This document shows positions 1 through 64,000 of a stretch of 64,000 bases of DNA, piece by piece. The stretch's first letter is position 1; the number at the start of each line of letters is the position of its first letter. A program made the position numbers and the translations under genes. The DNA comes from an uncultured virus (IMG/VR IMGVR_UViG_3300044971_002243) (Duplodnaviria; Heunggongvirae; Uroviricota; Caudoviricetes), in the IMG/VR virus record IMGVR_UViG_3300044971_002243. One strand, 5' to 3'. The notes below the pieces were generated by a model. The model was not told where the DNA came from. It saw only the letters and a list, made by a program, of their open reading frames with translations, and searched no databases.

Positions 1-1
1 A

Positions 2-739
2 TTAGATGTAAGCAAAACAAATATTTTTTGGATGGATGTTGAATGGTTAGGTGTTGGTGACGTTCGTTGCGGTTTTGTCGTAGATGGAAAATTGATACCG
101 GCACACACATTTCATCACGATAATAGAAACACTGTGCCTTACATGACAACGGCATCATTACCGTTAAGATTAGAGATAAAAAATACTGGAATAACTGCAA
201 GCAATTCAACACTAAGTCAGATTTGCTCTACTGTAATTTCTGAGGGTGGTTATGAATTGTATGGTTCACAACAAGCAGTAGGAACAACAGTTACTGAGCC
301 AGTAGACTTGCCAACAGCAGGAACATATTATCCAGTTGTTTCGATACGATTAAAATCGAATCGTTTAGATGCAATTGTTATTCTAACCGCACTATCAATA
401 TTAGGTATAACAAATAATGCATATTACAACTGGCAAGTAAGATCAAATGCAAATACATCGGGTGGTGGATCATGGGTTTCTGCTGGAGACACTTCGGCTG
501 TAGAATATAAACTTGCTGGTGGATCGGTTGATGGTGGTAGAATATTAGCATCTGGATTTACAGGTGCAACCACTCAAAGTATATCACCGGTTGATATTCT
601 CAAAGAAGCATTATTCAAGTTTCAATTAGAAAGAAATAGTTTTGCAAACACAGCATATGAACTAACATTAGTCGCTTCGGCAAGTACCAACGGTGCCGAC
701 ATGTATGGTTCTATGGACTGGGAAGAAGTCACAAGATAA
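2..739 (+). CDS. hypothetical phage (probably virion) protein, 5'-truncated by window edge
   Basis: Frame is open from base 2 (LDVSKTNIFWMDVEWLG...). Beta-rich, S/T/G-rich composition. Confidence 0.7.
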   Translation, partial: LDVSKTNIFWMDVEWLGVGDVRCGFVVDGKLIPAHTFHHDNRNTVPYMTTASLPLRLEIKNTGITASNSTLSQICSTVISEGGYELYGSQQAVGTTVTEPVDLPTAGTYYPVVSIRLKSNRLDAIVILTALSILGITNNAYYNWQVRSNANTSGGGSWVSAGDTSAVEYKLAGGSVDGGRILASGFTGATTQSISPVDILKEALFKFQLERNSFANTAYELTLVASASTNGADMYGSMDWEEVTR

Positions 740-761
740 CAAAAACTAATAGGAGATTCAA

Positions 762-1766
762 ATGTCAATTTTCGACAACAAAATTAATAAAAGTGTCGCA
801 GAAGCAGTAATGAAAGTAGTGCAACAAGAGGAGTTGAAAGGTAATCAGCATAAGATTGATGCCAACAAAAATGGCAAAGTTGATGCTCATGACTTCAAAC
901 TTCTTCGTGCTAAAAAAGATATGAAGAAAGAAGAAGTTGAACAACTAGATGAAGTTGGTGATACACCAGCAGGCAGAAAAGCATTGGGCAGTTATGTGCA
1001 GAAAGCATTACACGACAAAGATCGTCAGAAAGGTCTGCGTAAAGCAACATCACGCCTGTACAAAGACAATTACTATGGCAAGAAAACAAATGAAGATGTT
1101 GAAGTGTCCGAGCAAGAACAATTGAATGAAGCATTTCCAACCGTTGCTGATGCAAAGAAGCGTATGGATGCTGGCAAAACAGCAACAGGTTCCGTAACAA
1201 AGACTGCTACAGGTCTTGTTCATAAGCGTGATTACAAAGATGATGATAATGATTCTGATGATAAGCCAAAGAAGTCGGCAGGTTATGGCGCTCGTCAGAA
1301 CTACAAGCGTTCAACACGTGTCAATGAAGAACTTTCATTCACAGAAATGCTCGAACTGTACAACGAGCATGGCATCAAAGTCTTAGCACCAATTGAAAAA
1401 GAAGAAATGAACATTGATGGTACGACAATTGAAGTTATTGATGCTGACAAAGTAAATGGCTTTGTTGAAACTACAGTTGAAGAAGTTACCAACGATGAAT
1501 TTACAAAAGAGTTTGAGGACCAAAAAGCAAGCTTTGAAGGTAAAAAGAAACAACCTAAAGTTGCTGCAGGTAAAACAACTGGCGTAAAGGCAATGCCAGA
1601 AGAAGTTGAACTCGATGAGCGTACATTGACATCTGGTGAATCTAAAAAGAAAGAAGAGTATGTCAAAGGTATGAAGAAAGGTCTTTCTGGCTTCAAACAG
1701 CGTTATGGTGAACGTGCTAAATCGGTAATGTATGCAACTGCAACCAAGATGGCCAAAAAGGACTAA
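762..1766 (+). CDS. putative capsid-internal polyprotein with EF-hand-like motif and repeated EEVExLDE linkers
   Basis: SD AGGAGA. DANKNGKVDAHDF EF-hand-like loop. Linkers EEVEQLDE, EQEQLNE, EEVELDE. Confidence 0.6.
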   Translation: MSIFDNKINKSVAEAVMKVVQQEELKGNQHKIDANKNGKVDAHDFKLLRAKKDMKKEEVEQLDEVGDTPAGRKALGSYVQKALHDKDRQKGLRKATSRLYKDNYYGKKTNEDVEVSEQEQLNEAFPTVADAKKRMDAGKTATGSVTKTATGLVHKRDYKDDDNDSDDKPKKSAGYGARQNYKRSTRVNEELSFTEMLELYNEHGIKVLAPIEKEEMNIDGTTIEVIDADKVNGFVETTVEEVTNDEFTKEFEDQKASFEGKKKQPKVAAGKTTGVKAMPEEVELDERTLTSGESKKKEEYVKGMKKGLSGFKQRYGERAKSVMYATATKMAKKD

Positions 1767-1768
1767 TT

Positions 1769-3580
1769 ATGTCTGATAAACCAAAAAAGTATTTCTCAGC
1801 CATGCGTGAAGGTGTGGCTGAGAAGTTGGCTCAAAGACATCAAGAACTTCGTAAGAAGAGTGGTTTGCCACATCCTGATTATTATAAAGAGTTAGGTAAA
1901 TCTTATGATATTAAAGATGACAGTGAACGTATGGCACACCAATCTTCTCTGAAGAAGAAGTATGGCGTCAAAGAAGAAGTGGAGCCATTGGATGAATTGA
2001 GTACAGACACTTTGAAATCTTATATTGGCAAATCAACTAAAGATATGTTAGAGCGTAAGCGTCAGCAAAAAATTGAAACTGATCGTGCCAATCTTCGAAC
2101 TAAACACGAAATGGCAAAAAAACGTGGACTTGAGGCTGCTGATAGAATAGGTGCTAGTGCGATAAAACGTGCCGCTGGTATTGGAAAAGCATCCATGAAA
2201 ATTGCAATGAAGAAAGAAGAAGTTGAAATGCTTGATGAGATGCCAGAGTCAAGCATGAAAACACGTGATGTTCATGCACACCTAAAAAAAGCTGGTTGGG
2301 CATTGAAACGCACTGGCGGCGGTCACGATGTTTACGCACATCCAAAATCAAAAGAACACATTGCTGTTCCTCGTCATAGACAATTGAAAGCACCACTCAT
2401 TCGTGGTATTCTCAAAGCTTCAAGAGTTTCTGAAGAAGCTGAGATTGATGAGCAATTACAACAGAAAGGAAAATTTGTGTCTGGTCCAGTTAAAAAACCA
2501 TATAAATCTCCTACGGTAGTAACACCGATAAGAGAAGCAAAAGATCCACGCGAGTATGATTATGAAGGTGACATGGCAATGTCACAACTTCGGTCATTGA
2601 TGTTCAATGCACAAGACATGATGGATTTGATGGAAGAAAATACGAATCTACCAGAGTGGGTGCAATCAAAGATTACACTTGCTGAAGATTATATTTCAAC
2701 AGCAGCAAACTATCTGCGTGGTGAGTTGAATGAAGCAGTAAGTCCTGCACAACAAGCGGCAATTGCTGTTAGTATGAAAGAAAAAGGCATCAAACCTAAA
2801 GTAGGAAAACAACCAAAGGGTGATTATGAGCGTAAAGTGGACAAATACTTGAAGAAGAAATATCAAAAAGAAGATGTTGAACTTCAAGAGGGTCGTCCAT
2901 CACAACGCCATCCATTAGAGGGTCATGAGTATCATAAGAAATCGAATGAAGCATTAGTTCACATTGCTAAAGATGCACATGCTGCTGCCGAAGCAATGAA
3001 AGGTCACAATACACAAGCAGAAAACAAATATCGTGACCAAGCAAATGATTCCGCAACAGTGCGCTACTTCCGTCAAAAAAGTGGTATGCCTGACTGGTAC
3101 AAAAAGAAATATGGTCATGTCAAAGAAGAAACCGAGATTCAAGAATCTGATGCAGCTTGGGCAGCTTCTCAAGAAAAGCGTAAAGAAAAAAAGTTGACAC
3201 CTAATGATCAAGATAAACTTGGACAAGTCCGTGCTTTAATGGCTAAAGAAAAAGAAGCTAAGGCAAAGATGAAGAAAGAAGATGTTGAACTTGAAGAAGA
3301 AAACAAGCCAACTAATCCAGAACTTTGGTCTAAAGCAAAATCAATGGCTAAATCCAAGTTTGACGTATATCCATCAGCATATGCAAATGGCTGGGCAGCT
3401 AAATGGTACAAATCTAAAGGAGGTGGATGGAAGTCTGTTTCTGAGGAAACTGAGAAGCCAGAATCACGCAAAGCAAGAATCGTGAGAGACCTCGTGAAAG
3501 ATAAAAAGAATGCACAAGAAGAGGCATCGGACAAGTTTCAAAAAGATCCCGAAATCTCAAGTGAAATTCAAAAGAACTAA
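1769..3580 (+). CDS. modular putative capsid-internal polyprotein containing a HicA-like module
   Basis: Basic modules separated by EEVEPLDE, EEVEMLDE, EEAEIDE, EDVELQE, EETEIQE and EDVELEEE. HicA-like segment at about 2255-2425. Confidence 0.65.
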   Translation: MSDKPKKYFSAMREGVAEKLAQRHQELRKKSGLPHPDYYKELGKSYDIKDDSERMAHQSSLKKKYGVKEEVEPLDELSTDTLKSYIGKSTKDMLERKRQQKIETDRANLRTKHEMAKKRGLEAADRIGASAIKRAAGIGKASMKIAMKKEEVEMLDEMPESSMKTRDVHAHLKKAGWALKRTGGGHDVYAHPKSKEHIAVPRHRQLKAPLIRGILKASRVSEEAEIDEQLQQKGKFVSGPVKKPYKSPTVVTPIREAKDPREYDYEGDMAMSQLRSLMFNAQDMMDLMEENTNLPEWVQSKITLAEDYISTAANYLRGELNEAVSPAQQAAIAVSMKEKGIKPKVGKQPKGDYERKVDKYLKKKYQKEDVELQEGRPSQRHPLEGHEYHKKSNEALVHIAKDAHAAAEAMKGHNTQAENKYRDQANDSATVRYFRQKSGMPDWYKKKYGHVKEETEIQESDAAWAASQEKRKEKKLTPNDQDKLGQVRALMAKEKEAKAKMKKEDVELEEENKPTNPELWSKAKSMAKSKFDVYPSAYANGWAAKWYKSKGGGWKSVSEETEKPESRKARIVRDLVKDKKNAQEEASDKFQKDPEISSEIQKN

Positions 3581-3621
3581 TAACATAAATAAACAATCAA
3601 ATAGATTTATAGGAGAAAAAC

Positions 3622-4200
3622 ATGTCACTTTGGGGAAATTTAGACGCATCTAACAATGCTCCAAACTTTTCGGGTCTGACTGGCTATGACACATCAACTA
3701 CTGGCGAAAGCTTGGCTAACTCACAGCCATCTTCAGTATTTGGTAACACATACATGAGCGCCACAAGAACTAATGTTGAGTTTGGCGTATTCGGTATTGA
3801 TACAACAGAAGAAGGACTTATTACAGATGGCTCACCAACACACGCTGGTTGGGTAGCACGTACTAAGGGTTCGGGTCCTGTTGATTCAGTAACAGCAAAC
3901 ACTGACGCCGTTGGTCCAGCAGCATCAGCATGTACGTACACACTAGTTATTTCTGGTGGTGGTACAAACAATACTTCAGCGCAAGTTTCTGTAACAACGG
4001 CTGCTACTGGTAGAGTCACAGCAGTTACAGTTACAAACGGTGGATTGTATACTGGCACACCAACAGCAAACACATTTGGTAACACAGCATTCACTTTCAC
4101 GATGGGCGGCCGTAACGGTCGTACCACATTTGAAACCATTGTTGCTATGGGTTCAATGGAAGGCGATGCATCCGATGACGCAATTGCGCCTGACGCTTAA
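3622..4200 (+). CDS. putative virion structural protein
   Basis: TAAATA late-promoter-like motif and AGGAGA SD upstream. T/G/A-rich protein. Followed by a hairpin. Confidence 0.6.
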   Translation: MSLWGNLDASNNAPNFSGLTGYDTSTTGESLANSQPSSVFGNTYMSATRTNVEFGVFGIDTTEEGLITDGSPTHAGWVARTKGSGPVDSVTANTDAVGPAASACTYTLVISGGGTNNTSAQVSVTTAATGRVTAVTVTNGGLYTGTPTANTFGNTAFTFTMGGRNGRTTFETIVAMGSMEGDASDDAIAPDA

Positions 4201-4204
4201 ATGA

Positions 4205-4238
4205 AAGTGGCGGCTAACTTCGGTTAGCCGCATTTATT
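4205..4238 (+). terminator. hairpin with cUUCGg tetraloop (terminator or stabilising stem)
   Basis: GCGGCTAAC-TTCG-GTTAGCCGC followed by ATTTATT. Confidence 0.7.
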
Positions 4239-4631
4239 ATGTCATTTGAAAATCTAACCGAAGATAATATGATGTTGTATGCAGCAAAAGCTTACGATAA
4301 GCCTAACTGTATTATGAGTGAATTCGATGAAGATATGAAGAAATTAAATTATCTTAAACGATTGTTTCATCGATATCATAAAAGAGAAGAAATTCGTGAA
4401 CGGCTGATATTAAATCATATAGTAACACTTAACAATCTGTTTGGTCCAGAAGCGACTAGCAGATTGTTATTTTTTAGTATGAGTGAAAAAGATTACTCTG
4501 CACTTAAAACATTTCTATTATTTCTTAATATTATGCCGAATCGTGTAAAAGGAATAAAAGGCAAAGATATTATTTCATCTAACATTAATATTGATATGAA
4601 AATTGCTGAAGAATTGAGAAAACTAAAATAA
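4239..4631 (+). CDS. conserved T4-like phage hypothetical protein
   Basis: YAAKAYDKPNC...ERLILNHIVTLNNLFG pattern familiar from T4-like phages. Confidence 0.7.
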   Translation: MSFENLTEDNMMLYAAKAYDKPNCIMSEFDEDMKKLNYLKRLFHRYHKREEIRERLILNHIVTLNNLFGPEATSRLLFFSMSEKDYSALKTFLLFLNIMPNRVKGIKGKDIISSNINIDMKIAEELRKLK

Positions 4632-4639
4632 ATACGACT

Positions 4640-4891
4640 ATGAAAAATAACGAATCTAAATTTTGTCCAGCTTGCAACAAAATGGAAAAACGCAACGAGT
4701 GTGGCTTTGGACCAGAATACTGGGACAAAAATGCAAAGAGTGTTAAAGAAGAAGATGCACCAGTAAACGCCGTAGGCGGTGGTGCCGTAGCAGGATTAGG
4801 TGTCGGTCCACAGGGCGAACCTGGCGTGAAGAAACGCAAGGCTGCAACATTCATTTCTTTTATAAAGAGAAAATCAAATGTGGCTTCTTAG
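4640..4891 (+). CDS. hypothetical protein (N-terminal Cys cluster plus EDAPVNAVGGGAVAG module)
   Basis: ORF after a TAAATA motif. Confidence 0.55.
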   Translation: MKNNESKFCPACNKMEKRNECGFGPEYWDKNAKSVKEEDAPVNAVGGGAVAGLGVGPQGEPGVKKRKAATFISFIKRKSNVAS

Positions 4892-5393
4892 TTTTTTGCC
4901 TACAGGATTTCTAGAATTTATCATCAATGCTGTACTTATCGGTAGCATTGTTGGTATTGTACTAGGTTTTTTCGGTAGCAAATTACCAGTTGTTGGTACA
5001 CATGCGACTATCATCAAATATGCTTCAATTGTTTTATTCTGTATCGGTCTATACTGGAAAGGTGGTTTCAGTGTAGAAAAAGAATGGCGTGAAAGAGTAG
5101 AAGCAATGGAAATTAAAGTAAAACAAGCAGAAGCACAAGCAAAAGAAGCGAATGAACAAATCAATACAAGAGTTGTTGAGAGAACAAAAGTTGTTCGTGA
5201 AAAAGGAAAAACACAGATTGAATATATCAACCGATTGGTTGAAGGTAAAACAGTTGAGATTGTAAAAGATATGAGCGCAGAAGAACGAGCCGTGTTTGAA
5301 AAGAAACAAAAAGAATTACAAGATGCTCTTAAAAGTTGTCCTGTACCTAGAATCATCATAGAAGAACATAACAAAGCGGCAGAGATAAAATGA
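4878..5393 (+). CDS. putative inner-membrane spanin (Rz-like)
   Basis: N-terminal TM segments plus coiled coil. Directly upstream of a lipoprotein and the endolysin. Confidence 0.6.
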   Translation: MWLLSFLPTGFLEFIINAVLIGSIVGIVLGFFGSKLPVVGTHATIIKYASIVLFCIGLYWKGGFSVEKEWRERVEAMEIKVKQAEAQAKEANEQINTRVVERTKVVREKGKTQIEYINRLVEGKTVEIVKDMSAEERAVFEKKQKELQDALKSCPVPRIIIEEHNKAAEIK

Positions 5394-5656
5394 AATTATA
5401 TGCACTTTTATTGATTGCGCTATTGACTGGTTGTTCAACAACAGTTCCTGTAGTTGCAAAATTTCCTGATGCACCTAAAGCATTAACAGAAAACTGTCCA
5501 CCTTTGAAAAAAGTTGAGAACGACCCAACATCTATCGTAGATTTACATAAAACTGTAGTTGAAAATTACACACTGTATCATGAGTGTGCTATCAAAGTTG
5601 AAGAATGGAATGAGTGGCATGTGAAACAAAAAAAGATTTTTGAAAGTGTAAAATAA
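5390..5656 (+). CDS. putative outer-membrane spanin lipoprotein (Rz1-like)
   Basis: Lipobox LLTGC, Pro-rich N-terminus, CPPL motif. Confidence 0.7.
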   Translation: MKLYALLLIALLTGCSTTVPVVAKFPDAPKALTENCPPLKKVENDPTSIVDLHKTVVENYTLYHECAIKVEEWNEWHVKQKKIFESVK

Positions 5657-5668
5657 TAAAGGAAAAGT

Positions 5669-6286
5669 ATGGAACTGACAAAACAACAATTAAAAGAATT
5701 GCTTCCAAAAAATCCCTATGTTGACCAGTGGCATAAAGCATTAAGTCAATTACTGCCGGATTACGAAATCAATACTCCACAAAGAATCGCAGCGTTCATT
5801 GCACAATGCGCTCACGAGTCTGGTGGTTTTATTTTTCTTACAGAGAATTTAAACTACAAAGCAGAAAGCCTAATGAAAGTATTCCCAAAATACTTCAAAG
5901 ATATGGCAACTGCAAAAGCATACGAAAAGAAACCAGAAAAGATTGCAAACAAAATCTATGCTGATCGCATGGGTAATGGCAACGAAGCATCGGGCGATGG
6001 TTACAAATACCGTGGTCGTGGTCTAATTCAACTTACTGGTAAAACAAATTATACATGGTTTGCTGCATCATTAGAAATTACACCAGAAGAAGCAGCAGAG
6101 TATACACAAACCTTTGAAGGTGCAGCACAATCAGCATGTTGGTTCTGGGAAACAAACAAACTGAACCAATATGCAGATACGGGCGATATTCTTACAATGA
6201 CAAAGAGAATCAATGGTGGTACGATAGGACTTGAAGACCGCAAGAAACATTATGCACATGCACTTCACGTTCTAGGAGTTCACTGA
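5669..6286 (+). CDS. glycoside hydrolase family 19 endolysin
   Basis: AQCAHESGG, YRGRGLIQLTG and INGG motifs. Confidence 0.9.
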   Translation: MELTKQQLKELLPKNPYVDQWHKALSQLLPDYEINTPQRIAAFIAQCAHESGGFIFLTENLNYKAESLMKVFPKYFKDMATAKAYEKKPEKIANKIYADRMGNGNEASGDGYKYRGRGLIQLTGKTNYTWFAASLEITPEEAAEYTQTFEGAAQSACWFWETNKLNQYADTGDILTMTKRINGGTIGLEDRKKHYAHALHVLGVH

Positions 6287-6516
6287 TGAAATATCTATCA
6301 CTATTGGTAGTGTTTCTTCTAGCATCATGTGGAGAAAACTATCGTTATCCATGCCAGGACCCAGAGAACTGGGAAACAAAACAATGTAAAAAACCATATT
6401 GTAGCGCAAACGGAACTTGCCCTGAAGATTTGACACATTATGAGAAAAATAAAAACGGTCAACCGATTCAGTCGATGCAATTACCACAAGTTCCAAGTAA
6501 AGGAGAATGCAAATGA
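6286..6516 (+). CDS. small Cys-rich lipoprotein
   Basis: Lipobox LLASC. YRYPCQDP...C...C...C. Confidence 0.65.
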   Translation: MKYLSLLVVFLLASCGENYRYPCQDPENWETKQCKKPYCSANGTCPEDLTHYEKNKNGQPIQSMQLPQVPSKGECK

Positions 6517-6989
6517 TTAAAGATTTATGGGAAGGACCAAGATATACAAACGATGAGTTGATGGCACGACTGAAGTTTTTCATTGGTGTCATTCTAGGAC
6601 TCACCTTATTTGGTATCGTTTTTGTTGTATTGTATAGTTTAATTTTTGTTACTCAGCCAATGAATGGTATGAGTCCCGTTGACAATAAATTCTTTGAATT
6701 AATTATTCCTATTGCTACATTCTTGACTGGTACACTGTCGGGTATTATGTTGGCAGGTGATGACAAAGAGTTGAGAGGAAAAGCACTTGATGCTGCAAAC
6801 AAACCTTACACACCACCGCCACCACCACCTGTATCTTCAGTATCAGCTTCGGTACCAGTCGGTCTAAGTGGAGGATTTGGTTCAGTAGCATCAACATCGT
6901 TTGAGCCAGTGGCATCATTTGTTGCAGCAGAAGTATCTGGCTTTGGTGGTAAACCAGCACCAGCACAACCTGAACATCCAGAAAAATGA
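6513..6989 (+). CDS. two-TM membrane protein (holin/antiholin candidate)
   Basis: Two hydrophobic helices and a Pro-rich tail. Lies in the lysis cluster. Confidence 0.55.
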   Translation: MIKDLWEGPRYTNDELMARLKFFIGVILGLTLFGIVFVVLYSLIFVTQPMNGMSPVDNKFFELIIPIATFLTGTLSGIMLAGDDKELRGKALDAANKPYTPPPPPPVSSVSASVPVGLSGGFGSVASTSFEPVASFVAAEVSGFGGKPAPAQPEHPEK

Positions 6990-7213
6990 TAAACTTTCTA
7001 ACCAAAACATTATCTGGAGAAGGTGAAAGTAATCCAAGCAGCAAGAGAGTAATTACCTTTCTTGCGTTCTTGCTGCTTGCTACTGGTGTAATTTCAGAAT
7101 TATTTTTTGAAAAAAGATTGAATCCACAAACACTTGATGCTATCATGTATGTTGTGCTAGGTGGATTAGGCTTTACCGCATCCGAAAAATTCGTTACAAA
7201 GGAAAAGAAATGA
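6986..7213 (+). CDS. small two-TM holin-like protein
   Basis: SSKR motif before TM1, two TMs, basic C-terminus. Confidence 0.55.
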   Translation: MINFLTKTLSGEGESNPSSKRVITFLAFLLLATGVISELFFEKRLNPQTLDAIMYVVLGGLGFTASEKFVTKEKK

Positions 7214-7407
7214 AAAAAGAAATTGCATTGATATCGATGATTCTAGCACTGCTTTTTGTACCACTTTCAAAGGCCGCATTTGCTGCTGAAGAAAAGAAAG
7301 TGTGTGTCAAAGAGTTTGATAACAAAACCAAAAAAGAAAAAGAAGTGTGCAAAACTATCAAAGTCCATAAGAAGTTAGAAGGCACAAAGATTCCTGAGAA
7401 GAAGTAA
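7210..7407 (+). CDS. small secreted basic protein
   Basis: Signal peptide, two Cys, Lys-rich. Confidence 0.55.
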   Translation: MKKEIALISMILALLFVPLSKAAFAAEEKKVCVKEFDNKTKKEKEVCKTIKVHKKLEGTKIPEKK

Positions 7408-7408
7408 A

Positions 7409-7837
7409 ATGGACGGAGAAGTAGCTTTAAAGGTAGAAGTTGGAGTCCTCAAAGAAAAGGTAAATACCATTGCCGAACTTTGTGAAAAAATGGACCGTGT
7501 TATTGAAAAGCTTGCAGACAATAACACGAACATGGTCAATCAAATATACAAAGATATGGACAAACGAAAAGAGGACACTGTGGGTGATATTAAAGAACTT
7601 CATTCTAGAATTACCACGACGGATAGAAATCTTTCTGATAAGATTGAACTTACCGAGCGTAGAATTATGGATGAAATAAAATCTTTGCGTGATCACATTA
7701 CCGAACACAATCAAAAAGAAGATGATGACATGAAGTCCATGCTTCAGTGGCGTTGGATGATTGCCGGTGGTGTTGTTGTATTAGCATGGATTATTTCAAA
7801 TGTTAAATTAGAGTATTTGGCAAAGTTTTTAAATTAA
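7409..7837 (+). CDS. coiled-coil protein with C-terminal TM
   Basis: Heptad pattern followed by WRWMIAGGVVVL. Confidence 0.6.
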   Translation: MDGEVALKVEVGVLKEKVNTIAELCEKMDRVIEKLADNNTNMVNQIYKDMDKRKEDTVGDIKELHSRITTTDRNLSDKIELTERRIMDEIKSLRDHITEHNQKEDDDMKSMLQWRWMIAGGVVVLAWIISNVKLEYLAKFLN

Positions 7838-7866
7838 TTGACTTCTTTGAGGAGTATTGATATAAT
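7838..7866 (+). promoter_or_regulatory. sigma70-type promoter for the primase operon
   Basis: TTGACT-17-TATAAT. Confidence 0.7.
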
Positions 7867-7872
7867 GATTAC

Positions 7873-8916
7873 ATGGCACTCTATACTGATACAAAATACA
7901 TAAGACTCATTTCTTCCCGCTTGCGTAACTTCAAGCAGAAGAATGATAATCTCTGGAATTTCTCATGTCCTTATTGTGGCGATTCTAAAACAAACTTACT
8001 CAAAGCCCGAGGCTATGTTTTTGCCAAGGGTAATGATTTATTCTATCGTTGTCACAACTGCGGAGTAGGAACAAATGTCGCCAATTTACTCAAACATATC
8101 GACCCAACAATACATGATGAGTATGTATTCGAGAAATACAAATCAGGAGCAACCTCCAACACGCATCACAGAACGAGTAGTGTACCACCAAGAATCATCA
8201 CCAACCCACCCAAATTTGGTCACATCAAAAAGCGCAACATATTTGAACATGGGACCCGGCTCAACGATTTACAGAGTGGACATTTTTGTCTAACTTATGT
8301 AGAAAATCGACTGATTCCTGAAGAACATTATGATAAGCTGTTGTTTACTTCAAACTACAAAGCATTTTGTGATGCGCTAATTCCCAATCACGATAAAAAT
8401 TTAGTTGAAGATGCACGATTGGTTATTCCATACTTCAATTATCAAAATGAATTAATTGCAGTATCTGGTCGTGCATTAGAAACAAGTGACCGCACACTAC
8501 GTTATGTTACATTGCGTACAAATGAATCGACAAACAAATTAATCTTTGGCATAGATAGAGTTGATTTAACTAAACGTGTTTATCTTGTTGAGGGTCCACT
8601 TGATTCTTTGTTTCTGAATAATTGTGTAGCAAGTGGTGATGCAAATCTTGCTTTAACGGTGAAAAATATTCAAGCAAAAAATATTACGCTTGTTTTTGAC
8701 AATGAACCACGCAATAAAGAAGTATGTAAGTTGATTGAAAATGCAATCAAATCGAATCATAATGTCGTAATTTGGCCTGATGAGATAGAAGGCAAAGACA
8801 TCAATGAGATGATATTGAATGGTTTTTCGGCCAGCGAAATTCAAAGGATTATAGATAGTAATACATTTTATGGTTTGGAAGCAATAGCTAAATTTACATT
8901 TTGGAAGAAATTATGA
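7873..8916 (+). CDS. gp61: DNA primase (T4 gp61-like)
   Basis: Zn finger CPYCGDS...CHNC. TOPRIM motifs VEGPLDSLF, FDNEPRN and KDINEM. Confidence 0.95.
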   Translation: MALYTDTKYIRLISSRLRNFKQKNDNLWNFSCPYCGDSKTNLLKARGYVFAKGNDLFYRCHNCGVGTNVANLLKHIDPTIHDEYVFEKYKSGATSNTHHRTSSVPPRIITNPPKFGHIKKRNIFEHGTRLNDLQSGHFCLTYVENRLIPEEHYDKLLFTSNYKAFCDALIPNHDKNLVEDARLVIPYFNYQNELIAVSGRALETSDRTLRYVTLRTNESTNKLIFGIDRVDLTKRVYLVEGPLDSLFLNNCVASGDANLALTVKNIQAKNITLVFDNEPRNKEVCKLIENAIKSNHNVVIWPDEIEGKDINEMILNGFSASEIQRIIDSNTFYGLEAIAKFTFWKKL

Positions 8917-9569
8917 ACGTGAAATTAATTGGTGTAACAGCACCATTTGCAGGTCACAATTCTGCTGAAGATATGATTGTGTATATGGCACGTGTGTCTA
9001 ATCCTAGTAATCAAGATATGACACGAGGTGATGAGAAACTTATTCGTTATCTTATCAAAAATCAACATTGGTCACCATTTGAAATGGTCAACGTTGTTAT
9101 GGAAATAAGTACAACAAGAGATATCGCAAGACAGATTTTGCGGCATAGGAGTTTTTCCTTCCAAGAATTCAGTCAACGATATGCTGACCCTATAAAAGAT
9201 TTGGGTTTTGATTTGCGTGAAGCTAGATTACAAGATACAAAGAATCGTCAAAATAGTGTTGAGACTGAAGATAATAAATTAAAATCTGAGTGGATGGTCA
9301 AACAGATGAATGTCATCTCAGGAGCAAAATATGCATATGAGTGGGCGATTGAGAATGGCATTGCAAAAGAACAAGCACGTGCAGTTTTACCTGAAGGTAA
9401 CACGCAGTCACGCATGTACATGAATGGTACATTACGTTCATGGATTCACTACTGTGAGTTACGTATGGCAAATGGTACACAAAAAGAACACATGGAAGTA
9501 GCAAAAGAATGTTGGAAGATTATTAAAGAAAAGTTTCCAAACGTAGTAGCAGCAATAGAACAACAATAA
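8913..9569 (+). CDS. thyX: FAD-dependent thymidylate synthase
   Basis: HWSPFE and RHRSFSFQEFSQRY ThyX motifs. Confidence 0.95.
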   Translation: MNVKLIGVTAPFAGHNSAEDMIVYMARVSNPSNQDMTRGDEKLIRYLIKNQHWSPFEMVNVVMEISTTRDIARQILRHRSFSFQEFSQRYADPIKDLGFDLREARLQDTKNRQNSVETEDNKLKSEWMVKQMNVISGAKYAYEWAIENGIAKEQARAVLPEGNTQSRMYMNGTLRSWIHYCELRMANGTQKEHMEVAKECWKIIKEKFPNVVAAIEQQ

Positions 9570-9579
9570 CGGAGAAGAA

Positions 9580-11373
9580 ATGGTAGATGTCAGCAGTGTT
9601 AAAATAGACCTAGAGAGAGATAAATTATTCGATGAACTCGGAACCAAAAGACTTAAAGAATCATATATGCGAGAGACTGAATCAAGTCCTCAAGAAAGAT
9701 TTGCATTCGTATCCGCTGCCTTTGCAAGTAATGATGCTCATGCTCAGAGGTTGTATGATTACAGTAGTAAGCATTGGCTTTCTTATTCTACTCCTATCTT
9801 GTCTTTTGGCCGTAGTAAGCGTGGCTTGCCTATTAGTTGTTTTCTCCCCTATCTTGATGATAGTGCAGAAGGTCTTGTCAATACGCTGGCAGAGGTAAAT
9901 TGGTTATCAATGTTAGGAGGAGGAGTTGGAATTGGTCTTGGTATTCGTTCTGCTGATGATAAGTCTGTTGGTATTATGCCTCACTTGCGTACCTATGATG
10001 CATCTTCTTTGGCTTATAGACAGGGCAGGACTCGTCGTGGTTCTTATGCCGCTTATCTTGATATCAGCCATCCTGATATTCTTATATTTTTAGAAATGCG
10101 TAAGCCGACAGGCGACCAGAATATGCGTTGTCTGAATTTACATCATGGAATTAATATCACAGATGATTTTATGCATTTGATTGAAAAAGCAATGCTTGAC
10201 CCACTTGTAGATGATACGTGGGAATTGAAAGACCCACACTCCGGTGAAGTGAGAGATAAAATATCTGCACGTGAATTGTGGCAACGTATTCTTGAGACAA
10301 GAATGTTGACTGGTGAACCATACATCCACTTTATTGATACAAGTAATCGTATGATGCCAGAATTTCAAAAGAAAAAAGGTCTGAGCATCAAACAATCAAA
10401 TCTATGCAGTGAAATTATTTTACCTACAGACAAAGAGAGAACAGCGGTGTGTTGTCTTTCGTCTGTCAATTTGGAGTATTATGATGAATGGAAAGATGAC
10501 AAACTTTTTCTTCGGGACATGGCGGAGATGCTTGATAACGTACTTCAGCACTTTATTGACAATGCTCCTGATGCTATTAGCCGAGCCAGGTTCTCTGCTA
10601 TCCAAGAGCGCAGCATTGGTGTGGGGGCTCTTGGTTTCCATGCTTATCTACAAAAAAATAATATACCATTTGAATCGGCGTTAGCAACAAGTGCAAACAA
10701 TAAAATTTTTAAACACATTAGAGAGAAATTAGATGAAGCGAATTTGCAGTTGGGTTCTGAACGAGGTGAAGCACCGGATGCTAGAGGCACCGGTTTACGT
10801 TTCAGCCATCTTATGGCCATTGCTCCTAATGCTTCTAGCTCTATTATCATGGGGAATACTAGCCCTTCTGTTGAGCCTTATCGTGCCAATGCCTATAGAC
10901 AAGATACTCTTTCTGGAGCCTATCTAAACAAAAACAAATTCTTAGATAAAATTATCAAGGAGAAATGTGATGCAGACAAATCATTGGATTATCAAGAAAT
11001 CTGGTCATCTATTATTGCAAACGACGGTTCCGTCCAGCATTTGGAATTCTTGGATGAATGGACCAAAGATGTCTACAAAACTGGTATGGAAATTGACCAA
11101 CGATGGGTTGTGGACCACGCAGCTAACAGACAAAATTACATTGACCAAGCGCAATCCATTAACATCTTTTTTAGACCTGATGTAAATGTAAAGTATCTTC
11201 ATGCTGTACACTTTCAAGCATGGAAGCAAGGACTCAAAACACTTTACTATTGCCGTAGTGAGAAGCTTGCAAAAGCAGACAAGGTATCTAAAAAGATTGA
11301 ACGTGAAATCATTCAAGAAATTGATTTGAAGCAATTGGTGAATGAAGATGTTTGTATTGCATGTGAAGGATAA
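9580..11373 (+). CDS. nrdA: ribonucleotide reductase class I alpha subunit (no ATP cone)
   Basis: SCF, SNLCSEI, APNASSS, KTLYYCR and C-terminal CIACEG motifs. Confidence 0.95.
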   Translation: MVDVSSVKIDLERDKLFDELGTKRLKESYMRETESSPQERFAFVSAAFASNDAHAQRLYDYSSKHWLSYSTPILSFGRSKRGLPISCFLPYLDDSAEGLVNTLAEVNWLSMLGGGVGIGLGIRSADDKSVGIMPHLRTYDASSLAYRQGRTRRGSYAAYLDISHPDILIFLEMRKPTGDQNMRCLNLHHGINITDDFMHLIEKAMLDPLVDDTWELKDPHSGEVRDKISARELWQRILETRMLTGEPYIHFIDTSNRMMPEFQKKKGLSIKQSNLCSEIILPTDKERTAVCCLSSVNLEYYDEWKDDKLFLRDMAEMLDNVLQHFIDNAPDAISRARFSAIQERSIGVGALGFHAYLQKNNIPFESALATSANNKIFKHIREKLDEANLQLGSERGEAPDARGTGLRFSHLMAIAPNASSSIIMGNTSPSVEPYRANAYRQDTLSGAYLNKNKFLDKIIKEKCDADKSLDYQEIWSSIIANDGSVQHLEFLDEWTKDVYKTGMEIDQRWVVDHAANRQNYIDQAQSINIFFRPDVNVKYLHAVHFQAWKQGLKTLYYCRSEKLAKADKVSKKIEREIIQEIDLKQLVNEDVCIACEG

Positions 11374-11383
11374 TGCGTGAATC

Positions 11384-12025
11384 ATGAGCAAAACAATTGC
11401 TTTGTTTGTTCAACATCCTAAATGTTCAGTGCAGTCGTGTAATGGTGTAATCAAAGCCCTTGGTGATGATTACACATATAAATTATTTACTAAACATGAA
11501 ATCGAAGACGACTTTTTTAATTCTGTGGACCTCGTATGTTTTCCTGGCGGTGTCGGTGATAGTGATGCTTATGACACATATTTCAAGTCTCATGGGCATC
11601 TTATCGCCAACTACATCAAAAATGGTGGAAGATATCTTGGTATCTGTATGGGTGCCTATTGGGCTGGGCCTGATTACTTTAATTTTTTGTACGGAGCACA
11701 ACCCGTCCAATATATTAAAAGACCCAACACATGCACAAGACGTTCATACTCAAAAGCAGTGGAATGTAACTGGAATGGCAAAACAGACAGATTCTTCTTT
11801 TACGATGGACCTGCGTTTATCGGAAATCCAGAATACTACGATGTTGTCGCAAGATACGCAAATGGTGATGCGGCAGCAATTATACAAGGACGTGTAGGTT
11901 TGATTGGTCCGCATTTAGAAGCTGAAGAATATTGGTATAGTAAACCATACTTACATAGACATTGGAATAACAATCAACACCACAGTCTATTAAAAGAATT
12001 TGTTGACAGATTGTTGGAGAAATAA
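11384..12025 (+). CDS. BPL_N / class I glutamine amidotransferase-like protein
   Basis: FPGG...GGRYLGICMGAY...PHLE. Confidence 0.75.
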   Translation: MSKTIALFVQHPKCSVQSCNGVIKALGDDYTYKLFTKHEIEDDFFNSVDLVCFPGGVGDSDAYDTYFKSHGHLIANYIKNGGRYLGICMGAYWAGPDYFNFLYGAQPVQYIKRPNTCTRRSYSKAVECNWNGKTDRFFFYDGPAFIGNPEYYDVVARYANGDAAAIIQGRVGLIGPHLEAEEYWYSKPYLHRHWNNNQHHSLLKEFVDRLLEK

Positions 12026-12026
12026 T

Positions 12027-12206
12027 ATGATAGGTGAAATATTAGTGTGGGGCTTTTTTTCAGCAATAGGTTGGATGACTGCAAACTGGACCGTTGATAA
12101 AATTATGCCAGAGAAAACAGAAACACAAATTTGTTCTGATTGGAAAGAAGAACGTCAATCAGACGGCACAATTCAACGAACAAGAACATGTGAGCCAAAG
12201 AAATAA
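12027..12206 (+). CDS. small membrane protein
   Basis: GGAG SD and hydrophobic N-terminus. Confidence 0.5.
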   Translation: MIGEILVWGFFSAIGWMTANWTVDKIMPEKTETQICSDWKEERQSDGTIQRTRTCEPKK

Positions 12207-12207
12207 T

Positions 12208-12462
12208 ATGTGGGCTTACATTTTTACATTTCTAAGTATGTTTGTTACGGACATCGTATACACACAATTACTCAAATCTGTTCAGAATGATAGACCTCTT
12301 GCATCGAGTATATGGGCATCACTCATAACATTTCTTGGTGGTGTAGCAATCATCAATTACACCAGCAATAACATGATGATTATACCTGCAATACTAGGAG
12401 CATTTTGTGGCACATACGTCGGAATGAAATTTCACTTACACGAGAAAAAATGGCACATTTAG
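12208..12462 (+). CDS. small multi-TM membrane protein
   Basis: Three hydrophobic segments. GAFCGTYVG. Confidence 0.55.
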   Translation: MWAYIFTFLSMFVTDIVYTQLLKSVQNDRPLASSIWASLITFLGGVAIINYTSNNMMIIPAILGAFCGTYVGMKFHLHEKKWHI

Positions 12463-13091
12463 TCGCAAACATACCACCAGTACACTGTTACATTCGTAAA
12501 GAATTTCTTTATGATTTTCAAAAAGGTCACGGAGAATATGAGCCTTGCATATGGGTATCAATTAAAAGTATTCGTGGTCAAGCATTTAGAATAGAAAGTT
12601 ACTTACCAAACTATGGCGCAGTTTATGACAAACTACCTCTCCATGCGTTTGTATCACGCTCAGAGAATCTTGACCCTAAGAAGTTTTTACCTTTAGATAC
12701 ATTGCAAATATGGGATTGTTTCAGTTATGATTTTACAGTGATACAAAAAGCTTTTTTACGTAATCTATCTGCAAAATTTTATGCCAAAGATAAACAGTTT
12801 TATCAAGGTAATTATTTGTTCACGGTTGATCACTCAGCGCCAGATTTGAATGTCATTGACACAAGTTATGCTGAATGGCCAGAAGACCATAAAAGTTTTA
12901 ATTTTATCGAACTAGATAATGGACAATATGCTGCACAGCCAAACAACCGTTGTTTGTTTTTAGATGCAGCAAGCAATCCTAAACAGTTGAAATTTCCTGA
13001 TTTTAAAGTATGCACAAAGAAATATGTTGTTGAACAAAATCCAAAATGGGCATTAGGTGATACAGACACTGTAATGTACGAAAAGGAGTAA
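12450..13091 (+). CDS. conserved phage hypothetical protein
   Basis: Long ORF in the operon with QIWDCFSY and GQYAAQPNNR motifs. Confidence 0.7.
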   Translation: MAHLVANIPPVHCYIRKEFLYDFQKGHGEYEPCIWVSIKSIRGQAFRIESYLPNYGAVYDKLPLHAFVSRSENLDPKKFLPLDTLQIWDCFSYDFTVIQKAFLRNLSAKFYAKDKQFYQGNYLFTVDHSAPDLNVIDTSYAEWPEDHKSFNFIELDNGQYAAQPNNRCLFLDAASNPKQLKFPDFKVCTKKYVVEQNPKWALGDTDTVMYEKE

Positions 13092-13092
13092 C

Positions 13093-13356
13093 ATGATGAA
13101 GATGTACATCAACATGCTTGTATTTGTAATTTTAATTACCATTTCAATGAGCATAGGAGATATAGTTGGTATCATTATTTGTGGTATTGGCTTTTTAATT
13201 ATGATGGTTTATATTGAAGAACTTGAAGACATCGAGCAAAGTTCAAAGATACACGAACTTGAAAAAAAATTTAAACAGGAGGAGTTATGGCAAAGCAAAG
13301 AAGTGACTCAAATGCACACAAATCGGTCGAAAAAAGAACGAAGCAAGGTGGATTGA
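13093..13356 (+). CDS. hypothetical membrane protein
   Basis: AGGAG SD and hydrophobic N-terminus. Confidence 0.5.
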   Translation: MMKMYINMLVFVILITISMSIGDIVGIIICGIGFLIMMVYIEELEDIEQSSKIHELEKKFKQEELWQSKEVTQMHTNRSKKERSKVD

Positions 13357-13424
13357 TTAGAACTGGCACTATGAATAAAAACGAAAAAAGAACTTTCAAG
13401 CAATACAGAGGACAAGGACGATGA
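13287..13424 (+). CDS. 45-aa basic peptide ending YRGQGR (not in ORF track)
   Basis: Strong SD AGGAGGAG. MAKQRSDSNAHKSVEKRTKQGGLIRTGTMNKNEKRTFKQYRGQGR. Stop overlaps the thioredoxin start (ATGA). Confidence 0.7.
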   Translation: MAKQRSDSNAHKSVEKRTKQGGLIRTGTMNKNEKRTFKQYRGQGR

Positions 13425-13669
13425 AACGCATATTACGATTCACCGCATCATGGTGTAATCCATGCAAATCACTAGCAAGTAATTTATCAGAAGTTGATGC
13501 AAGAATACCTGTTGAAGTTATTGATATAGATGTATATCCTGAAGTTGCAGCAGAATATGGTATACGTAGTGTACCAACTCTTGTTATGTTAAATGAAAAT
13601 ATAGAAGTAAAAAGAGTCGTCGGAGTTAAAACAACAAGAGAACTAAAGGAGTGGGTCTATAATGATTAA
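13421..13669 (+). CDS. thioredoxin
   Basis: WCNPC active site and IRSVPT cis-Pro motif. Confidence 0.9.
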   Translation: MKRILRFTASWCNPCKSLASNLSEVDARIPVEVIDIDVYPEVAAEYGIRSVPTLVMLNENIEVKRVVGVKTTRELKEWVYND

Positions 13670-14654
13670 AAAGCAGCATACAAGATTGACAGATGAAAGA
13701 ACATCATTCAAGCCATTTGCATATCCATGGGCATATGATGCATGGCTAAAACATGAGCAAAGTCACTGGCTTCATAGTGAAGTTCCTATGCTTGAAGATG
13801 TAAAAGATTGGAAAAACAAATTAACACAAGAAGAAAAAAACTTTCTGACGCATATCTTTCGTTTCTTTACACAGGGCGATATTGATGTTGCTGGTGGTTA
13901 TGTCAATAATTATCTGCCATATTTTCCACAACCAGAAGTTCGTATGATGTTGTTGGGTTTTGCTGCACGTGAAGCATTACACATTGCTGCATACTCACAC
14001 TTGATTGAAACATTAGGTATGCCAGATACCACTTATTCGGAGTTTTTAGAATATGAAGCAATGCGTGAAAAACATGATTATGTACTTGGTGTTAGCTCAC
14101 AGAATGGTGATGCTGCTTCTACTGCTACTCATATTGCAGTTTTTAGTGCTTTCACCGAAGGAATGCAGCTATTCAGTTCCTTTATCATGCTACTTAACTT
14201 TGCAAGACAAGGCAAGATGAAGGGTATGGGACAAATCATCACATGGTCCATCGTTGACGAAACACAACACGCTGAGTCAATGATTAAATTATTCCGAACT
14301 TACATAGAAGAGAATAAAGAGATATGGAATGACGACCTCAAATCAAGAATTTATACCATTGCTGAAAAAATGGTTGAACTTGAAGATAAGTTTATTGACT
14401 TGGCATTTGATATGGGCGGCATCAACAATCTTACTTCTGAGGAAGTAAAAACATACATTCGTTATATTGCTGACCGTCGTTTAATTTCTCTTGGACTAAA
14501 AGGTGTATTCAAAGTTAAAAAGAATCCACTGCCATGGGTTGAAGAAATGATTAATGCACCAACACACACCAATTTCTTTGAGAATCGTGCGACCGATTAT
14601 TCAAAGGGTGCTTTATCGGGCAACTGGGACACAGTATGGGGTAAAGCAGCATAA
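13662..14654 (+). CDS. nrdB: ribonucleotide reductase class I beta subunit
   Basis: FFTQGD, EALHIAAYS, DETQH and NFFE motifs. Confidence 0.95.
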   Translation: MIKKQHTRLTDERTSFKPFAYPWAYDAWLKHEQSHWLHSEVPMLEDVKDWKNKLTQEEKNFLTHIFRFFTQGDIDVAGGYVNNYLPYFPQPEVRMMLLGFAAREALHIAAYSHLIETLGMPDTTYSEFLEYEAMREKHDYVLGVSSQNGDAASTATHIAVFSAFTEGMQLFSSFIMLLNFARQGKMKGMGQIITWSIVDETQHAESMIKLFRTYIEENKEIWNDDLKSRIYTIAEKMVELEDKFIDLAFDMGGINNLTSEEVKTYIRYIADRRLISLGLKGVFKVKKNPLPWVEEMINAPTHTNFFENRATDYSKGALSGNWDTVWGKAA

Positions 14655-14711
14655 TACTAAATATAAAGTCTGATTATCTTTTGTGGTCGGACTATTAAAA
14701 AAAATTCTCAA

Positions 14712-14733
14712 TTGTGACAATTCCGTTACGGTT
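14712..14733 (-). promoter_or_regulatory. Pho-box-like site upstream of pstS (reverse orientation)
   Basis: Minus strand CCGTAAC-GGAA-TTGTCAC, two half sites at 11-bp periodicity resembling CTGTCAT repeats. Confidence 0.5.
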
Positions 14734-14767
14734 GAAATGTTTTAGTAGTCTAACCATAGGAGATAAT

Positions 14768-15793
14768 ATGAAGCAGTTTTTAGCATCTATTCTATTAGCA
14801 GTATCTTCGGTCGTATCAGCAGCAGAACTAACTGGCGCTGGTGCGACTTTTCCATTTCCAATCTACAGTAAATGGGCTGAGGCTTACAAAGCACAAACTG
14901 GCATTGGTCTAAACTATCAATCCATCGGTTCAGGTGGTGGTATCAAACAAATCAAATCAAAGACAGTTGACTTTGGTGCGTCTGATATGCCATTGAAGAA
15001 AGAAGAATTGGACAAAGAAGGTCTTGTACAATTTCCAGCAATCATAGGTGGTGTAGTACCAGTCTTCAATCTTGACGGTGTAGCACCAGGTCAATTGAAG
15101 TTGACACCAGAAGTTGTTGCAAACATTCATATGGGTAAAATCACAAAATGGAATGACAAAGCAATTACTGATTTGAATCCTGGTGTGAATCTTCCAGCAT
15201 TAGCAATCACTGTAATTCATCGTGCAGATGGTTCAGGCACTACATTTATCTGGACAAATTTCTTGGGTAAAGCAAACGCAGAGTTTGCAAAAACTGTCGG
15301 TGAAGGTACAGCAGTCAAATGGCCTGTTGGTGTAGGTGGTAAAGGCAATGAGGGCGTTGCAGCACAAGTGCAAAGAATCAAAGGCGCATTTGGATATGTT
15401 GAGTATGCATTTGCAAAGAGAAACAAAATTGCATTTGCACAATTGAAAAATCGTGATGGTGTTTTTGTATTACCTGATGATTCTACATTCAAAGCAGCAG
15501 CAGCAAATGCTGACTGGAACAATGCACCAGGCATGTATTTGTTACTTACATGGCAGACGGGCAAAGATGCATGGCCAGCAACTGGCGCAAGTTTTATCCT
15601 GATGCACAAACAGCAAGCAGACGCACTAACAGGTCGTGCAATTCTCAAATTCTTTGATTGGTCATATAAGAACGGTGGTCAAATGTCAACAGAATTGGAA
15701 TATGTTCACATGCCAGCCGATGTAATTAAATTAGTTCAGGAAAACTGGAAGAAAGACTTCCGTGGTCCAGACAACAACCCAATTTGGAAATAA
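14768..15793 (+). CDS. pstS: phosphate ABC transporter substrate-binding protein
   Basis: Signal peptide. GAGATFP, YQSIGSGGG, DFGASD and RADGSGTT motifs. Confidence 0.95.
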   Translation: MKQFLASILLAVSSVVSAAELTGAGATFPFPIYSKWAEAYKAQTGIGLNYQSIGSGGGIKQIKSKTVDFGASDMPLKKEELDKEGLVQFPAIIGGVVPVFNLDGVAPGQLKLTPEVVANIHMGKITKWNDKAITDLNPGVNLPALAITVIHRADGSGTTFIWTNFLGKANAEFAKTVGEGTAVKWPVGVGGKGNEGVAAQVQRIKGAFGYVEYAFAKRNKIAFAQLKNRDGVFVLPDDSTFKAAAANADWNNAPGMYLLLTWQTGKDAWPATGASFILMHKQQADALTGRAILKFFDWSYKNGGQMSTELEYVHMPADVIKLVQENWKKDFRGPDNNPIWK

Positions 15794-15802
15794 GGATATA
15801 TC

Positions 15803-17209
15803 ATGAAACTATTTAAAAAACTTTCTATTGTAGTTGCACTAGCCGCAGTAATTCCAGCATATGCTGATGAGTATAAGGACACATTGAATATTCTCAGAGA
15901 GAAAAATATTATTACTCAACAAGAGTATAATACTAAACTTAAAGCATATGAAGAGAAAGAAGAAAACAAAAAATTTGCAGAGCAAAGAATTGATAAAGAT
16001 GTTAGTGATTCAGTCAAATACAGACAAGCAAGAGCAAATGACGGTTCAGTTATGGAAAACGGAATCGGATTAAAATCAAAAGATGGTAACAATACCATTC
16101 AGCTTACAGGTCGAGTAAACATGGACTATCGTTACTATACACCAGACTATGGTACAGGGCAGACCACAGATTCATATCAAAACTTAGCTGAAATTCGTCG
16201 TGCAAGATTTGGTGTGCGTGGTCAATTTCAAAAAGACTTCAAGTATGAAATAATTGGTAACTTTGGTAATGATGTTGGTGCATCATCAACATCAACATTG
16301 ATGGATGTGGCTTGGGTAAATTACGCAGCAAATCCTGAAATGCAGTTTCAGTTCGGTCTATTTAAAATGCCTTTCAGTCTTGAGCAGTTGACTAGTTCAA
16401 ACAACATTGATTTTATGGAACGTAGTTTGATTGGTCAAGTTGAGGGTGAATTTATTCCATCAAAAGAAACTGGATTCATGGTGCATGGTGTACCTAAAAC
16501 TGGTTTGACTTATGCTGTTGCGTTGAGCCGTGGTCGTGCAAATAAAGATGCAACAAATGATGGTTTTGATTACATTGGTCGTGTTACCACAAACATTGCT
16601 GAACTAACTGGCAGTAAAGAGTACACTGCTCACTTGGGTGCAGCATATAGTATGGGTGATATTAAGGGTGGAGTAATTCCTGCAAGTGGTAGAACTGAGA
16701 GTAGATCTCAAAGTGCTTTCTTTACTGGCTCCGCATTGAGTGGTGACACTGTTAGAACACGCCAAGGTCTTGAAGCAGCATTTGCATACAAAAGTTTGAA
16801 ACTACAGGGTGAGCAATTTAATTTCAAATATGACCCCACTACAGGTAACAATGTAGAAATTAAAGGTTACTATGTTCAAGCGATGTATAATTTAACAGGT
16901 GAATCTTATAATTATAAAGATGGTGTTTTTAGTGCAGTTAAACCAAACAACCCAACTGACAAGGGTGGTAAAGGTGCTTGGCAAGTTGGTGTACGTATGA
17001 GTGAGTTTGATGCTAGTGACATTACTGTTGCTACTGGTAAAACCAATCGTGCTACTGCTATGACTTATGGACTAACTTGGTTTGCTACTGACAACCTACG
17101 TTTTATGTTAAACTATGTTGATACTAAATTTGATGCTTTAGTTGGTTCTTCGGGTAGTCGTGTAACTGGTGACAAAGCAATCATGTTTAGAAGTCAATTG
17201 AATTTCTAA
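15803..17209 (+). CDS. phosphate-selective porin (OprO/OprP family)
   Basis: Signal peptide. RRARFG, GLFKMPFSLEQLTSS..IDFMERS. C-terminal Phe of a beta-barrel. Directly follows pstS. Confidence 0.85.
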   Translation: MKLFKKLSIVVALAAVIPAYADEYKDTLNILREKNIITQQEYNTKLKAYEEKEENKKFAEQRIDKDVSDSVKYRQARANDGSVMENGIGLKSKDGNNTIQLTGRVNMDYRYYTPDYGTGQTTDSYQNLAEIRRARFGVRGQFQKDFKYEIIGNFGNDVGASSTSTLMDVAWVNYAANPEMQFQFGLFKMPFSLEQLTSSNNIDFMERSLIGQVEGEFIPSKETGFMVHGVPKTGLTYAVALSRGRANKDATNDGFDYIGRVTTNIAELTGSKEYTAHLGAAYSMGDIKGGVIPASGRTESRSQSAFFTGSALSGDTVRTRQGLEAAFAYKSLKLQGEQFNFKYDPTTGNNVEIKGYYVQAMYNLTGESYNYKDGVFSAVKPNNPTDKGGKGAWQVGVRMSEFDASDITVATGKTNRATAMTYGLTWFATDNLRFMLNYVDTKFDALVGSSGSRVTGDKAIMFRSQLNF

Positions 17210-17225
17210 TTCTATTGGTTCTATT

Positions 17226-17249
17226 AAAAGCCCCTTTCGGGGCTTTTTT
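17226..17249 (+). terminator. rho-independent terminator
   Basis: AAAAGCCCC-TTTC-GGGGCTTTTTT. Confidence 0.9.
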
Positions 17250-17290
17250 AATGCTCTAAATAAGTGTTTCAACAACCTAAGGAAGATATC

Positions 17291-17746
17291 ATGAAACGCT
17301 TATTAGCATTTGTCATGGTAACACTTTTGTCTTTTTCGGTTTATGCAGAGACTGAACAGTTTGAATTAAATTTTCAAAATAATAGAATAATTCATGATGA
17401 TTCAGATTGGGAATTCCTGGCTCACGAACACACATATAAATTCTCTATGGTTAAAAATTTCTACAAATTGGACCAAGATAATTTTTTGATTCATTCTTAT
17501 GTTCAGTTTGATGAGCCTTATAATTATGCATCTTTTTCTGAACCAACAGACAAGATATATACGATGGGTGTTTTAAGTTGTTCAAGAAAAGCCATAATGC
17601 TTCTTCGTCAAATATATGTGAAGAAAGACGGAGAAATACAAGCGATTCAACCCATTCAACCAAATCAATACATATCAGAAGTTGAAGCGCCAGAAACAGC
17701 AAGGCATCAGATGTATTTGAAAATATGTTCAGGAGAAATTGTATGA
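17291..17746 (+). CDS. secreted hypothetical protein
   Basis: AAGGA SD and signal peptide. Confidence 0.6.
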   Translation: MKRLLAFVMVTLLSFSVYAETEQFELNFQNNRIIHDDSDWEFLAHEHTYKFSMVKNFYKLDQDNFLIHSYVQFDEPYNYASFSEPTDKIYTMGVLSCSRKAIMLLRQIYVKKDGEIQAIQPIQPNQYISEVEAPETARHQMYLKICSGEIV

Positions 17747-18189
17747 GAAAATTTTATGCAGCAGTAGGATTTTTATTTTTATGTTTATTATTGCCAGCAC
17801 ATGCACAAAAGGCACCACAGGGCGTAATGTATGATGCACAAATTTTACGTGTAAGTGATGGTGATACTGTTGTTATTGCAGCCACATTTTTACCAGCACC
17901 ATTAAAGCCAGAACTTGCTGTTCGTATCTACGGTGTAGATACACCAGAAAAAGGTCATCGTGCCCAATGCCCGCAAGAAAACGAAAGAGGTTTACTTGCA
18001 TCAAAATTCACAAATAATGCAGTTGCAAAATCAACCAAACGTCAAGTTGTTCTGTATGGTTGGGACAAATTCGGTGGTCGTGTTTTGGGAGACATCATTT
18101 TAGATGGACAAAGTTTGAGAGGAATGCTAATTCAAAATGGCTTTGCACGTGAGTATTTCGGTGAAGCGAAACAATCATGGTGTAACTAA
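17743..18189 (+). CDS. thermonuclease (SNase-like), secreted
   Basis: DGDT, RIYGVDTPE and DKFGGRVL motifs. Signal peptide. Confidence 0.9.
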   Translation: MRKFYAAVGFLFLCLLLPAHAQKAPQGVMYDAQILRVSDGDTVVIAATFLPAPLKPELAVRIYGVDTPEKGHRAQCPQENERGLLASKFTNNAVAKSTKRQVVLYGWDKFGGRVLGDIILDGQSLRGMLIQNGFAREYFGEAKQSWCN

Positions 18190-18191
18190 TC

Positions 18192-18356
18192 ATGCACATT
18201 AAGCATACTTGTTCCGCATGTTCATCTGAATTTGGTATATCCTACGATGAAATGTATACCGAATCCGACCCAAACTTTTGTCCATTCTGTGGTGAATATC
18301 TAATTCTTGATGAAGATGATTTCAACGAAGATGATTCTGATGAAGAGTCGCTATGA
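18192..18356 (+). CDS. small zinc-ribbon protein with acidic tail (not in ORF track)
   Basis: CSAC...CPFCG followed by a D/E-rich tail. Confidence 0.7.
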   Translation: MHIKHTCSACSSEFGISYDEMYTESDPNFCPFCGEYLILDEDDFNEDDSDEESL

Positions 18357-18769
18357 CATGGTACTACGATGGTGTGCCATTTGATGACGATGGTACATCA
18401 TTTGGTTTTGTGTATCTAATAGAGAACCTAACAAACAACAGGAAATATATTGGACGCAAATACTTTAGCAAAGCTGGTTACAAGCAAGTCAACGGTAAAA
18501 GAAAAAAAGTTAGAAAAGCCAGTGACTGGGAAAACTATTACGGTTCCAACGAAACACTTAAAAGAGAAGTTGCCGAACTAGGTGAACATAATTTTCGTCG
18601 GACAATTTTACACTTATGTAAAACTCGGTCTGAGTGTTCCTATTGGGAGACGTTCGAGATATTTTCCAGACATGCATTGTTGGACGAATCCTTTTACAAC
18701 GATTGGGTATCGGCTAAGATACGCAAAGCCCACCTAAAAAATGTGCGGTTGCAGCATAAAACTACATAA
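18353..18769 (+). CDS. GIY-YIG nuclease
   Basis: GFVYLIENL...KYIGRK, YYGS and YN motifs. Confidence 0.85.
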   Translation: MTWYYDGVPFDDDGTSFGFVYLIENLTNNRKYIGRKYFSKAGYKQVNGKRKKVRKASDWENYYGSNETLKREVAELGEHNFRRTILHLCKTRSECSYWETFEIFSRHALLDESFYNDWVSAKIRKAHLKNVRLQHKTT

Positions 18770-18957
18770 ATAAGATTGACGGTGCCCGATGGGACTAGTC
18801 AATTTTATAGGAGAGTAGTTTTGTTTAAGAAAATAATTGAGTGGTTTACGAAACCTCAAATTACGGAAATTGAGTATTACATCGCCTCAAAAAATCCGAA
18901 ATCACCTGCCGATGTAGAACAGCTTATTCAAGAGTTCAATCAAAAAAGGAGACTACA

Positions 18958-19218
18958 ATGTTTTTAAATCAACCACAATTTCCAACATTCTATACTTGGA
19001 ACGATATTCAGCGTAAATCAGAAGCTATTGCCATCAAAACTGTTGACTTTAACAAGAGTTTAGTAGATAATACTCTAAGCTTCATTGATGATATCACAGA
19101 AAAGAATTTTACTACATATACGAAGAAAGCACTTAACTTCAATCAAAATGTAGCGGAAGATGCGAAAAAAATCATCAAATCAGAGATTATCTCAGAAAAC
19201 AAAGGAACTAAGTCTTGA
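18958..19218 (+). CDS. hypothetical helical protein
   Basis: AGGAGA SD and amphipathic helix pattern. Confidence 0.5.
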   Translation: MFLNQPQFPTFYTWNDIQRKSEAIAIKTVDFNKSLVDNTLSFIDDITEKNFTTYTKKALNFNQNVAEDAKKIIKSEIISENKGTKS

Positions 19219-19435
19219 TATTGCACATAAGACTAAATTCTGGCAAGCAGTAAAACGAAACGGTTGGTGGATTAAATTTTCCACTTACCGTGACCATTAT
19301 ATATTGCTGATGGTTATATCAATGCATACATGTCAAACAATAGTTCGATATTATGAAAATGAGCAAGAAGCTGTTCAGTTTATAAATTTCATTACATCAT
19401 GTGACCCACAATCAATTTTTCAATCGGCTTAAATT

Positions 19436-20062
19436 ATGGATACATTACATGCGATAAAATCTTTGTCAAACACAAAGAAAATGCTTGAAGACCTTATCTT
19501 AAACAAAGAACAAAACTTCGGCATCAAAAACATCCCTAAACCAGTAACAGAATTAATTCATGCAGCCGATGCATGTGTTAATGCTCTTCAAAATGGTAAC
19601 AAAATATTCTTCATGGGTAACGGTGGTTCAGCAGCAGAGGCACAACATCTTGCTGGTGAATTGGTTTCTTATTTTATGGTAAAAAGTGAACCATATGCAG
19701 CAATTGCATTAAACACCGATACTTCAATCATCACTGCCATATCAAATGATATCGGTTATAAACACATATTCTCACGCCAACTTCAAGCACTATCGAAGCC
19801 CGGTGACGTAGCAATTTATCTGTCCACATCTGGTTCTTCAGAAAATATTCTAGAAGCAATGAAGTTTGGTAAAATAAATGGACTGGTAAATGTAGCGTTT
19901 ACTGGTTTGAAAACTTGGCTCATGCAAGATTATGCCGATTACTATGTGGCTATACCATCATCAGTTACTCCACAAATACAAGAAGGTCACTTGATGCTAG
20001 GTCATTTGCTTTGCCATATCATTGAAGAAAAATTACAACCTAAAGCAAAAGATGATTTCTAA
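19436..20062 (+). CDS. gmhA: phosphoheptose isomerase (SIS domain)
   Basis: GNGGSAAEAQH, SND, STSGSSEN and QEGH motifs. Confidence 0.9.
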   Translation: MDTLHAIKSLSNTKKMLEDLILNKEQNFGIKNIPKPVTELIHAADACVNALQNGNKIFFMGNGGSAAEAQHLAGELVSYFMVKSEPYAAIALNTDTSIITAISNDIGYKHIFSRQLQALSKPGDVAIYLSTSGSSENILEAMKFGKINGLVNVAFTGLKTWLMQDYADYYVAIPSSVTPQIQEGHLMLGHLLCHIIEEKLQPKAKDDF

Positions 20063-20376
20063 TGCCTAAAGAAAAGTCTTGTCCACGTTGCGGCACTACA
20101 CACAAGAAACGTGGACCTTATTGTTCAATGTCCTGTGCAAATGTACGTGAACATTCGGATGAAGACAAAACAGTTCGGCGCAAAAAACTAATCGAATATC
20201 ATCAAACACCTGAGGGTGCAGCAACAAGAGCAAAGTCTTCCGAAATGATGTCCGCCAAAAGAAGAGGTGAGGACTGGGAAAGAGTGGAAATGGAAGATTA
20301 TGCGATAGATATCCCTGACGTTACCGATTATATAGCAGAGTATGATGATATGTGGTCAAGAGCAGAAAAGTGGTAA
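20062..20376 (+). CDS. hypothetical zinc-finger protein
   Basis: CPRCG...YCSMSCAN. Confidence 0.6.
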   Translation: MPKEKSCPRCGTTHKKRGPYCSMSCANVREHSDEDKTVRRKKLIEYHQTPEGAATRAKSSEMMSAKRRGEDWERVEMEDYAIDIPDVTDYIAEYDDMWSRAEKW

Positions 20377-20585
20377 TAAATAGCTCTTGACAGCAGATGA
20401 ATAATACAATACAATATATCTATGGCTGACATATATACATTTACACCGAAAAATAAACCCGAAACGTTCTATGAACTTGATAGACTTCGGGCAAAACTTA
20501 TGGAGTTGTATGAGTCGAGGGATGCCCTTAACAAAGAAATCAGATATACAAAAGACGCTATCACGCTCCTTGAAGGAGGTGAAAA

Positions 20586-20831
20586 ATGATTGACGATAAT
20601 GAAGATGATATGTATGGTGATGCGATTCAAAGTCTCAGTATAATTGATAAGCTTGACGTTCTGATTCATTTGATACAGAATAGTAGTTATGAAAAACAAA
20701 GGTCTTTACTCCACTTACTTGAGGAAACAAAGTTTCACTTACTTCATGCCTGGAATGAAGCACAATATTATCGTGAATTATGTGAGGGATATGAAACTAC
20801 CATCAACAAAGCCGCCAGTGGACTGAAATAG
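20586..20831 (+). CDS. hypothetical protein
   Basis: AGGAGG SD. Confidence 0.55.
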   Translation: MIDDNEDDMYGDAIQSLSIIDKLDVLIHLIQNSSYEKQRSLLHLLEETKFHLLHAWNEAQYYRELCEGYETTINKAASGLK

Positions 20832-20950
20832 TTTGTAGAGTCCACTGTCAAGGAGACAGATATGGACGTTATATACAAACAAATTTTGGTTTTTCTTGTG
20901 TTATTACTTGTAACACTTCTTTTACCAACCTTTTTTAATCTATTAACCCT

Positions 20951-21829
20951 ATGAAAGATAGTAGACCATATAAACATTTTACTATTCTTGAGTGGATTGT
21001 TGTTTTTGGTATTTTATTTTTTCTGGTAATAATGTCTGCGGAAGCAAAGACCAAACGACATGCAGTGTATAATATAACTCAGAGAAATTTATCTGTAATG
21101 ATTACAGATATAACTGATGGTAAAATTTTGTGTGCAACAAACGCTGAAGAAGTTCGTGCGTTGGCTAGTATCACAAAGTTGATGACTGCAATGATTGCGT
21201 TGGATGACAATGATGATATGAGCCATAAAATAATGTTGAGCCGAAATGCTGGCTCTCATTTGCCGGTTCGGGAGTATACACGTGAAGAGTTGTTTCATGC
21301 GTTGTTGGTGAAAAGTGATAATGGCGCAGCAGAAACATTTGCAAGAAATTATCCAGGTGGTCGTGAGGCATTTCTAAACAGAATGAATTTACGTGCCAGA
21401 ACGATAGGAATGAAAGATACGCATTTTGATGACCCATCTGGATTGAGTAGTAAGAATGTAAGTACCGCACGTGATATTACTTTAATGGTTATGGCAGCAT
21501 CTTATTATGAACGTATCAGGGAAATATCAACAAAAAAATCTGCATACATTACGACCGAAAGTAAACGAAAACAAAGAACTGTTGTATTGAATAATACCAA
21601 TCGATTGATTCTTTCACAATTAGACGGTGTAAAAGTAAGCAAAACTGGTTACACAAATCCAGCTGGTTTTTGTGTAGCAATAATGGTTGAAAAGATAATT
21701 AATAACGAAAAACATTATCAAGTGTATGTTGTTATGGGTGCCAAGAATCCTAAACAAAGGGCTGATGAAATAAAACGATTAGTGTACATTCAAGATGGAG
21801 AAATGAATCATGAAACGGAACGAATTTGA
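20951..21829 (+). CDS. D-alanyl-D-alanine carboxypeptidase/endopeptidase (peptidase S11)
   Basis: SxxK (ASITK), SxN (SDN) and KTG catalytic motifs. N-terminal TM. Confidence 0.9.
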   Translation: MKDSRPYKHFTILEWIVVFGILFFLVIMSAEAKTKRHAVYNITQRNLSVMITDITDGKILCATNAEEVRALASITKLMTAMIALDDNDDMSHKIMLSRNAGSHLPVREYTREELFHALLVKSDNGAAETFARNYPGGREAFLNRMNLRARTIGMKDTHFDDPSGLSSKNVSTARDITLMVMAASYYERIREISTKKSAYITTESKRKQRTVVLNNTNRLILSQLDGVKVSKTGYTNPAGFCVAIMVEKIINNEKHYQVYVVMGAKNPKQRADEIKRLVYIQDGEMNHETERI

Positions 21830-22025
21830 TGCTGTTATGAATCGGATTAAGAATTTATCAGAGTATGAAGTTGAAGTAAATGTGCCAGATGATTTTCAAT
21901 TTTATGGTGAAGTGCCATATGATATGAATATTGCAGGAGATAAGGCATGGGTCAAAGTTTTAGCAGAATCAATGGAAGAAGCAAAATTAAAAGCATATGA
22001 ATACTTTGAAGGCAAATACAAATAA
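21810..22025 (+). CDS. hypothetical protein
   Basis: ORF in operon. Confidence 0.55.
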   Translation: MKRNEFDAVMNRIKNLSEYEVEVNVPDDFQFYGEVPYDMNIAGDKAWVKVLAESMEEAKLKAYEYFEGKYK

Positions 22026-22141
22026 ACCCTGGATGGCATCAGAGTACGATATACCAGTGCTAGACAATGAAGAGATGTGGTCGCAACAAGTAATTGATGA
22101 TGCGGCTAAAGAAACAATATTAGATATTGATAAAGAATAAT

Positions 22142-22225
22142 GCGAGTGTGGTGGAATGGTATACACAGCAGACTTAAAATCTGCCGCCTTCGGGATTGAG
22201 GGTTCAAGTCCCTCCACTCGTACCA
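22142..22225 (+). tRNA. tRNA-Leu(TAA)
   Basis: Cloverleaf with long variable arm and encoded CCA. Confidence 0.95.
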
Positions 22226-22226
22226 C

Positions 22227-22302
22227 GGGCTGTTAGCTTAATGGTCAAAGCAGCGAACTCATAATTCGTTGAGTGCAGGTTCGACTCCTGCACAGCCCAC
22301 CA
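22227..22302 (+). tRNA. tRNA with CAT anticodon (probably Ile2/lysidine type, otherwise Met)
   Basis: Cloverleaf with CTCATAA loop. Separate initiator-like and elongator-like CAT tRNAs occur elsewhere. Confidence 0.85.
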
Positions 22303-22307
22303 AATAC

Positions 22308-22382
22308 CTGGCGTTCGTTCAACGGATAGGACAGGAGTCTTCTAAACTCTTAATGGGGGTTCGATTCCCTCACGCCGGACCA
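22308..22382 (+). tRNA. tRNA-Arg(TCT)
   Basis: Cloverleaf with CTTCTAA loop and CCA. Confidence 0.9.
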
Positions 22383-22401
22383 ACTTTACTATGGAGATAT
22401 T

Positions 22402-22758
22402 ATGGATGAAATGCCAGTAAGAGAAAAATATTGGTGGGAAAATTATCCACTACACAAAGTATGGTGCAACGATGCTTGCCCTATAGTTCCTCGTTTTAAA
22501 TATAGACCCGGTGATGAATACAATTCAAACAATTGGTCTTTTCATTGGCTACTAATTCACATGTGGTCAATGGAACATTTTAGTTTTGGTGTTGATGCTG
22601 AAATTGGACCACATGATGGCATCTACGTTGGTTGCATTTTACCTTATCTTAGAGTTACAGTAGGCATTCGACACACATGGTATCAATGGCAAAGTAAACT
22701 TGCTACATTGTTGCGCCGTAAGCCTGCAATAAAAAATGAAAAGGGAGAATACAATTGA
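22402..22758 (+). CDS. hypothetical protein
   Basis: GGAG SD. Confidence 0.55.
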   Translation: MDEMPVREKYWWENYPLHKVWCNDACPIVPRFKYRPGDEYNSNNWSFHWLLIHMWSMEHFSFGVDAEIGPHDGIYVGCILPYLRVTVGIRHTWYQWQSKLATLLRRKPAIKNEKGEYN

Positions 22759-23123
22759 GTAATTCGGGCACATTTAATGCAACAGGCATTACTGGCATAA
22801 ATGCAAACAATCTTTGGATTGATGACAATTATGGCATTAATTCACTTGGCAATGGTAATCTTACAATATCACCACCTACACATGCAATTCAAGGACAGAT
22901 GATAACAGCTACATTGCACCTTGATGAAATGCAAATGCCAGTCCTGGGTGATATTGATATAAAAAGTAGACTTTTAAATGCTCTGGCTATCGAGTTACTC
23001 AGCGCAAAATGCATAGAGTTTACAAAACAGCAAGATGTTGCTACAAATACAACAGTTGTTCGTGCTAGAATCTTTGCCACACCCGACACCCAAGTAAGAA
23101 TTATCAGAGAGTCAACAAAATGA
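22755..23123 (+). CDS. hypothetical protein
   Basis: TTG start after GGGAG SD. Confidence 0.5.
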   Translation: MSNSGTFNATGITGINANNLWIDDNYGINSLGNGNLTISPPTHAIQGQMITATLHLDEMQMPVLGDIDIKSRLLNALAIELLSAKCIEFTKQQDVATNTTVVRARIFATPDTQVRIIRESTK

Positions 23124-23185
23124 ATGAAAAAGTTGTCAAAAAGAAATCATTATGGAGAAAAAGGCAGGCACCTAGCAGATAAAGC

Positions 23186-23214
23186 TTGACAATCTTACCG
23201 TACTTTGTTATCAT
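23186..23214 (+). promoter_or_regulatory. sigma70-type early promoter
   Basis: TTGACA-17-TATCAT. Shares GCTTGACAATCTTACCG with the 31931 promoter. Confidence 0.8.
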
Positions 23215-23243
23215 TAAAGGGTGATAAGAAAGAGAGAAAAGAA

Positions 23244-23516
23244 ATGAGTAAGAAAGTTAGCAAATTTGATATAAGTGAGTTGTGTGGCTGGATTGGTATG
23301 GTGTTGATTCATGCTGCTACTCTTCCTACTAGTTTGGGTGTGATTCTAGGGTATAACGATAGACTTCCACCAGTCAGTATGGTGTTAATGGTATGGGCTG
23401 GTTTGTTTCTGTTTTTGATTCGTGCGATAGGCAGAAACGATAAATTATACATAATAAGTAACGCTGTTGGTTTCTTCTTTAATAGCGTTCTGTTGGCTTT
23501 GATTGTGTTTAAGTGA
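23244..23516 (+). CDS. small three-TM membrane protein (SemiSWEET/PQ-loop-like topology)
   Basis: Three hydrophobic helices. LYIISNAVG motif. Confidence 0.5.
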   Translation: MSKKVSKFDISELCGWIGMVLIHAATLPTSLGVILGYNDRLPPVSMVLMVWAGLFLFLIRAIGRNDKLYIISNAVGFFFNSVLLALIVFK

Positions 23517-24845
23517 TTGGAGATTATGATGAAAAGCATTGAGTGGGAAATTCAAGCTTACGGTGCGCCGAAAGCAGACATTCTTGAGTCGATTACGGAT
23601 TCGGTTACATTCAAACTATCAGGTCCTGGTATGGTTGCTGCAAGCTATCTGTCGGATGCACAAGAGGTGTTAGAGTTTAGCCCGGATACTGCCCGAAAGT
23701 ATATCAATATCGCCAAGATGATTATGTTTGAATACGAACTAGGATTCAATCAACGATGAAAATAGATCCATTCTATATCGTAGCGGGTAACAGAGACCAG
23801 TTTGATAATTTTGTTATCCGTAAGCGTGTGCTTGGTTTTAGTTATGATTTTCGGTATGTATGGAATGCGGATGTGTTGCGTGGTTTGACCAAGATTCGTG
23901 GCTTCTATGTTGGTGACTATAAAAGCCACCCTGAATGGTTGAATATAAAACAAGCGATTGAAATTATTAAGTTGAAAGAGAGGGGTGCTAGTGATGTTTG
24001 AGAATGAAATAAATGATTTGTGCCGTGATATTGCTGAGGCTACATTGACCGACTTTACCGAAGATGAGTATGAAAATATGATGGACGAAATGTATGCCGA
24101 GCATCAAGCGTTGATGTATGCGGCTCAATCATACGATAACGATGCAATTGCATATGGACTAGAATAGATGGCATTAAAGTTGTGCAAAGACTGTAAACAC
24201 TTTTCAGAGGGTCCCGAAGCGGACCCTATTTGTACTCATCCTCATGCATCGAAGTTTGACGATTTAGTGTATGGTAATCATAGCAAACGGACATGCGTGG
24301 AAATGCGCCAAAATAAAACTTTATGTGGAACGTTTGGTAAATTATATGCAGCAAAACCCGGCTTTATACCAATGGCAATAGAATGAAACAATTACTTGAA
24401 AATCTGCCAAAAATTCTTGGGATACTACCCGAGATTATCAAGTATATCAAATATATTCCCATTCTTATGGTCCTTGCGGGCATAGGATACGGTGCATACT
24501 ATTTTGCAATAAACTATCGTGACCCTTACAAATGCTATAATAATCAATTATTCAAACAAAAATCCATAGATTCAAATGTTTATATTTTCGTTGGTGAGAC
24601 TTGTATAGATGGCAATGAAAAACCTGTTCCAGAAGAGTAATTTCAATTCCGAAAAGATGATATTGGTAACCGCATATGTGCTTATTATATTCGGTATTCT
24701 TACTACCATAAGTATTCTCCACGATAGACGAAAAATAGCCGAAGATTTTTGTGCTGGCAAAAATGGTGTCCTATTGCAGGATAAGAGCGGCCAATTCTAT
24801 TGCATAAAAAACAAGTCTGTCGTTTTGATATCAAAATAACACCAC

Positions 24846-24874
24846 TTGACAAAGTTTCCGAAGTCTGCGATAAT
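24846..24874 (+). promoter_or_regulatory. sigma70-type early promoter
   Basis: TTGACA-17-GATAAT. Confidence 0.75.
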
Positions 24875-25555
24875 GTATACATGTTGAGAGATAAGGAGTT
24901 TGTGATGTATTCGAATTTACTGGCTGAGGCAAAAGTGATTCAAGACGCATGGGGCTATGGGCTTCTGGAAGCGATTGAATATATTATTGAATTAGAAGAT
25001 CAGTACCCATCTGAGGTACGCCGTGAGTTGAAACAATTCTTGCGTGATGGTGCCCGTTTGTTTGCGCCTAAAGTTGAGTATGATTTGGTTAGTTCAGACG
25101 GTAATGTGATTGGTACTTATAATGTGGAGGCTGTATGATTGGCGAAAGTTATTTGGACGGTCAGCGTGTTATCGGTATGTACTTGGGTGACTATGCCGTG
25201 TCTGGTGTGGTTCGATTATCACGTGTCACCTACGGTGGTGGTATGTCGCATCATGTAACATTAGATAATCCTATAACGGTGTTCGGTGAGATACGTGAGA
25301 GTGTGATTCTTGAGCCTGAATTTGTGAAGGGAGTGTTGTAATGTATAAAGTTGATTTTGGTAATGTTCGGATTGTCTATGATGGTAGTCCGTTTGATGTA
25401 ACGTATGATGTCCGAGTTGAATGGCTCAAAGATGGTGAGTGGAAACTCTACCACGGCATCAATAGTCTGAGTGACGATTATGCCGAAACCAATGCACGTG
25501 AGTTTGCTGGTCGTGCAAAAGCAAAACTGGCTGCTGAGGCTGCGGTGGCTGCATA

Positions 25556-26128
25556 ATGTTCATGTTCGATGTTGAAACACTAGGGGTAGAATCCAATTCT
25601 GTGATTCTATCCCTGGCGTGTATCTATTTCAATCCCGATGAGCGCCCAACGTATAAAGAGTTGGTCGATTCGGCTTTTTTTGTCAAGTTCAATGTTCGTG
25701 ACCAAGTGGAAAACTATGGGCGAAAGATAGACAAGGGCACTTTACAGTGGTGGGAAAAACAGTGTGAAATAGTACGAAAAAAATCATTTATACCCTCAAA
25801 AGACGATAGAAATCTGAAAACCGGGGTCGAATCCTTTCATAATTGGATAGCATCAAAAAACGATAATAAATGTTGGGTTTGGGCACGTGGCTCATTGGAT
25901 GATACATTATTGCATTCAATTGAACGCCAATTGAAAGTTGAAACGCTGCTGCCCTATAATCGTTGGCGTGATGTCCGTACTGCGGTAGACTTCCTAACGG
26001 GTGGGAACAATGGTTATTGTACGGTGGACCATGTTGACTTTTTATATGAGCGTGATATAATAAAACATGATCCTGTGATTGATTGTGCGTTAGATATAAT
26101 GATGCTGCTATATGGCAAACCTAAATGA
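25556..26128 (+). CDS. DEDDh 3'-5' exonuclease (T4 DexA / Rv2179c-like)
   Basis: FDVETLG, WARG..D, RDVRT and HDPVIDC motifs. Confidence 0.85.
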   Translation: MFMFDVETLGVESNSVILSLACIYFNPDERPTYKELVDSAFFVKFNVRDQVENYGRKIDKGTLQWWEKQCEIVRKKSFIPSKDDRNLKTGVESFHNWIASKNDNKCWVWARGSLDDTLLHSIERQLKVETLLPYNRWRDVRTAVDFLTGGNNGYCTVDHVDFLYERDIIKHDPVIDCALDIMMLLYGKPK

Positions 26129-26409
26129 TAGATATATTTCGCCCTACTATAGAATGGATTCGTGATGACTGGAATAGTAATCGGACTCGGTTTGTTGCCG
26201 AGCTTTTTGCTTGGAGTCTTAGTATTGGCTGTGCTATTACAATGGCACTTACCGTACCAACTCCTCCCCTATTGGTACTTTATCCTGTGTGGATTACTGG
26301 GTGTGCTATCTATGCTTGGGCTGCTTATTCTCGGAAATCATTTGGCATGTTGGCTAATTACCTTCTGTTGACTACCATTGATAGTGTAGGTTTGTTGAGG
26401 ATGTTATGA
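26125..26409 (+). CDS. small membrane protein
   Basis: Three hydrophobic segments. Confidence 0.6.
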   Translation: MIDIFRPTIEWIRDDWNSNRTRFVAELFAWSLSIGCAITMALTVPTPPLLVLYPVWITGCAIYAWAAYSRKSFGMLANYLLLTTIDSVGLLRML

Positions 26410-28720
26410 ATGATAAGTTGATACAAATTGGTCTTGATTCTGGCATGTTAAATTATGTGGATAATGAAACACCACGCCATTATTTTTTATCTGGTCATGC
26501 CGATGAACAAGACTTGCAAAAGTTCGCCGAGTTGATTGTACAGGAATGTGTTGCCATTGTTGCTGATGCTGTAGATCATCGTGAACCTGCCAGCACTTAT
26601 GTGAGTAAGATCAAAGAACATTTTGGATTGACTGAATGATGAGATACTGGACAATTGTATATCCCGATCATAATACTCTGGGTGAAGATTATACTCATTG
26701 GGAAACACTATCTGAAAATGATATATTGAATCAATACTGGAATTATTGGTGTGATAAAATGTATGCCGCAGGTAAAGACCCTGAAGTAATGATATTTGAA
26801 AATTGTATTGAAGATTGGTGTACAGTACATTGGGCACAAAGAAACTATTGGCGTGAAATGAAGGAGTGTATACAATGATTGAATGTTTAATTGTAGGTGA
26901 CAGCATTGCTGTTGGTGTGAGCCAAGTTCGCCGTGAGTGCCAGTCAATAGCAAAGAGTGGTATCAATTCGTCCAACTGGAATAAACTCCATTTGCATAAG
27001 TTGAAGCCTACCAAAACATTAATTATCAGCCTGGGTGCCAATGACCTGGGTATTGATACTGAAGCCAATATTCGGAAGTTGCGTGAAAAAGCACAAGCTG
27101 AAAGAGTATTCTGGCTGCTGCCTAGTCAACGGCTCAAGCCCGACCAAGTTCGTGCAGTGAAGTTTGTTGCGATTGAATATGGCGATACTGTAATACCACG
27201 ACCAGAAAAAGATATATCTGCTGATGGTGTGCATCCTACCTACAAGGGCTATAAAGTCCTTGGCTACTTGACTGAATAATATGTGGACTCTGATTGTAAT
27301 GCTTCATGCTGTATCTCCCAATGTGCCGCCGTCAAAAGGTTCTATTCTTTTGTATACACAAGGATATGAGGAGTGTAAGCAGATAAGAGAAACGATTGTC
27401 CGAACATGGAGTTCGGACAAATACCGTGTAACGGCAAATTGTATTTCGGTGAAACAATGATAAAAGAATTTAAGTGGGAACGGTTTGGTGACAAATATTA
27501 TTATCACGATATAGCAACAGGTAAGATTGTCGGTGCAGTGAATAAAATTGCCCTGCAGGAAATATGGATATCTGTGGTATACACTGGTGAGTATAGTTTT
27601 ACCATCAACGATGAAAAACACCTAGGCCAGTATATTACAGTTGATTATGCAAAAGAAGCGACACAAAGATTTTGGGACATCCAGAATAGGACACTGTTAG
27701 AACAATGAACGAGAAACTTCAAGAACTTGCCGAACATGCTAAACTCTTAGGTCCTGGAAGTAGGATTGGAAACGCACACGAAGCCGCTGAAAAGTTTGCA
27801 GAGTTGATTATACAGGAATGCATAGCATGTTGTGGCTCACAAGCTGACATGAAAAACATTCGAAAGCGATTTGGACTGCCCACTGAAAGTAATGTAAAGT
27901 ATCCTGGGCCAGAAGCACAAGGGCATCATTCACAATATGGTCGAGAGTATAATATACCAAAATGAATAAGCAAATAAAAGAATTTGAAAAACAATGTTGG
28001 AGCCATACCATCGGTGGCGTACTGATTGATGGACATCTTCATTTTGATACACAAAAATTTGCTGAGTTGATTGTCAATGAATGTGCTGACCTATTTCCCT
28101 TAACCTTTACCGATGAGCATTATCAGCGCAGGATTGATAAAACGATTCGAAAACATTTTGGACTAGAACAATGAATGATGAGAGCCACCTACCTGTATCT
28201 GAGCAGAGTCTAGTATACCGCCTGCGAAAACGAGCCGAGATTCGGAGAAATATATCTGACCGCAAGAGTGTGCAAGAGAATAGACCTGACCGCATAGCCG
28301 ACCTATTAGAAGAGGCTGCGAATGAGATTGAAAGATTACAGAAATGAACGAATATTTCAAATCACAAATAGATGAAGGTGCCACAGACCAGTTTTTCTAT
28401 GCTATAATGCAAGAAGGCAACTTGACCATCCAACGGCATCGTGGCACACTGGATACCTTGCCCACGCTGGAATATGTGCGGCACTTGACTGATGGTGTGC
28501 CACTTTTTAAGGAACCACAATGAACGAACGAATTCGAGAACTTGCTCATGAGGCTGGATTACCAACATATAATCCAGAAGGCATTCCAACTAAATTAGAA
28601 AAGTTCGCCGAGTTGATTGTGCGGGAATGTATGGATGTTTTAGATCCGGGCGAGAATCAAGTGATAGCACGGTTTCAAGCAAGGCAATGGTTAGCAGAAC
28701 ATTTTGGAGTTGAACAATAG
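26406..28720 (+). repeat. paralogous small-ORF family sharing a KFAELI(V/I)xEC...FG C-terminus (ORFs 26406, 27705, 27962, 28520)
   Basis: Identical 22-mer AAAAGTTCGCCGAGTTGATTGT at 26518 and 28599. Shared AACATTTTGGA near three of the stop codons. Confidence 0.8.
26875..27279 (+). CDS. SGNH/GDSL hydrolase
   Basis: GDSI, LGAND and DGVHP motifs. Confidence 0.85.
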   Translation: MIECLIVGDSIAVGVSQVRRECQSIAKSGINSSNWNKLHLHKLKPTKTLIISLGANDLGIDTEANIRKLREKAQAERVFWLLPSQRLKPDQVRAVKFVAIEYGDTVIPRPEKDISADGVHPTYKGYKVLGYLTE

Positions 28721-28916
28721 TCAAATATATCATTCTAGCGATTCTCCTCACGGGCTGTACCCACCATACAATCACAATCCGTGTTATATCAGAATCCAGC
28801 ACTACGAAAAACCATTGTCTCAAAGACAACAAAATCATATGTGGTAGCAAATAAGCAAGATACCTCCGAGTATCATTTTCTTGCCAATCCTGCAACCTCC
28901 GAGTATCACAAGCCAC

Positions 28917-28945
28917 TTGACAATCCTACCAATTCCTTCTATACT
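28917..28945 (+). promoter_or_regulatory. sigma70-type early promoter
   Basis: TTGACA-17-TATACT. Confidence 0.8.
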
Positions 28946-29729
28946 AGAACCATAGAAGAGCGATAGGAGAAGCAAATGAGTATACAGTATATTATAGATG
29001 GGCGAAACGGTCGTGATGAGCGTGTGATTCTTTGGCGCACTGGCGAGTATGCCTACGAACTGGAAATTGGTACAGGCATCTATCGTCGGACTGTTACACT
29101 ATTAAACACCGAATACTACGAAGCACTGGAACAATTCGATGCCAGAGTAAACCACTATACGGAGATTGCATAATGAGCAAAGTATTCATTGTAGTAGAAT
29201 GTGAAGCGTATGAGGGTGATACCGTTTTGCGAGTATTCAACAAATACAATGATGCCATCGCATATGGCGAAGGGCTAGTATTTGACGGTACCATTAATGA
29301 GTTTGATGTATTTGAGCGTGAGGTGTACTGAGATGGAATTACCACTAGCGATAGTAAAGGCAAGAGCCCGTAACTGGGAAATTATCCTTGAAAAGCGTAT
29401 GGATATATTCTGTTATGGTGGTGGTATTATCACCAATCGACTCCACTACTATAAACGATTACAGCGTAAAATGGAATTAGAACAATTCTATAGCGTAAAG
29501 TTGCCATAATGCAAAATAGTATGCTGCTAAATGGTATTCCAGCAGAATATTATGCTGCAAAAATGCATTATATTGCATGTAACCGCACTACTTCCGAGAC
29601 CCTATTTATACGCATTCCAACGAAGACCGACCAGGTCCGATGAGTACCCAGGCGTTCGGACTGTCCCGCCAAAATTGTAGCGTAAAAGCAACGGTACCCA
29701 GGCGCCGCAGAATTCCGCACTAAAACCGC

Positions 29730-29758
29730 TTGACAAAGGTCGCCGTTCCTCTTATACT
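29730..29758 (+). promoter_or_regulatory. sigma70-type early promoter
   Basis: TTGACA-17-TATACT. Confidence 0.8.
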
Positions 29759-30594
29759 AGCCTTGTGATGAGATGAATTGGAGATTGAGATGATTGCGAT
29801 TTTTGTATTGTTTGCTGGTCTGGTGGTGTGGGGTGTTCTGGCCCACGGTACTGTTACTACTCTGGGTTAATACTATGATAACGGCTTCTACCTACTACTC
29901 TGTTTACTGTAAAGCAACGGGTTTGATAACTGCCAAAGGTAACAAAAAAGCAATGATGCGAATAATCAAAGCAAATCCTGGTGTTTATCAATTAGCAATT
30001 ACTAGCCGCCCGATTGGTGCGGTGTTTGGAGAATAATATGGAACTGATTGAAATTATCTTTTGTGTTGCTGCTATTCCTGTGGGTATACTGGTTGTCGTT
30101 GATGCAATGATTGACCGAGGTGAACTATGAGAACGAAAACTCTAATTCCTGGAATGAAAAATTCCGATACTGTCCGCATTCTGTTTAGTGATTCTGGCAT
30201 TTCCGTGTATATGACCGTGAAGCAGGCTATGAATAGTTTTGGTAAGGTATCACAATGCATAGCCGTGGAGAAGGCTTTGCGAGCGTTGGGTAATGCACGA
30301 CTAGACCCAGGTACCGCTGGTGCGGCTTGTGTAGGTTTGTGTGGTACCTGGGAAGGTCTGAATGTCCAAGTGAACTATTACACACCCTGAGGAAATTATG
30401 TTTACAGAAGAAGAGCTGGCCAGGGCTTATCAAAATTACAAGGGACCGGTGGCAGTTGCAAAAATGGCAAAACCGCGCCCTTCCGAGAAAACTTTCCGAA
30501 ACAACAAGTATTCCGTTTTTAATCAGGGTCGCATGAAAGCACAATTTGGTCAGAGTGGAGTTTTCATCATTACCGATAAAATTGCATAAAAAGC

Positions 30595-30623
30595 TTGACA
30601 GAGGTCCTGCACCCGATTATAAT
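30595..30623 (+). promoter_or_regulatory. sigma70-type early promoter
   Basis: TTGACA-17-TATAAT (perfect consensus). Confidence 0.85.
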
Positions 30624-31254
30624 GGTTTTGTGATGAATGATATGGAGACTGTATAATGTATGCCGTTGGTGACAGAAAATTCAAGCGTTTAGCTGCTGCT
30701 GTAGGGTACGCTAAAAAAGAGTTTGTTCGCACTGGTGTTGTGTTAGGTATTGAGCCAGTTGTTGTGTTGAACAAAACCCCTGGTTATGTTGATTATCTTG
30801 CTAAAGGAATGAAATTATGATTACTCGGCGTGAAACACTGAATGCCATCTCGACCATGCTGTATGAGGGTTGCTCTTATGGCTACATTGCAGGTGTGCTG
30901 AACATTGCAGTGGCAGACGTTAAGGCAGCCATCTCTGCATGGAGACTGTAATGAATGCACAATTTACAGAAGCAGATGTGGCAGAGGCACTGCGTGGCCT
31001 GGGTGCTACGGTACTGAAACCACGCAAGGCACCACGTGTAGTGGCCCGAGTGAAACAGAGCAAGGGTTTTGTTAAGGGTAGTAATGGTTTTGCAGTGGGT
31101 TATCCAATAAAGGTATTTGTATAAATGAGTAAAGCAAAGTTCAATGCACAAGAGGTAGCCCAGGCACTAGAGGAATTCCTGGCTACCACTACACCTATCA
31201 CCACCAGTGGTCTAGGGTATAATGGTGATATCACTGTATATAAAGAGGGTGCAG

Positions 31255-31434
31255 ATGGGTCAAGTGAAGAAGAAGCTAGTAACACAAGTCCAGGAGATGT
31301 ATGAGCAGGGCTATAGCGTAGCGGAGATAGCACAAAGGTACCAGATAAGCCACAATGTAGTAGAGTATGTGCTAGAGGTGCATGGGCATGGGCCAGTAGA
31401 GGCACCCGCTGCGAATACAGAGCCGGGGCAGTAG
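31255..31434 (+). CDS. small helix-turn-helix protein
   Basis: YEQGYSVAEIAQRYQISHNVVEYVL HTH pattern. Confidence 0.55.
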   Translation: MGQVKKKLVTQVQEMYEQGYSVAEIAQRYQISHNVVEYVLEVHGHGPVEAPAANTEPGQ

Positions 31435-31930
31435 AGCAGAGGCAATTGTTCCTAATTATTTGAGCTTAAATAAAAGCCGTTATATGGCCAAAAAGCTACA
31501 ATCAAAGGAACATGCTATTTCAAAGCAACCTTTTCGAGGCACTTCTCGGATTCCTATACTGAGTCGTACCAAATTTTTTTTCGGCCACTAAACTGCTGGC
31601 CACTTTTTTTCTGGGAACTTAATATGCCTGTGACACTTAAAATGCAACCCGCTGAAGCTTCGGCACCGGTACCTACTGAGAAAACACTGGACCCTGGTGA
31701 AGTGATTCTGCCACCAGCCACTGTCAATACAATCACTGAGATTGCCACACTGAATGATTCTGTTGCTAATCCAGAAACTGGCTATGATGGTGCTACACTT
31801 GTCATTGGTGCAATTCTATTCTACTTTCTTATCAAATTGGCATTCAGATTGCTGCCCTGGATTCTTGGTATTGGTGCTGTTATTCTCTTCATGAAAATGA
31901 GTGGGAGTGCTTGACCGGCGATGAAATCGC

Positions 31931-31959
31931 TTGACAATCTTACCGCTTCGGGCTATACT
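31931..31959 (+). promoter_or_regulatory. sigma70-type early promoter
   Basis: TTGACA-17-TATACT. Confidence 0.8.
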
Positions 31960-32271
31960 AGAGTCTGTTGATTGATTGGAGAAATAGCATGATGACATTA
32001 TGGAAACATAACTGGAATTTCACTTCTGTTGCTTTATATGTAAATATCAAAAAAGAAACAGAAAAGGCGATTCAGTTTGAGGCTGCTGATAATCCAAAGT
32101 ATACATTCTGGTTACCGAAGAAAGCCGTGAAGTTTGAAGAGATTGAGGGTTCGCCTATGGCGACTATCGCCCGCTGGTGTACGCCTGGTGAGTGGTACTT
32201 CAAAGCGGCTGAACGTTATGCAAATTGCTACAAAAGATAATTGGCGATTTCGCTTGCGGCAACGAAGTTGC

Positions 32272-32300
32272 TTGACAAAGGTTCCGAGGTTCGCTATACT
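32272..32300 (+). promoter_or_regulatory. sigma70-type early promoter
   Basis: TTGACA-17-TATACT. Confidence 0.8.
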
Positions 32301-32329
32301 GACTGTATAGAAATTGATTGGAGAACGAA

Positions 32330-32653
32330 ATGACTAAGTTGCTAATTACTACACAAGTGTACGAAAACTACGCTTGGCGTGAAGACGGTACGATTGGTAC
32401 GGGTGTTGATGCATACTTCAAACCTAAGGGTGGTGATGAGTATGTCGTGCGTGGCGTCGATCCAGAGCAGGTGTTTGAAGTGCTGGAAAAAGTCGCTTTG
32501 CAAATTGAGCAAGCTAACGATTACTTTCAAGAATTTATCGTCGATACAAAAATTGTCGATGATGACTACCTGACTGAGTATGAGTTGAATCAGTTAGAGT
32601 ATGATGGTCAGATTATGTTTCCTGCGAAAGAATTAACTCTGGAGGCTGTATGA
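32330..32653 (+). CDS. conserved phage hypothetical protein
   Basis: TQVYENY...FKPKGG motif. GGAG SD. Confidence 0.65.
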   Translation: MTKLLITTQVYENYAWREDGTIGTGVDAYFKPKGGDEYVVRGVDPEQVFEVLEKVALQIEQANDYFQEFIVDTKIVDDDYLTEYELNQLEYDGQIMFPAKELTLEAV

Positions 32654-32979
32654 AAAACAATGTGACTGGCGATTTGGCTACTGCGCTGATTGGCTACAAA
32701 GATGCGATTGTTTCGAATTATTACAACAAATGGGCGCCTGATACGGGCGTTGATGTTGATGTGTCTCGCTTTGGTATTGAGTTTGAAGAAGGTAACAAAT
32801 ACGTGAAGATTGTTTCGGTGTCGTGGGGCTCCCGCTCGGTTCATTCGTTTGTTGAAAAGGCTACGGGTGATATCTGGAAAGCAGCTTCGTGGAAAGCGCC
32901 AGCACGAAACTTTGTGCGTGGTAATGTATTCAAACCTGATTCGTATCTGAATCGGACAACATGGACAGGAGTGGTATAA
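32650..32979 (+). CDS. conserved phage hypothetical protein
   Basis: SVHSFV...GDIWKAASWKAPA motif. Confidence 0.65.
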   Translation: MKNNVTGDLATALIGYKDAIVSNYYNKWAPDTGVDVDVSRFGIEFEEGNKYVKIVSVSWGSRSVHSFVEKATGDIWKAASWKAPARNFVRGNVFKPDSYLNRTTWTGVV

Positions 32980-33139
32980 TTATGCTAAAATGGTTTACTA
33001 AAGAAAATCTTCGTGCTGCCATCGGACTTACTTTTGCAGGTCTGATGGTTCTTTGTTTATTCTTGGGCCGAATTGATTTGAGTATCTTTGCAGTGCTGTT
33101 TTTGATTCTGATGGAAATTGAAAAGATGAATGGCAATAA

Positions 33140-33541
33140 ATGAGTCCACATCTTGACAAAGAGTTGTGTGGGAAGTATACTAACATAATGGTCGAGCGGC
33201 ACCTTGGTGCTATGCAAACATCTATGTGTTGGGGCTTCGACCACGGCGACGGCTGGTTTCATATCCTTGATACAGCTATGAAACTGGTGCAGTCACATAT
33301 TGATATTACTCGGCGCCGTGGTCATGAGATTGAACAAGTTGTATTTGAGCAGGTCAAAGAGAAGTTTGGTATGCTGACGATATATCATCGTGGTGGTGAT
33401 GAATATACAAGAGGCATTCTCCGCATGGCAGAAGAGATAAGCCGCTGCACTTGTGAAGAATGTGGCTCACCAGGAACTCCAACAAAGACCGGTTGGATTC
33501 GAACACTGTGTGATAAACACCATGAAGAGATGGGAAAATGA
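33140..33541 (+). CDS. hypothetical protein with C-terminal Zn-binding motif
   Basis: GDGWF, QVKEKFG, CEECG...LCDKH. Confidence 0.65.
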   Translation: MSPHLDKELCGKYTNIMVERHLGAMQTSMCWGFDHGDGWFHILDTAMKLVQSHIDITRRRGHEIEQVVFEQVKEKFGMLTIYHRGGDEYTRGILRMAEEISRCTCEECGSPGTPTKTGWIRTLCDKHHEEMGK

Positions 33542-33865
33542 TGGTTATTGTAAATGCTTTTTTTGCAGTATTATTCTGGAACATGAGTGATGTTGCAAAA
33601 GAAGAAGACCGTTCGGGATGGGCGCTTGTGTATCTGATAGCATCGGCTGCAAATGGTGCTGCCGTTCTTGCTAGTATTTTTTAAGGAGAAGTGAAATGAA
33701 AGAAATGATTTTTGCTGCTGTTGTGTTTTTGATGTTTTTGAGTTTGATGGTATTTTCGATAATTTATAGTGATACCATTCGGATTGATTGTCGAGAGAAA
33801 GCAATGGAAAAAGGTATTTACTCATCGGCTGAAATTCAAGTTCTTTGTAGATAAAGGAGAAAACA

Positions 33866-34342
33866 ATGCCCAATTGGTGCGATAATTCACTGACACTTAC
33901 TCATTCAGATAAATTGAAACTGGATGAATTAGAAGCGGAATTGCAAAAGAAAGAAGATGCTGAACTATTTTCACACTTTAGGTCAAACGGAGGAGAATGG
34001 GATTATGGTTGGTGTTTAGAGAATTGGGGCACCAAATGGGAAGCACGTATCATCGATTGGGAACGTATCGATGAAACAACGATGTTTATTAGTTTCGAAA
34101 CTGCATGGGGCCCACCAATTGCATTGTATGAATACATTGAACAAGAAGAGTGGTCAGTAGAAGGTCTGTATCATGAACCAGGCATGGCTTTTGTTGGCAT
34201 GTACGAGCAGGGCTCAGACAATTATTTTGAGTATGGTGATTTATCTGCTGATGAAATTGAAGAAGAAATACCGGAAGTGTTAGAAGAAACATTTGGTATG
34301 GCACAATACAAGCGTGAATGGGAAGATGAGGAAGAAGAATGA
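33866..34342 (+). CDS. YubB/DUF1281-like ferredoxin-fold protein
   Basis: MPNWCDN, WGTKW, FETAWGPP and YHEPG motifs. Confidence 0.75.
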   Translation: MPNWCDNSLTLTHSDKLKLDELEAELQKKEDAELFSHFRSNGGEWDYGWCLENWGTKWEARIIDWERIDETTMFISFETAWGPPIALYEYIEQEEWSVEGLYHEPGMAFVGMYEQGSDNYFEYGDLSADEIEEEIPEVLEETFGMAQYKREWEDEEEE

Positions 34343-34611
34343 AAGTAATGAAACACGAATGGCATTCAGTAGATTCTCAATGGACATTTGAGATTACAGA
34401 AGACTTTATCGCAGAAGTTTATCCTGAGTTGGAAGAAGATGAAGTCAAACAAAAAATGGAAGCCCTTTCAAGTGGTGAAATAGAAGTATCGGAAATTATG
34501 AATGATGCATGGGATGTTGGTGTTGACATTGATTGGGACCATGAGTATGATGATTGGTGGACATCACGAAAAGGCGGATATGAAGTCACCTATGAGTTGG
34601 AAGAAGAATGA
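34339..34611 (+). CDS. acidic hypothetical protein
   Basis: ORF coupled by an ATGA overlap. Confidence 0.6.
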   Translation: MKVMKHEWHSVDSQWTFEITEDFIAEVYPELEEDEVKQKMEALSSGEIEVSEIMNDAWDVGVDIDWDHEYDDWWTSRKGGYEVTYELEEE

Positions 34612-34991
34612 GTAATTACGGAATTCACTCAAATAGGTTTCAAGGAGATTATAAGCGTGTGCTGACAGTCTGTTCAGCTAACATGCTGCGGTCACCTACA
34701 ATAGCACATGTGTTATCTGCGAATCCGTATAATTTTAATACAAGGTCAGCTGGTACAGAATCATATGCTTTGATTCCAGTCACCGAAGATTTGCTGATGT
34801 GGGCTGATGAAATTGTGTGTGCTGATACGGAACATGCAATGTGGGTACGCAATAAAATGATGACCTGGATGTTAGATAAGCCAATCATCAATCTTGAAAT
34901 TCCTGATAACTATGAGTATCGGAATCCTGAATTGATTAAGTTAATCAAGGAGCGTTATGCACAACGAACTATTAAACCATCTGGCACTTGA
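34608..34991 (+). CDS. low-molecular-weight protein-tyrosine-phosphatase-like protein
   Basis: P-loop CSANMLRS, SAGT, WADEI and IPD motifs. Confidence 0.85.
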   Translation: MSNYGIHSNRFQGDYKRVLTVCSANMLRSPTIAHVLSANPYNFNTRSAGTESYALIPVTEDLLMWADEIVCADTEHAMWVRNKMMTWMLDKPIINLEIPDNYEYRNPELIKLIKERYAQRTIKPSGT

Positions 34992-35201
34992 AACTGGCGG
35001 GAGTCACTTTCCCGCCGTTTTTAAACAATATCAAAAAGACTACGTTTTGAATGTGTTGTCAGAAATATATCAAGTCTATGAAAAAGGTGAGAACAAGCCA
35101 GAAGATTATCTAGCACTGGACCTCTGGGATGATATTGTACGCCATTTCCAACTTGATAATTATGAAATTGATAAGTTGCTAAAAAACAACAAACAAACCG
35201 C

Positions 35202-35230
35202 TTGACAGAGTTCCGACCATTCTGTAGAAT
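35202..35230 (+). promoter_or_regulatory. sigma70-type early promoter preceded by a GTTG-N8-CAAC palindrome (35175-35190)
   Basis: TTGACA-17-TAGAAT. Confidence 0.75.
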
Positions 35231-35263
35231 TATACATGTTGATGATTATTACAGGAGTTTGTG

Positions 35264-35653
35264 ATGGCTTACGTATCTCAAGAGTTGAAAGCAAAACTGG
35301 CACCAAAAATCAAGGCAATCTGCAAAAAGTATGGCGTGAAAGCCAGCCTTGCAGTTCGCCATCATTCGACCCTGGTGTTGAATGTAAAATCCGGTAAGAT
35401 TGATTTTATCAATGACTACGGTGATACGCCAGAAACACGGGCTGATGCTGAGAAATTCGGCATTCAAGTGAATCCCTATCACTACAAAAGCCACTTCAAT
35501 GGTGAAGCTTATCATTTTCTGAGTGAAGTGATTCCAGAAATGAATGCTGGTAACTGGGATAAGTCTGATATTCAAAGTGATTATTTCAATGTTGGTTGGT
35601 ACATTGACGTAAATATTGGTAAGTGGAACAAACCTTATACTCTGGAGGCTTAA
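35264..35653 (+). CDS. conserved phage hypothetical protein
   Basis: AGGAG SD. DYFNVGWYIDVNIGKWNKPY motif. Confidence 0.65.
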   Translation: MAYVSQELKAKLAPKIKAICKKYGVKASLAVRHHSTLVLNVKSGKIDFINDYGDTPETRADAEKFGIQVNPYHYKSHFNGEAYHFLSEVIPEMNAGNWDKSDIQSDYFNVGWYIDVNIGKWNKPYTLEA

Positions 35654-35654
35654 T

Positions 35655-35822
35655 ATGGATCAAATTGATAAAATTATGGCGTTTGAATCAGGTGAACTAG
35701 ACTTTGATGCTACGGTAGAATTGTTTCAAGATTTGATTGATTCGGGTCTGGCGTGGCAATTGCAAGGTTCGTATGGTCGTATGGCAAATTCTCTGATTGA
35801 GAATGGTTATTGTGAGCGATAA
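35655..35822 (+). CDS. conserved phage hypothetical protein
   Basis: GGAGG SD. AWQLQGSYGR motif. Confidence 0.65.
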   Translation: MDQIDKIMAFESGELDFDATVELFQDLIDSGLAWQLQGSYGRMANSLIENGYCER

Positions 35823-35823
35823 A

Positions 35824-36216
35824 ATGAGTGAGCCAAGAATCGTATCAAATCGAATTCGTACTCCTGATGGTACGATTCTTGAATCCATGCATCGGCATGA
35901 TTATGTAACTTATATTGATACAAATGGACTCGAATACATGGTTGATGGCGGCTTGGATTACCTGCGCCGTAATGTACATGATGAAGCACCCGCTGAAGAA
36001 TTATCGGTATATTCCAGTGAATCGCACGATGTAATTCGTGAAGCATTCAAGTGGGGAACACGTGGCAAAGATGGTAGACAGCCTTTGACATATGTACCGC
36101 TGAAAGACTTGACAACAGACCACATTGTGGCTATACTTGAAACTCAAGATCATATTCAGCAATATATCAGAAATATTTTTTTGGATGAGATGATTTTTAG
36201 AACAAAAAATGTATAA
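35824..36216 (+). CDS. conserved phage hypothetical protein
   Basis: SMHRHDY, VDGGLDYLRR and WGTRGKDG motifs. Confidence 0.65.
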   Translation: MSEPRIVSNRIRTPDGTILESMHRHDYVTYIDTNGLEYMVDGGLDYLRRNVHDEAPAEELSVYSSESHDVIREAFKWGTRGKDGRQPLTYVPLKDLTTDHIVAILETQDHIQQYIRNIFLDEMIFRTKNV

Positions 36217-36219
36217 ATA
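36212..36219 (+). promoter_or_regulatory. T4-type late promoter
   Basis: Exact TATAAATA, 5 nt before the leader-peptide ATG. Confidence 0.65.
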
Positions 36220-36224
36220 AGATT

Positions 36225-36320
36225 ATGAACAAACATATACACAATACGAAGCCCTGCCAAGAGTATCGCACATTTAGCGATAATGGATCATGGGCGATTA
36301 CGTTGGGAGTTTGTGTATAG
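36225..36320 (+). CDS. putative attenuator leader peptide containing all 20 amino acids
   Basis: MNKHIHNTKPCQEYRTFSDNGSWAITLGVCV*. Its last codons form the 5' arm of an antiterminator. Confidence 0.75.
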   Translation: MNKHIHNTKPCQEYRTFSDNGSWAITLGVCV

Positions 36321-36382
36321 AAGTTAGTCTGTAGCATAAGATTACACAAACCCCGAAGCCCAAAAAGTTTCGGGGTTTTTTT
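36305..36382 (+). terminator. attenuator: antiterminator (36305-36317 with 36343-36354) overlapping an intrinsic terminator (36348-36382)
   Basis: GTTTGTGTA pairs with TACACAAAC. AAACCCCGAAGC pairs with GTTTCGGGGTTT, ending in a T7 tract. Confidence 0.85.
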
Positions 36383-36384
36383 AT

Positions 36385-36458
36385 CTCGGTGTGGTGAAAT
36401 GGTATCATGCGTGGTTTGGGACCATGCGGCGAAAGTTCGATTCTTTCCACCGAGACCA
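36385..36458 (+). tRNA. tRNA-Pro(TGG)
   Basis: Cloverleaf with CCA. Confidence 0.9.
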
Positions 36459-36493
36459 GAATAATGTGTTGTAAAACAACAACACAAAAATGC

Positions 36494-36522
36494 TTGACAG
36501 TTTGGCGAAATATCTTTATAAT
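36494..36522 (+). promoter_or_regulatory. sigma70-type promoter for the tRNA array
   Basis: TTGACA-17-TATAAT. GTTG-N8-CAAC at 36468-36483. Confidence 0.85.
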
Positions 36523-36543
36523 CGTTTCTGTTGAGTGATTGAA

Positions 36544-36555
36544 GTTCTTTAAAAA
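36544..36555 (+). promoter_or_regulatory. boxA-like antitermination element
   Basis: GTTCTTTAAAAA just downstream of the promoter. Matches rrn boxA GYTCTTTAAnA. Confidence 0.6.
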
Positions 36556-36559
36556 GTGT

Positions 36560-36677
36560 GAATCAAAACAGGTGTGAGCGACCTGTCTCTGAAAAGAGTT
36601 GAGCAAGGGTTTGATGCAGTAATGACTTCGGCATCATGTAATAGTCTGTTCCTTGTTAGTTTGCGAATTTTAGTTTT
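36560..36677 (+). ncRNA. putative structured ncRNA / leader
   Basis: Stems ACAGGT/ACCTGT, CTC/GAG, GCAAGG/CCTTGT and TGATGC/GCATCA. Confidence 0.45.
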
Positions 36678-36679
36678 AT

Positions 36680-36755
36680 GCACCGTTCGTCTATCTGGTT
36701 AGGACAACGCCCTTTCAAGGCGTAAAGACGGGTTCGAATCCCGTACGGTGTACCA
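36680..36755 (+). tRNA. tRNA-Glu(TTC)
   Basis: Cloverleaf with CCA. Confidence 0.95.
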
Positions 36756-36807
36756 AACTTTTAAAAAGGAGAGTCCACATGGACAGTGACAAGAGTAGTA
36801 AGATGAA

Positions 36808-36883
36808 GGGGCTATAGTCAAACGGTTAAGACAGCGGACTTTTAATCCGTCAGGTCAGGGTTCGAATCCCTGTGGCCCCACCA
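36808..36883 (+). tRNA. tRNA-Lys(TTT)
   Basis: Cloverleaf with CCA. Confidence 0.95.
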
Positions 36884-36969
36884 TATAAAAACACATTCAA
36901 ACACATGATGACGCCCGGGGTTATGGAATGTTTTACGACACTCCAAGAATGTGTTTCTATATGGTTTGT

Positions 36970-37043
36970 TGGGATATAGTGTAATGGCAGCACCGCAGAC
37001 TTTGACTCTGTTAGTCTAGGTTCAAATCCTAGTATCCCTGCCA
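36970..37043 (+). tRNA. tRNA-Gln(TTG)
   Basis: Cloverleaf with CCA. Confidence 0.95.
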
Positions 37044-37052
37044 AAATATTAT

Positions 37053-37130
37053 GGCACTTTAGCATAGCTGGCCTAATGCGCTGCCCTGTCACGGCAGAGA
37101 TCACGGGTTCGAATCCCGTAAGTGTCGCCA
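37053..37130 (+). tRNA. tRNA-Asp(GTC)
   Basis: Cloverleaf with CCA. Confidence 0.95.
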
Positions 37131-37139
37131 AAGTTTTAT

Positions 37140-37214
37140 TGCTCGGTAGCACAGCGGTAGTGCAGTTGACTGTTAATCAATTTGTCGTTGGTTCGATCCC
37201 AACCCGAGCAGCCA
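37140..37214 (+). tRNA. tRNA-Asn(GTT)
   Basis: Cloverleaf with CCA. Confidence 0.95.
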
Positions 37215-37216
37215 AG

Positions 37217-37411
37217 TTCCGGTTTCTACTTACCTGAAAGTAGCGGGTGTCACACGTTAGTTAGACCGGTTGGCTAGGCTACCGTTAGCGCAATGCAGAG
37301 CAGAGCACCTAGATATCCGGACACAACCGGTAGCACGATACGCTGAAACAAATGTGGACAGGGTAAAAACTCAGCATAGGGGCGATGACTGGAAATCACG
37401 TAGCCTAAGCA
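37217..37411 (+). ncRNA. putative structured ncRNA (about 195 nt)
   Basis: GC-richer non-coding gap. ACCGGTTG/CAACCGGT, TAGGCTAC/GTAGCCTA and CTACTT/AAGTAG complementarities. Confidence 0.55.
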
Positions 37412-37541
37412 ATATTAGTTTTGCAGTTTGTAAGCCATGGGCTTGATCATGCCTGAGTAACTATGTCTATAAACGGTAAAGAAAGTCCTGCAGGCTACTC
37501 CGTTGAAACATAGCAAATAGTGCAGACTGCAAAACTAATAT
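37412..37541 (+). ncRNA. putative structured ncRNA closed by a 21-bp stem
   Basis: ATATTAGTTTTGCAGTTTGTA pairs with TGCAGACTGCAAAACTAATAT (two G-U). Inner stems CTATGT/ACATAG and ACGG/CCGT. Confidence 0.6.
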
Positions 37542-37626
37542 GGGTTGGAAGCATCAATGGTGATGCAGTGGACTGTAAATCCGCCGTCTTCGGGCACGAC
37601 TGGTTCGATCCCAGTACAACCCACCA
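37542..37626 (+). tRNA. tRNA-Tyr(GTA)
   Basis: Cloverleaf with long variable arm and CCA. Confidence 0.95.
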
Positions 37627-37632
37627 TATTTT

Positions 37633-37707
37633 CGGTCTTTAGTAAAATGGATATTACGGATGGCTACGGACCATCAAGTGGGAGTTCGATTCTCTCAGGA
37701 CCGGCCA
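37633..37707 (+). tRNA. tRNA-Arg(ACG)
   Basis: Cloverleaf with CCA. Confidence 0.9.
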
Positions 37708-37708
37708 A

Positions 37709-37783
37709 GGGGGATTGGTATAGTTGGGAACACATCAGATTTGCATTCTGAAGTAATCGGTTCGAATCCGATATCCTCCACCA
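37709..37783 (+). tRNA. tRNA-Ala(TGC)
   Basis: Cloverleaf with G3:U70 pair and CCA. Confidence 0.95.
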
Positions 37784-37790
37784 TAGTTTT

Positions 37791-37864
37791 GCCCGTTTAG
37801 TTAAATGGTATAACAGTTGATTTGTAATCATCTATTGGCAGTTCGATTCTGTCAACGGGCACCA
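37791..37864 (+). tRNA. tRNA-Thr(TGT)
   Basis: Cloverleaf with CCA. Confidence 0.9.
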
Positions 37865-37882
37865 ATATTATAGTTAAACATT

Positions 37883-38509
37883 ATGATTAAATTTAATGTA
37901 ACTCCTATTTTTCCTAGACCGTTCGCTGAATACACGGTTGATGAAAATATGGATAATTTTTTTGAAGTCGTTAAAAATTTGAAGTATATTTCTCACAAGA
38001 ATACATACTCAAATATTGAAACGACAGAAGATAAACACATATTAGATTCGTTGCCTGAAGTAAAAGAAATCTTTAAAAAGTATTTCTATCATTTCAAAAA
38101 TGAGTTTTTGCATTTTAATGATATAGAGTTTGACATTACCACTTCATGGGCAACTAAAACACAAAAAGGTGGTTTTAGCGCATCACACGCACATTACAAT
38201 AGTTTTTATTCTGGCGTGTATTATTTTGAATCGATGCCCGAAGAGGGTGCTGATGTTATTTTTGAGCGGCCTGAAGAAGTAAGTTCATTTCTTATTCAGC
38301 CCAATGAAATAGTAAATGATGTGACAACGAATTTTTGTTTTTATAAACCTGTTAAAAATACTTTGATATTTTTTCCAAGTTTTCTAAAACATAGAGTAGC
38401 GTTACATGAAATTGATGACATTCGGTATTCGTTGGCATTCAATGTTATTCCTGTTGGAAAATTTGGGTTTCAAGATTCAACTTTGAATGTGCGACTTAAT
38501 AAGAATTAA
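37883..38509 (+). CDS. 2OG-Fe(II) oxygenase superfamily protein (TIGR02466-like)
   Basis: HAH...SGVYY, FPSFLKHRV and RYSLAFN motifs. Confidence 0.8.
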   Translation: MIKFNVTPIFPRPFAEYTVDENMDNFFEVVKNLKYISHKNTYSNIETTEDKHILDSLPEVKEIFKKYFYHFKNEFLHFNDIEFDITTSWATKTQKGGFSASHAHYNSFYSGVYYFESMPEEGADVIFERPEEVSSFLIQPNEIVNDVTTNFCFYKPVKNTLIFFPSFLKHRVALHEIDDIRYSLAFNVIPVGKFGFQDSTLNVRLNKN

Positions 38510-38515
38510 ATTTAT

Positions 38516-38592
38516 AGCGGATTAGGGAAGTGGTCGTTCCCGCCGGTCTCATAAGCCGGAGGTCGCAGGTTCGAATCCTGCATCCGCAACCA
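38516..38592 (+). tRNA. tRNA-Met(CAT), initiator-like
   Basis: Mismatched 1:72 pair and CGCAACCA 3' end. Confidence 0.9.
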
Positions 38593-38614
38593 GTTTTTTA
38601 TTTACGGGTGAAAC

Positions 38615-39082
38615 ATGAAAAAAGAAATTGACATACATGAAGTGGCTGCATTTCTTGACACATGCGGTCCCGATACGAAAGTTTACATTGGTGCAGACAG
38701 TGAACGTTTTCAAATAAATGGTGAATGGTTTGCTGATTATATTCTAGCGGTTGTTGTTCATATCGATGGTCGGCACGGTTGCAAGATTTTTGGTTGTGTT
38801 CAGCGTGAACGTGATTACGAACAAAAGAAAAATCGCCCACGTATGCGTTTGATGACAGAAGTTTATAAAGTTTCGGAATTGTATTTAAAACTTTATGATG
38901 CAATACCACATGATATTGAAGTGCATTTAGATATTAATCCAAGTGAGATGCACGGCAGTTCATGTGTAGTAAACGAAGCAATTGGTTATATCAAAGGTAC
39001 ATGTAATGTTGTACCGCTTGTGAAACCAAAAGCTTTTGCAGCAAGTTATGCGGCAGATAGATTTAAAAGTATTGCTGCTTAA
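38615..39082 (+). CDS. RNase H-like YkuK (DUF458) family protein
   Basis: IGADS, EVHLDIN and ASYAAD motifs. Confidence 0.8.
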   Translation: MKKEIDIHEVAAFLDTCGPDTKVYIGADSERFQINGEWFADYILAVVVHIDGRHGCKIFGCVQRERDYEQKKNRPRMRLMTEVYKVSELYLKLYDAIPHDIEVHLDINPSEMHGSSCVVNEAIGYIKGTCNVVPLVKPKAFAASYAADRFKSIAA

Positions 39083-39086
39083 AAAT

Positions 39087-39160
39087 CTCGGTGTGATGTA
39101 ATGGTAGCATCGCAGTCTCCAAAACTGTTCGTTGCGGTTCAAGTCCGTACACCGAGGCCA
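39087..39160 (+). tRNA. tRNA-Trp(CCA)
   Basis: Cloverleaf with CCA. Confidence 0.9.
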
Positions 39161-39162
39161 GT

Positions 39163-39238
39163 GGTGTCTATAGTGTAGTGGTCTGCACGAATGTCTGTGG
39201 AACATTCAGTATGAGTTCAATCCTCATTAGACACCCCA
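39163..39238 (+). tRNA. tRNA-His(GTG)
   Basis: Cloverleaf with G-1:C73 pair. Confidence 0.9.
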
Positions 39239-39240
39239 AT

Positions 39241-39316
39241 GGTGCTTTAGCTGATGTGGTCATAGCGGCGGTTTGAAGAGCCGTTGAAGTTGGTTCGATT
39301 CCAACAGGCACCACCA
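39241..39316 (+). tRNA. tRNA-Phe(GAA)
   Basis: Cloverleaf with CCA. Confidence 0.9.
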
Positions 39317-39317
39317 T

Positions 39318-39391
39318 TGTCCTGTAGTTAAATGGTATAACTGTCGATTGATAATCGACCATTACAAGTTCAATTCTTGTCGGGACAACCA
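39318..39391 (+). tRNA. tRNA-Ile(GAT)
   Basis: Cloverleaf with CCA. Confidence 0.9.
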
Positions 39392-39392
39392 A

Positions 39393-39467
39393 GGTAATGT
39401 AGCATAACGGTAGTGCGCCTCCTTCATACGGAGTCAAGTGTAAGTTCGATTCTTACCATTACCACCA
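39393..39467 (+). tRNA. tRNA-Met(CAT), elongator-like
   Basis: Cloverleaf with TTCATAC loop and CCA. Confidence 0.85.
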
Positions 39468-39469
39468 AT

Positions 39470-39546
39470 GCCCCTTTGACGGAACTGGTATACGTGTATG
39501 TCTTAGGAACATAATTTTGAGGGTTCGAATCCCTTGGGGGGCACCA
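39470..39546 (+). tRNA. tRNA-Leu(TAG), short variable loop
   Basis: Cloverleaf with CTTAGGA loop and CCA. Confidence 0.85.
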
Positions 39547-39554
39547 AATTAAAC

Positions 39555-39629
39555 GCATCGTTAGTTCAGCGGTAGAATCCCTGCCTTACAAGCAGGTTGT
39601 CGTTGGTTCGAATCCAGCACGATGCACCA
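39555..39629 (+). tRNA. tRNA-Val(TAC)
   Basis: Cloverleaf with CCA. Confidence 0.95.
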
Positions 39630-39635
39630 AACAAC

Positions 39636-39713
39636 GGTAAGGTGGCTGAGTGGTCCAAAGCAACAGTCTGCAAAACTGTAAAACCATCGGTTCAAATCCG
39701 ATCCTTACCTCCA
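39636..39713 (+). tRNA. tRNA-Cys(GCA)
   Basis: Cloverleaf with U73 and CCA. Confidence 0.9.
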
Positions 39714-39717
39714 GAAT

Positions 39718-39807
39718 GGAAACGTGGCCGAGTGGTTTAAGGCTCTAGTCTTGAAAACTAGCGATTCAGAAATGGATCCGTGAGTTCGAATCTCACCGTT
39801 TCCGCCA
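39718..39807 (+). tRNA. tRNA-Ser(TGA)
   Basis: Cloverleaf with long variable arm and CCA. Confidence 0.95.
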
Positions 39808-39812
39808 AACAT

Positions 39813-39899
39813 GGAGAGTTGGCAGAGTGGTAATGCACCGGATTGCTAATCCGCCGTTTCGAAAGAGGCGCACAGGTTCGAATCCTGTACTCTCCGCCA
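39813..39899 (+). tRNA. tRNA-Ser(GCT)
   Basis: Cloverleaf with long variable arm and CCA. Confidence 0.95.
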
Positions 39900-39963
39900 T
39901 TTTTGGTAATGAAAATCGAAAATATTGACAAAAATCACTTTTTCAGTCATAATCACTACTATC

Positions 39964-40125
39964 ATGAATACGAAAAAATCAAAAATTTCTTCAAAACCAC
40001 GAAATTTTGTCGCTAAGGATCTCTTTTCGGCAAAATATCGCATGAAAGTTGAGAAATCACCCGCAGTATTTTATTCACGTGCAGTCGAAAAACAAAATTT
40101 TAGGAAAAATTATGACGGATTCTAG
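39964..40125 (+). CDS. small basic protein, weakly ArfA-like
   Basis: RNFVAKDLFSAKYRMKVEKS...YSR. Preceded by TTGACA-17-CATAAT (39925-39953). Confidence 0.5.
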   Translation: MNTKKSKISSKPRNFVAKDLFSAKYRMKVEKSPAVFYSRAVEKQNFRKNYDGF

Positions 40126-40528
40126 TAAAAACGAAGAAAATGATGATATTACTGAAAATTATGACGGTTTTTACTTTATTCCAACAGAGACTAAAGATGA
40201 ATCAAGCTACAAATTAGCATTTTTCACGTTTAAAGATGAAATGGCAAATGCAAAACCGATAGAAACGTCTGAAATGGGCGATACATTTCATATTGCATTC
40301 TTCAAACCCGATGAAAATGACCTTCCTGTGTTCGATGATTCGTTTGAAGCTATTTTGACTGACCCAATCGTGTATATTAACAATTTAGTTGGCACTGGTA
40401 TGTCTGGCTGCATACTCAGAAAGACTGAAAAATCGGAAGTTTGGTTTCAAGAGTATTTGGATTATATAACTGGCGGCGAATTTGAAACAAAAGTTCGTGA
40501 AATTGCAAAAAATATAGCGGAGAACTAA
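40112..40528 (+). CDS. acidic hypothetical protein
   Basis: AGGA SD. Confidence 0.6.
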   Translation: MTDSSKNEENDDITENYDGFYFIPTETKDESSYKLAFFTFKDEMANAKPIETSEMGDTFHIAFFKPDENDLPVFDDSFEAILTDPIVYINNLVGTGMSGCILRKTEKSEVWFQEYLDYITGGEFETKVREIAKNIAEN

Positions 40529-40529
40529 T

Positions 40530-40826
40530 ATGAATGTATTTTCTGGTGATAGTGATGATGCAAAAGCAGGTCGTGATTGGCTAAAAAGTTTGTTAGAAGA
40601 AAACACGGTAGAAGTTGTGTTTACTAAAAAAGATGGCACTGAACGTGTGATGAATTGTACATTGAAAGAAGATGTTCTGCCAACAGTACAAAAAGAAATT
40701 GAAGAAGATTCATTCACAAAGACAAAAGCAAAAGATGCACTTGCTGTTTGGGATGTTGACGCAAGTGGTTGGCGTTCTTTTCGTTGGGACTCAATCAAGT
40801 CTGTTAATTTTTCATTGGGAGCATAA
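40530..40826 (+). CDS. WYL_2 / Sm-like SH3-fold protein
   Basis: VFTKKDGTERVM..TL and VWDV..GWRSFR motifs. Confidence 0.75.
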   Translation: MNVFSGDSDDAKAGRDWLKSLLEENTVEVVFTKKDGTERVMNCTLKEDVLPTVQKEIEEDSFTKTKAKDALAVWDVDASGWRSFRWDSIKSVNFSLGA

Positions 40827-40828
40827 TT

Positions 40829-41119
40829 ATGCCTAAGTATATCGTAGAACAGTTGTCTTGTTTTAGAAATGTTCATGTTGTTGAAGCAGAAACCGAACAA
40901 GAAGCAATTGCAATCTCAGAACAAGCCGATGATAACTGGCAAGAATGGCTTGGTTGTCTGAAAGTTGACGTAAATCATTTTTCCGATGAACGTATTGCAT
41001 ATTTTAAAGAAAAAGATTATTTTTGGAATGGCGTATCATACAAAGATGCTGATGGCTATATCGGATATATACATCCGAGCGGTGAAAAAGTAGAACGTAA
41101 AGAAATTAAGATTAAATGA
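40829..41119 (+). CDS. hypothetical protein
   Basis: GGAG SD. Confidence 0.6.
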   Translation: MPKYIVEQLSCFRNVHVVEAETEQEAIAISEQADDNWQEWLGCLKVDVNHFSDERIAYFKEKDYFWNGVSYKDADGYIGYIHPSGEKVERKEIKIK

Positions 41120-41125
41120 AGCAAT

Positions 41126-41199
41126 GCGGGATTAGTTTAATGGTAAAACGTGAGCCTTCCAAGCTCCTGTTATCAGTTCGATTCTGATATCCCGCTCCA
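41126..41199 (+). tRNA. tRNA-Gly(TCC)
   Basis: Cloverleaf with U73 and CCA. Confidence 0.95.
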
Positions 41200-41209
41200 A
41201 AGGACAATT

Positions 41210-41413
41210 ATGGAACCATCAAAGCACTGGACGCTAGAAGTACAACAACATGAAGATGGAGATTACTTCATTGAATTTCCTGATGATGTTCTTGCTGAAG
41301 CTAATTGGAAAGAAGGCGATGTGATTGAATGGATTGATAATAAAGATGGTTCTTGGACATTGCGTAAAAAATTAGATGATAATCATGAAAATACTGATGA
41401 ATCTAAAGAGTAA
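41210..41413 (+). CDS. AbrB/MazE/SpoVT-like DNA-binding protein
   Basis: IEFPDDVL..ANWKEGDVIEW pattern. Confidence 0.65.
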   Translation: MEPSKHWTLEVQQHEDGDYFIEFPDDVLAEANWKEGDVIEWIDNKDGSWTLRKKLDDNHENTDESKE

Positions 41414-41455
41414 ATATGTTTAAATAAACGTGTTGTTATTTTTATAGGAGTTGTT

Positions 41456-41890
41456 ATGAGTTTGAAAGGCACAAAAACCGCAGAGTGTTTGAAAGAAGCT
41501 TTTGCGGGTGAATCTATGGCAAATCGTCGCTATCTGTATTTTGCAAATCAGTGCGATATTTCAGGTGAGAATGATTTGGCTGCATTGTTCCGTTCTACTG
41601 CTGAAGGTGAAACAGGACATGCACACGGTCACATGGAATATTTAATTGAAGGCGGTGCTGGCGAACCCGGTACAGACTTGCCGGCGAAAACTGCAAAAGA
41701 AATGCTAGAAGCTGCTGTTCATGGCGAAACGCATGAATATTCAGATATGTATCCTGGCATGGCGAAAATTGCACGTGATGAAGGTTTTGATGAAGTTGCT
41801 GATTGGTTTGAAACTTTGGCGAAAGCTGAACGTTCTCACGCTAATCGTTATCAAAAAGCGTTGGATAAACATATTGCAGAAAATTCTTAA
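41456..41890 (+). CDS. rubrerythrin (ferritin-like di-iron protein, no rubredoxin domain)
   Basis: [25 protein letters not shown] and AERSHA motifs. Confidence 0.9.
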
Positions 41891-41900
41891 GGAGAAAACT

Positions 41901-41975
41901 ATGAACTGGACTACACCTGCGGCACAAGATATGCGTTTTGGTTTTGAAATCACAATGTACATCGCTAATCGTTAA
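41901..41975 (+). CDS. pqqA: pyrroloquinoline quinone precursor peptide
   Basis: MNWTTPAAQDMRFGFEITMYIANR with ExxxY core. SD AAGGAG. Confidence 0.9.
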   Translation: MNWTTPAAQDMRFGFEITMYIANR

Positions 41976-41985
41976 TCAGTAAAAT

Positions 41986-42010
41986 AAAAGCGGCTTAGGC
42001 CGCTTTTTTT
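41986..42010. terminator. bidirectional intrinsic terminator
   Basis: AAAAGCGGC-TTAG-GCCGCTTTTTTT between convergent genes. Confidence 0.9.
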
Positions 42011-42180
42011 CTTTCCCTATAAGCTTTTATTCTATAGTCTGCATCGTGTTTCATATTCTTCAATGCAGCATTTGTTATCATGGCAAAATGATTGCTGCGT
42101 GTGACAAGAATTAGAGTATTATCTTCATTTGTATAAACAAAGTAAAATAATTCTCCATCAATAACTTGAATTTTCAACAT
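41995..42180 (-). CDS. hypothetical protein
   Basis: Third gene of the minus-strand operon. Confidence 0.5.
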   Translation of the reverse strand: MLKIQVIDGELFYFVYTNEDNTLILVTRSNHFAMITNAALKNMKHDADYRIKAYRERKKAA

Positions 42181-42182
42181 TC

Positions 42183-42953
42183 TTATTTCGGCTCACAATC
42201 AACCCATTTTAAGTTATTATATTGCTCATAACCCCAAGTTCCTTTTGGTATCAAACATGTTCCAAGTTCTGGTCTTTCAGCTTTTCTTATCTCAACGATA
42301 CTCCACACTAAGGCAATAAAATAAAGAATTGAAAATGTTATAAGACTCCAACGAACAATTCTTTTTCTTAAATACGCCAATCTTCTTGCTCTTGTTGCTG
42401 CCGCTTTTTTATCTTTTTCTTTTTTAATTGTTATTGCAACCGATTGCTCATACTTAATGCGTTCCATCATTTTTTCGGTACGAGTGTATAAATCACCTAA
42501 TTCTGTCGGACATTGGTACACCATAATTTCACGAAGTTCTGCTTTCATTGCATCAAGGCGACTTATCATCAAAACACGTTGTAATGCTCTTTTACCTAAA
42601 CTCATTTCACCTGTGTAAACATCAAATGCATGTTTTTCTTCTTCTTCAAAGATTGCCATACATTTCGCATAGTTTTCAAAATAAGTTCCTAGTTCTTCTC
42701 CTATTTGTGTGAATACATCATCTGGCTGCTTTTTGCTAAGTTCAATAATTCTATTTTTTTCTTCAATAAATTGATTCTTCTCTGCAACTGTTGGAGCTTT
42801 ATCTTTAAACTTTGCATGAAACTGTTCATCAAGGTCCGATAGAATTCCTTTAACATCACCTGCGGCTGATGCTATCTCTTTATAAAGGGCACATCCCTGC
42901 TTAACGGCTGCAACTGCACCGTTTGCCAGAGCAAAGAGTGTTATCGGATCCAT
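42183..42953 (-). CDS. coiled-coil protein with C-terminal TM
   Basis: MDPITLFALANGAVAAVK N-terminus and a TM near the C-terminus. Confidence 0.7.
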   Translation of the reverse strand: MDPITLFALANGAVAAVKQGCALYKEIASAAGDVKGILSDLDEQFHAKFKDKAPTVAEKNQFIEEKNRIIELSKKQPDDVFTQIGEELGTYFENYAKCMAIFEEEEKHAFDVYTGEMSLGKRALQRVLMISRLDAMKAELREIMVYQCPTELGDLYTRTEKMMERIKYEQSVAITIKKEKDKKAAATRARRLAYLRKRIVRWSLITFSILYFIALVWSIVEIRKAERPELGTCLIPKGTWGYEQYNNLKWVDCEPK

Positions 42954-42960
42954 AGAATAC

Positions 42961-43176
42961 TTAAACTTTCTTCTTTTTTTCTATCGAATCTTTTAACATA
43001 TTTTTGAAAAGTCTGACGGTATTTTGCACATTCTTTTCCGCAAATACTTTTACTACCATCAACTTTTCGTCATAGCTATTTGCGTTCTCCAAAAATTCTT
43101 TAGGAACAGCAAGTTTCTTTTTTTTGGGTTTAAATTTGTCTAATTTAGCTTTTACGTCTTCCGAATCATCGGACAT
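42961..43176 (-). CDS. hypothetical basic protein
   Basis: AAGGA SD on the minus strand. Confidence 0.55.
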   Translation of the reverse strand: MSDDSEDVKAKLDKFKPKKKKLAVPKEFLENANSYDEKLMVVKVFAEKNVQNTVRLFKNMLKDSIEKKKKV

Positions 43177-43292
43177 GTTAGGATTTCCTTGAATGTGTTA
43201 CAATCACGAAAATCACTAATACTATGAACTGAACGGGTATCCAAACATCCGGACACTCAGTTAGTATGGGAAATCATTGCCACAAATCACAC

Positions 43293-43322
43293 TTGACAAT
43301 CACCTAATATTTATGCTATACT
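43293..43322 (+). promoter_or_regulatory. sigma70-type promoter with a divergent late-promoter motif (CATAAATA, minus strand) in its spacer
   Basis: TTGACA-18-TATACT. TATTTATG at 43308-43315. Confidence 0.55.
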
Positions 43323-43356
43323 GTGATTTCGTGAATAAATACATGCAGGAGTTATT

Positions 43357-44424
43357 ATGAGTAAGTCAATTGACATAAAAGCAATCTTATCAAACAACAA
43401 AGAACCCAAGTTTTCGGGTGAATTGTCACAATCGCAACTGACTCAGGCGCTGAACTGGTACGCCCAGAATCGTGATTCCAAAGATGCAACAAAATATGCA
43501 TCCGACTATCTCAAAAAGAAATACAAAATAACGGGCCTGGATGCTCTTAAAACCGTTCCGACTACATTTGGGTTTCTGTGTCGTATCGTAAGCACCGGAG
43601 GGGTCCTAGATGGTTCCAACGCTGCCTGGTTTGATGAGACTGTCAACAAAATCAAAAACACAAAACAAGTTACAAAAGTTGTAACAGAGAAGACTGCGAA
43701 CATCCAGGATTATATTAAAAGAAAAGCAAGTGATTGTATTGGTGAACTGGAAGGTCAAATTGACGATTTGATAATTTCTGATTTCAAAGCAGATGTTTCA
43801 CCTTTTGCAACAATGAACAATTTTGAAATAAAAGCAGCACATACAAAATTTGTAATAGAACATTTCAAAAAACGTCGAGTTGAATATGATGAAGTTTTGA
43901 CAACAACCGATTCTGATATCAAAGAAGCATATTCAAACTTTACAAAAACGCAACTTAAAAAATTGGTAGCATACTGTGACCAAGTAATTGTTGATGGTAT
44001 GAAATTAGCTGGTGAAGCGGTAAAGTCACGCAAGCCCCGTAAGCGTAAAGCAAAGTCTGCCGAACAAATTGTTGGTAAGATGAATTATGCAAAAGATTTT
44101 GCTGAAATGAAACTTGTATCTGTTGATCCGAAAACAATCATTGGTGCATCATCGTTGTGGGTGTATAATACCAAAACACGAAAGCTTGGCGTGTATCATG
44201 CACTTGATGCTGCTGGTTTGAATATCAAAGGTTCAACAATACAAAACTTTGCCGAAAGCAAATCAATATGTAAAACACTTCGTAAACCTGAAGTAACAAT
44301 ACCGGAAGTTTTAAAAGCGGGTAAAGTTACACTCCGTACTTTATTAACAGATACTCGTGCCGCAGAAAAAGTGTTGACTGGTCGTATTAATACTGATACA
44401 ATTCTATTGAGAGTGACAAAATGA
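43357..44424 (+). CDS. conserved T4-like phage hypothetical protein
   Basis: Long ORF with LWVYNTKTRKL, KTLRKPE and GRINTDTILL motifs. Confidence 0.75.
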   Translation: MSKSIDIKAILSNNKEPKFSGELSQSQLTQALNWYAQNRDSKDATKYASDYLKKKYKITGLDALKTVPTTFGFLCRIVSTGGVLDGSNAAWFDETVNKIKNTKQVTKVVTEKTANIQDYIKRKASDCIGELEGQIDDLIISDFKADVSPFATMNNFEIKAAHTKFVIEHFKKRRVEYDEVLTTTDSDIKEAYSNFTKTQLKKLVAYCDQVIVDGMKLAGEAVKSRKPRKRKAKSAEQIVGKMNYAKDFAEMKLVSVDPKTIIGASSLWVYNTKTRKLGVYHALDAAGLNIKGSTIQNFAESKSICKTLRKPEVTIPEVLKAGKVTLRTLLTDTRAAEKVLTGRINTDTILLRVTK

Positions 44425-44518
44425 CGATGCGCGGTTATTACTACCGTAAATTTAAATTCCATTTGAAACTTACATTCTTATTTTTGTTCAAAGGTGTAGT
44501 TCTAGGAAAACACGTAAA

Positions 44519-45367
44519 ATGATAATTTTTGACTACAATCAAGTGGCAATCTCGTCACTTATGGAACAAATCGGTTCATCTAAAAAACCGGTTGAAGAAA
44601 ATCTTGTTCGACATATGATATTGAATGTTATTCGGACATATGTAAAAAAATTCAAAGAAACTTATGGACCAGAAGTTGTGATTGCTTGTGATAATCGCAA
44701 TTACTGGCGCCGTGAGTATTTTCCCCAATACAAAGCAAGTCGTAAGAAGAGCAGAGATGCATCTGGTCATGATTGGAATTCAATCTTTGATTGTTTGCAT
44801 AAAATTAAAACTGAACTTAAAGAGCATTCACCATATAAAGTGATTGATGTGGAAACTGCTGAAGCCGACGATATTATTGCCACATTAACGATACTCAAAT
44901 CAGCTAGTGAAAAGGTAATGATTCTTTCTTCGGATAAAGATTTTGCACAACTACAGAAATATCCTAATGTGCAACAATATTCTCCCATACTAAAGAAGTT
45001 TATCAATGAACCTCTGCCTGCTGTTCAGTTGAAGCAGATGATTATTCGTGGTGACAAGGGTGATGGTATTCCCAACATTCTGACACAAGATAATGTGTTT
45101 ATTGAAGGCGGTCGTCAAAAGCCTATTACTGAAGCAAAGATTATTAACTGGCTGAATCAAAAGCCAGAAGAATTTTGTAATGACGATATGCTTCGCAACT
45201 ACAAACGAAATGAACTTCTGATTGATTTGACCAAAGTTCCAGAAACTCTTCAAAAAAGTATTATAGATACATATGAATCTTCTGCTGGTCATCCAAAACA
45301 GAAGTTTATGAATTATATGATTGCAAACAAACTAAAAAATTTACTTGAGGTAGTCCATGAGTTCTGA
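44519..45367 (+). CDS. rnh: T4-type RNase H (5'-3' flap exonuclease)
   Basis: YWRR..FPQYKASR, EADDII, SSDKDF and GDKGDGIPN motifs. Confidence 0.95.
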   Translation: MIIFDYNQVAISSLMEQIGSSKKPVEENLVRHMILNVIRTYVKKFKETYGPEVVIACDNRNYWRREYFPQYKASRKKSRDASGHDWNSIFDCLHKIKTELKEHSPYKVIDVETAEADDIIATLTILKSASEKVMILSSDKDFAQLQKYPNVQQYSPILKKFINEPLPAVQLKQMIIRGDKGDGIPNILTQDNVFIEGGRQKPITEAKIINWLNQKPEEFCNDDMLRNYKRNELLIDLTKVPETLQKSIIDTYESSAGHPKQKFMNYMIANKLKNLLEVVHEF

Positions 45368-45788
45368 AAAACTTTATTCTGAAATCTTTGAAGATTTTGA
45401 AAAAGCTACAACCAAACAAGAACGTATAAATCTTCTACGCCGTGAGGGTGATGAACGATTTCGATTCTTTCTTCAACTAGTATTCAACCCTGCAATTGAG
45501 TTTGATATTGTGTTACCACACATTTATCGACCTGCTAAAGACCCTGCGGGTTTAAACTATGCATACCTTGACACTGAAATGCCGAAGATGTATCGGTTTA
45601 TCAAAAATCATCCAATGCGACCACAAGAATTTACCGCAGATAAGACTACACAATTAATTTTGGTTATGCTAGAATCTCTTCATAGAGATGAAGCAGCAAT
45701 GATTCTTAAAGTCTTCCAGAAAGATTTCAAAGTAAAACATTTAACTCCTTCTTTGGTAAAAGAAGCATTTCCTGATTTGATTATATGA
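45357..45788 (+). CDS. conserved T4-like hypothetical protein
   Basis: MLESLHRDEA...LVKEAFP motif. Typical neighbour of rnh. Confidence 0.65.
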   Translation: MSSEKLYSEIFEDFEKATTKQERINLLRREGDERFRFFLQLVFNPAIEFDIVLPHIYRPAKDPAGLNYAYLDTEMPKMYRFIKNHPMRPQEFTADKTTQLILVMLESLHRDEAAMILKVFQKDFKVKHLTPSLVKEAFPDLII

Positions 45789-46225
45789 AAATAGTCGTTG
45801 TCTCTGGCGGATTTGACCCAATTCATTCCGGGCATCTTGCAATGTTGCGTGAAGCATCCGGTATGGGTGACAAACTTATTGTTGGCGTAAACTCTGATGC
45901 ATGGCTTACACGTAAAAAAGGTAAGCCATTTATGAACATTCGTGAACGCAAGGCAATACTTCAATCCATTCGTTGGGTTGATGAAGTATGGGAGTTTGAT
46001 GATTCTGATGGCACTGCATGTGAATTGCTTGAGCGTGTAAGAACTCATCATCAACAAATATTACCAATATTGTCTAACTTTTCAATTTGGTTTGCGAATG
46101 GTGGTGATAGAAATGAATCTAACAACGCTGAAGCAAATGTGCCAAATATTAATTTTGTATATGGTGTTGGCGGCAGTAATAAAATGAACTCATCATCTTG
46201 GATATTAAGGAACTGGAATGAGTAA
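45785..46225 (+). CDS. cytidylyltransferase-family nucleotidyltransferase (RfaE-C/TagD-like)
   Basis: GGFDPIHSGH, VGVNSD, ANGGDR and SSS motifs. Confidence 0.85.
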   Translation: MKIVVVSGGFDPIHSGHLAMLREASGMGDKLIVGVNSDAWLTRKKGKPFMNIRERKAILQSIRWVDEVWEFDDSDGTACELLERVRTHHQQILPILSNFSIWFANGGDRNESNNAEANVPNINFVYGVGGSNKMNSSSWILRNWNE

Positions 46226-46317
46226 TGGTGGAAAAGGCTCAAAGCCAAGACCCATTGAAATACCACGTGAAAAATTCAATGATAACTGGGATAAAATTTT
46301 TAAGAAAAGGGTGAAGG

Positions 46318-47070
46318 ATGAAAGTAGCAGTGGTAACACCGACAATCGGAGCAACAACTCTAAGTGATTGTCTTCAATCTGTTGATGAACAGACCTATGA
46401 TAATCTGACACATTATGTTTTTCTTGATGGTAAAGAACATGAAAGCAAAATTTGGCATCAGATGGAAGGCGCAACAAAAGTTAAAACCGTTCGTCTTGAA
46501 GAAAATATCGGAAAAGGCTGGTATGGTCATCGTGTATACGCTGCATGTGGTTTTCTTGTCAATGCTGATGTTATATGTTACCTCGATGAAGATAATTGGC
46601 TTGAGCCTAATCACATTGAGAAGTTGGTTGATAGAATCAAAAAAGGCGCTGATTGGGCGTATTCATTAAGAAAAATTTACGATAAAGAAGGTAACTTTCT
46701 TTGTGAAGACAATTGTGAATCACTAGGACAATGGCCAATTTATTTTAATCCCGATGCGTATCATATTGATACATCCTCATTTATGGTAAAAGCTGATATT
46801 GCTCGTAATTTGAGTATGGCTTGGTATGCACAGTGGGGAGCTGACAGACAATTCTTCAATGCACTGAAACAATATTTTCCAAACTTTTCTTGTTCAAAAG
46901 AATATTCACTATGTTATAGACTTGATGGTAATCCTAAATCAGTTACGGCAGATTTTTTTGAAAAAGGTAATAAAGAAAATGCTAAGAAATACTCAAATGG
47001 ATTTCCTTGGCAGCAACAATATAAAGAAGAGTACACTGTTGGACCTGGTATAACTATAGTGAGTGGATAA
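46318..47070 (+). CDS. glycosyltransferase family 2
   Basis: VVTPT, SVDEQTY, YLDEDN and GADR motifs. Confidence 0.85.
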   Translation: MKVAVVTPTIGATTLSDCLQSVDEQTYDNLTHYVFLDGKEHESKIWHQMEGATKVKTVRLEENIGKGWYGHRVYAACGFLVNADVICYLDEDNWLEPNHIEKLVDRIKKGADWAYSLRKIYDKEGNFLCEDNCESLGQWPIYFNPDAYHIDTSSFMVKADIARNLSMAWYAQWGADRQFFNALKQYFPNFSCSKEYSLCYRLDGNPKSVTADFFEKGNKENAKKYSNGFPWQQQYKEEYTVGPGITIVSG

Positions 47071-47561
47071 TGATAATCGAAGATACAAGCCTTAAAGGCG
47101 TTAAATTAATTAAACCAACTGTTTATGAAGACTATCGTGGCACGAATATTGAAACGTGGCACAAAGATAATTATGAGCAGTTAGGCGTAAACTTTATTCT
47201 TGATAGCGTGTCAACATCCCGTAGACATACACTACGTGGTATTCATGGAGATGATTGTACAACAAAACTTGTTTCGTGTTTACATGGAACAATTTATCAA
47301 ATCGTAATCAATCTTGATGAAGATTCTGACCAATATGGTCAATGGCAAGAATTTACTTTGTCAGACAGAAACGGATATCAAGTTCTATTGCCTCCGAAAC
47401 ATGGTAATGCACACTTGGTAATGTCGGAGCATTGTGTGTTCAGTTACAAGCTTGACCAGTATTATGACCGCAAATCACAATACACTGTCAAGTGGAACGA
47501 TGAGCGTTTTAATATTTACTGGCCAATTAAAAATCCTATTTTATCTGAGAGAGATAGATGA
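47070..47561 (+). CDS. rmlC: dTDP-4-dehydrorhamnose 3,5-epimerase-like protein
   Basis: DYRG, TLRGIH and WPIKNPILSERD motifs. Confidence 0.85.
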   Translation: MIIEDTSLKGVKLIKPTVYEDYRGTNIETWHKDNYEQLGVNFILDSVSTSRRHTLRGIHGDDCTTKLVSCLHGTIYQIVINLDEDSDQYGQWQEFTLSDRNGYQVLLPPKHGNAHLVMSEHCVFSYKLDQYYDRKSQYTVKWNDERFNIYWPIKNPILSERDR

Positions 47562-48520
47562 GAATAGCGTTAGTAACGGGTGGTTCAGGTTATCTAGGTT
47601 CACATCTTGGTAAAGCACTGAAGAAAGCTGGTTACTTTACAGTGTGTTTTGATATTAAAACACCACAGAATGATATCTACTGGGATGTTTATTCTCCTGG
47701 TGATATTCGGTCACATGAAGATTTATCAAGAGTATTTGTAAACTGGACACCAGATATTGTTTTCCATCTTGCGGGTCGTATTGAAGTTGGTGAATCAGTT
47801 TTATCTCCTGAAGTGTTTTGGGATGTCAATGTAGGTGGCACGTGCAATCTATTAAATTTTATGAGATGTTACAATGTTAGGAATATTGTTTATTCTTCTA
47901 CTGCCGGCGTTTATCGTTCTCAGCACACTACACTCTCTGAGAAAGCGGAAATAACAAATAACAATCCATATTCAAACAGCAAATATGCTGCCGAATGTGC
48001 GATTCGTGACTCCAAAACAAAACATATTATTTTTAGATTCTTCAATCTTGCGGGTGCAGACCCAGACGGTGAAATGGGCGAAATGCATGAACCCGAAACA
48101 CATTTGATTCCGCTAATGTTCGAAAGTCTAAATAATAAAAAGGAGTTTATTGTAAATGGTAACGATTATAATACACCTGATGGTACATGTATTCGTGATT
48201 TTGTGCATGTTTCCGATGTAGCAGATGCTCATGTGTTAGCTGACAATTATTTACAAACAAAGTACGAAAGTCAACCTACTCTGTTCAATTTAGGATTAGG
48301 AAAAGGTTACACCAACTTGCAAGTTATAAACACCGCAATGTCTGAACTTAAACTTAATATTGAATATCAAATTGGTAAAAGAAGAGAAGGTGACCCATCA
48401 AAACTCGTTGCCAACATAGATTTGGCAAAACAACACCTTAATTTTAAACCTAAACATAATTTAAAATCCATTTTAAAAACAGCTTTTAACTGGCATGAAT
48501 ACCAACGACAAATCGATTGA
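47558..48520 (+). CDS. galE: UDP-glucose 4-epimerase
   Basis: GGSGYLGSH, YxxxK (YSNSK), ETHLIP and TPDGTCIRD motifs. Confidence 0.9.
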   Translation: MRIALVTGGSGYLGSHLGKALKKAGYFTVCFDIKTPQNDIYWDVYSPGDIRSHEDLSRVFVNWTPDIVFHLAGRIEVGESVLSPEVFWDVNVGGTCNLLNFMRCYNVRNIVYSSTAGVYRSQHTTLSEKAEITNNNPYSNSKYAAECAIRDSKTKHIIFRFFNLAGADPDGEMGEMHEPETHLIPLMFESLNNKKEFIVNGNDYNTPDGTCIRDFVHVSDVADAHVLADNYLQTKYESQPTLFNLGLGKGYTNLQVINTAMSELKLNIEYQIGKRREGDPSKLVANIDLAKQHLNFKPKHNLKSILKTAFNWHEYQRQID

Positions 48521-49028
48521 TTTTGAACAACTCACAAATTTTCTTTCAGGTGGTATTGATACGAATAGTATTGAATCACTTTCGAAATGGATAATGAGTG
48601 CGAAGTTTAATAAAATCGATAAGCCACTAACACTACACATAAACTCTGAAGGTGGAGAATTGGGTAGTGCTATAGGCTTGGTTGACTTGATGCGTGGTGT
48701 GGGTATACCAATACGCACACTTGGTTATGGAAATATCATGAGTGCAGCGTTTGTGATTTTCGCTGCCGGAGAAAAAGGTTATCGAGCAATAGGAAAAAAC
48801 ACTACAATAATGATTCATCAGTTTAGTGATACTATGGAGGGAAAGTATCATGATATGCGTTCTTATGCAAAAGAATGCGACCGATATAATCATAAAATGG
48901 CACAACTACTTTCCGAGTGTTCGAATCTTTCTGTCCGAGATGTAAAATCAAAATTTCTCAGACCAACAGATGTTTGGTTGTCTGCGGAAGAACTTGTTGA
49001 ATATGGTATAGCAGATATTATCTTTTAG
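48495..49028 (+). CDS. clpP: ClpP-family serine protease
   Basis: INSEGG, MSAA (catalytic Ser), MIHQ and D.WLSAEE..YGIAD motifs. Confidence 0.85.
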   Translation: MNTNDKSIDFEQLTNFLSGGIDTNSIESLSKWIMSAKFNKIDKPLTLHINSEGGELGSAIGLVDLMRGVGIPIRTLGYGNIMSAAFVIFAAGEKGYRAIGKNTTIMIHQFSDTMEGKYHDMRSYAKECDRYNHKMAQLLSECSNLSVRDVKSKFLRPTDVWLSAEELVEYGIADIIF

Positions 49029-49421
49029 GAGCAATAAATATGTTGTCTGGAGGCAATAAATTTCAGAAAACGAAAAAAACCAAGTTTAACAAAAATCGTG
49101 AGACTTATGAAAATCCACCAATGAAGAATCAAAAACATCGTGACAAATCGATGTATAGATTACTAAAACAGGAAAAAGATTATGTCATATAGAGAAGTAA
49201 TTAAAAATCGGATTATTGAGTTAGAGAAAAAAATTCAAGAATCCAATAATGACCGAATAGCACTAGAAGCTTTACGTTCAGAATTAGTCAAGCTTAACAT
49301 GCAAGATTTTGAGGAAGATATGCGTGAAGAATCTGGACAGCAGTTGCTAAAAGGTTAAGCATCTGTTGTACAAAAACAACATGTAGTTGACATTCATCAG
49401 TTTTCGTAGTATTCTATTATT

Positions 49422-49781
49422 ATGAAAACTGTTCCTACAATAGGCTCTGATATAGAAGTCTCTTGCAAATTTTATACTGGTGTCAGTAAATTTGCAGGTA
49501 CCGTTATTACTCCTTACAAATGGCTATCAGCCGACGAGTTTTGTTTGCAAACTGGCAACAAAGCATTTCCTATTTCTGTTATCAATTTGAAATCTGTTGT
49601 TGATTTGAAAATACTTAAAGGTTCGACAACAAAAACCCGCAAGTTCAAAATCAAAGGTTCTAAAGACCATGAATATTTTGTAACTTTAGTAAATGACAAT
49701 TATTCTTGTTCTTGTATTGGTTTCAAATATCACAATAAATGTAAACACATATCAAAAGTGAAAGAGATTATTACCAAATAA
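49422..49781 (+). CDS. SWIM zinc-finger protein
   Basis: CSCIGF...CKH. Preceded by TTGACA-17-TATTCT (49387-49415). Confidence 0.7.
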   Translation: MKTVPTIGSDIEVSCKFYTGVSKFAGTVITPYKWLSADEFCLQTGNKAFPISVINLKSVVDLKILKGSTTKTRKFKIKGSKDHEYFVTLVNDNYSCSCIGFKYHNKCKHISKVKEIITK

Positions 49782-49823
49782 CCTCTTGACAATCCACAAC
49801 CGCGTTGATATAATGGTATTGTT

Positions 49824-50216
49824 ATGATGATTCGTATATACTCAAAGTCGAAGAAGAAAAAGTTGACAAAGAAGCAATTGCAAGAACAGCAAGACTTCAT
49901 TGCTTCAATCAACAAGATACCGCTACCTTCTGGTGGCAAGTATCCTGCTGCTGCGACTCAAAAAGTCAAAGAGAAGTCACTGATGCCGTATCGTGTTCCG
50001 CGTGATGTGGTAAGCGCACCATCACTACCTGACACACACAAAGGCGCATTGACTAAAACGGGTATCATGAAAGACTATCACAAACTCTCACCCGCCGACC
50101 GTGAGATTGTGAACGATGTTGCATCCTGTACGGCACCAATGCACAAGGGTAATTATGTTTACGTTACTCCTGGCATGAATCCTGCGGGTCTTGGTCGGAA
50201 AAACGAAGTATTGTAA
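49824..50216 (+). CDS. conserved basic hypothetical protein
   Basis: PMHKGNYV motif. Promoter TTGACA-17-TATAAT at 49786-49814. Confidence 0.65.
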   Translation: MMIRIYSKSKKKKLTKKQLQEQQDFIASINKIPLPSGGKYPAAATQKVKEKSLMPYRVPRDVVSAPSLPDTHKGALTKTGIMKDYHKLSPADREIVNDVASCTAPMHKGNYVYVTPGMNPAGLGRKNEVL

Positions 50217-50279
50217 TGCTTGACAAACTAACCAAGCTTTGCTATACTATTATTTCTACTGTTGAATGGAGTTTTGATT

Positions 50280-50711
50280 ATGGCACAAACTAAATCGGCC
50301 ACTTATTGGTCACAGCGTAAAGCAAAAAGTTCTGGCAAACTTGTTCGTTGGGAACGTCTTTTGACTGTTCTTGGCAACGGTGGTGTTGTTACTCTCAAAG
50401 AGATTCAAGATACAATGGAATATCCCAATATGTATCGAATCGGTGCTGAGATTCTGACACTGAAATACAATGGTGGTGTTGTTCGTGCAAACAAAAATGG
50501 TCGTAATGTTGTCGGTTACGAACTTATTAATGCACAAGAAATGGTTGCAAAATTTCTGACACCACGTGGCTTCACTGTTGCAAACATTGTTGGTCGTGTA
50601 GATAACATTGAAAAACTTTCTGATCTCAAATCAGAAGTTCAACCTAAAGCAACAAAAACTAAAAAAACAAAAGTTGAAGAAACACTTGAGGTTGAAGAAG
50701 TTACTGAGTAA
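50280..50711 (+). CDS. hypothetical protein (possible winged helix)
   Basis: Promoter TTGACA-17-TATACT at 50220-50248. GGAG SD. Confidence 0.6.
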   Translation: MAQTKSATYWSQRKAKSSGKLVRWERLLTVLGNGGVVTLKEIQDTMEYPNMYRIGAEILTLKYNGGVVRANKNGRNVVGYELINAQEMVAKFLTPRGFTVANIVGRVDNIEKLSDLKSEVQPKATKTKKTKVEETLEVEEVTE

Positions 50712-51040
50712 ACAGTTTCGGGGTGATTGCCGTCAGCGGGACATAGGCTCATCATTAAATAACAATGAATGTCGGGAGACATCCACGTGCCCCTTCCTCT
50801 TTTTGCAAGGTAAAAAATGTCCAAACTCAAAGATTGGTTAGTTACAAAATATTTAAATTTCGAAACACAAGCCGTCAAAGCAATGCAGACGGCTGATTTT
50901 TATGGTAATCTTTTTACCGAACGGCAAAAGTTTTACATTGCCGTTTTTTTCATGTTGTTGATGTTAATGGCAGGTCTTTATGGCGCAGTTCAATTCATAG
51001 GTCTTGTTTATATCATGAGTAAATTAACACCCGAAGATAA

Positions 51041-51583
51041 ATGAATATTTTCTATCTCCATCCTGATCCGAAAACGTGTGCAGAATATCACAACGATAAA
51101 CACGTGGTCAAAATGATCATTGAGTATGCACAATTACTTTCAACTGCACATCGGATTTTGGATGGCGATGAATACATTGACTTGACTGCAAACAATCGTA
51201 AAATTAAACGTTGGCGTTTGCCTGATGAGCGTGAACAAACACTCATGAAAGCATCACACATTAATCATCCTTCAAATGTATGGGCACGTGCAAATCATTT
51301 GAATTATAAATGGTTGTACGAACTCTGGTGCAATTTGCTGGATGAGTATACGTATCGATATGAAAAAATTCACTCGTGTGCAAGATTGAAAAACATTCTG
51401 GCAAAAACGCCAGAAAATATTCCTCTTGGTTTGCGTGAATCTGAGCCAACGCCTGCTATGCCCGATGATGTAAAAATTCTGAACGATTCGTTGGCATCAT
51501 ATCGCAATTACTATACAAAAAACAAAACACACTTAGCCAAGTGGAAAAAACGACCAGTGCCTGAATGGTACGCTGCTATATAA
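51041..51583 (+). CDS. pyrimidine-dimer DNA glycosylase/endonuclease V-like family protein
   Basis: MNIFYL...DKHVVKMIIEYAQLLSTAH, HINHPS and YRNYY motifs. Confidence 0.7.
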   Translation: MNIFYLHPDPKTCAEYHNDKHVVKMIIEYAQLLSTAHRILDGDEYIDLTANNRKIKRWRLPDEREQTLMKASHINHPSNVWARANHLNYKWLYELWCNLLDEYTYRYEKIHSCARLKNILAKTPENIPLGLRESEPTPAMPDDVKILNDSLASYRNYYTKNKTHLAKWKKRPVPEWYAAI

Positions 51584-51587
51584 TAAT

Positions 51588-51887
51588 ATGCCTACTTATG
51601 ACTTTTTAAATACTGAAACAGGTGAAGTTGAAGAACGATTCATGTCGTTATCTCAACGTGAACAGTTTCTCAAAGATAATCCACACATGCAACAAATGAT
51701 TGGCGCCACTGCTACTGTCAGTGGTGTTTCAATCACTGGTAAAATCCCTGACGGATTCAAAGAAGTTCTTGCAAAAGTTTCTGAGAATCATAAACAATCC
51801 TCTGTCGCAAATCGACACGGTAAAAAATCTATCAAAGAATCACAGACACAACAAATCGTAAATAAACATTTAGGTAAATTTAATTAA
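51588..51887 (+). CDS. FmdB-like small protein (MPTY-type, lacking Cys ligands)
   Basis: MPTYDF..TETGE start. Confidence 0.55.
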   Translation: MPTYDFLNTETGEVEERFMSLSQREQFLKDNPHMQQMIGATATVSGVSITGKIPDGFKEVLAKVSENHKQSSVANRHGKKSIKESQTQQIVNKHLGKFN

Positions 51888-52552
51888 TGAGAATATTTGA
51901 ACATGTAAATTTACCGCAACTTCAATTTGATCTTAATGCTGAGACTACCGATGGTGGTAGGCTTTATACGACACCTGAGGGTAAAAAGTATAAGTCTATC
52001 ACTACAGTGCTTTCCCATTATAATAAACAGGGCATTTACGAATGGCGTCAGGCTGTTGGTGAAGAATATGCCAACAAAGTATCAAAGAAAGCATCCAATC
52101 GTGGTACAAAAGTCCACAAGATTTGTGAAGATTATCTCAATAATGAGATACCCGAATTAAAGATGCAGATGTTGATGCCTGACCTGAAAGAATTATTTTT
52201 CAAGATTAAACCAATAATTGATGATAATGTTGGCAAAGTTTATGCACAAGAACAAGCATTGTATTCTGACAAATATAGAATTGCTGGTCGAGTTGACTTA
52301 ATTGCTGAATGGAATGGTAAGTTATCCGTTATTGACTTCAAAACGTCTACGAAACAAAAGAACGAAGAAGATATTCAGAATTACTTTATGCAGTGTACAG
52401 CATATGCTTTGATGTTTGCTGAACGCACCGGTATTTGGATTGATGATATTGTTGTATTGATTGCCACTGAAGAAGGTGATGCCTTGCTATTTGAGCGCCA
52501 AATTGATGCGTATCGGAAACCTCTAATGGAGTATATTGATAAATATGCTTGA
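51887..52552 (+). CDS. PD-(D/E)XK exonuclease (Cas4/RecB-like)
   Basis: SITTVL, RGTKVH, AGRVD, IDFKTS and Q..AYA motifs. Confidence 0.85.
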   Translation: MRIFEHVNLPQLQFDLNAETTDGGRLYTTPEGKKYKSITTVLSHYNKQGIYEWRQAVGEEYANKVSKKASNRGTKVHKICEDYLNNEIPELKMQMLMPDLKELFFKIKPIIDDNVGKVYAQEQALYSDKYRIAGRVDLIAEWNGKLSVIDFKTSTKQKNEEDIQNYFMQCTAYALMFAERTGIWIDDIVVLIATEEGDALLFERQIDAYRKPLMEYIDKYA

Positions 52553-52567
52553 TAATTTGGAGGCATT

Positions 52568-53098
52568 ATGCTATCATTCAAACAATACGAACAATTAGAC
52601 GAGGGTAATCCTCTAGCCAGACTGCACAAACATGCCGAAGAAGGCAGACACTATGCGGTTATGTCTTCACAACGACCGCATGATGAAGTGTCTCCAGAAG
52701 ATAATAAGAAGCGCCATGAAGAGTTAAAAAAGAAATTAACTGCACAGGGTTATGCTCATAAAGAAGTAGAAGGTCATTGGGAAGGCGGCAAAGAAAAGTC
52801 TATATTGGTACATGCTAAAGGAAAAGGAGATGAACACGGCAAACAGTTGCTCCACGATATTAAAAAACATGGAGAACATTATAATCAAGACTCAATCTTA
52901 CATCATGATGGAAAAACAGCGACCCTACATGGAACAAACAAAACAGGTTTCCCAGGACACGGTAAGACAGAGACAGTAGGTAAAATGGCGTATAATAAAG
53001 CACATGCGCCATTTCAAACAGAAATGAAACCGAAGTCAGATAAACCGTTGAAACCTGGAAGAACAGCGAAAAGTTCTGCAAGATTCACAACGGAGTAA
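52568..53098 (+). CDS. putative SAM-lyase-like protein with capsid-targeting-like N-terminus
   Basis: MLSFKQYEQLDE leader. YAVMSSQR..NKKRH..GHWE..EKSILV..YNQDSIL resembles the T3 SAMase motif order. Confidence 0.6.
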   Translation: MLSFKQYEQLDEGNPLARLHKHAEEGRHYAVMSSQRPHDEVSPEDNKKRHEELKKKLTAQGYAHKEVEGHWEGGKEKSILVHAKGKGDEHGKQLLHDIKKHGEHYNQDSILHHDGKTATLHGTNKTGFPGHGKTETVGKMAYNKAHAPFQTEMKPKSDKPLKPGRTAKSSARFTTE

Positions 53099-53254
53099 TT
53101 ATGGAAATTAGTGAAAAAGAATACGATGAAAAATTGGATGAATATCTGAGAGAACAAGGACCAAATCTAGGTGAAACATTTTTTGGCGCATGGGGTTGGT
53201 ATGCAACAAAACGAAATGAGTTTAATGCGATATTGAAAGAGGAAGGAATTGTTG

Positions 53255-53540
53255 TAATCCCTTCAAAGTGAAGGCATTCTGGACGAGGGTTCGATTCCCT
53301 CCATCTCCACCAGAAACATTCTTGTCCATGGAGTTGGGAACGGACAGATAAACCGTGAGAGTGTTTCTCATGGGGATGACCTGGTTTCGACAGGGTGAGA
53401 TAGCAGAGAAGGCAACACGAAAGGCGACGGACGTAATCCGAGCAAATAATATAACCGCAAATGACGAGTTATACGCTCTAGCAGCCTAAATTGCTAGATG
53501 AGGTTTCGCCGACTGTCCTTATTATCCAATCAGTCGGCAT
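53255..53540 (+). ncRNA. ssrA: circularly permuted (two-piece) tmRNA, tag ANDELYALAA
   Basis: T-arm and CATCTCCACCA end at 53312, before the GGGGATGAC 5' end at 53372. G3:U pair. Tag ORF at 53457-53489. Outer ends approximate. Confidence 0.9.
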
Positions 53541-53608
53541 CAATTATGGGTTTGGTGGCATCACCCGAACAAGAGTTCAAAAAACCACCACTTACACGGA
53601 GTTATATT

Positions 53609-54331
53609 ATGAAAATTTATTTGTCTAAGTCACGATATCATTGGATATCTCCATATACGATGCTAGACTATTTGTTCTTTTGGACAAAATGGTCAAAGTG
53701 TAGCCGAGACAAAAAAGCATACAAATATCCCGAATCAGATGATTGGGTTGATCCGCCAGCTTGGGTTGAAAAATGGGCAGACCGCCTAACTCCTGTTTCT
53801 ATCACACTTCAAAAAATTCTTGATAAAATTCATCCTGAAATTAAGTATGTGAAGATTGACTACTGGGATGTGTGGAGTATGGATCACACTCTTTCACCAA
53901 TCATTCTTCCAATGTTGAAGAAACTCAAAGAAGTAAAACATGGTTCTGGCTTCGTTGACATGGAAGATGTACCAGAACATCTAAGATGTACGACAACTGA
54001 AGATTGGGACAGTCAACGCACATTTGATTTTTATAATGAAGATGTTCCAAAAGAAGGTGTTGCAGATATTCATGCACGATGGAATTGGGTGCTTGATGAA
54101 ATGATTTTTGCGTTTGAACATCTTGTTGATGATTCGTGGGAAGAAAAGTTTAGTTCTGGTGAAATAGATTGGAAGTTTGTTCCTTGTGAAGACAATTCAA
54201 AACTCAGTCGTATTGAACACGGCCCTAATCACACATATGTTTGCGACTATGACGGATTACGCAGAGAATATGATCGTATAGATAATGGTCTTCGTTTGTT
54301 TGGTAAATATTATCGTAACTTGTGGGATTAA
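53609..54331 (+). CDS. conserved phage hypothetical protein
   Basis: GGAG SD before ATG 53609. DVWSMDHTL and LFGKYY..LWD motifs. Confidence 0.7.
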   Translation: MKIYLSKSRYHWISPYTMLDYLFFWTKWSKCSRDKKAYKYPESDDWVDPPAWVEKWADRLTPVSITLQKILDKIHPEIKYVKIDYWDVWSMDHTLSPIILPMLKKLKEVKHGSGFVDMEDVPEHLRCTTTEDWDSQRTFDFYNEDVPKEGVADIHARWNWVLDEMIFAFEHLVDDSWEEKFSSGEIDWKFVPCEDNSKLSRIEHGPNHTYVCDYDGLRREYDRIDNGLRLFGKYYRNLWD

Positions 54332-54574
54332 TTATGAATAAATCTTTTTTACTAATTGGTGGTACAGTTGTTTTGGTTATGCTTTTGATTGTATTTATAC
54401 CACAACCTAAAGGTACTTACATCAATTGTGGACTGTCCGAAATCTCTCCAGACTTTACGCCAGAGATGCGGAAAATGTGTCGTGAAGTGAGAGCAACCAA
54501 ATTATAAAATGACTAAATAAAAGACTGGCACCACACACACTCGCCAGTAAATACACACAACACAGGAGAAACAC

Positions 54575-54847
54575 ATGAGTAATCTGACACCGTTTGAGAT
54601 TCGTCTTGAACTTCTAAAAATGGCGAAAGAATTATTGTTAGAAGAGTACCACTCTAACAAAGATCGTCTAACCAATGAATGGCACGTAAAGGTAGAGTCC
54701 GCCAAGTTAAATGGACAAGCAATACCTGAACATCCAGCCTTTCCAACTTATCCCTCAGAAAGCGACATCATTACCAAGGCACAGTCCTTGAATGGATTCG
54801 TATCTAACATTACAGCAGAAAAAACACAGAGCAAAAAATCTGCCTGA
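54575..54847 (+). CDS. conserved phage hypothetical protein
   Basis: PFEIRLELLKMAK motif. TAAATA and AGGAG upstream. Confidence 0.7.
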   Translation: MSNLTPFEIRLELLKMAKELLLEEYHSNKDRLTNEWHVKVESAKLNGQAIPEHPAFPTYPSESDIITKAQSLNGFVSNITAEKTQSKKSA

Positions 54848-54893
54848 CGGGACCGGGTGTGCTTCGGCACACCTCTAACTTATAGGAGAAAGT

Positions 54894-55448
54894 ATGCGTT
54901 ACATCACACTAACGATTTGTAGTTTATTTGCAGCATTTATTGTTTATACCGGTCATGCAGCAGCACAAGTTGAAATTCCAATTGCACCGAAAATTCAATT
55001 AGATGATTTAACACCTTCCGCCAGACAAGAAGTTGAATGTCTTGCACAGAATATGTACTTTGAAGCTGGTGGTGAGCCAGAAAAAGGACAGTTAGCAGTT
55101 GCATTTGTTACTCACAATAGGGCACAGTCTGGTGCATTTCCAGATTCATATTGTGGCGTGGTAAAACAAAGAGTTGGTTCAATTTGCCAATTTTCTTGGT
55201 ATTGTGAAAAAAGAGCAAAGATGATGATTGACCGTGGACTCTTGACAATTGAGAACAACTCTGTATATAATAGAATAACTGAAATGGCTTTGAACTTTTA
55301 TCTTTATACAGAAACGTTCAAAGACCCAACAAAGGGTGCATTATTTTTTCATGCAAACTATGTGAAGCCGATGTGGAATAACATGAGATATACTGCACAG
55401 ATAGGTAGACATTTATTTTACAACAAAGTTTCTAGAAAGCCAGCATGA
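54894..55448 (+). CDS. cell wall hydrolase (SleB / Hydrolase_2)
   Basis: CLAQNMYFEAGGE, CQFSW, FHANYV.P.W and IGRHLFY motifs. Confidence 0.9.
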   Translation: MRYITLTICSLFAAFIVYTGHAAAQVEIPIAPKIQLDDLTPSARQEVECLAQNMYFEAGGEPEKGQLAVAFVTHNRAQSGAFPDSYCGVVKQRVGSICQFSWYCEKRAKMMIDRGLLTIENNSVYNRITEMALNFYLYTETFKDPTKGALFFHANYVKPMWNNMRYTAQIGRHLFYNKVSRKPA

Positions 55449-55717
55449 GTATTTTATCAAGTAAAAAAGAAAAGGAGATTGTTATGGAAAAAGGATTGGG
55501 AGCAGTTACCACTTTCAGTGTAACACTGGTACTACTTTCAATTGTCACTGCGATTTGTATTTACGGACTAAACGAACGTAAACTAATGGCAGCAAATATT
55601 GAAAACGCTATTACAAAGGGTGTTGACCCACTATCGGTTCGATGCTCTTACGTTAAGAGTGACGATATTATCTGTATTGCATATGCATCAAATAAAAAGT
55701 AAACAGGAGACTATATA

Positions 55718-56017
55718 ATGCACTTTGAAAATGACAGCCATAATTTTACTTTGAAGTATGATTCGAGTGATGGTAAAACAAGTCTTGAAATGAACTTCAG
55801 TGAACTCTACGTTGATGATATTTTTAATCAATTCAAGAATTTTTTACAAGGATGTGGATATGAAATTGATGGCTACATTGGTGTGATTCCTTGGAGTGTT
55901 AATTCATCTCAACACGAACAGCCACAATTTGATTTTTCTAACATACCAGATAATAATTGGCTGTTTGATAAAAAAGAATCAGTGCCACAAAATCTATCAC
56001 AGGCGTCTGAGAAATAA
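55718..56017 (+). CDS. hypothetical protein
   Basis: AGGAG SD. FKNFLQGCGY motif. Confidence 0.6.
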   Translation: MHFENDSHNFTLKYDSSDGKTSLEMNFSELYVDDIFNQFKNFLQGCGYEIDGYIGVIPWSVNSSQHEQPQFDFSNIPDNNWLFDKKESVPQNLSQASEK

Positions 56018-56241
56018 TGCCGACTAAAGATGAAATGCTGAAGTTTTCTATGCGAATAGAAGACCTTGTTGCGGTTACAGACTATACTTACATTGAAGCT
56101 ATTACAGAGCATTGTAAGAAAACTGGTTTAGAAATAGAAGTCGCAGCCACTCTTATTACACCGAATTTGAAATCGAAAATTCAAGAACAAGCAGAGCGAA
56201 CTAATTTGTTGAAAACAAAAAACAGTCGTTTACCTATATGA
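56017..56241 (+). CDS. gp33: late promoter transcription accessory protein
   Basis: YIEAI..C....LKSKIQEQA pattern. Synteny 33-59-32. Confidence 0.85.
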   Translation: MPTKDEMLKFSMRIEDLVAVTDYTYIEAITEHCKKTGLEIEVAATLITPNLKSKIQEQAERTNLLKTKNSRLPI

Positions 56242-56852
56242 TTAATGGTTATGAAGCCTTTTGTTTATACACTTCTCTTAAACTCCACTTCAATTCAGAT
56301 TCTTACGATTACCTTAAGTATAATGGGAAAGTAAATACGAGTATTGATGCGTTTGAGAATCGAAAAGATAAATGGCATTTCTACAAACTGAGCAGAAGAT
56401 TCACTAATGTTGAACAGGGTCGTGACTTTATTGTTGCTAATCTTGTCTATGACCCTAATGTTTGGATTGGACATTTATTGACAGATGAGTCTGATATTCA
56501 GTATCGCAAGCGCCAAAAGGTGATTCAGTCTTTGACGTACACGTTCACAAACGAGATTGCATCATTAATGAGACATAAAGACCCTAATGCATCATTAATG
56601 ATACATGACGGTCAATATCCAGAACTGCTTACACAGTATCTCCAGAATGAAATTTCAATTGAAACGATTTGTATACTGAACAAAATCATGGGTTTCTTGC
56701 GAATGTGGGACAAAAAAATTGTTGATACAATTCGTTATCCAGCAGTAAGTCGAACGATAAAGAAATATACACCTTTCATATCTTTTGATGCAATAAAATA
56801 TAAACTTATACTCAAAAAGGAATACGATGCAAATACGCAAAATATATCTTGA
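56238..56852 (+). CDS. gp59: helicase loader
   Basis: LKLHF...YDY.KY.GK and ISIET motifs. Synteny. Confidence 0.9.
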   Translation: MINGYEAFCLYTSLKLHFNSDSYDYLKYNGKVNTSIDAFENRKDKWHFYKLSRRFTNVEQGRDFIVANLVYDPNVWIGHLLTDESDIQYRKRQKVIQSLTYTFTNEIASLMRHKDPNASLMIHDGQYPELLTQYLQNEISIETICILNKIMGFLRMWDKKIVDTIRYPAVSRTIKKYTPFISFDAIKYKLILKKEYDANTQNIS

Positions 56853-57369
56853 TATGGATGGAGTTCTATGTGACTTTCATAAACGTTACAAAGAACTGTT
56901 TAGTAAAGAACCAACATATCAAAGACCTAAAGGTGAAACAAGGACACGAGAGTTTGATGAATTTATAGAAGATAGCCACTTCGAAAGTCTTGATTGGCAG
57001 CCAGGTGGTAAAGAATTGTATGAATTCGTTACTTCATTAGAAGTTCCAGTAGAGATTCTTTCATCGTCAGGCGGTAAAACACGACACGACGAAGTAAAGA
57101 AACAGAAGAAAGTTTGGCTAAAACGCAACAGTGTTAATATACCAGCCAATATAGTTCCTGGTCGTGCATTTAAAGCCGACTATGCAAAACCCAATTTTAT
57201 CTTAATTGACGATACACAAGATGTTATTGATGATTTCAATATGGCAGGTGGTATTGGAATTCATCACACAGATGCGGCAAAAACGATAGCAATCATTAAA
57301 TCGCTACTTGACGATAGCTATATAGATGTATATAATGAATCATGTGAACAAGATGCACATACAAACTAA
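56827..57369 (+). CDS. HAD-family 5'(3')-deoxyribonucleotidase-like protein
   Basis: DMDGVLCDF, K..WL and LIDD motifs. Confidence 0.8.
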   Translation: MQIRKIYLDMDGVLCDFHKRYKELFSKEPTYQRPKGETRTREFDEFIEDSHFESLDWQPGGKELYEFVTSLEVPVEILSSSGGKTRHDEVKKQKKVWLKRNSVNIPANIVPGRAFKADYAKPNFILIDDTQDVIDDFNMAGGIGIHHTDAAKTIAIIKSLLDDSYIDVYNESCEQDAHTN

Positions 57370-57392
57370 TACAATTTTATACGGAGTAAAAC

Positions 57393-58265
57393 ATGTCTGA
57401 TTTTTCCAGTCTTAAACGCAATCGCAATTCGTTTGACAAACTTACCAAAGCGATTGAATCAATCAACACAGTAACAACAGAAAATTCCAAGGAAGACAAC
57501 AGATTCTGGCAACCAGAGGTAGACAAAGCTGGTAATGGAATGGCAGTCATTCGATTCCTTCCGGGTCCTGCTGCTGATGGTGATGAAGCACTTCCTTGGG
57601 TACGTGTATTCAATCACGGTTTTCAAGGACCAGGTGGTTGGTATATCGAAAACTCTTTGACTACACTCAATCAAAAAGACCCAGTTTCAGAATATAATTC
57701 TGTTCTTTGGAATTCTGGTATTGAAGCAAACAAAGAAATTGCACGTAAGCAAAAACGCCGTTTGACTTATATTTCAAACGTTCTGATTGTTTCTGACCCA
57801 AAGAATCCAGAAAACGAAGGTCAAATCAAACTGTACAAGTTTGGTAAAAAAATCTTTGACAAGATTAGTGAAGCAATGAATCCTGAGTTTGAAGATGAAA
57901 CGCCATTGAATCCATTTGACTTGTGGGAAGGTGCTAACTTCAAAATCAAGATTCGTCAAGTTGAAGGCTATCGTAATTATGATAAATCTGAGTTTGACAA
58001 GCCTTCTGCTTTGTTTGATGGTGATGATGCAAAACTTGAAGAGTTGTGGAAGAAAGAATACTCACTCAAAGAGTTTCTTGATCCTAAGAACTTCAAGCCT
58101 TATGATGTGTTGAAAGCAAAACTTGATAAAGTGTTGGGTCTTGATGGCGCTGCACCAGTGTCTAAAGCTAAAGCTGTTGATGAGAACTTTACACCAAAGA
58201 CATCACCAGATTTGGATGAAGATGAAGAACTTGATTATTTCAAGTCACTAGCTTCAGAAGAATAA
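57393..58265 (+). CDS. gp32: single-stranded DNA-binding protein
   Basis: GNGMAVIRFLP, WYIENS, YKFGKKIFDK and NYDKSEF motifs. Acidic tail. Promoter TTGACG-17-TATAAT at 57308-57336. Confidence 0.95.
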   Translation: MSDFSSLKRNRNSFDKLTKAIESINTVTTENSKEDNRFWQPEVDKAGNGMAVIRFLPGPAADGDEALPWVRVFNHGFQGPGGWYIENSLTTLNQKDPVSEYNSVLWNSGIEANKEIARKQKRRLTYISNVLIVSDPKNPENEGQIKLYKFGKKIFDKISEAMNPEFEDETPLNPFDLWEGANFKIKIRQVEGYRNYDKSEFDKPSALFDGDDAKLEELWKKEYSLKEFLDPKNFKPYDVLKAKLDKVLGLDGAAPVSKAKAVDENFTPKTSPDLDEDEELDYFKSLASEE

Positions 58266-58290
58266 TCTCCTTTATCTTTTATTCTTCTGG

Positions 58291-58318
58291 AATCCCCGCT
58301 TCGGCGGGGATTTTTTTA
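58291..58318 (+). terminator. intrinsic terminator
   Basis: AATCCCCGC-TTCG-GCGGGGATTTTTTT. Confidence 0.9.
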
Positions 58319-60874
58319 TATAGTTTGTCTTTCAATTAAAAACTTAATAGCCTTTGCTTCTCTTTCACGAAGGTCACCACCTGGTCTACTGAATGTATTG
58401 TTTTGATTTATCACTGTAGATAAATCTGTAAATGATGGGCGACCCTTTATAAACAAATCTTCAAGAACTCTTAATCCTGATGCTAATTGATTTGATGCCG
58501 CATCTAAAATTTGACCACCAGTTTGTGAAGCTTGATTCATTGCGGGTCCTACTGTGCCAGCTGCACCCTTAACATCTTCAACTGCATTTGATGCCATATT
58601 TTTAATAACACTAGCTTCTCTTCCACCACGAATTGCTGTAGCAATTGTAAATCCTTCTTTAGGATGTTTTTGTGAAGATACTTCACCATGTCCATAACTT
58701 TCTGATTTTGGAAAACCATATTTTTTAGCAAGTTGTTCTTCTAGTGCTGATGCAGCGGCTAATTGTTCGGGTGTAACGTCGGTATCATCTTTAGCAACCA
58801 TTGAAATACTAACAGTGTTAGAATTATTCAACTCTGGTTTTTTATTTGTGTGTCCGGCATGCCAACCAACTAAATTGTCTGGTAAAACATTTACGATTCT
58901 ACCATCACGGTCAACCAAATAATGATATGATAGTTTTCTGCTCTGTAAAGTTTTTATTGCGACATCTAATCCTCTTCCGCCCGTATGATGTATGATTACA
59001 CCTTTCGTTGACGTTCTAGGTCCACCAAAACCTAGACCATCAACTTTGCGACTCTCTACGTTAGTAGAAACGTTGGGCGCAGAAACAGCAGTAGGCGTTG
59101 TCATCGATGCTGCTGGCGCTGTTGGCGATGAAGATGCTGCAGGTGCGGATGCGGGTGCAGGCGATGGTGAAGACGACGGTGCAGAAGTTGATGTAGAAGA
59201 TGCTTTTGGTCCGGAAGATGGTGTGGAAGATGCTGTAGAAGATGTTGTAGAAGATGCTGTTGTGGCCGCAGGTGTAGGTGCAGGTCCTGTTGTTGGTGTA
59301 GCAACTGGCGCAGCGACTGGTGTTGGTGTTGTATCTGGATTATCTTTTAACCAGCTTTCAACTTCAGCTTTGATTTCTGGATAATAACCACCATCTTGTT
59401 TTTCACCATCTGTAGATACAAATAAGAGTTCATAAATTCCATAAAACATCATTAATGCGTCATAAGCAGCTAGAACTACCATTATTGCTGTAACAACTCC
59501 TCCTGTGGCTACTCCAGCTGCTGCCATCGCTACTCTTGACATTAATAGAGCTGCCTTTTCTCCTAATTTTGCTGCTATTCTTGTTCCTATTTTTTTCAAT
59601 ATTCTAGGATTTTTGCCAATAGCTTTAAATATTCTACCCGTAGACTCAATTCGTTTCTTAGCCCAACTTTTAAGGCTATCTAAAGTCTCTAAACCTAGAC
59701 TTTTGGCTTTTTTGATGACTCTTTCACCAAAATCAGTAATCTTACCAAAAACTTTCTTTGCGCCTTCTTTTAAATCACTATATACTTCACCAATTTTTTT
59801 TGTAGTTTTTTCATATCCTTCTTTAATAGAATCTTTAAAACTTTTTTCTTTTGGCATTTCAGCTTTTGGTTTACCTTTACCTTTTCTATCTCCGTCAGGT
59901 AAGTCTAAACAATCACATGCTGAATTTTTAAGGTCTTGAAAACTCATACCCATGAGTTGTTTGCCCTTTTCTCTCAAATAAAAAGCAAATACTGTCCACG
60001 CCGCAGCTAATGCTCCCATTTTTGCAACCCATAATAAACCATCATGAAGAAGTGTAGAACTTTTACCCGTTTCTGGATCTTTAAACTCTGTCGTAAATAG
60101 TGTAGAAATAAAACTCCACGCTGCAACAAATATTTCTTTTAATCCATCTGATATTCTAGGATCAATTCCACCAGAAAAAATTGACCCTAATGTTTGAAGT
60201 GAGAGAACTAAAGCATTTTTTATTTCCATAAAAACATCAAATGTTGATTGTTTAATTGTTTCCCAATTATCCATAACCAACTTTGATATGATTTCATAAG
60301 ATGCTTTTATTCCTGCAACAACGGCTTTGAATACTGCAACAACAACATTTTTAAGAGTTTCCAATACCTCACTGTCACGCAGTAAACTAATTACAAGCGT
60401 TGCAGACGCTACAATTAAAGTTCCTAGAAATTTGAAAAAACCGACTGCTAAATTGTAGAGAGACTGTTGAACATTGGAATCTGAAAACACATCACGAACA
60501 AATGAAATTGTTTTTTTAATCAAATCAACTATTGAAGATAGGGAATCTTTAACAAATTTAAAGATGTATTCACCAATACCCGATTTTTTTATTATTGAAA
60601 ATAAGCCTGATATACCAACAAAAACAAAAAGCGTTTTCATTATTCCAGAGAGTCCACTTATGATACTCATTAAAGATAATTGTGAACTATCTTTTGGTGA
60701 TATTTTTCTTACTTGAGTTGGTTTCTGAAATCTAGATTTATAAGATTGTTGTTTTGCACGTGTATCATCAAACTTCTTTTGAAGTTTTTCTTGCTCTTTT
60801 ACTTTTACAATCTTTAAAATATTTGATTGTACTTGTTTAAAACTCAAAGCAACTGAAGCTAAAGCTGGAATCAT
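58316..60874 (-). CDS. tape-measure/baseplate-hub-like virion protein with N-acetylmuramoyl-L-alanine amidase domain
   Basis: Long amphipathic helical region, P/S/T linker, then IIHHTGG, SYHYLVDRDG, WHAG and GH..V..K motifs. Confidence 0.75.
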   Translation of the reverse strand: MIPALASVALSFKQVQSNILKIVKVKEQEKLQKKFDDTRAKQQSYKSRFQKPTQVRKISPKDSSQLSLMSIISGLSGIMKTLFVFVGISGLFSIIKKSGIGEYIFKFVKDSLSSIVDLIKKTISFVRDVFSDSNVQQSLYNLAVGFFKFLGTLIVASATLVISLLRDSEVLETLKNVVVAVFKAVVAGIKASYEIISKLVMDNWETIKQSTFDVFMEIKNALVLSLQTLGSIFSGGIDPRISDGLKEIFVAAWSFISTLFTTEFKDPETGKSSTLLHDGLLWVAKMGALAAAWTVFAFYLREKGKQLMGMSFQDLKNSACDCLDLPDGDRKGKGKPKAEMPKEKSFKDSIKEGYEKTTKKIGEVYSDLKEGAKKVFGKITDFGERVIKKAKSLGLETLDSLKSWAKKRIESTGRIFKAIGKNPRILKKIGTRIAAKLGEKAALLMSRVAMAAAGVATGGVVTAIMVVLAAYDALMMFYGIYELLFVSTDGEKQDGGYYPEIKAEVESWLKDNPDTTPTPVAAPVATPTTGPAPTPAATTASSTTSSTASSTPSSGPKASSTSTSAPSSSPSPAPASAPAASSSPTAPAASMTTPTAVSAPNVSTNVESRKVDGLGFGGPRTSTKGVIIHHTGGRGLDVAIKTLQSRKLSYHYLVDRDGRIVNVLPDNLVGWHAGHTNKKPELNNSNTVSISMVAKDDTDVTPEQLAAASALEEQLAKKYGFPKSESYGHGEVSSQKHPKEGFTIATAIRGGREASVIKNMASNAVEDVKGAAGTVGPAMNQASQTGGQILDAASNQLASGLRVLEDLFIKGRPSFTDLSTVINQNNTFSRPGGDLREREAKAIKFLIERQTI

Positions 60875-60875
60875 T

Positions 60876-63140
60876 TTATGATTTTCTCATTCTGGATAAA
60901 AGATTTTCATCATGTACAGATGGTGTTTTTTCGTCCATAGCAACGTTGTCTGTTGTACTTACATTTTTAGATGCATCAGCAAAAATTGGAGTTGAAAATG
61001 CTTCCAAGAAACTTTTATCTCTTAGAAGTGCTTGAAGTTCAGTAGATGCTAACCCAAGTTTTCCTCCAGTAGCTTTATCTAAATCTGTTAATCCAGTTGA
61101 TAAAGCACCTACCAATGTGCTTATCGCACTTCCTCCATCAGTTTTATTCTCTGTGTCCGATGAGGGTGACGATTTTGGCTCTTGAGGCTGCATTGAAGGC
61201 GAAGCCATATCAGGAGCTGTTGCTGCTGCGGCTTGTGTTGGTATAGATTTGCTTGGTCTCTGTTCGTTTGGCGTGGAAGAAGCTACTGTTGTGGGTGAGC
61301 CACCAGTCAATAGGGGATCATAACCCCTAAAAATATCTGCACGTAAATCTGCATGTTTAGCATGATGTTTACTTTCTACCATCACACCATTTTTTTGATA
61401 TGTTCTTGCTTTCTGCTGAATTATCTGTGCTGCTTTATTCATATCGCCCGATTTGATTGCATCAGCAAGGTCTTTTGTAATTAAGCCTGGACCCCCAGCA
61501 AAACTTAAATCCATTAATGCATATTGTTGCATAGGATTCAGACCACTCCAAACATCTTGACCAGCAAGTTTGTTTATCTGTCTTTTTGCTCCATTTGCGT
61601 GATTCATTACATCCTGAATGTACAAGTCTTTGACTTGTTGTTCAGTTAAAGGTGTGTTTCTGTCTGCTTTAACGAATCTACCACCAATAAACACACCACC
61701 TTTGTCTTGTTCTTCTTTACTTAACTTGTGTCCTATGCCAATTGTATCTGTTCCACCTTCTGGACTAGCGTAAGCCAATGTTCTGAAACCTTCACGTTTC
61801 TTTTTACGCTCAAATTCCATGCCAATATATTCTTCAAGTGATTTGGGCATACCCGCAGGATTTTGATTCACTGGTCGTGACGGTGTTGGTGATGGACTCG
61901 GTGATGGACTCGGTGATGGTGCCGGTGAGGGCGATGGTCCGGGTGATGGACTTGGTGATGGACTTGGTGAAGGTCCTGGACCAGTTGGTCTGTCTGTTCT
62001 GTCTGGCGTCATTGCGTCATATGCAGTATAAGCAACACCCGCAACTACGCCTAGACCCATAAGCTTATCTACTCTGGAGTATCCTGATTTTTTACCGGGT
62101 ACATTACCACCTTTTCCGCCACCACCGCCACCGCCACCGCCACCTAAACCAGCGGCTTTCATGCCCGCTCCCTGCAATGAACCAATAAAAAATTGCATAG
62201 CACCTTGAAGCACAGCAGTTGCTACTGCTAATCCAATGAGTGCTTGCTTTAGAGTGACTTTTCCACCTTCCCATTCAAATATGGGCATGTTCATCACTTC
62301 ACCGATGAAATTCAGAATAGCGTTTACAATGTATTGGAACTGTTTTTTAACTTCTTCGTTGCTCACAATATTTTGACCAATTTTTAAAGCGCCAACGATT
62401 ACGTCTTTAATGACCAAGAATACGCTTATAGCACCTTCTTTTAGTGCATCGGAGTTTTCTGATAGAAGATTTTTGGTTACACTGTATGCAGCTTTAATAG
62501 CATTTGCAATTCCACTGATAATTGCTACAATAACACCACTAATTGTTTGTTGATTTTCAGGATCACTTACAAACTTACTGAAGAAGTTTGCGCCAGAAAC
62601 AATAGCATCACCAATAAATTTAAAAACAGATTTTGCTACATTAAAAATTGAATTTATAACTTCTTGGTCATTTAATATATTTCGAATGAAAGACATCCCT
62701 TTTTGAAGAACATCTGATATATTGATGATTAATTTTTTAGTCAAATCTGTTATGGTACCCATAACATCAGACATATTCAGAAGCTTTGAGATTCCTATTG
62801 ATGCTAATCCAACCAAAGCAAACTTGAAGATACCAGAAAGAACATCTTTTATCATTTCCAAAAAAGATTTTTTATCTTCTTTGACTATATTTTTTTCAAC
62901 TTTTGTTGGACCCTTTTTATATTTTGCAGCATAATCATCGGCTCTCTGTCTTTGACGAGCGACCGCACTGGCTTTCTTCTCATCTTCAAAAAGTTTGGTA
63001 AGTTTTAAGACACTTATTTTTAATAAAGAAACGTCTTTTGCAAGTGTCTCAAGTGTCTTTTCAGTTTTTACTTTAAAAGATGGATTATTGGGATCTGTAA
63101 TAAATTTTCCGGTTTTTGGATCTCTTAATTGATTTGCCAT
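60876..63140 (-). CDS. tape-measure/baseplate-hub-like virion protein with GH24 lysozyme domain
   Basis: Long helical region, PS-repeat linker, then REGFR..AY..P....TIGIGH and ALMDLSF motifs. Confidence 0.75.
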   Translation of the reverse strand: MANQLRDPKTGKFITDPNNPSFKVKTEKTLETLAKDVSLLKISVLKLTKLFEDEKKASAVARQRQRADDYAAKYKKGPTKVEKNIVKEDKKSFLEMIKDVLSGIFKFALVGLASIGISKLLNMSDVMGTITDLTKKLIINISDVLQKGMSFIRNILNDQEVINSIFNVAKSVFKFIGDAIVSGANFFSKFVSDPENQQTISGVIVAIISGIANAIKAAYSVTKNLLSENSDALKEGAISVFLVIKDVIVGALKIGQNIVSNEEVKKQFQYIVNAILNFIGEVMNMPIFEWEGGKVTLKQALIGLAVATAVLQGAMQFFIGSLQGAGMKAAGLGGGGGGGGGGKGGNVPGKKSGYSRVDKLMGLGVVAGVAYTAYDAMTPDRTDRPTGPGPSPSPSPSPSPGPSPSPAPSPSPSPSPSPTPSRPVNQNPAGMPKSLEEYIGMEFERKKKREGFRTLAYASPEGGTDTIGIGHKLSKEEQDKGGVFIGGRFVKADRNTPLTEQQVKDLYIQDVMNHANGAKRQINKLAGQDVWSGLNPMQQYALMDLSFAGGPGLITKDLADAIKSGDMNKAAQIIQQKARTYQKNGVMVESKHHAKHADLRADIFRGYDPLLTGGSPTTVASSTPNEQRPSKSIPTQAAAATAPDMASPSMQPQEPKSSPSSDTENKTDGGSAISTLVGALSTGLTDLDKATGGKLGLASTELQALLRDKSFLEAFSTPIFADASKNVSTTDNVAMDEKTPSVHDENLLSRMRKS

Positions 63141-63143
63141 TTT

Positions 63144-63347
63144 TTATTTACCAGATTGTCTTCTTTCTTCTTTTACTCTTTCTGCTTCTTCGTTCAAATG
63201 TTTGATTAACAAATCTATGTAAACTTGTCTTTCCCAAGGTATCAAATTATCCAATTCAGTCAAACTATATTTGTGATGCTGCATCAAAGCAAAGTTAGTT
63301 TGAAAGTAATTACCTAATGTCTCATGACTAAATGTTATACGAAAAAA
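63144..63347 (-). CDS. gp51: gp51-like baseplate-hub/tail assembly chaperone segment, probably reached by -1 frameshift
   Basis: NYFQTNFALMQHHKYSLTEL.N.IPWER motif. No ATG/GTG between the slip site and the conserved block. Confidence 0.7.
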   Translation of the reverse strand, partial: FFRITFSHETLGNYFQTNFALMQHHKYSLTELDNLIPWERQVYIDLLIKHLNEEAERVKEERRQSGK

Positions 63348-64000
63348 CTTTGGACGCCTTCCAAAGTGATGTCTTCGTCGTAACCGCATTTATCGCAATG
63401 AAAGTGAACATCTTTTTTCAGTTTAGGCAATGATGTAAAAAATGCAGAGAGTTTTTCTAAATCACCCTGTTTCATATTTTCAACAAATTCAACAAGTTCT
63501 TCTTTTCGTGTATCTTTAGCGTAGTAAACTTGTTCATCATCATAAATGTAATCAATACATGAAACAATTACGTTTAAAATCTGTTGCATATCTTGACCGT
63601 CTAAGTCATTACTATCAATTGAGCCAAATGTAGGATACTTTAAAACAACACCAATTTTGTCTGTAATCTGTATCTTGTTAGAGTGATTTTCATTTCTTGT
63701 TGGAGTAATCTCTAAAACATTAACATCAATTTTTACCAAATTGCCACATTTCTTCTCTTCACCTTTTTCCATTACATCATTATTACAATTGAATCTTAGA
63801 TTTACGACCTCTCCGATTGATCTTGCACGAAGTTGTAAAAACAAATATTCAATGTCAAAAGTGGCCATGTTATCAATATCGATATCGTCAAGCACACAGT
63901 TTCTTAAAACTTGTTTGATGGCATTGATCGTATCTTTAGGCTCACTTGTCTCTGCTGCCATCAAAAATATTTTCTGTTCTTTTACCAGAAAAGGTCTAAA
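63335..64000 (-). CDS. gp26: gp26-like baseplate hub/assembly protein, 5'-truncated by window edge
   Basis: FRPFLVKE, FDIEYLFLQLRARSIGE, LKYP, C..C and LEGVQSFF motifs. Confidence 0.85.
   Translation of the reverse strand, partial: FRPFLVKEQKIFLMAAETSEPKDTINAIKQVLRNCVLDDIDIDNMATFDIEYLFLQLRARSIGEVVNLRFNCNNDVMEKGEEKKCGNLVKIDVNVLEITPTRNENHSNKIQITDKIGVVLKYPTFGSIDSNDLDGQDMQQILNVIVSCIDYIYDDEQVYYAKDTRKEELVEFVENMKQGDLEKLSAFFTSLPKLKKDVHFHCDKCGYDEDITLEGVQSFFV

Follow-up and report, generated by a model that had tools for sequence, protein, structure and literature searches.

Layout at the head of the tRNA array

We analysed a 64,000-nt stretch of DNA (the window; IMG/VR record IMGVR_UViG_3300044971_002243) from a lake phage, in which a self-contained element of ~170 nt stands at the head of a tRNA array (Table 1). 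The promoter-like motif TATAAATA overlaps the TAA stop codon (36214-36216) of an upstream 139-aa ORF and is separated by a 5-nt spacer, AGATT, from an ATG at 36225 that lacks a purine-rich Shine-Dalgarno (SD) sequence. The leader ORF starting there is followed by an intrinsic terminator, with GGGAGTTTGTGTA at 36305-36317 in the end of the ORF and TACACAAACCCC at 36343-36354 on the terminator side. An original prediction, made from the letters of the window, had singled out this arrangement: an exact late promoter 5 nt ahead of an ATG without SD, a 31-codon ORF with all 20 amino acids and 28 distinct codons, an ORF end complementary to a terminator-side segment, and a tRNA-Pro right after the terminator leading an array for all 20 amino acids. 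Each of these observations was reproduced, the motif and the two complementary stretches by position, the peptide by translation of 36225..36320, the codons by count and the tRNAs by ARAGORN and Rfam.

Table 1. Features of the element and of the tRNA array in the window
Feature	Position	Strand	Basis
T4-type (gp55) late-promoter-like -10 element TATAAATA	36212..36219	+	sequence
Leader ORF, 31 codons + TAG, no SD	36225..36320	+	sequence, translation, frame conservation
Segment 1, TATACACAATAC, codons 4-8	36236..36247	+	minimum-free-energy (MFE) fold: pairs with segment 2 at full length
Central stem-loop within leader ORF	36251..36295	+	near-invariance among relatives
Segment 2, GGGAGTTTGTGTATAG, last 4 codons + stop	36305..36320	+	pairs with segment 1 or segment 3
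Segment 3, TTACACAAACCCCGAA	36342..36357	+	alternative partners: segment 2 (antiterminator), segment 4 (terminator 5' arm)
Intrinsic terminator, 12-bp stem, 7-nt loop, T-run	36348..36382	+	stem 36348-36378, T-run to 36382
tRNA-Pro (TGG), first gene 3' of terminator, without own promoter	36385..36458	+	
Consensus sigma-70-type promoter, TTGACA, 17 nt, TATAAT	36494..36522	+	12/12 consensus positions
Rest of tRNA array, 20 tRNAs (ARAGORN) + tRNA-Tyr (37542-37623)	36680..41199	+	

Amino-acid and codon diversity of the leader ORF

The leader ORF translates as MNKHIHNTKPCQEYRTFSDNGSWAITLGVCV, which holds 20 kinds of amino acid in 31 codons, uses no residue more than three times and is not enriched for any one of them. 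The chance of finding all 20 in 31 residues is 0.0020 under uniform usage and 3.7e-4 under the phage's own amino-acid usage. Within real long ORFs, all-20 stretches of 31 aa occur 2 times in 13,400 in the window and 6 times in 46,314 in the relative G002, and among 393 small ORFs of the window (25-40 aa, six frames) the leader is the sole one with 20 kinds. A single all-20 ORF is nevertheless a roughly 1-in-10 event per window and is thus insignificant, taken alone, at the scale of the whole scan; we count the leader as significant because the comparative data back it.

Its 28 distinct codons, with AAT, ACG and GGA each used twice, compare with a mean of 21.0 in real 31-codon stretches, 26 of 46,714 of which reach at least 28. 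Given the leader's amino-acid sequence, this codon diversity has P=0.088, and synonymous switching within two-codon boxes samples no different tRNA. Leu and Val are confined to codons 27-31, a caveat that the original prediction had itself raised for the window leader, so that a ribosome stalled on them would still cover segment 2.

Conservation among relatives

Uncultured freshwater T4-like phages yielded 41 further copies of the element; once L040, with too short a 5' flank, and L047, which is cut within the ORF, are left out, these amount to 30 distinct sequences. The leader frame is open in all 30 and the other two frames in 3 and none, and indels within the ORF are only of 3 or 6 nt; the ORF is thus present in homologous regions, as had been anticipated. 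Across seven genomes, 157 of the 207 differing leader codons (76%) are nonsynonymous, as against 626 of 1329 (47%) in the adjacent 139-aa gene of the same genomes. Amino-acid change at the variable codons of the leader is near neutral, and the leader bears the signatures of a sequence that is read as a frame, yet not those of a conserved protein.

The copies encode 27 distinct peptides, 16 with 20 kinds of amino acid, five with 19, five with 18 and one with 17. Leu is absent from all 11 incomplete peptides, some of which lack Gly, Lys, Glu, Ala or Pro as well. Since these 11 do without one to three amino acids, completeness is not essential; the diversity foreseen for homologs is complete in 16 peptides and falls to 17-19 kinds in the others. 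Over the distance from the window clade to the L032 clade, random substitution at the observed variable sites would retain all 20 in 3-6% of trials; for the distance separating the L032 and L049 clades the figure is 14%. The all-20 content appears to be under selection. Distinct codons number 22-31 across the leader family, the upper value being reached by L030 and L039 (31/31), while none of the 46,714 real 31-codon stretches has at least 30. The mean excess over the number expected from the amino-acid sequence is +2.8.

The core YRTFSDNGSWA is invariant in 27/27 main-family peptides and near-invariant in DNA as well, in a sample biased toward this core by search patterns that demanded most of it. 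The attenuator model proposed below gives by itself no account of this near-invariance at either the protein or the DNA level. Among cultured phages, megablast and blastn with positions 35700-36700 returned no match, and tblastn with the peptides of the window and of the relative G003 returned chance-level matches only (E 3-8). By their gp32-like protein, the nearest cultured relatives are Pelagibacter phage HTVC008M, Methylophilales phage Melnitz and cyanomyoviruses (54-59% identity).

A nearly unalignable leader at another locus

In G003, a 170-kb relative, the tRNA array (24 tRNAs, all 20 isotypes) lies at another locus, behind different genes. There, TATAAATA, 5 nt and an ATG introduce a 32-codon ORF, MNKILSTISKQHTPMTNWSEGYCARSFDGGFV, that again contains all 20 kinds of amino acid, and the end of this ORF, GGGGGTTTTGTATAG, pairs with CTATACAAAACCC at the terminator. 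Only 7-11 residues align between this peptide and that of the window. The chance of all 20 in the G003 leader is 1.8e-4 to 1.2e-3, and 29 of its 32 codons are distinct (P=0.028). The original prediction had looked to leaders that keep their diversity despite sequence divergence; that a nearly unalignable one, at a different genomic site, again holds all 20 is in our view the strongest result of the analysis.

Searches for further leaders of the G003 type returned G003 itself only, and no further arrays were found in records G010-G014. A scan for TATAAATA+5 nt+ATGAACAAA yielded at least 117 stretches, from which 80 loci with 23 short ORFs were read; among the matches listed, high diversity was seen in the known element, G003 and L142 only, and further elements of the MNK type may exist beyond these. 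L142 was rejected as a further tRNA leader, because it is followed by a protein gene and no tRNA.

Alternative pairings of the leader RNA

The leader folds far more stably than shuffled sequences, with a z score of -4.20 in the window and -3.86 in G003. The central hairpin, TATCGC-ACATTTA-GCGATA at 36264-36282, is enclosed by GCCC.../...GGGC; the stem-loop is near-invariant even at synonymous sites, its sole stem change being a C to T that yields G.U, and it may serve as a pause hairpin.

Around this hairpin, segment 2 has two possible partners. Its duplex with segment 1 is weak, at -5.5 to -14.9 kcal/mol, and shuffled sequences mostly do at least as well; the one compensatory 1:2 pair, at columns 46-123, is AU in 26 of the 30 sequences, GC in 3 and GU in 1. 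The 2:3 duplex reaches -15.5 to -24.7 kcal/mol, where the terminator arms have -13.8 to -17.8, and is beaten by at most 5 of 300 spacer shuffles in 12 of 30 rows (the L032-type clade, L033, L048, L050 and L065). Its pair at 123-153 is UA in 16 sequences, UG in 4, CG in 3 and other in 7, these 7 forming a clade with a 1-nt register shift. Where segment 2 has changed from T to C (L051, L056, L057), segment 1 shows A-to-G and segment 3 carries G, a triple covariation that represents essentially one evolutionary event. Segment 3 occurs in four different versions, all complementary to segment 2, and the ORF end pairs with the terminator 5' arm in every lineage, so that the complementarity noticed in the window is kept in homologous regions.

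Nascent RNA that lacks the 3' arm folds into 2:3 in all 15 representatives, and the full-length MFE structure combines 1:2 with the terminator in most of them. The 2:3 helix occupies AAACCCC of the terminator arm, which makes it mutually exclusive with the terminator. In the terminator itself all cells pair in 30/30 sequences, with compensatory changes at 165-181 (GC 25, CG 3, AU 2) and 166-180 (AU 27, GC 3). RNAalifold placed three structures in its consensus, the terminator, the central hairpin and another hairpin rich in wobble pairs, and neither 1:2 nor 2:3. As far as geometry goes, the position of a ribosome on the ORF would control the antiterminator strand. Judged from sequence, the element is not a chance ORF, because the frame is kept, indels are of 3 or 6 nt, the pairing is kept in every lineage and one triple covariation is seen.

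A putative late promoter and leaderless start

In T4 late promoters, TATAAATA spans -13 to -6. The 5-nt spacing would place +1 at the A of the ATG, making the mRNA leaderless. Of 30 aligned relatives, 28 retain the spacing from motif to ATG, with either TATAAATA or (C/G/T)ATATATA as the motif. The exact T4 motif is shared by the window clade and G003; most relatives differ, with TATATATA at the same place (ATATATA in 19/30 aligned), and L052 and L053 have no motif.

Homologs of gp55 are encoded by G002, G003 and G004 (41-45% identity, E 1e-22 to 1e-24), and none was found within the 64-kb window. In G002, TATAAATA is depleted overall (6 versus 12 expected), and all 6 occurrences are 5-45 nt upstream of an ATG; the tail-tube gene of this phage (phrog_45, E 2e-31) begins 5 nt after TATAAATA without SD. 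On the + strand of the window neither motif is enriched, ATAAATA occurring 8 times against 12.5 expected and TATAAATA once against 2.6. The reading as a leaderless late transcript thus draws support from the gp55 homologs of relatives and from a tail-tube gene of the same layout, and is weakened by the TATATATA of most relatives.

The tRNA array and its own promoter

ARAGORN identifies 19 isotypes in the array, to which Rfam adds a tRNA at 37542-37623 (34.2 bits) whose anticodon loop, GTA, marks it as Tyr, so that the array covers all 20 amino acids. The separate sigma-70 promoter at 36494, about which the original prediction had cautioned, indeed matches all 12 consensus positions; it is conserved in relatives and lies directly 3' of the terminator in the L029/L034-type clade. 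Because this promoter comes after tRNA-Pro in the window, only tRNA-Pro strictly needs read-through there; early tRNA expression can do without read-through, given that in one clade the promoter adjoins the terminator. tRNA-Pro has no promoter of its own in the window and most relatives, where it follows 3-10 nt behind the T-run.

Single tRNA genes, those for Leu and Phe included, are gained and lost without a matching change in the leader: G006 has tRNA-Leu(TAG) and a leader without a Leu codon, and G005 and G007 use CTA in the leader and have no tRNA-Leu(TAG) in the array. Of the five phages with tRNA-Gly(GCC), four have GGY at codon 21, and the two phages without this tRNA have GGA or no Gly there, in a sample too small to carry weight. 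The small tRNA cluster at 22142-22382 of the window has no such leader.

Two studies contributed RNA-library contigs (X2 record 8, X3 record 13) that extend from the interior of the ORF through the terminator to 36392, and the X2 contig runs on for 43 nt into the tRNA-Pro of a relative. They are a weak hint of read-through across the terminator, at a depth of 2.9-3.5 and with DNA carry-over possible; stretches without cover, including 36410-36443 and the region upstream of 36172, are uninformative.

A candidate attenuator that reads every amino acid

We propose that the element is a ribosome-mediated transcription attenuator heading the tRNA array, in which a leader ORF containing every amino acid reports the overall speed of decoding, and we give this reading a probability of roughly 0.55. 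Transcription would begin with the A of the ATG, from a late promoter of the gp55 type, and a ribosome would then read the 31 codons. If the ribosome stays level with RNA polymerase, it would be at the last codons or the stop and cover segment 2; pairing of 3 with 4 could then form the terminator, and transcription would stop before tRNA-Pro. If a slowly decoded codon instead holds the ribosome back, segment 2 should be free as segment 3 emerges, and the 2:3 helix would sequester AAACCCC at the base of the terminator stem, allowing read-through into tRNA-Pro and the array. This direction of the switch is the one we infer. With no ribosome on the RNA, 2:3, the stronger of the two helices, may bring about read-through, or 1:2 may lead to termination, as in trp. 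The element thereby probably lets the phage produce more tRNA when translation is slow.

Direct support from the sequence comparison extends to the conserved parts, the frame-reading signatures, the alternative pairings, the deep retention of all 20 amino acids and the linkage to a tRNA array in two contexts. Every sequence-level prediction put up for testing alongside the original idea of a pan-amino-acid attenuator was borne out, and the idea itself is partly supported; all-20 content is not universal. A broader proposal, which we advance tentatively and to which we give somewhat less than even odds, is that a full set of tRNAs in a phage comes with a test peptide of all 20 amino acids with nearly all codons different, by which a shortfall in decoding, whether from starvation, from mismatch with host codon usage or from host anticodon nucleases, would switch on late transcription of the tRNA array. 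The element would then be one case of a wider rule, in which arrays are headed by leader ORFs matched to their isotypes.

Alternative explanations

The alternative that fares best retains the attenuator and treats its all-20 content as incidental, the switch responding to a ribosome over the few codons of segment 1, or to the mere presence of coupling between translation and transcription, and not to the supply of every amino acid. Strict trp-type geometry lets only codons ~1-11 mask segment 1, which would suit such a switch, as would the 11 of 27 peptides that lack some amino acids and the absence of fine tracking of tRNA gene content; RNA structure can moreover explain some kept codons, such as the Pro codon (CCC/CCA) that always pairs with an invariant UGGGC. 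We nevertheless consider it unlikely, given the recurrence of all 20 in the nearly unalignable G003 leader at the low P values above, retention across clades above the neutral expectation, and codon diversity above that expected from the amino-acid sequence.

Somewhat more doubtful is an independent small late unit, made up of promoter, small ORF or sRNA, and terminator, that insulates the array with no regulated read-through. Complementarity of the ORF end to the terminator arm is conserved and compensated, though insulation has no need of it. An insulator also sits poorly with a promoterless tRNA-Pro 3-10 nt past the T-run in the window and most relatives, and with an element that accompanies the head of a tRNA array in two different gene neighbourhoods; frame conservation disfavours a pure sRNA. 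The strength of the terminator (12 bp and a T-run), the array's own consensus promoter, right after the terminator in one clade, and conservation of the element core at the DNA level, like that of an RNA gene, are what this explanation accommodates well.

We think it very improbable that the core YRTFSDNGSWA acts as a nascent-chain arrest peptide or ligand sensor of the TnaC, SpeFL or SecM kind, with a fixed stall setting the RNA fold. A ribosome halted near codons 23-25 would, by geometry, leave segment 2 just free, and the core amino acids do not vary in the main family, where the search patterns favoured them. Synonymous sites of the core are, however, just as invariant, and the core forms a hairpin, which points to constraint at the RNA level, and the G003 leader does without it. 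Least credible of all is a functional small protein to which the RNA pairings are irrelevant, as the conserved frame and invariant core might suggest, in view of a near-neutral nonsynonymous fraction well above that of the neighbouring gene, an almost unalignable G003 peptide and no family or homolog beyond chance.

Comparison with known systems

Current ideas on the purpose of phage tRNA genes and on their control include compensation for codon usage, translation of late genes and escape from host defences that cleave tRNAs. If the all-amino-acid attenuator is real, it would provide a direct feedback loop on the tRNA pool, coupling tRNA transcription to the reading of every amino acid, and would broaden attenuation of the trp and his type in two ways, to all amino acids where one had been sensed and to tRNA genes where enzyme genes had been controlled. 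The element could also serve as a reporter of global decoding capacity. A literature search largely outside subscription journals found no paper on leader-peptide control of tRNA genes.

In the enterobacterial attenuators trpL, hisL, leuL, thrL and pheL, the position of the ribosome on a leader ORF decides which helix forms. The phage element resembles them in its short leader ORF, its terminator and an antiterminator with one strand in common with the terminator 5' arm, and resembles trp-type leaders further in a segment 2 that could pair with segment 1 or 3. Trp-type leaders are enriched for one amino acid and control biosynthetic enzymes, whereas the phage leader is maximally diverse and precedes tRNAs. 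The element differs from the enterobacterial leaders also in being phage-borne, with a late-type promoter and an apparently leaderless start, and in having a 2:3 helix stronger than 1:2; Rfam covariance models, including those for the Trp, His, Leu and Thr leaders, gave no match at 36212-36382 with E up to 1. In multivalent attenuation, the ilvGMEDA and ilvBN leaders each report several amino acids. These are the three branched-chain amino acids, in runs, whereas the phage leader has all 20, mostly once or twice each.

Leaderless short ORFs rich in cysteine are a further parallel: in mycobacteria, polycysteine ORFs are reported to act as cysteine-responsive attenuators. They are like the phage leader in being leaderless first cistrons that attenuate the genes behind them, and unlike it in being Cys-rich, specific to a single amino acid, cellular and directed at protein genes (bioRxiv 10.1101/834739).

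Layout and relatives of the leader

The original prediction placed a late promoter motif, an ORF lacking a Shine-Dalgarno sequence, a terminator, tRNA-Pro and a sigma-70 promoter in this region, and each was found in the window. Its claim of an array for all 20 amino acids was borne out as well, since recovery of tRNA-Tyr through Rfam, in addition to the ARAGORN set, completes the array for all 20 isotypes. The element itself matched no Rfam family in a search of the window.

Features of the leader element and the tRNA array behind it
Feature	Position	Strand	Remarks
TATAAATA (late-promoter-like motif)	36212-36219	+	overlaps stop of upstream 139-aa ORF
Spacer of 5 nt, then ATG	ATG at 36225	+	no Shine-Dalgarno sequence
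Leader ORF, 31 codons, TAG stop	36225..36320; TAG 36318-36320	+	from sequence
Segment 1	36236-36247	+	1:2 partner in full-length MFE
Segment 2	36305-36320	+	end of leader ORF
Intrinsic terminator, 12-bp stem and T-run	36348-36382	+	from sequence and fold
tRNA-Pro	starts 36385	+	first gene after terminator
Sigma-70 promoter	36494-36522	+	12/12 consensus positions
tRNA-Tyr, GTA anticodon loop	37542-37623	+	Rfam 34.2 bits; missed by ARAGORN

The source is an uncultured freshwater T4-like myophage, with PHROG matches to gp32, the gp59 loader, baseplate hub and ribonucleotide reductase; among cultured phages, its gp32 is closest to those of Pelagibacter phage HTVC008M, Methylophilales phage Melnitz and cyanomyoviruses (54-59% identity). 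A nucleotide search of cultured phages gave no DNA match to the element. Copies were sought via the neighbouring 139-aa gene and by scanning IMG/VR and JGI metagenomes for sequence patterns, which yielded 41 further copies. Thirty distinct sequences were aligned; L040, with an insufficient 5' flank, and L047, whose contig stops within the ORF, were left out. The scan patterns demanded most of the core YRTFSDNGSW, so that its invariance is in part a product of the sampling.

The frame is kept while the peptide varies

The leader frame is open in 30/30 distinct sequences, as expected of the predicted ORF, and the other two frames in 3/30 and 0/30. Indels are only of 3 nt (5 rows) or 6 nt (1 row), and variable columns number 13, 16 and 19 at codon positions 1, 2 and 3. 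Across seven genomes, 157/207 differing leader codons are nonsynonymous (76%, near neutral), versus 626/1329 (47%) in the adjacent 139-aa gene. A sequence left free within a fixed length and frame is what marks a leader or upstream ORF, and it points to a frame that is read and a peptide that itself does not matter. The exception is the central core, near-invariant even at synonymous sites, which forms a hairpin (TATCGC-ACATTTA-GCGATA) whose sole stem change yields a G.U pair.

All-20 content and its retention

The probability that 31 codons contain all 20 amino acids is 0.0020 with uniform usage and 3.7e-4 with the phage's own usage. Real proteins reach this in 2/13,400 31-aa windows here and in 6/46,314 in the complete relative G002. 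Among 393 small ORFs in the window, the leader ORF alone contains all 20 kinds. A chance ORF of this sort is expected in about 1 of 10 such windows; a single leader is thus no proof, and comparison with relatives is needed.

Among 27 distinct peptides, 16 contain 20 kinds, 5 contain 19, 5 contain 18 and 1 contains 17, and Leu is absent from all 11 incomplete ones. The predicted diversity despite divergence is thus largely kept: completeness is common, yet losable. The positions of Leu, Pro, Gln and Glu differ from clade to clade. When random substitutions were placed at the observed variable sites, all 20 were kept in 3-6% of trials at the distance from the window clade to the L032 or L049 clade, and in 14% at that between the latter two. 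Retention exceeds what drift would give.

The matter is decided by G003, a relative complete at 170 kb, in which the 139-aa gene has no tRNAs beside it. Its array (24 tRNAs, all 20 isotypes, tRNA-Ser first) lies at another locus with different genes upstream. Just 5' of it are TATAAATA, 5 nt, an ATG and a 32-codon ORF, MNKILSTISKQHTPMTNWSEGYCARSFDGGFV, whose end, GGGGGTTTTGTATAG, is complementary to CTATACAAAACCC at the terminator foot; the first tRNA begins a few bases past the T-run. Only 7-11 residues align with the window peptide, and all 20 amino acids are again present, with a chance of 3.3e-4 under independence, or of 1.8e-4 to 1.2e-3 when different sets of residues are treated as inherited. 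The proposed test in a diverged relative was thus positive.

Codon use is also diverse. Real 31-codon windows average 21.0 distinct codons, with at least 28 in 26/46,714 and at least 30 in 0/46,714; the leader family has 22-31, with 31/31 in two members (L030 and L039). Given the amino-acid sequence, the mean excess over the family is 2.8 codons, with P of 0.001-0.1 in the majority of rows and near 0.5-0.9 in L033, L052, L053 and L065, values that are not independent tests because the rows share ancestry. The G003 leader has 29/32 distinct codons (P=0.028). Where two synonymous codons are read by one tRNA, switching between them samples no other tRNA.

A predicted competing antiterminator

The window leader folds considerably better than shuffles (z -4.20), and its full-length MFE pairs segment 1 with segment 2 (the 1:2 helix) and forms the terminator. 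All terminator cells of the alignment are paired, with compensatory changes at two pairs. The predicted pairing of the ORF end with the terminator arm (segment 2 with segment 3, 36342-36357; the 2:3 helix) fared well: segment 3 occurs in four different versions, each still complementary to segment 2. Alignment pair 46-123 (1:2) is AU in 26, GC in 3 and GU in 1; pair 123-153 (2:3) is UA in 16, UG in 4, CG in 3 and other in 7, these being one clade in which a single bulge displaces the register of segment 3 pairing. A T-to-C change in segment 2 of three loci (L051, L056 and L057) is matched in both segment 1 and segment 3. Such double matching would be predicted for a strand with two alternative mates, and is essentially one evolutionary event.

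Duplex calculations gave -15.5 to -24.7 kcal/mol for 2:3, -13.8 to -17.8 for the terminator arms and -5.5 to -14.9 for 1:2. With the spacer alone shuffled (300 shuffles per row), the 2:3 energy was reached by at most 5/300 in 12/30 rows, by 17-23/300 in the window clade and by about 10-30% in the L029/L034 clade. The 1:2 helix was mostly no better than shuffles across the aligned rows, and the RNAalifold consensus of the alignment contained neither helix. RNA ending just before the terminator 3' arm adopts the 2:3 fold in 15/15 representatives, with the helix occupying AAACCCC, the terminator stem base beside the U-run.

A probable late, leaderless start

Homologs of T4 gp55 occur in the relatives G002, G003 and G004 (41-45% identity, E 1e-22 to 1e-24). 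The T4 late motif spans -13 to -6. TATAAATA is not enriched in the window by motif count and is depleted in G002 (6 observed vs 12 expected), where all copies lie on the coding strand 5-45 nt upstream of an ATG. The G002 tail-tube gene (phrog_45, E 2e-31) starts exactly 5 nt after TATAAATA with no Shine-Dalgarno sequence and appears to yield a leaderless late structural mRNA; hence leaderless late mRNAs seem to be in use in the lineage. That gene (L081 10802-11351, G002 130802-131351) has a terminator directly upstream. A simple reading is opposed by the lack of enrichment in the window, by the ATATATA that 19/30 relatives carry at the leader's motif position, and by L052 and L053, which lack both motifs.

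Further ORFs (83, 78 and 144 aa) begin exactly 5 nt after ATAAATA (window 4628-4888, + strand; G002 10676 and 119808), which suggests that leaderless initiation is habitual in the lineage. Separately, the minus strand of L142, an unrelated 6-kb GC-rich phage contig from IMG/VR, carries TTGACA, 17 nt, TATAAAT, 5 nt and the ATG of a 31-codon ORF (19 kinds, no Leu), followed by a strong terminator and a protein gene, not a tRNA.

What the leader would control

In most relatives, as in the window, tRNA-Pro follows the T-run by 3-10 nt with no promoter of its own and so needs read-through; the sigma-70 promoter lies downstream of it. In the L029/L034 clade this promoter directly follows the terminator, and tRNA-Pro comes after it or at a later position in the array. 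On the reading proposed here, host sigma-70 would transcribe the array early in infection, and late transcripts from the gp55 promoter would enter it only via the attenuator. Leader content did not track single tRNA genes among the relatives compared. RNA-library contigs from two studies, of low depth and possibly DNA carry-over, span the ORF to past the terminator, and one enters a relative's tRNA-Pro.

The surroundings hold further features. Between the sigma-70 promoter and tRNA-Glu (36523-36679, +), blocks GTGAGCGA...TCTGAAAAGAGTTGAGCAAGGGTTTGATGC...CTTCGGCATC... are kept in L028, L029, L037 and L038 and absent from L030 and L031; this stretch folds no better than shuffles (z -0.75), and part of it (36564-36662) is spanned by an RNA-library contig. 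The interval from tRNA-Asn to tRNA-Tyr (37215-37541, +; about 325 nt) contains no convincing ORF or Rfam match, and relatives have a similar-sized gap after tRNA-Asn. Protein genes within the array (37883-38506 and 38615-39079, +) encode a 2OG-Fe(II) oxygenase (phrog_81) and a phrog_11311 protein, the latter where relatives have tRNA-Gly(GCC). Some 12 kb downstream of the array, the window encodes a phage tmRNA (53220-53580, +; tag ANDELYALAA), as does G002 (L078 1078-1450; tag ANDDYYALAA), a ribosome-rescue RNA alongside a full tRNA set.

Comparison with known attenuators

We conclude from sequence comparison that the leader is real, conserved and translated-looking, with a predicted competing antiterminator, and heads phage tRNA arrays. 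That it serves as a general decoding-speed sensor we consider slightly favoured, at roughly 0.55. In the literature searched, no account of tRNA genes under the control of a leader came up. In its logic the element follows leader-peptide attenuation of the trp/his type, as originally proposed, and its sequence and geometry provide the leader ORF, terminator, exclusive antiterminator and segment 2 in the ORF end; the likeness stops at the codon enrichment that defines amino-acid-specific leaders, which the element lacks. A possible 1:2 helix shows one compensated pair and weak duplex energies. By design, multivalent ilv leaders are among its closest published relatives. So too are the leaderless polycysteine ORF attenuators reported from mycobacteria (10.1101/834739).
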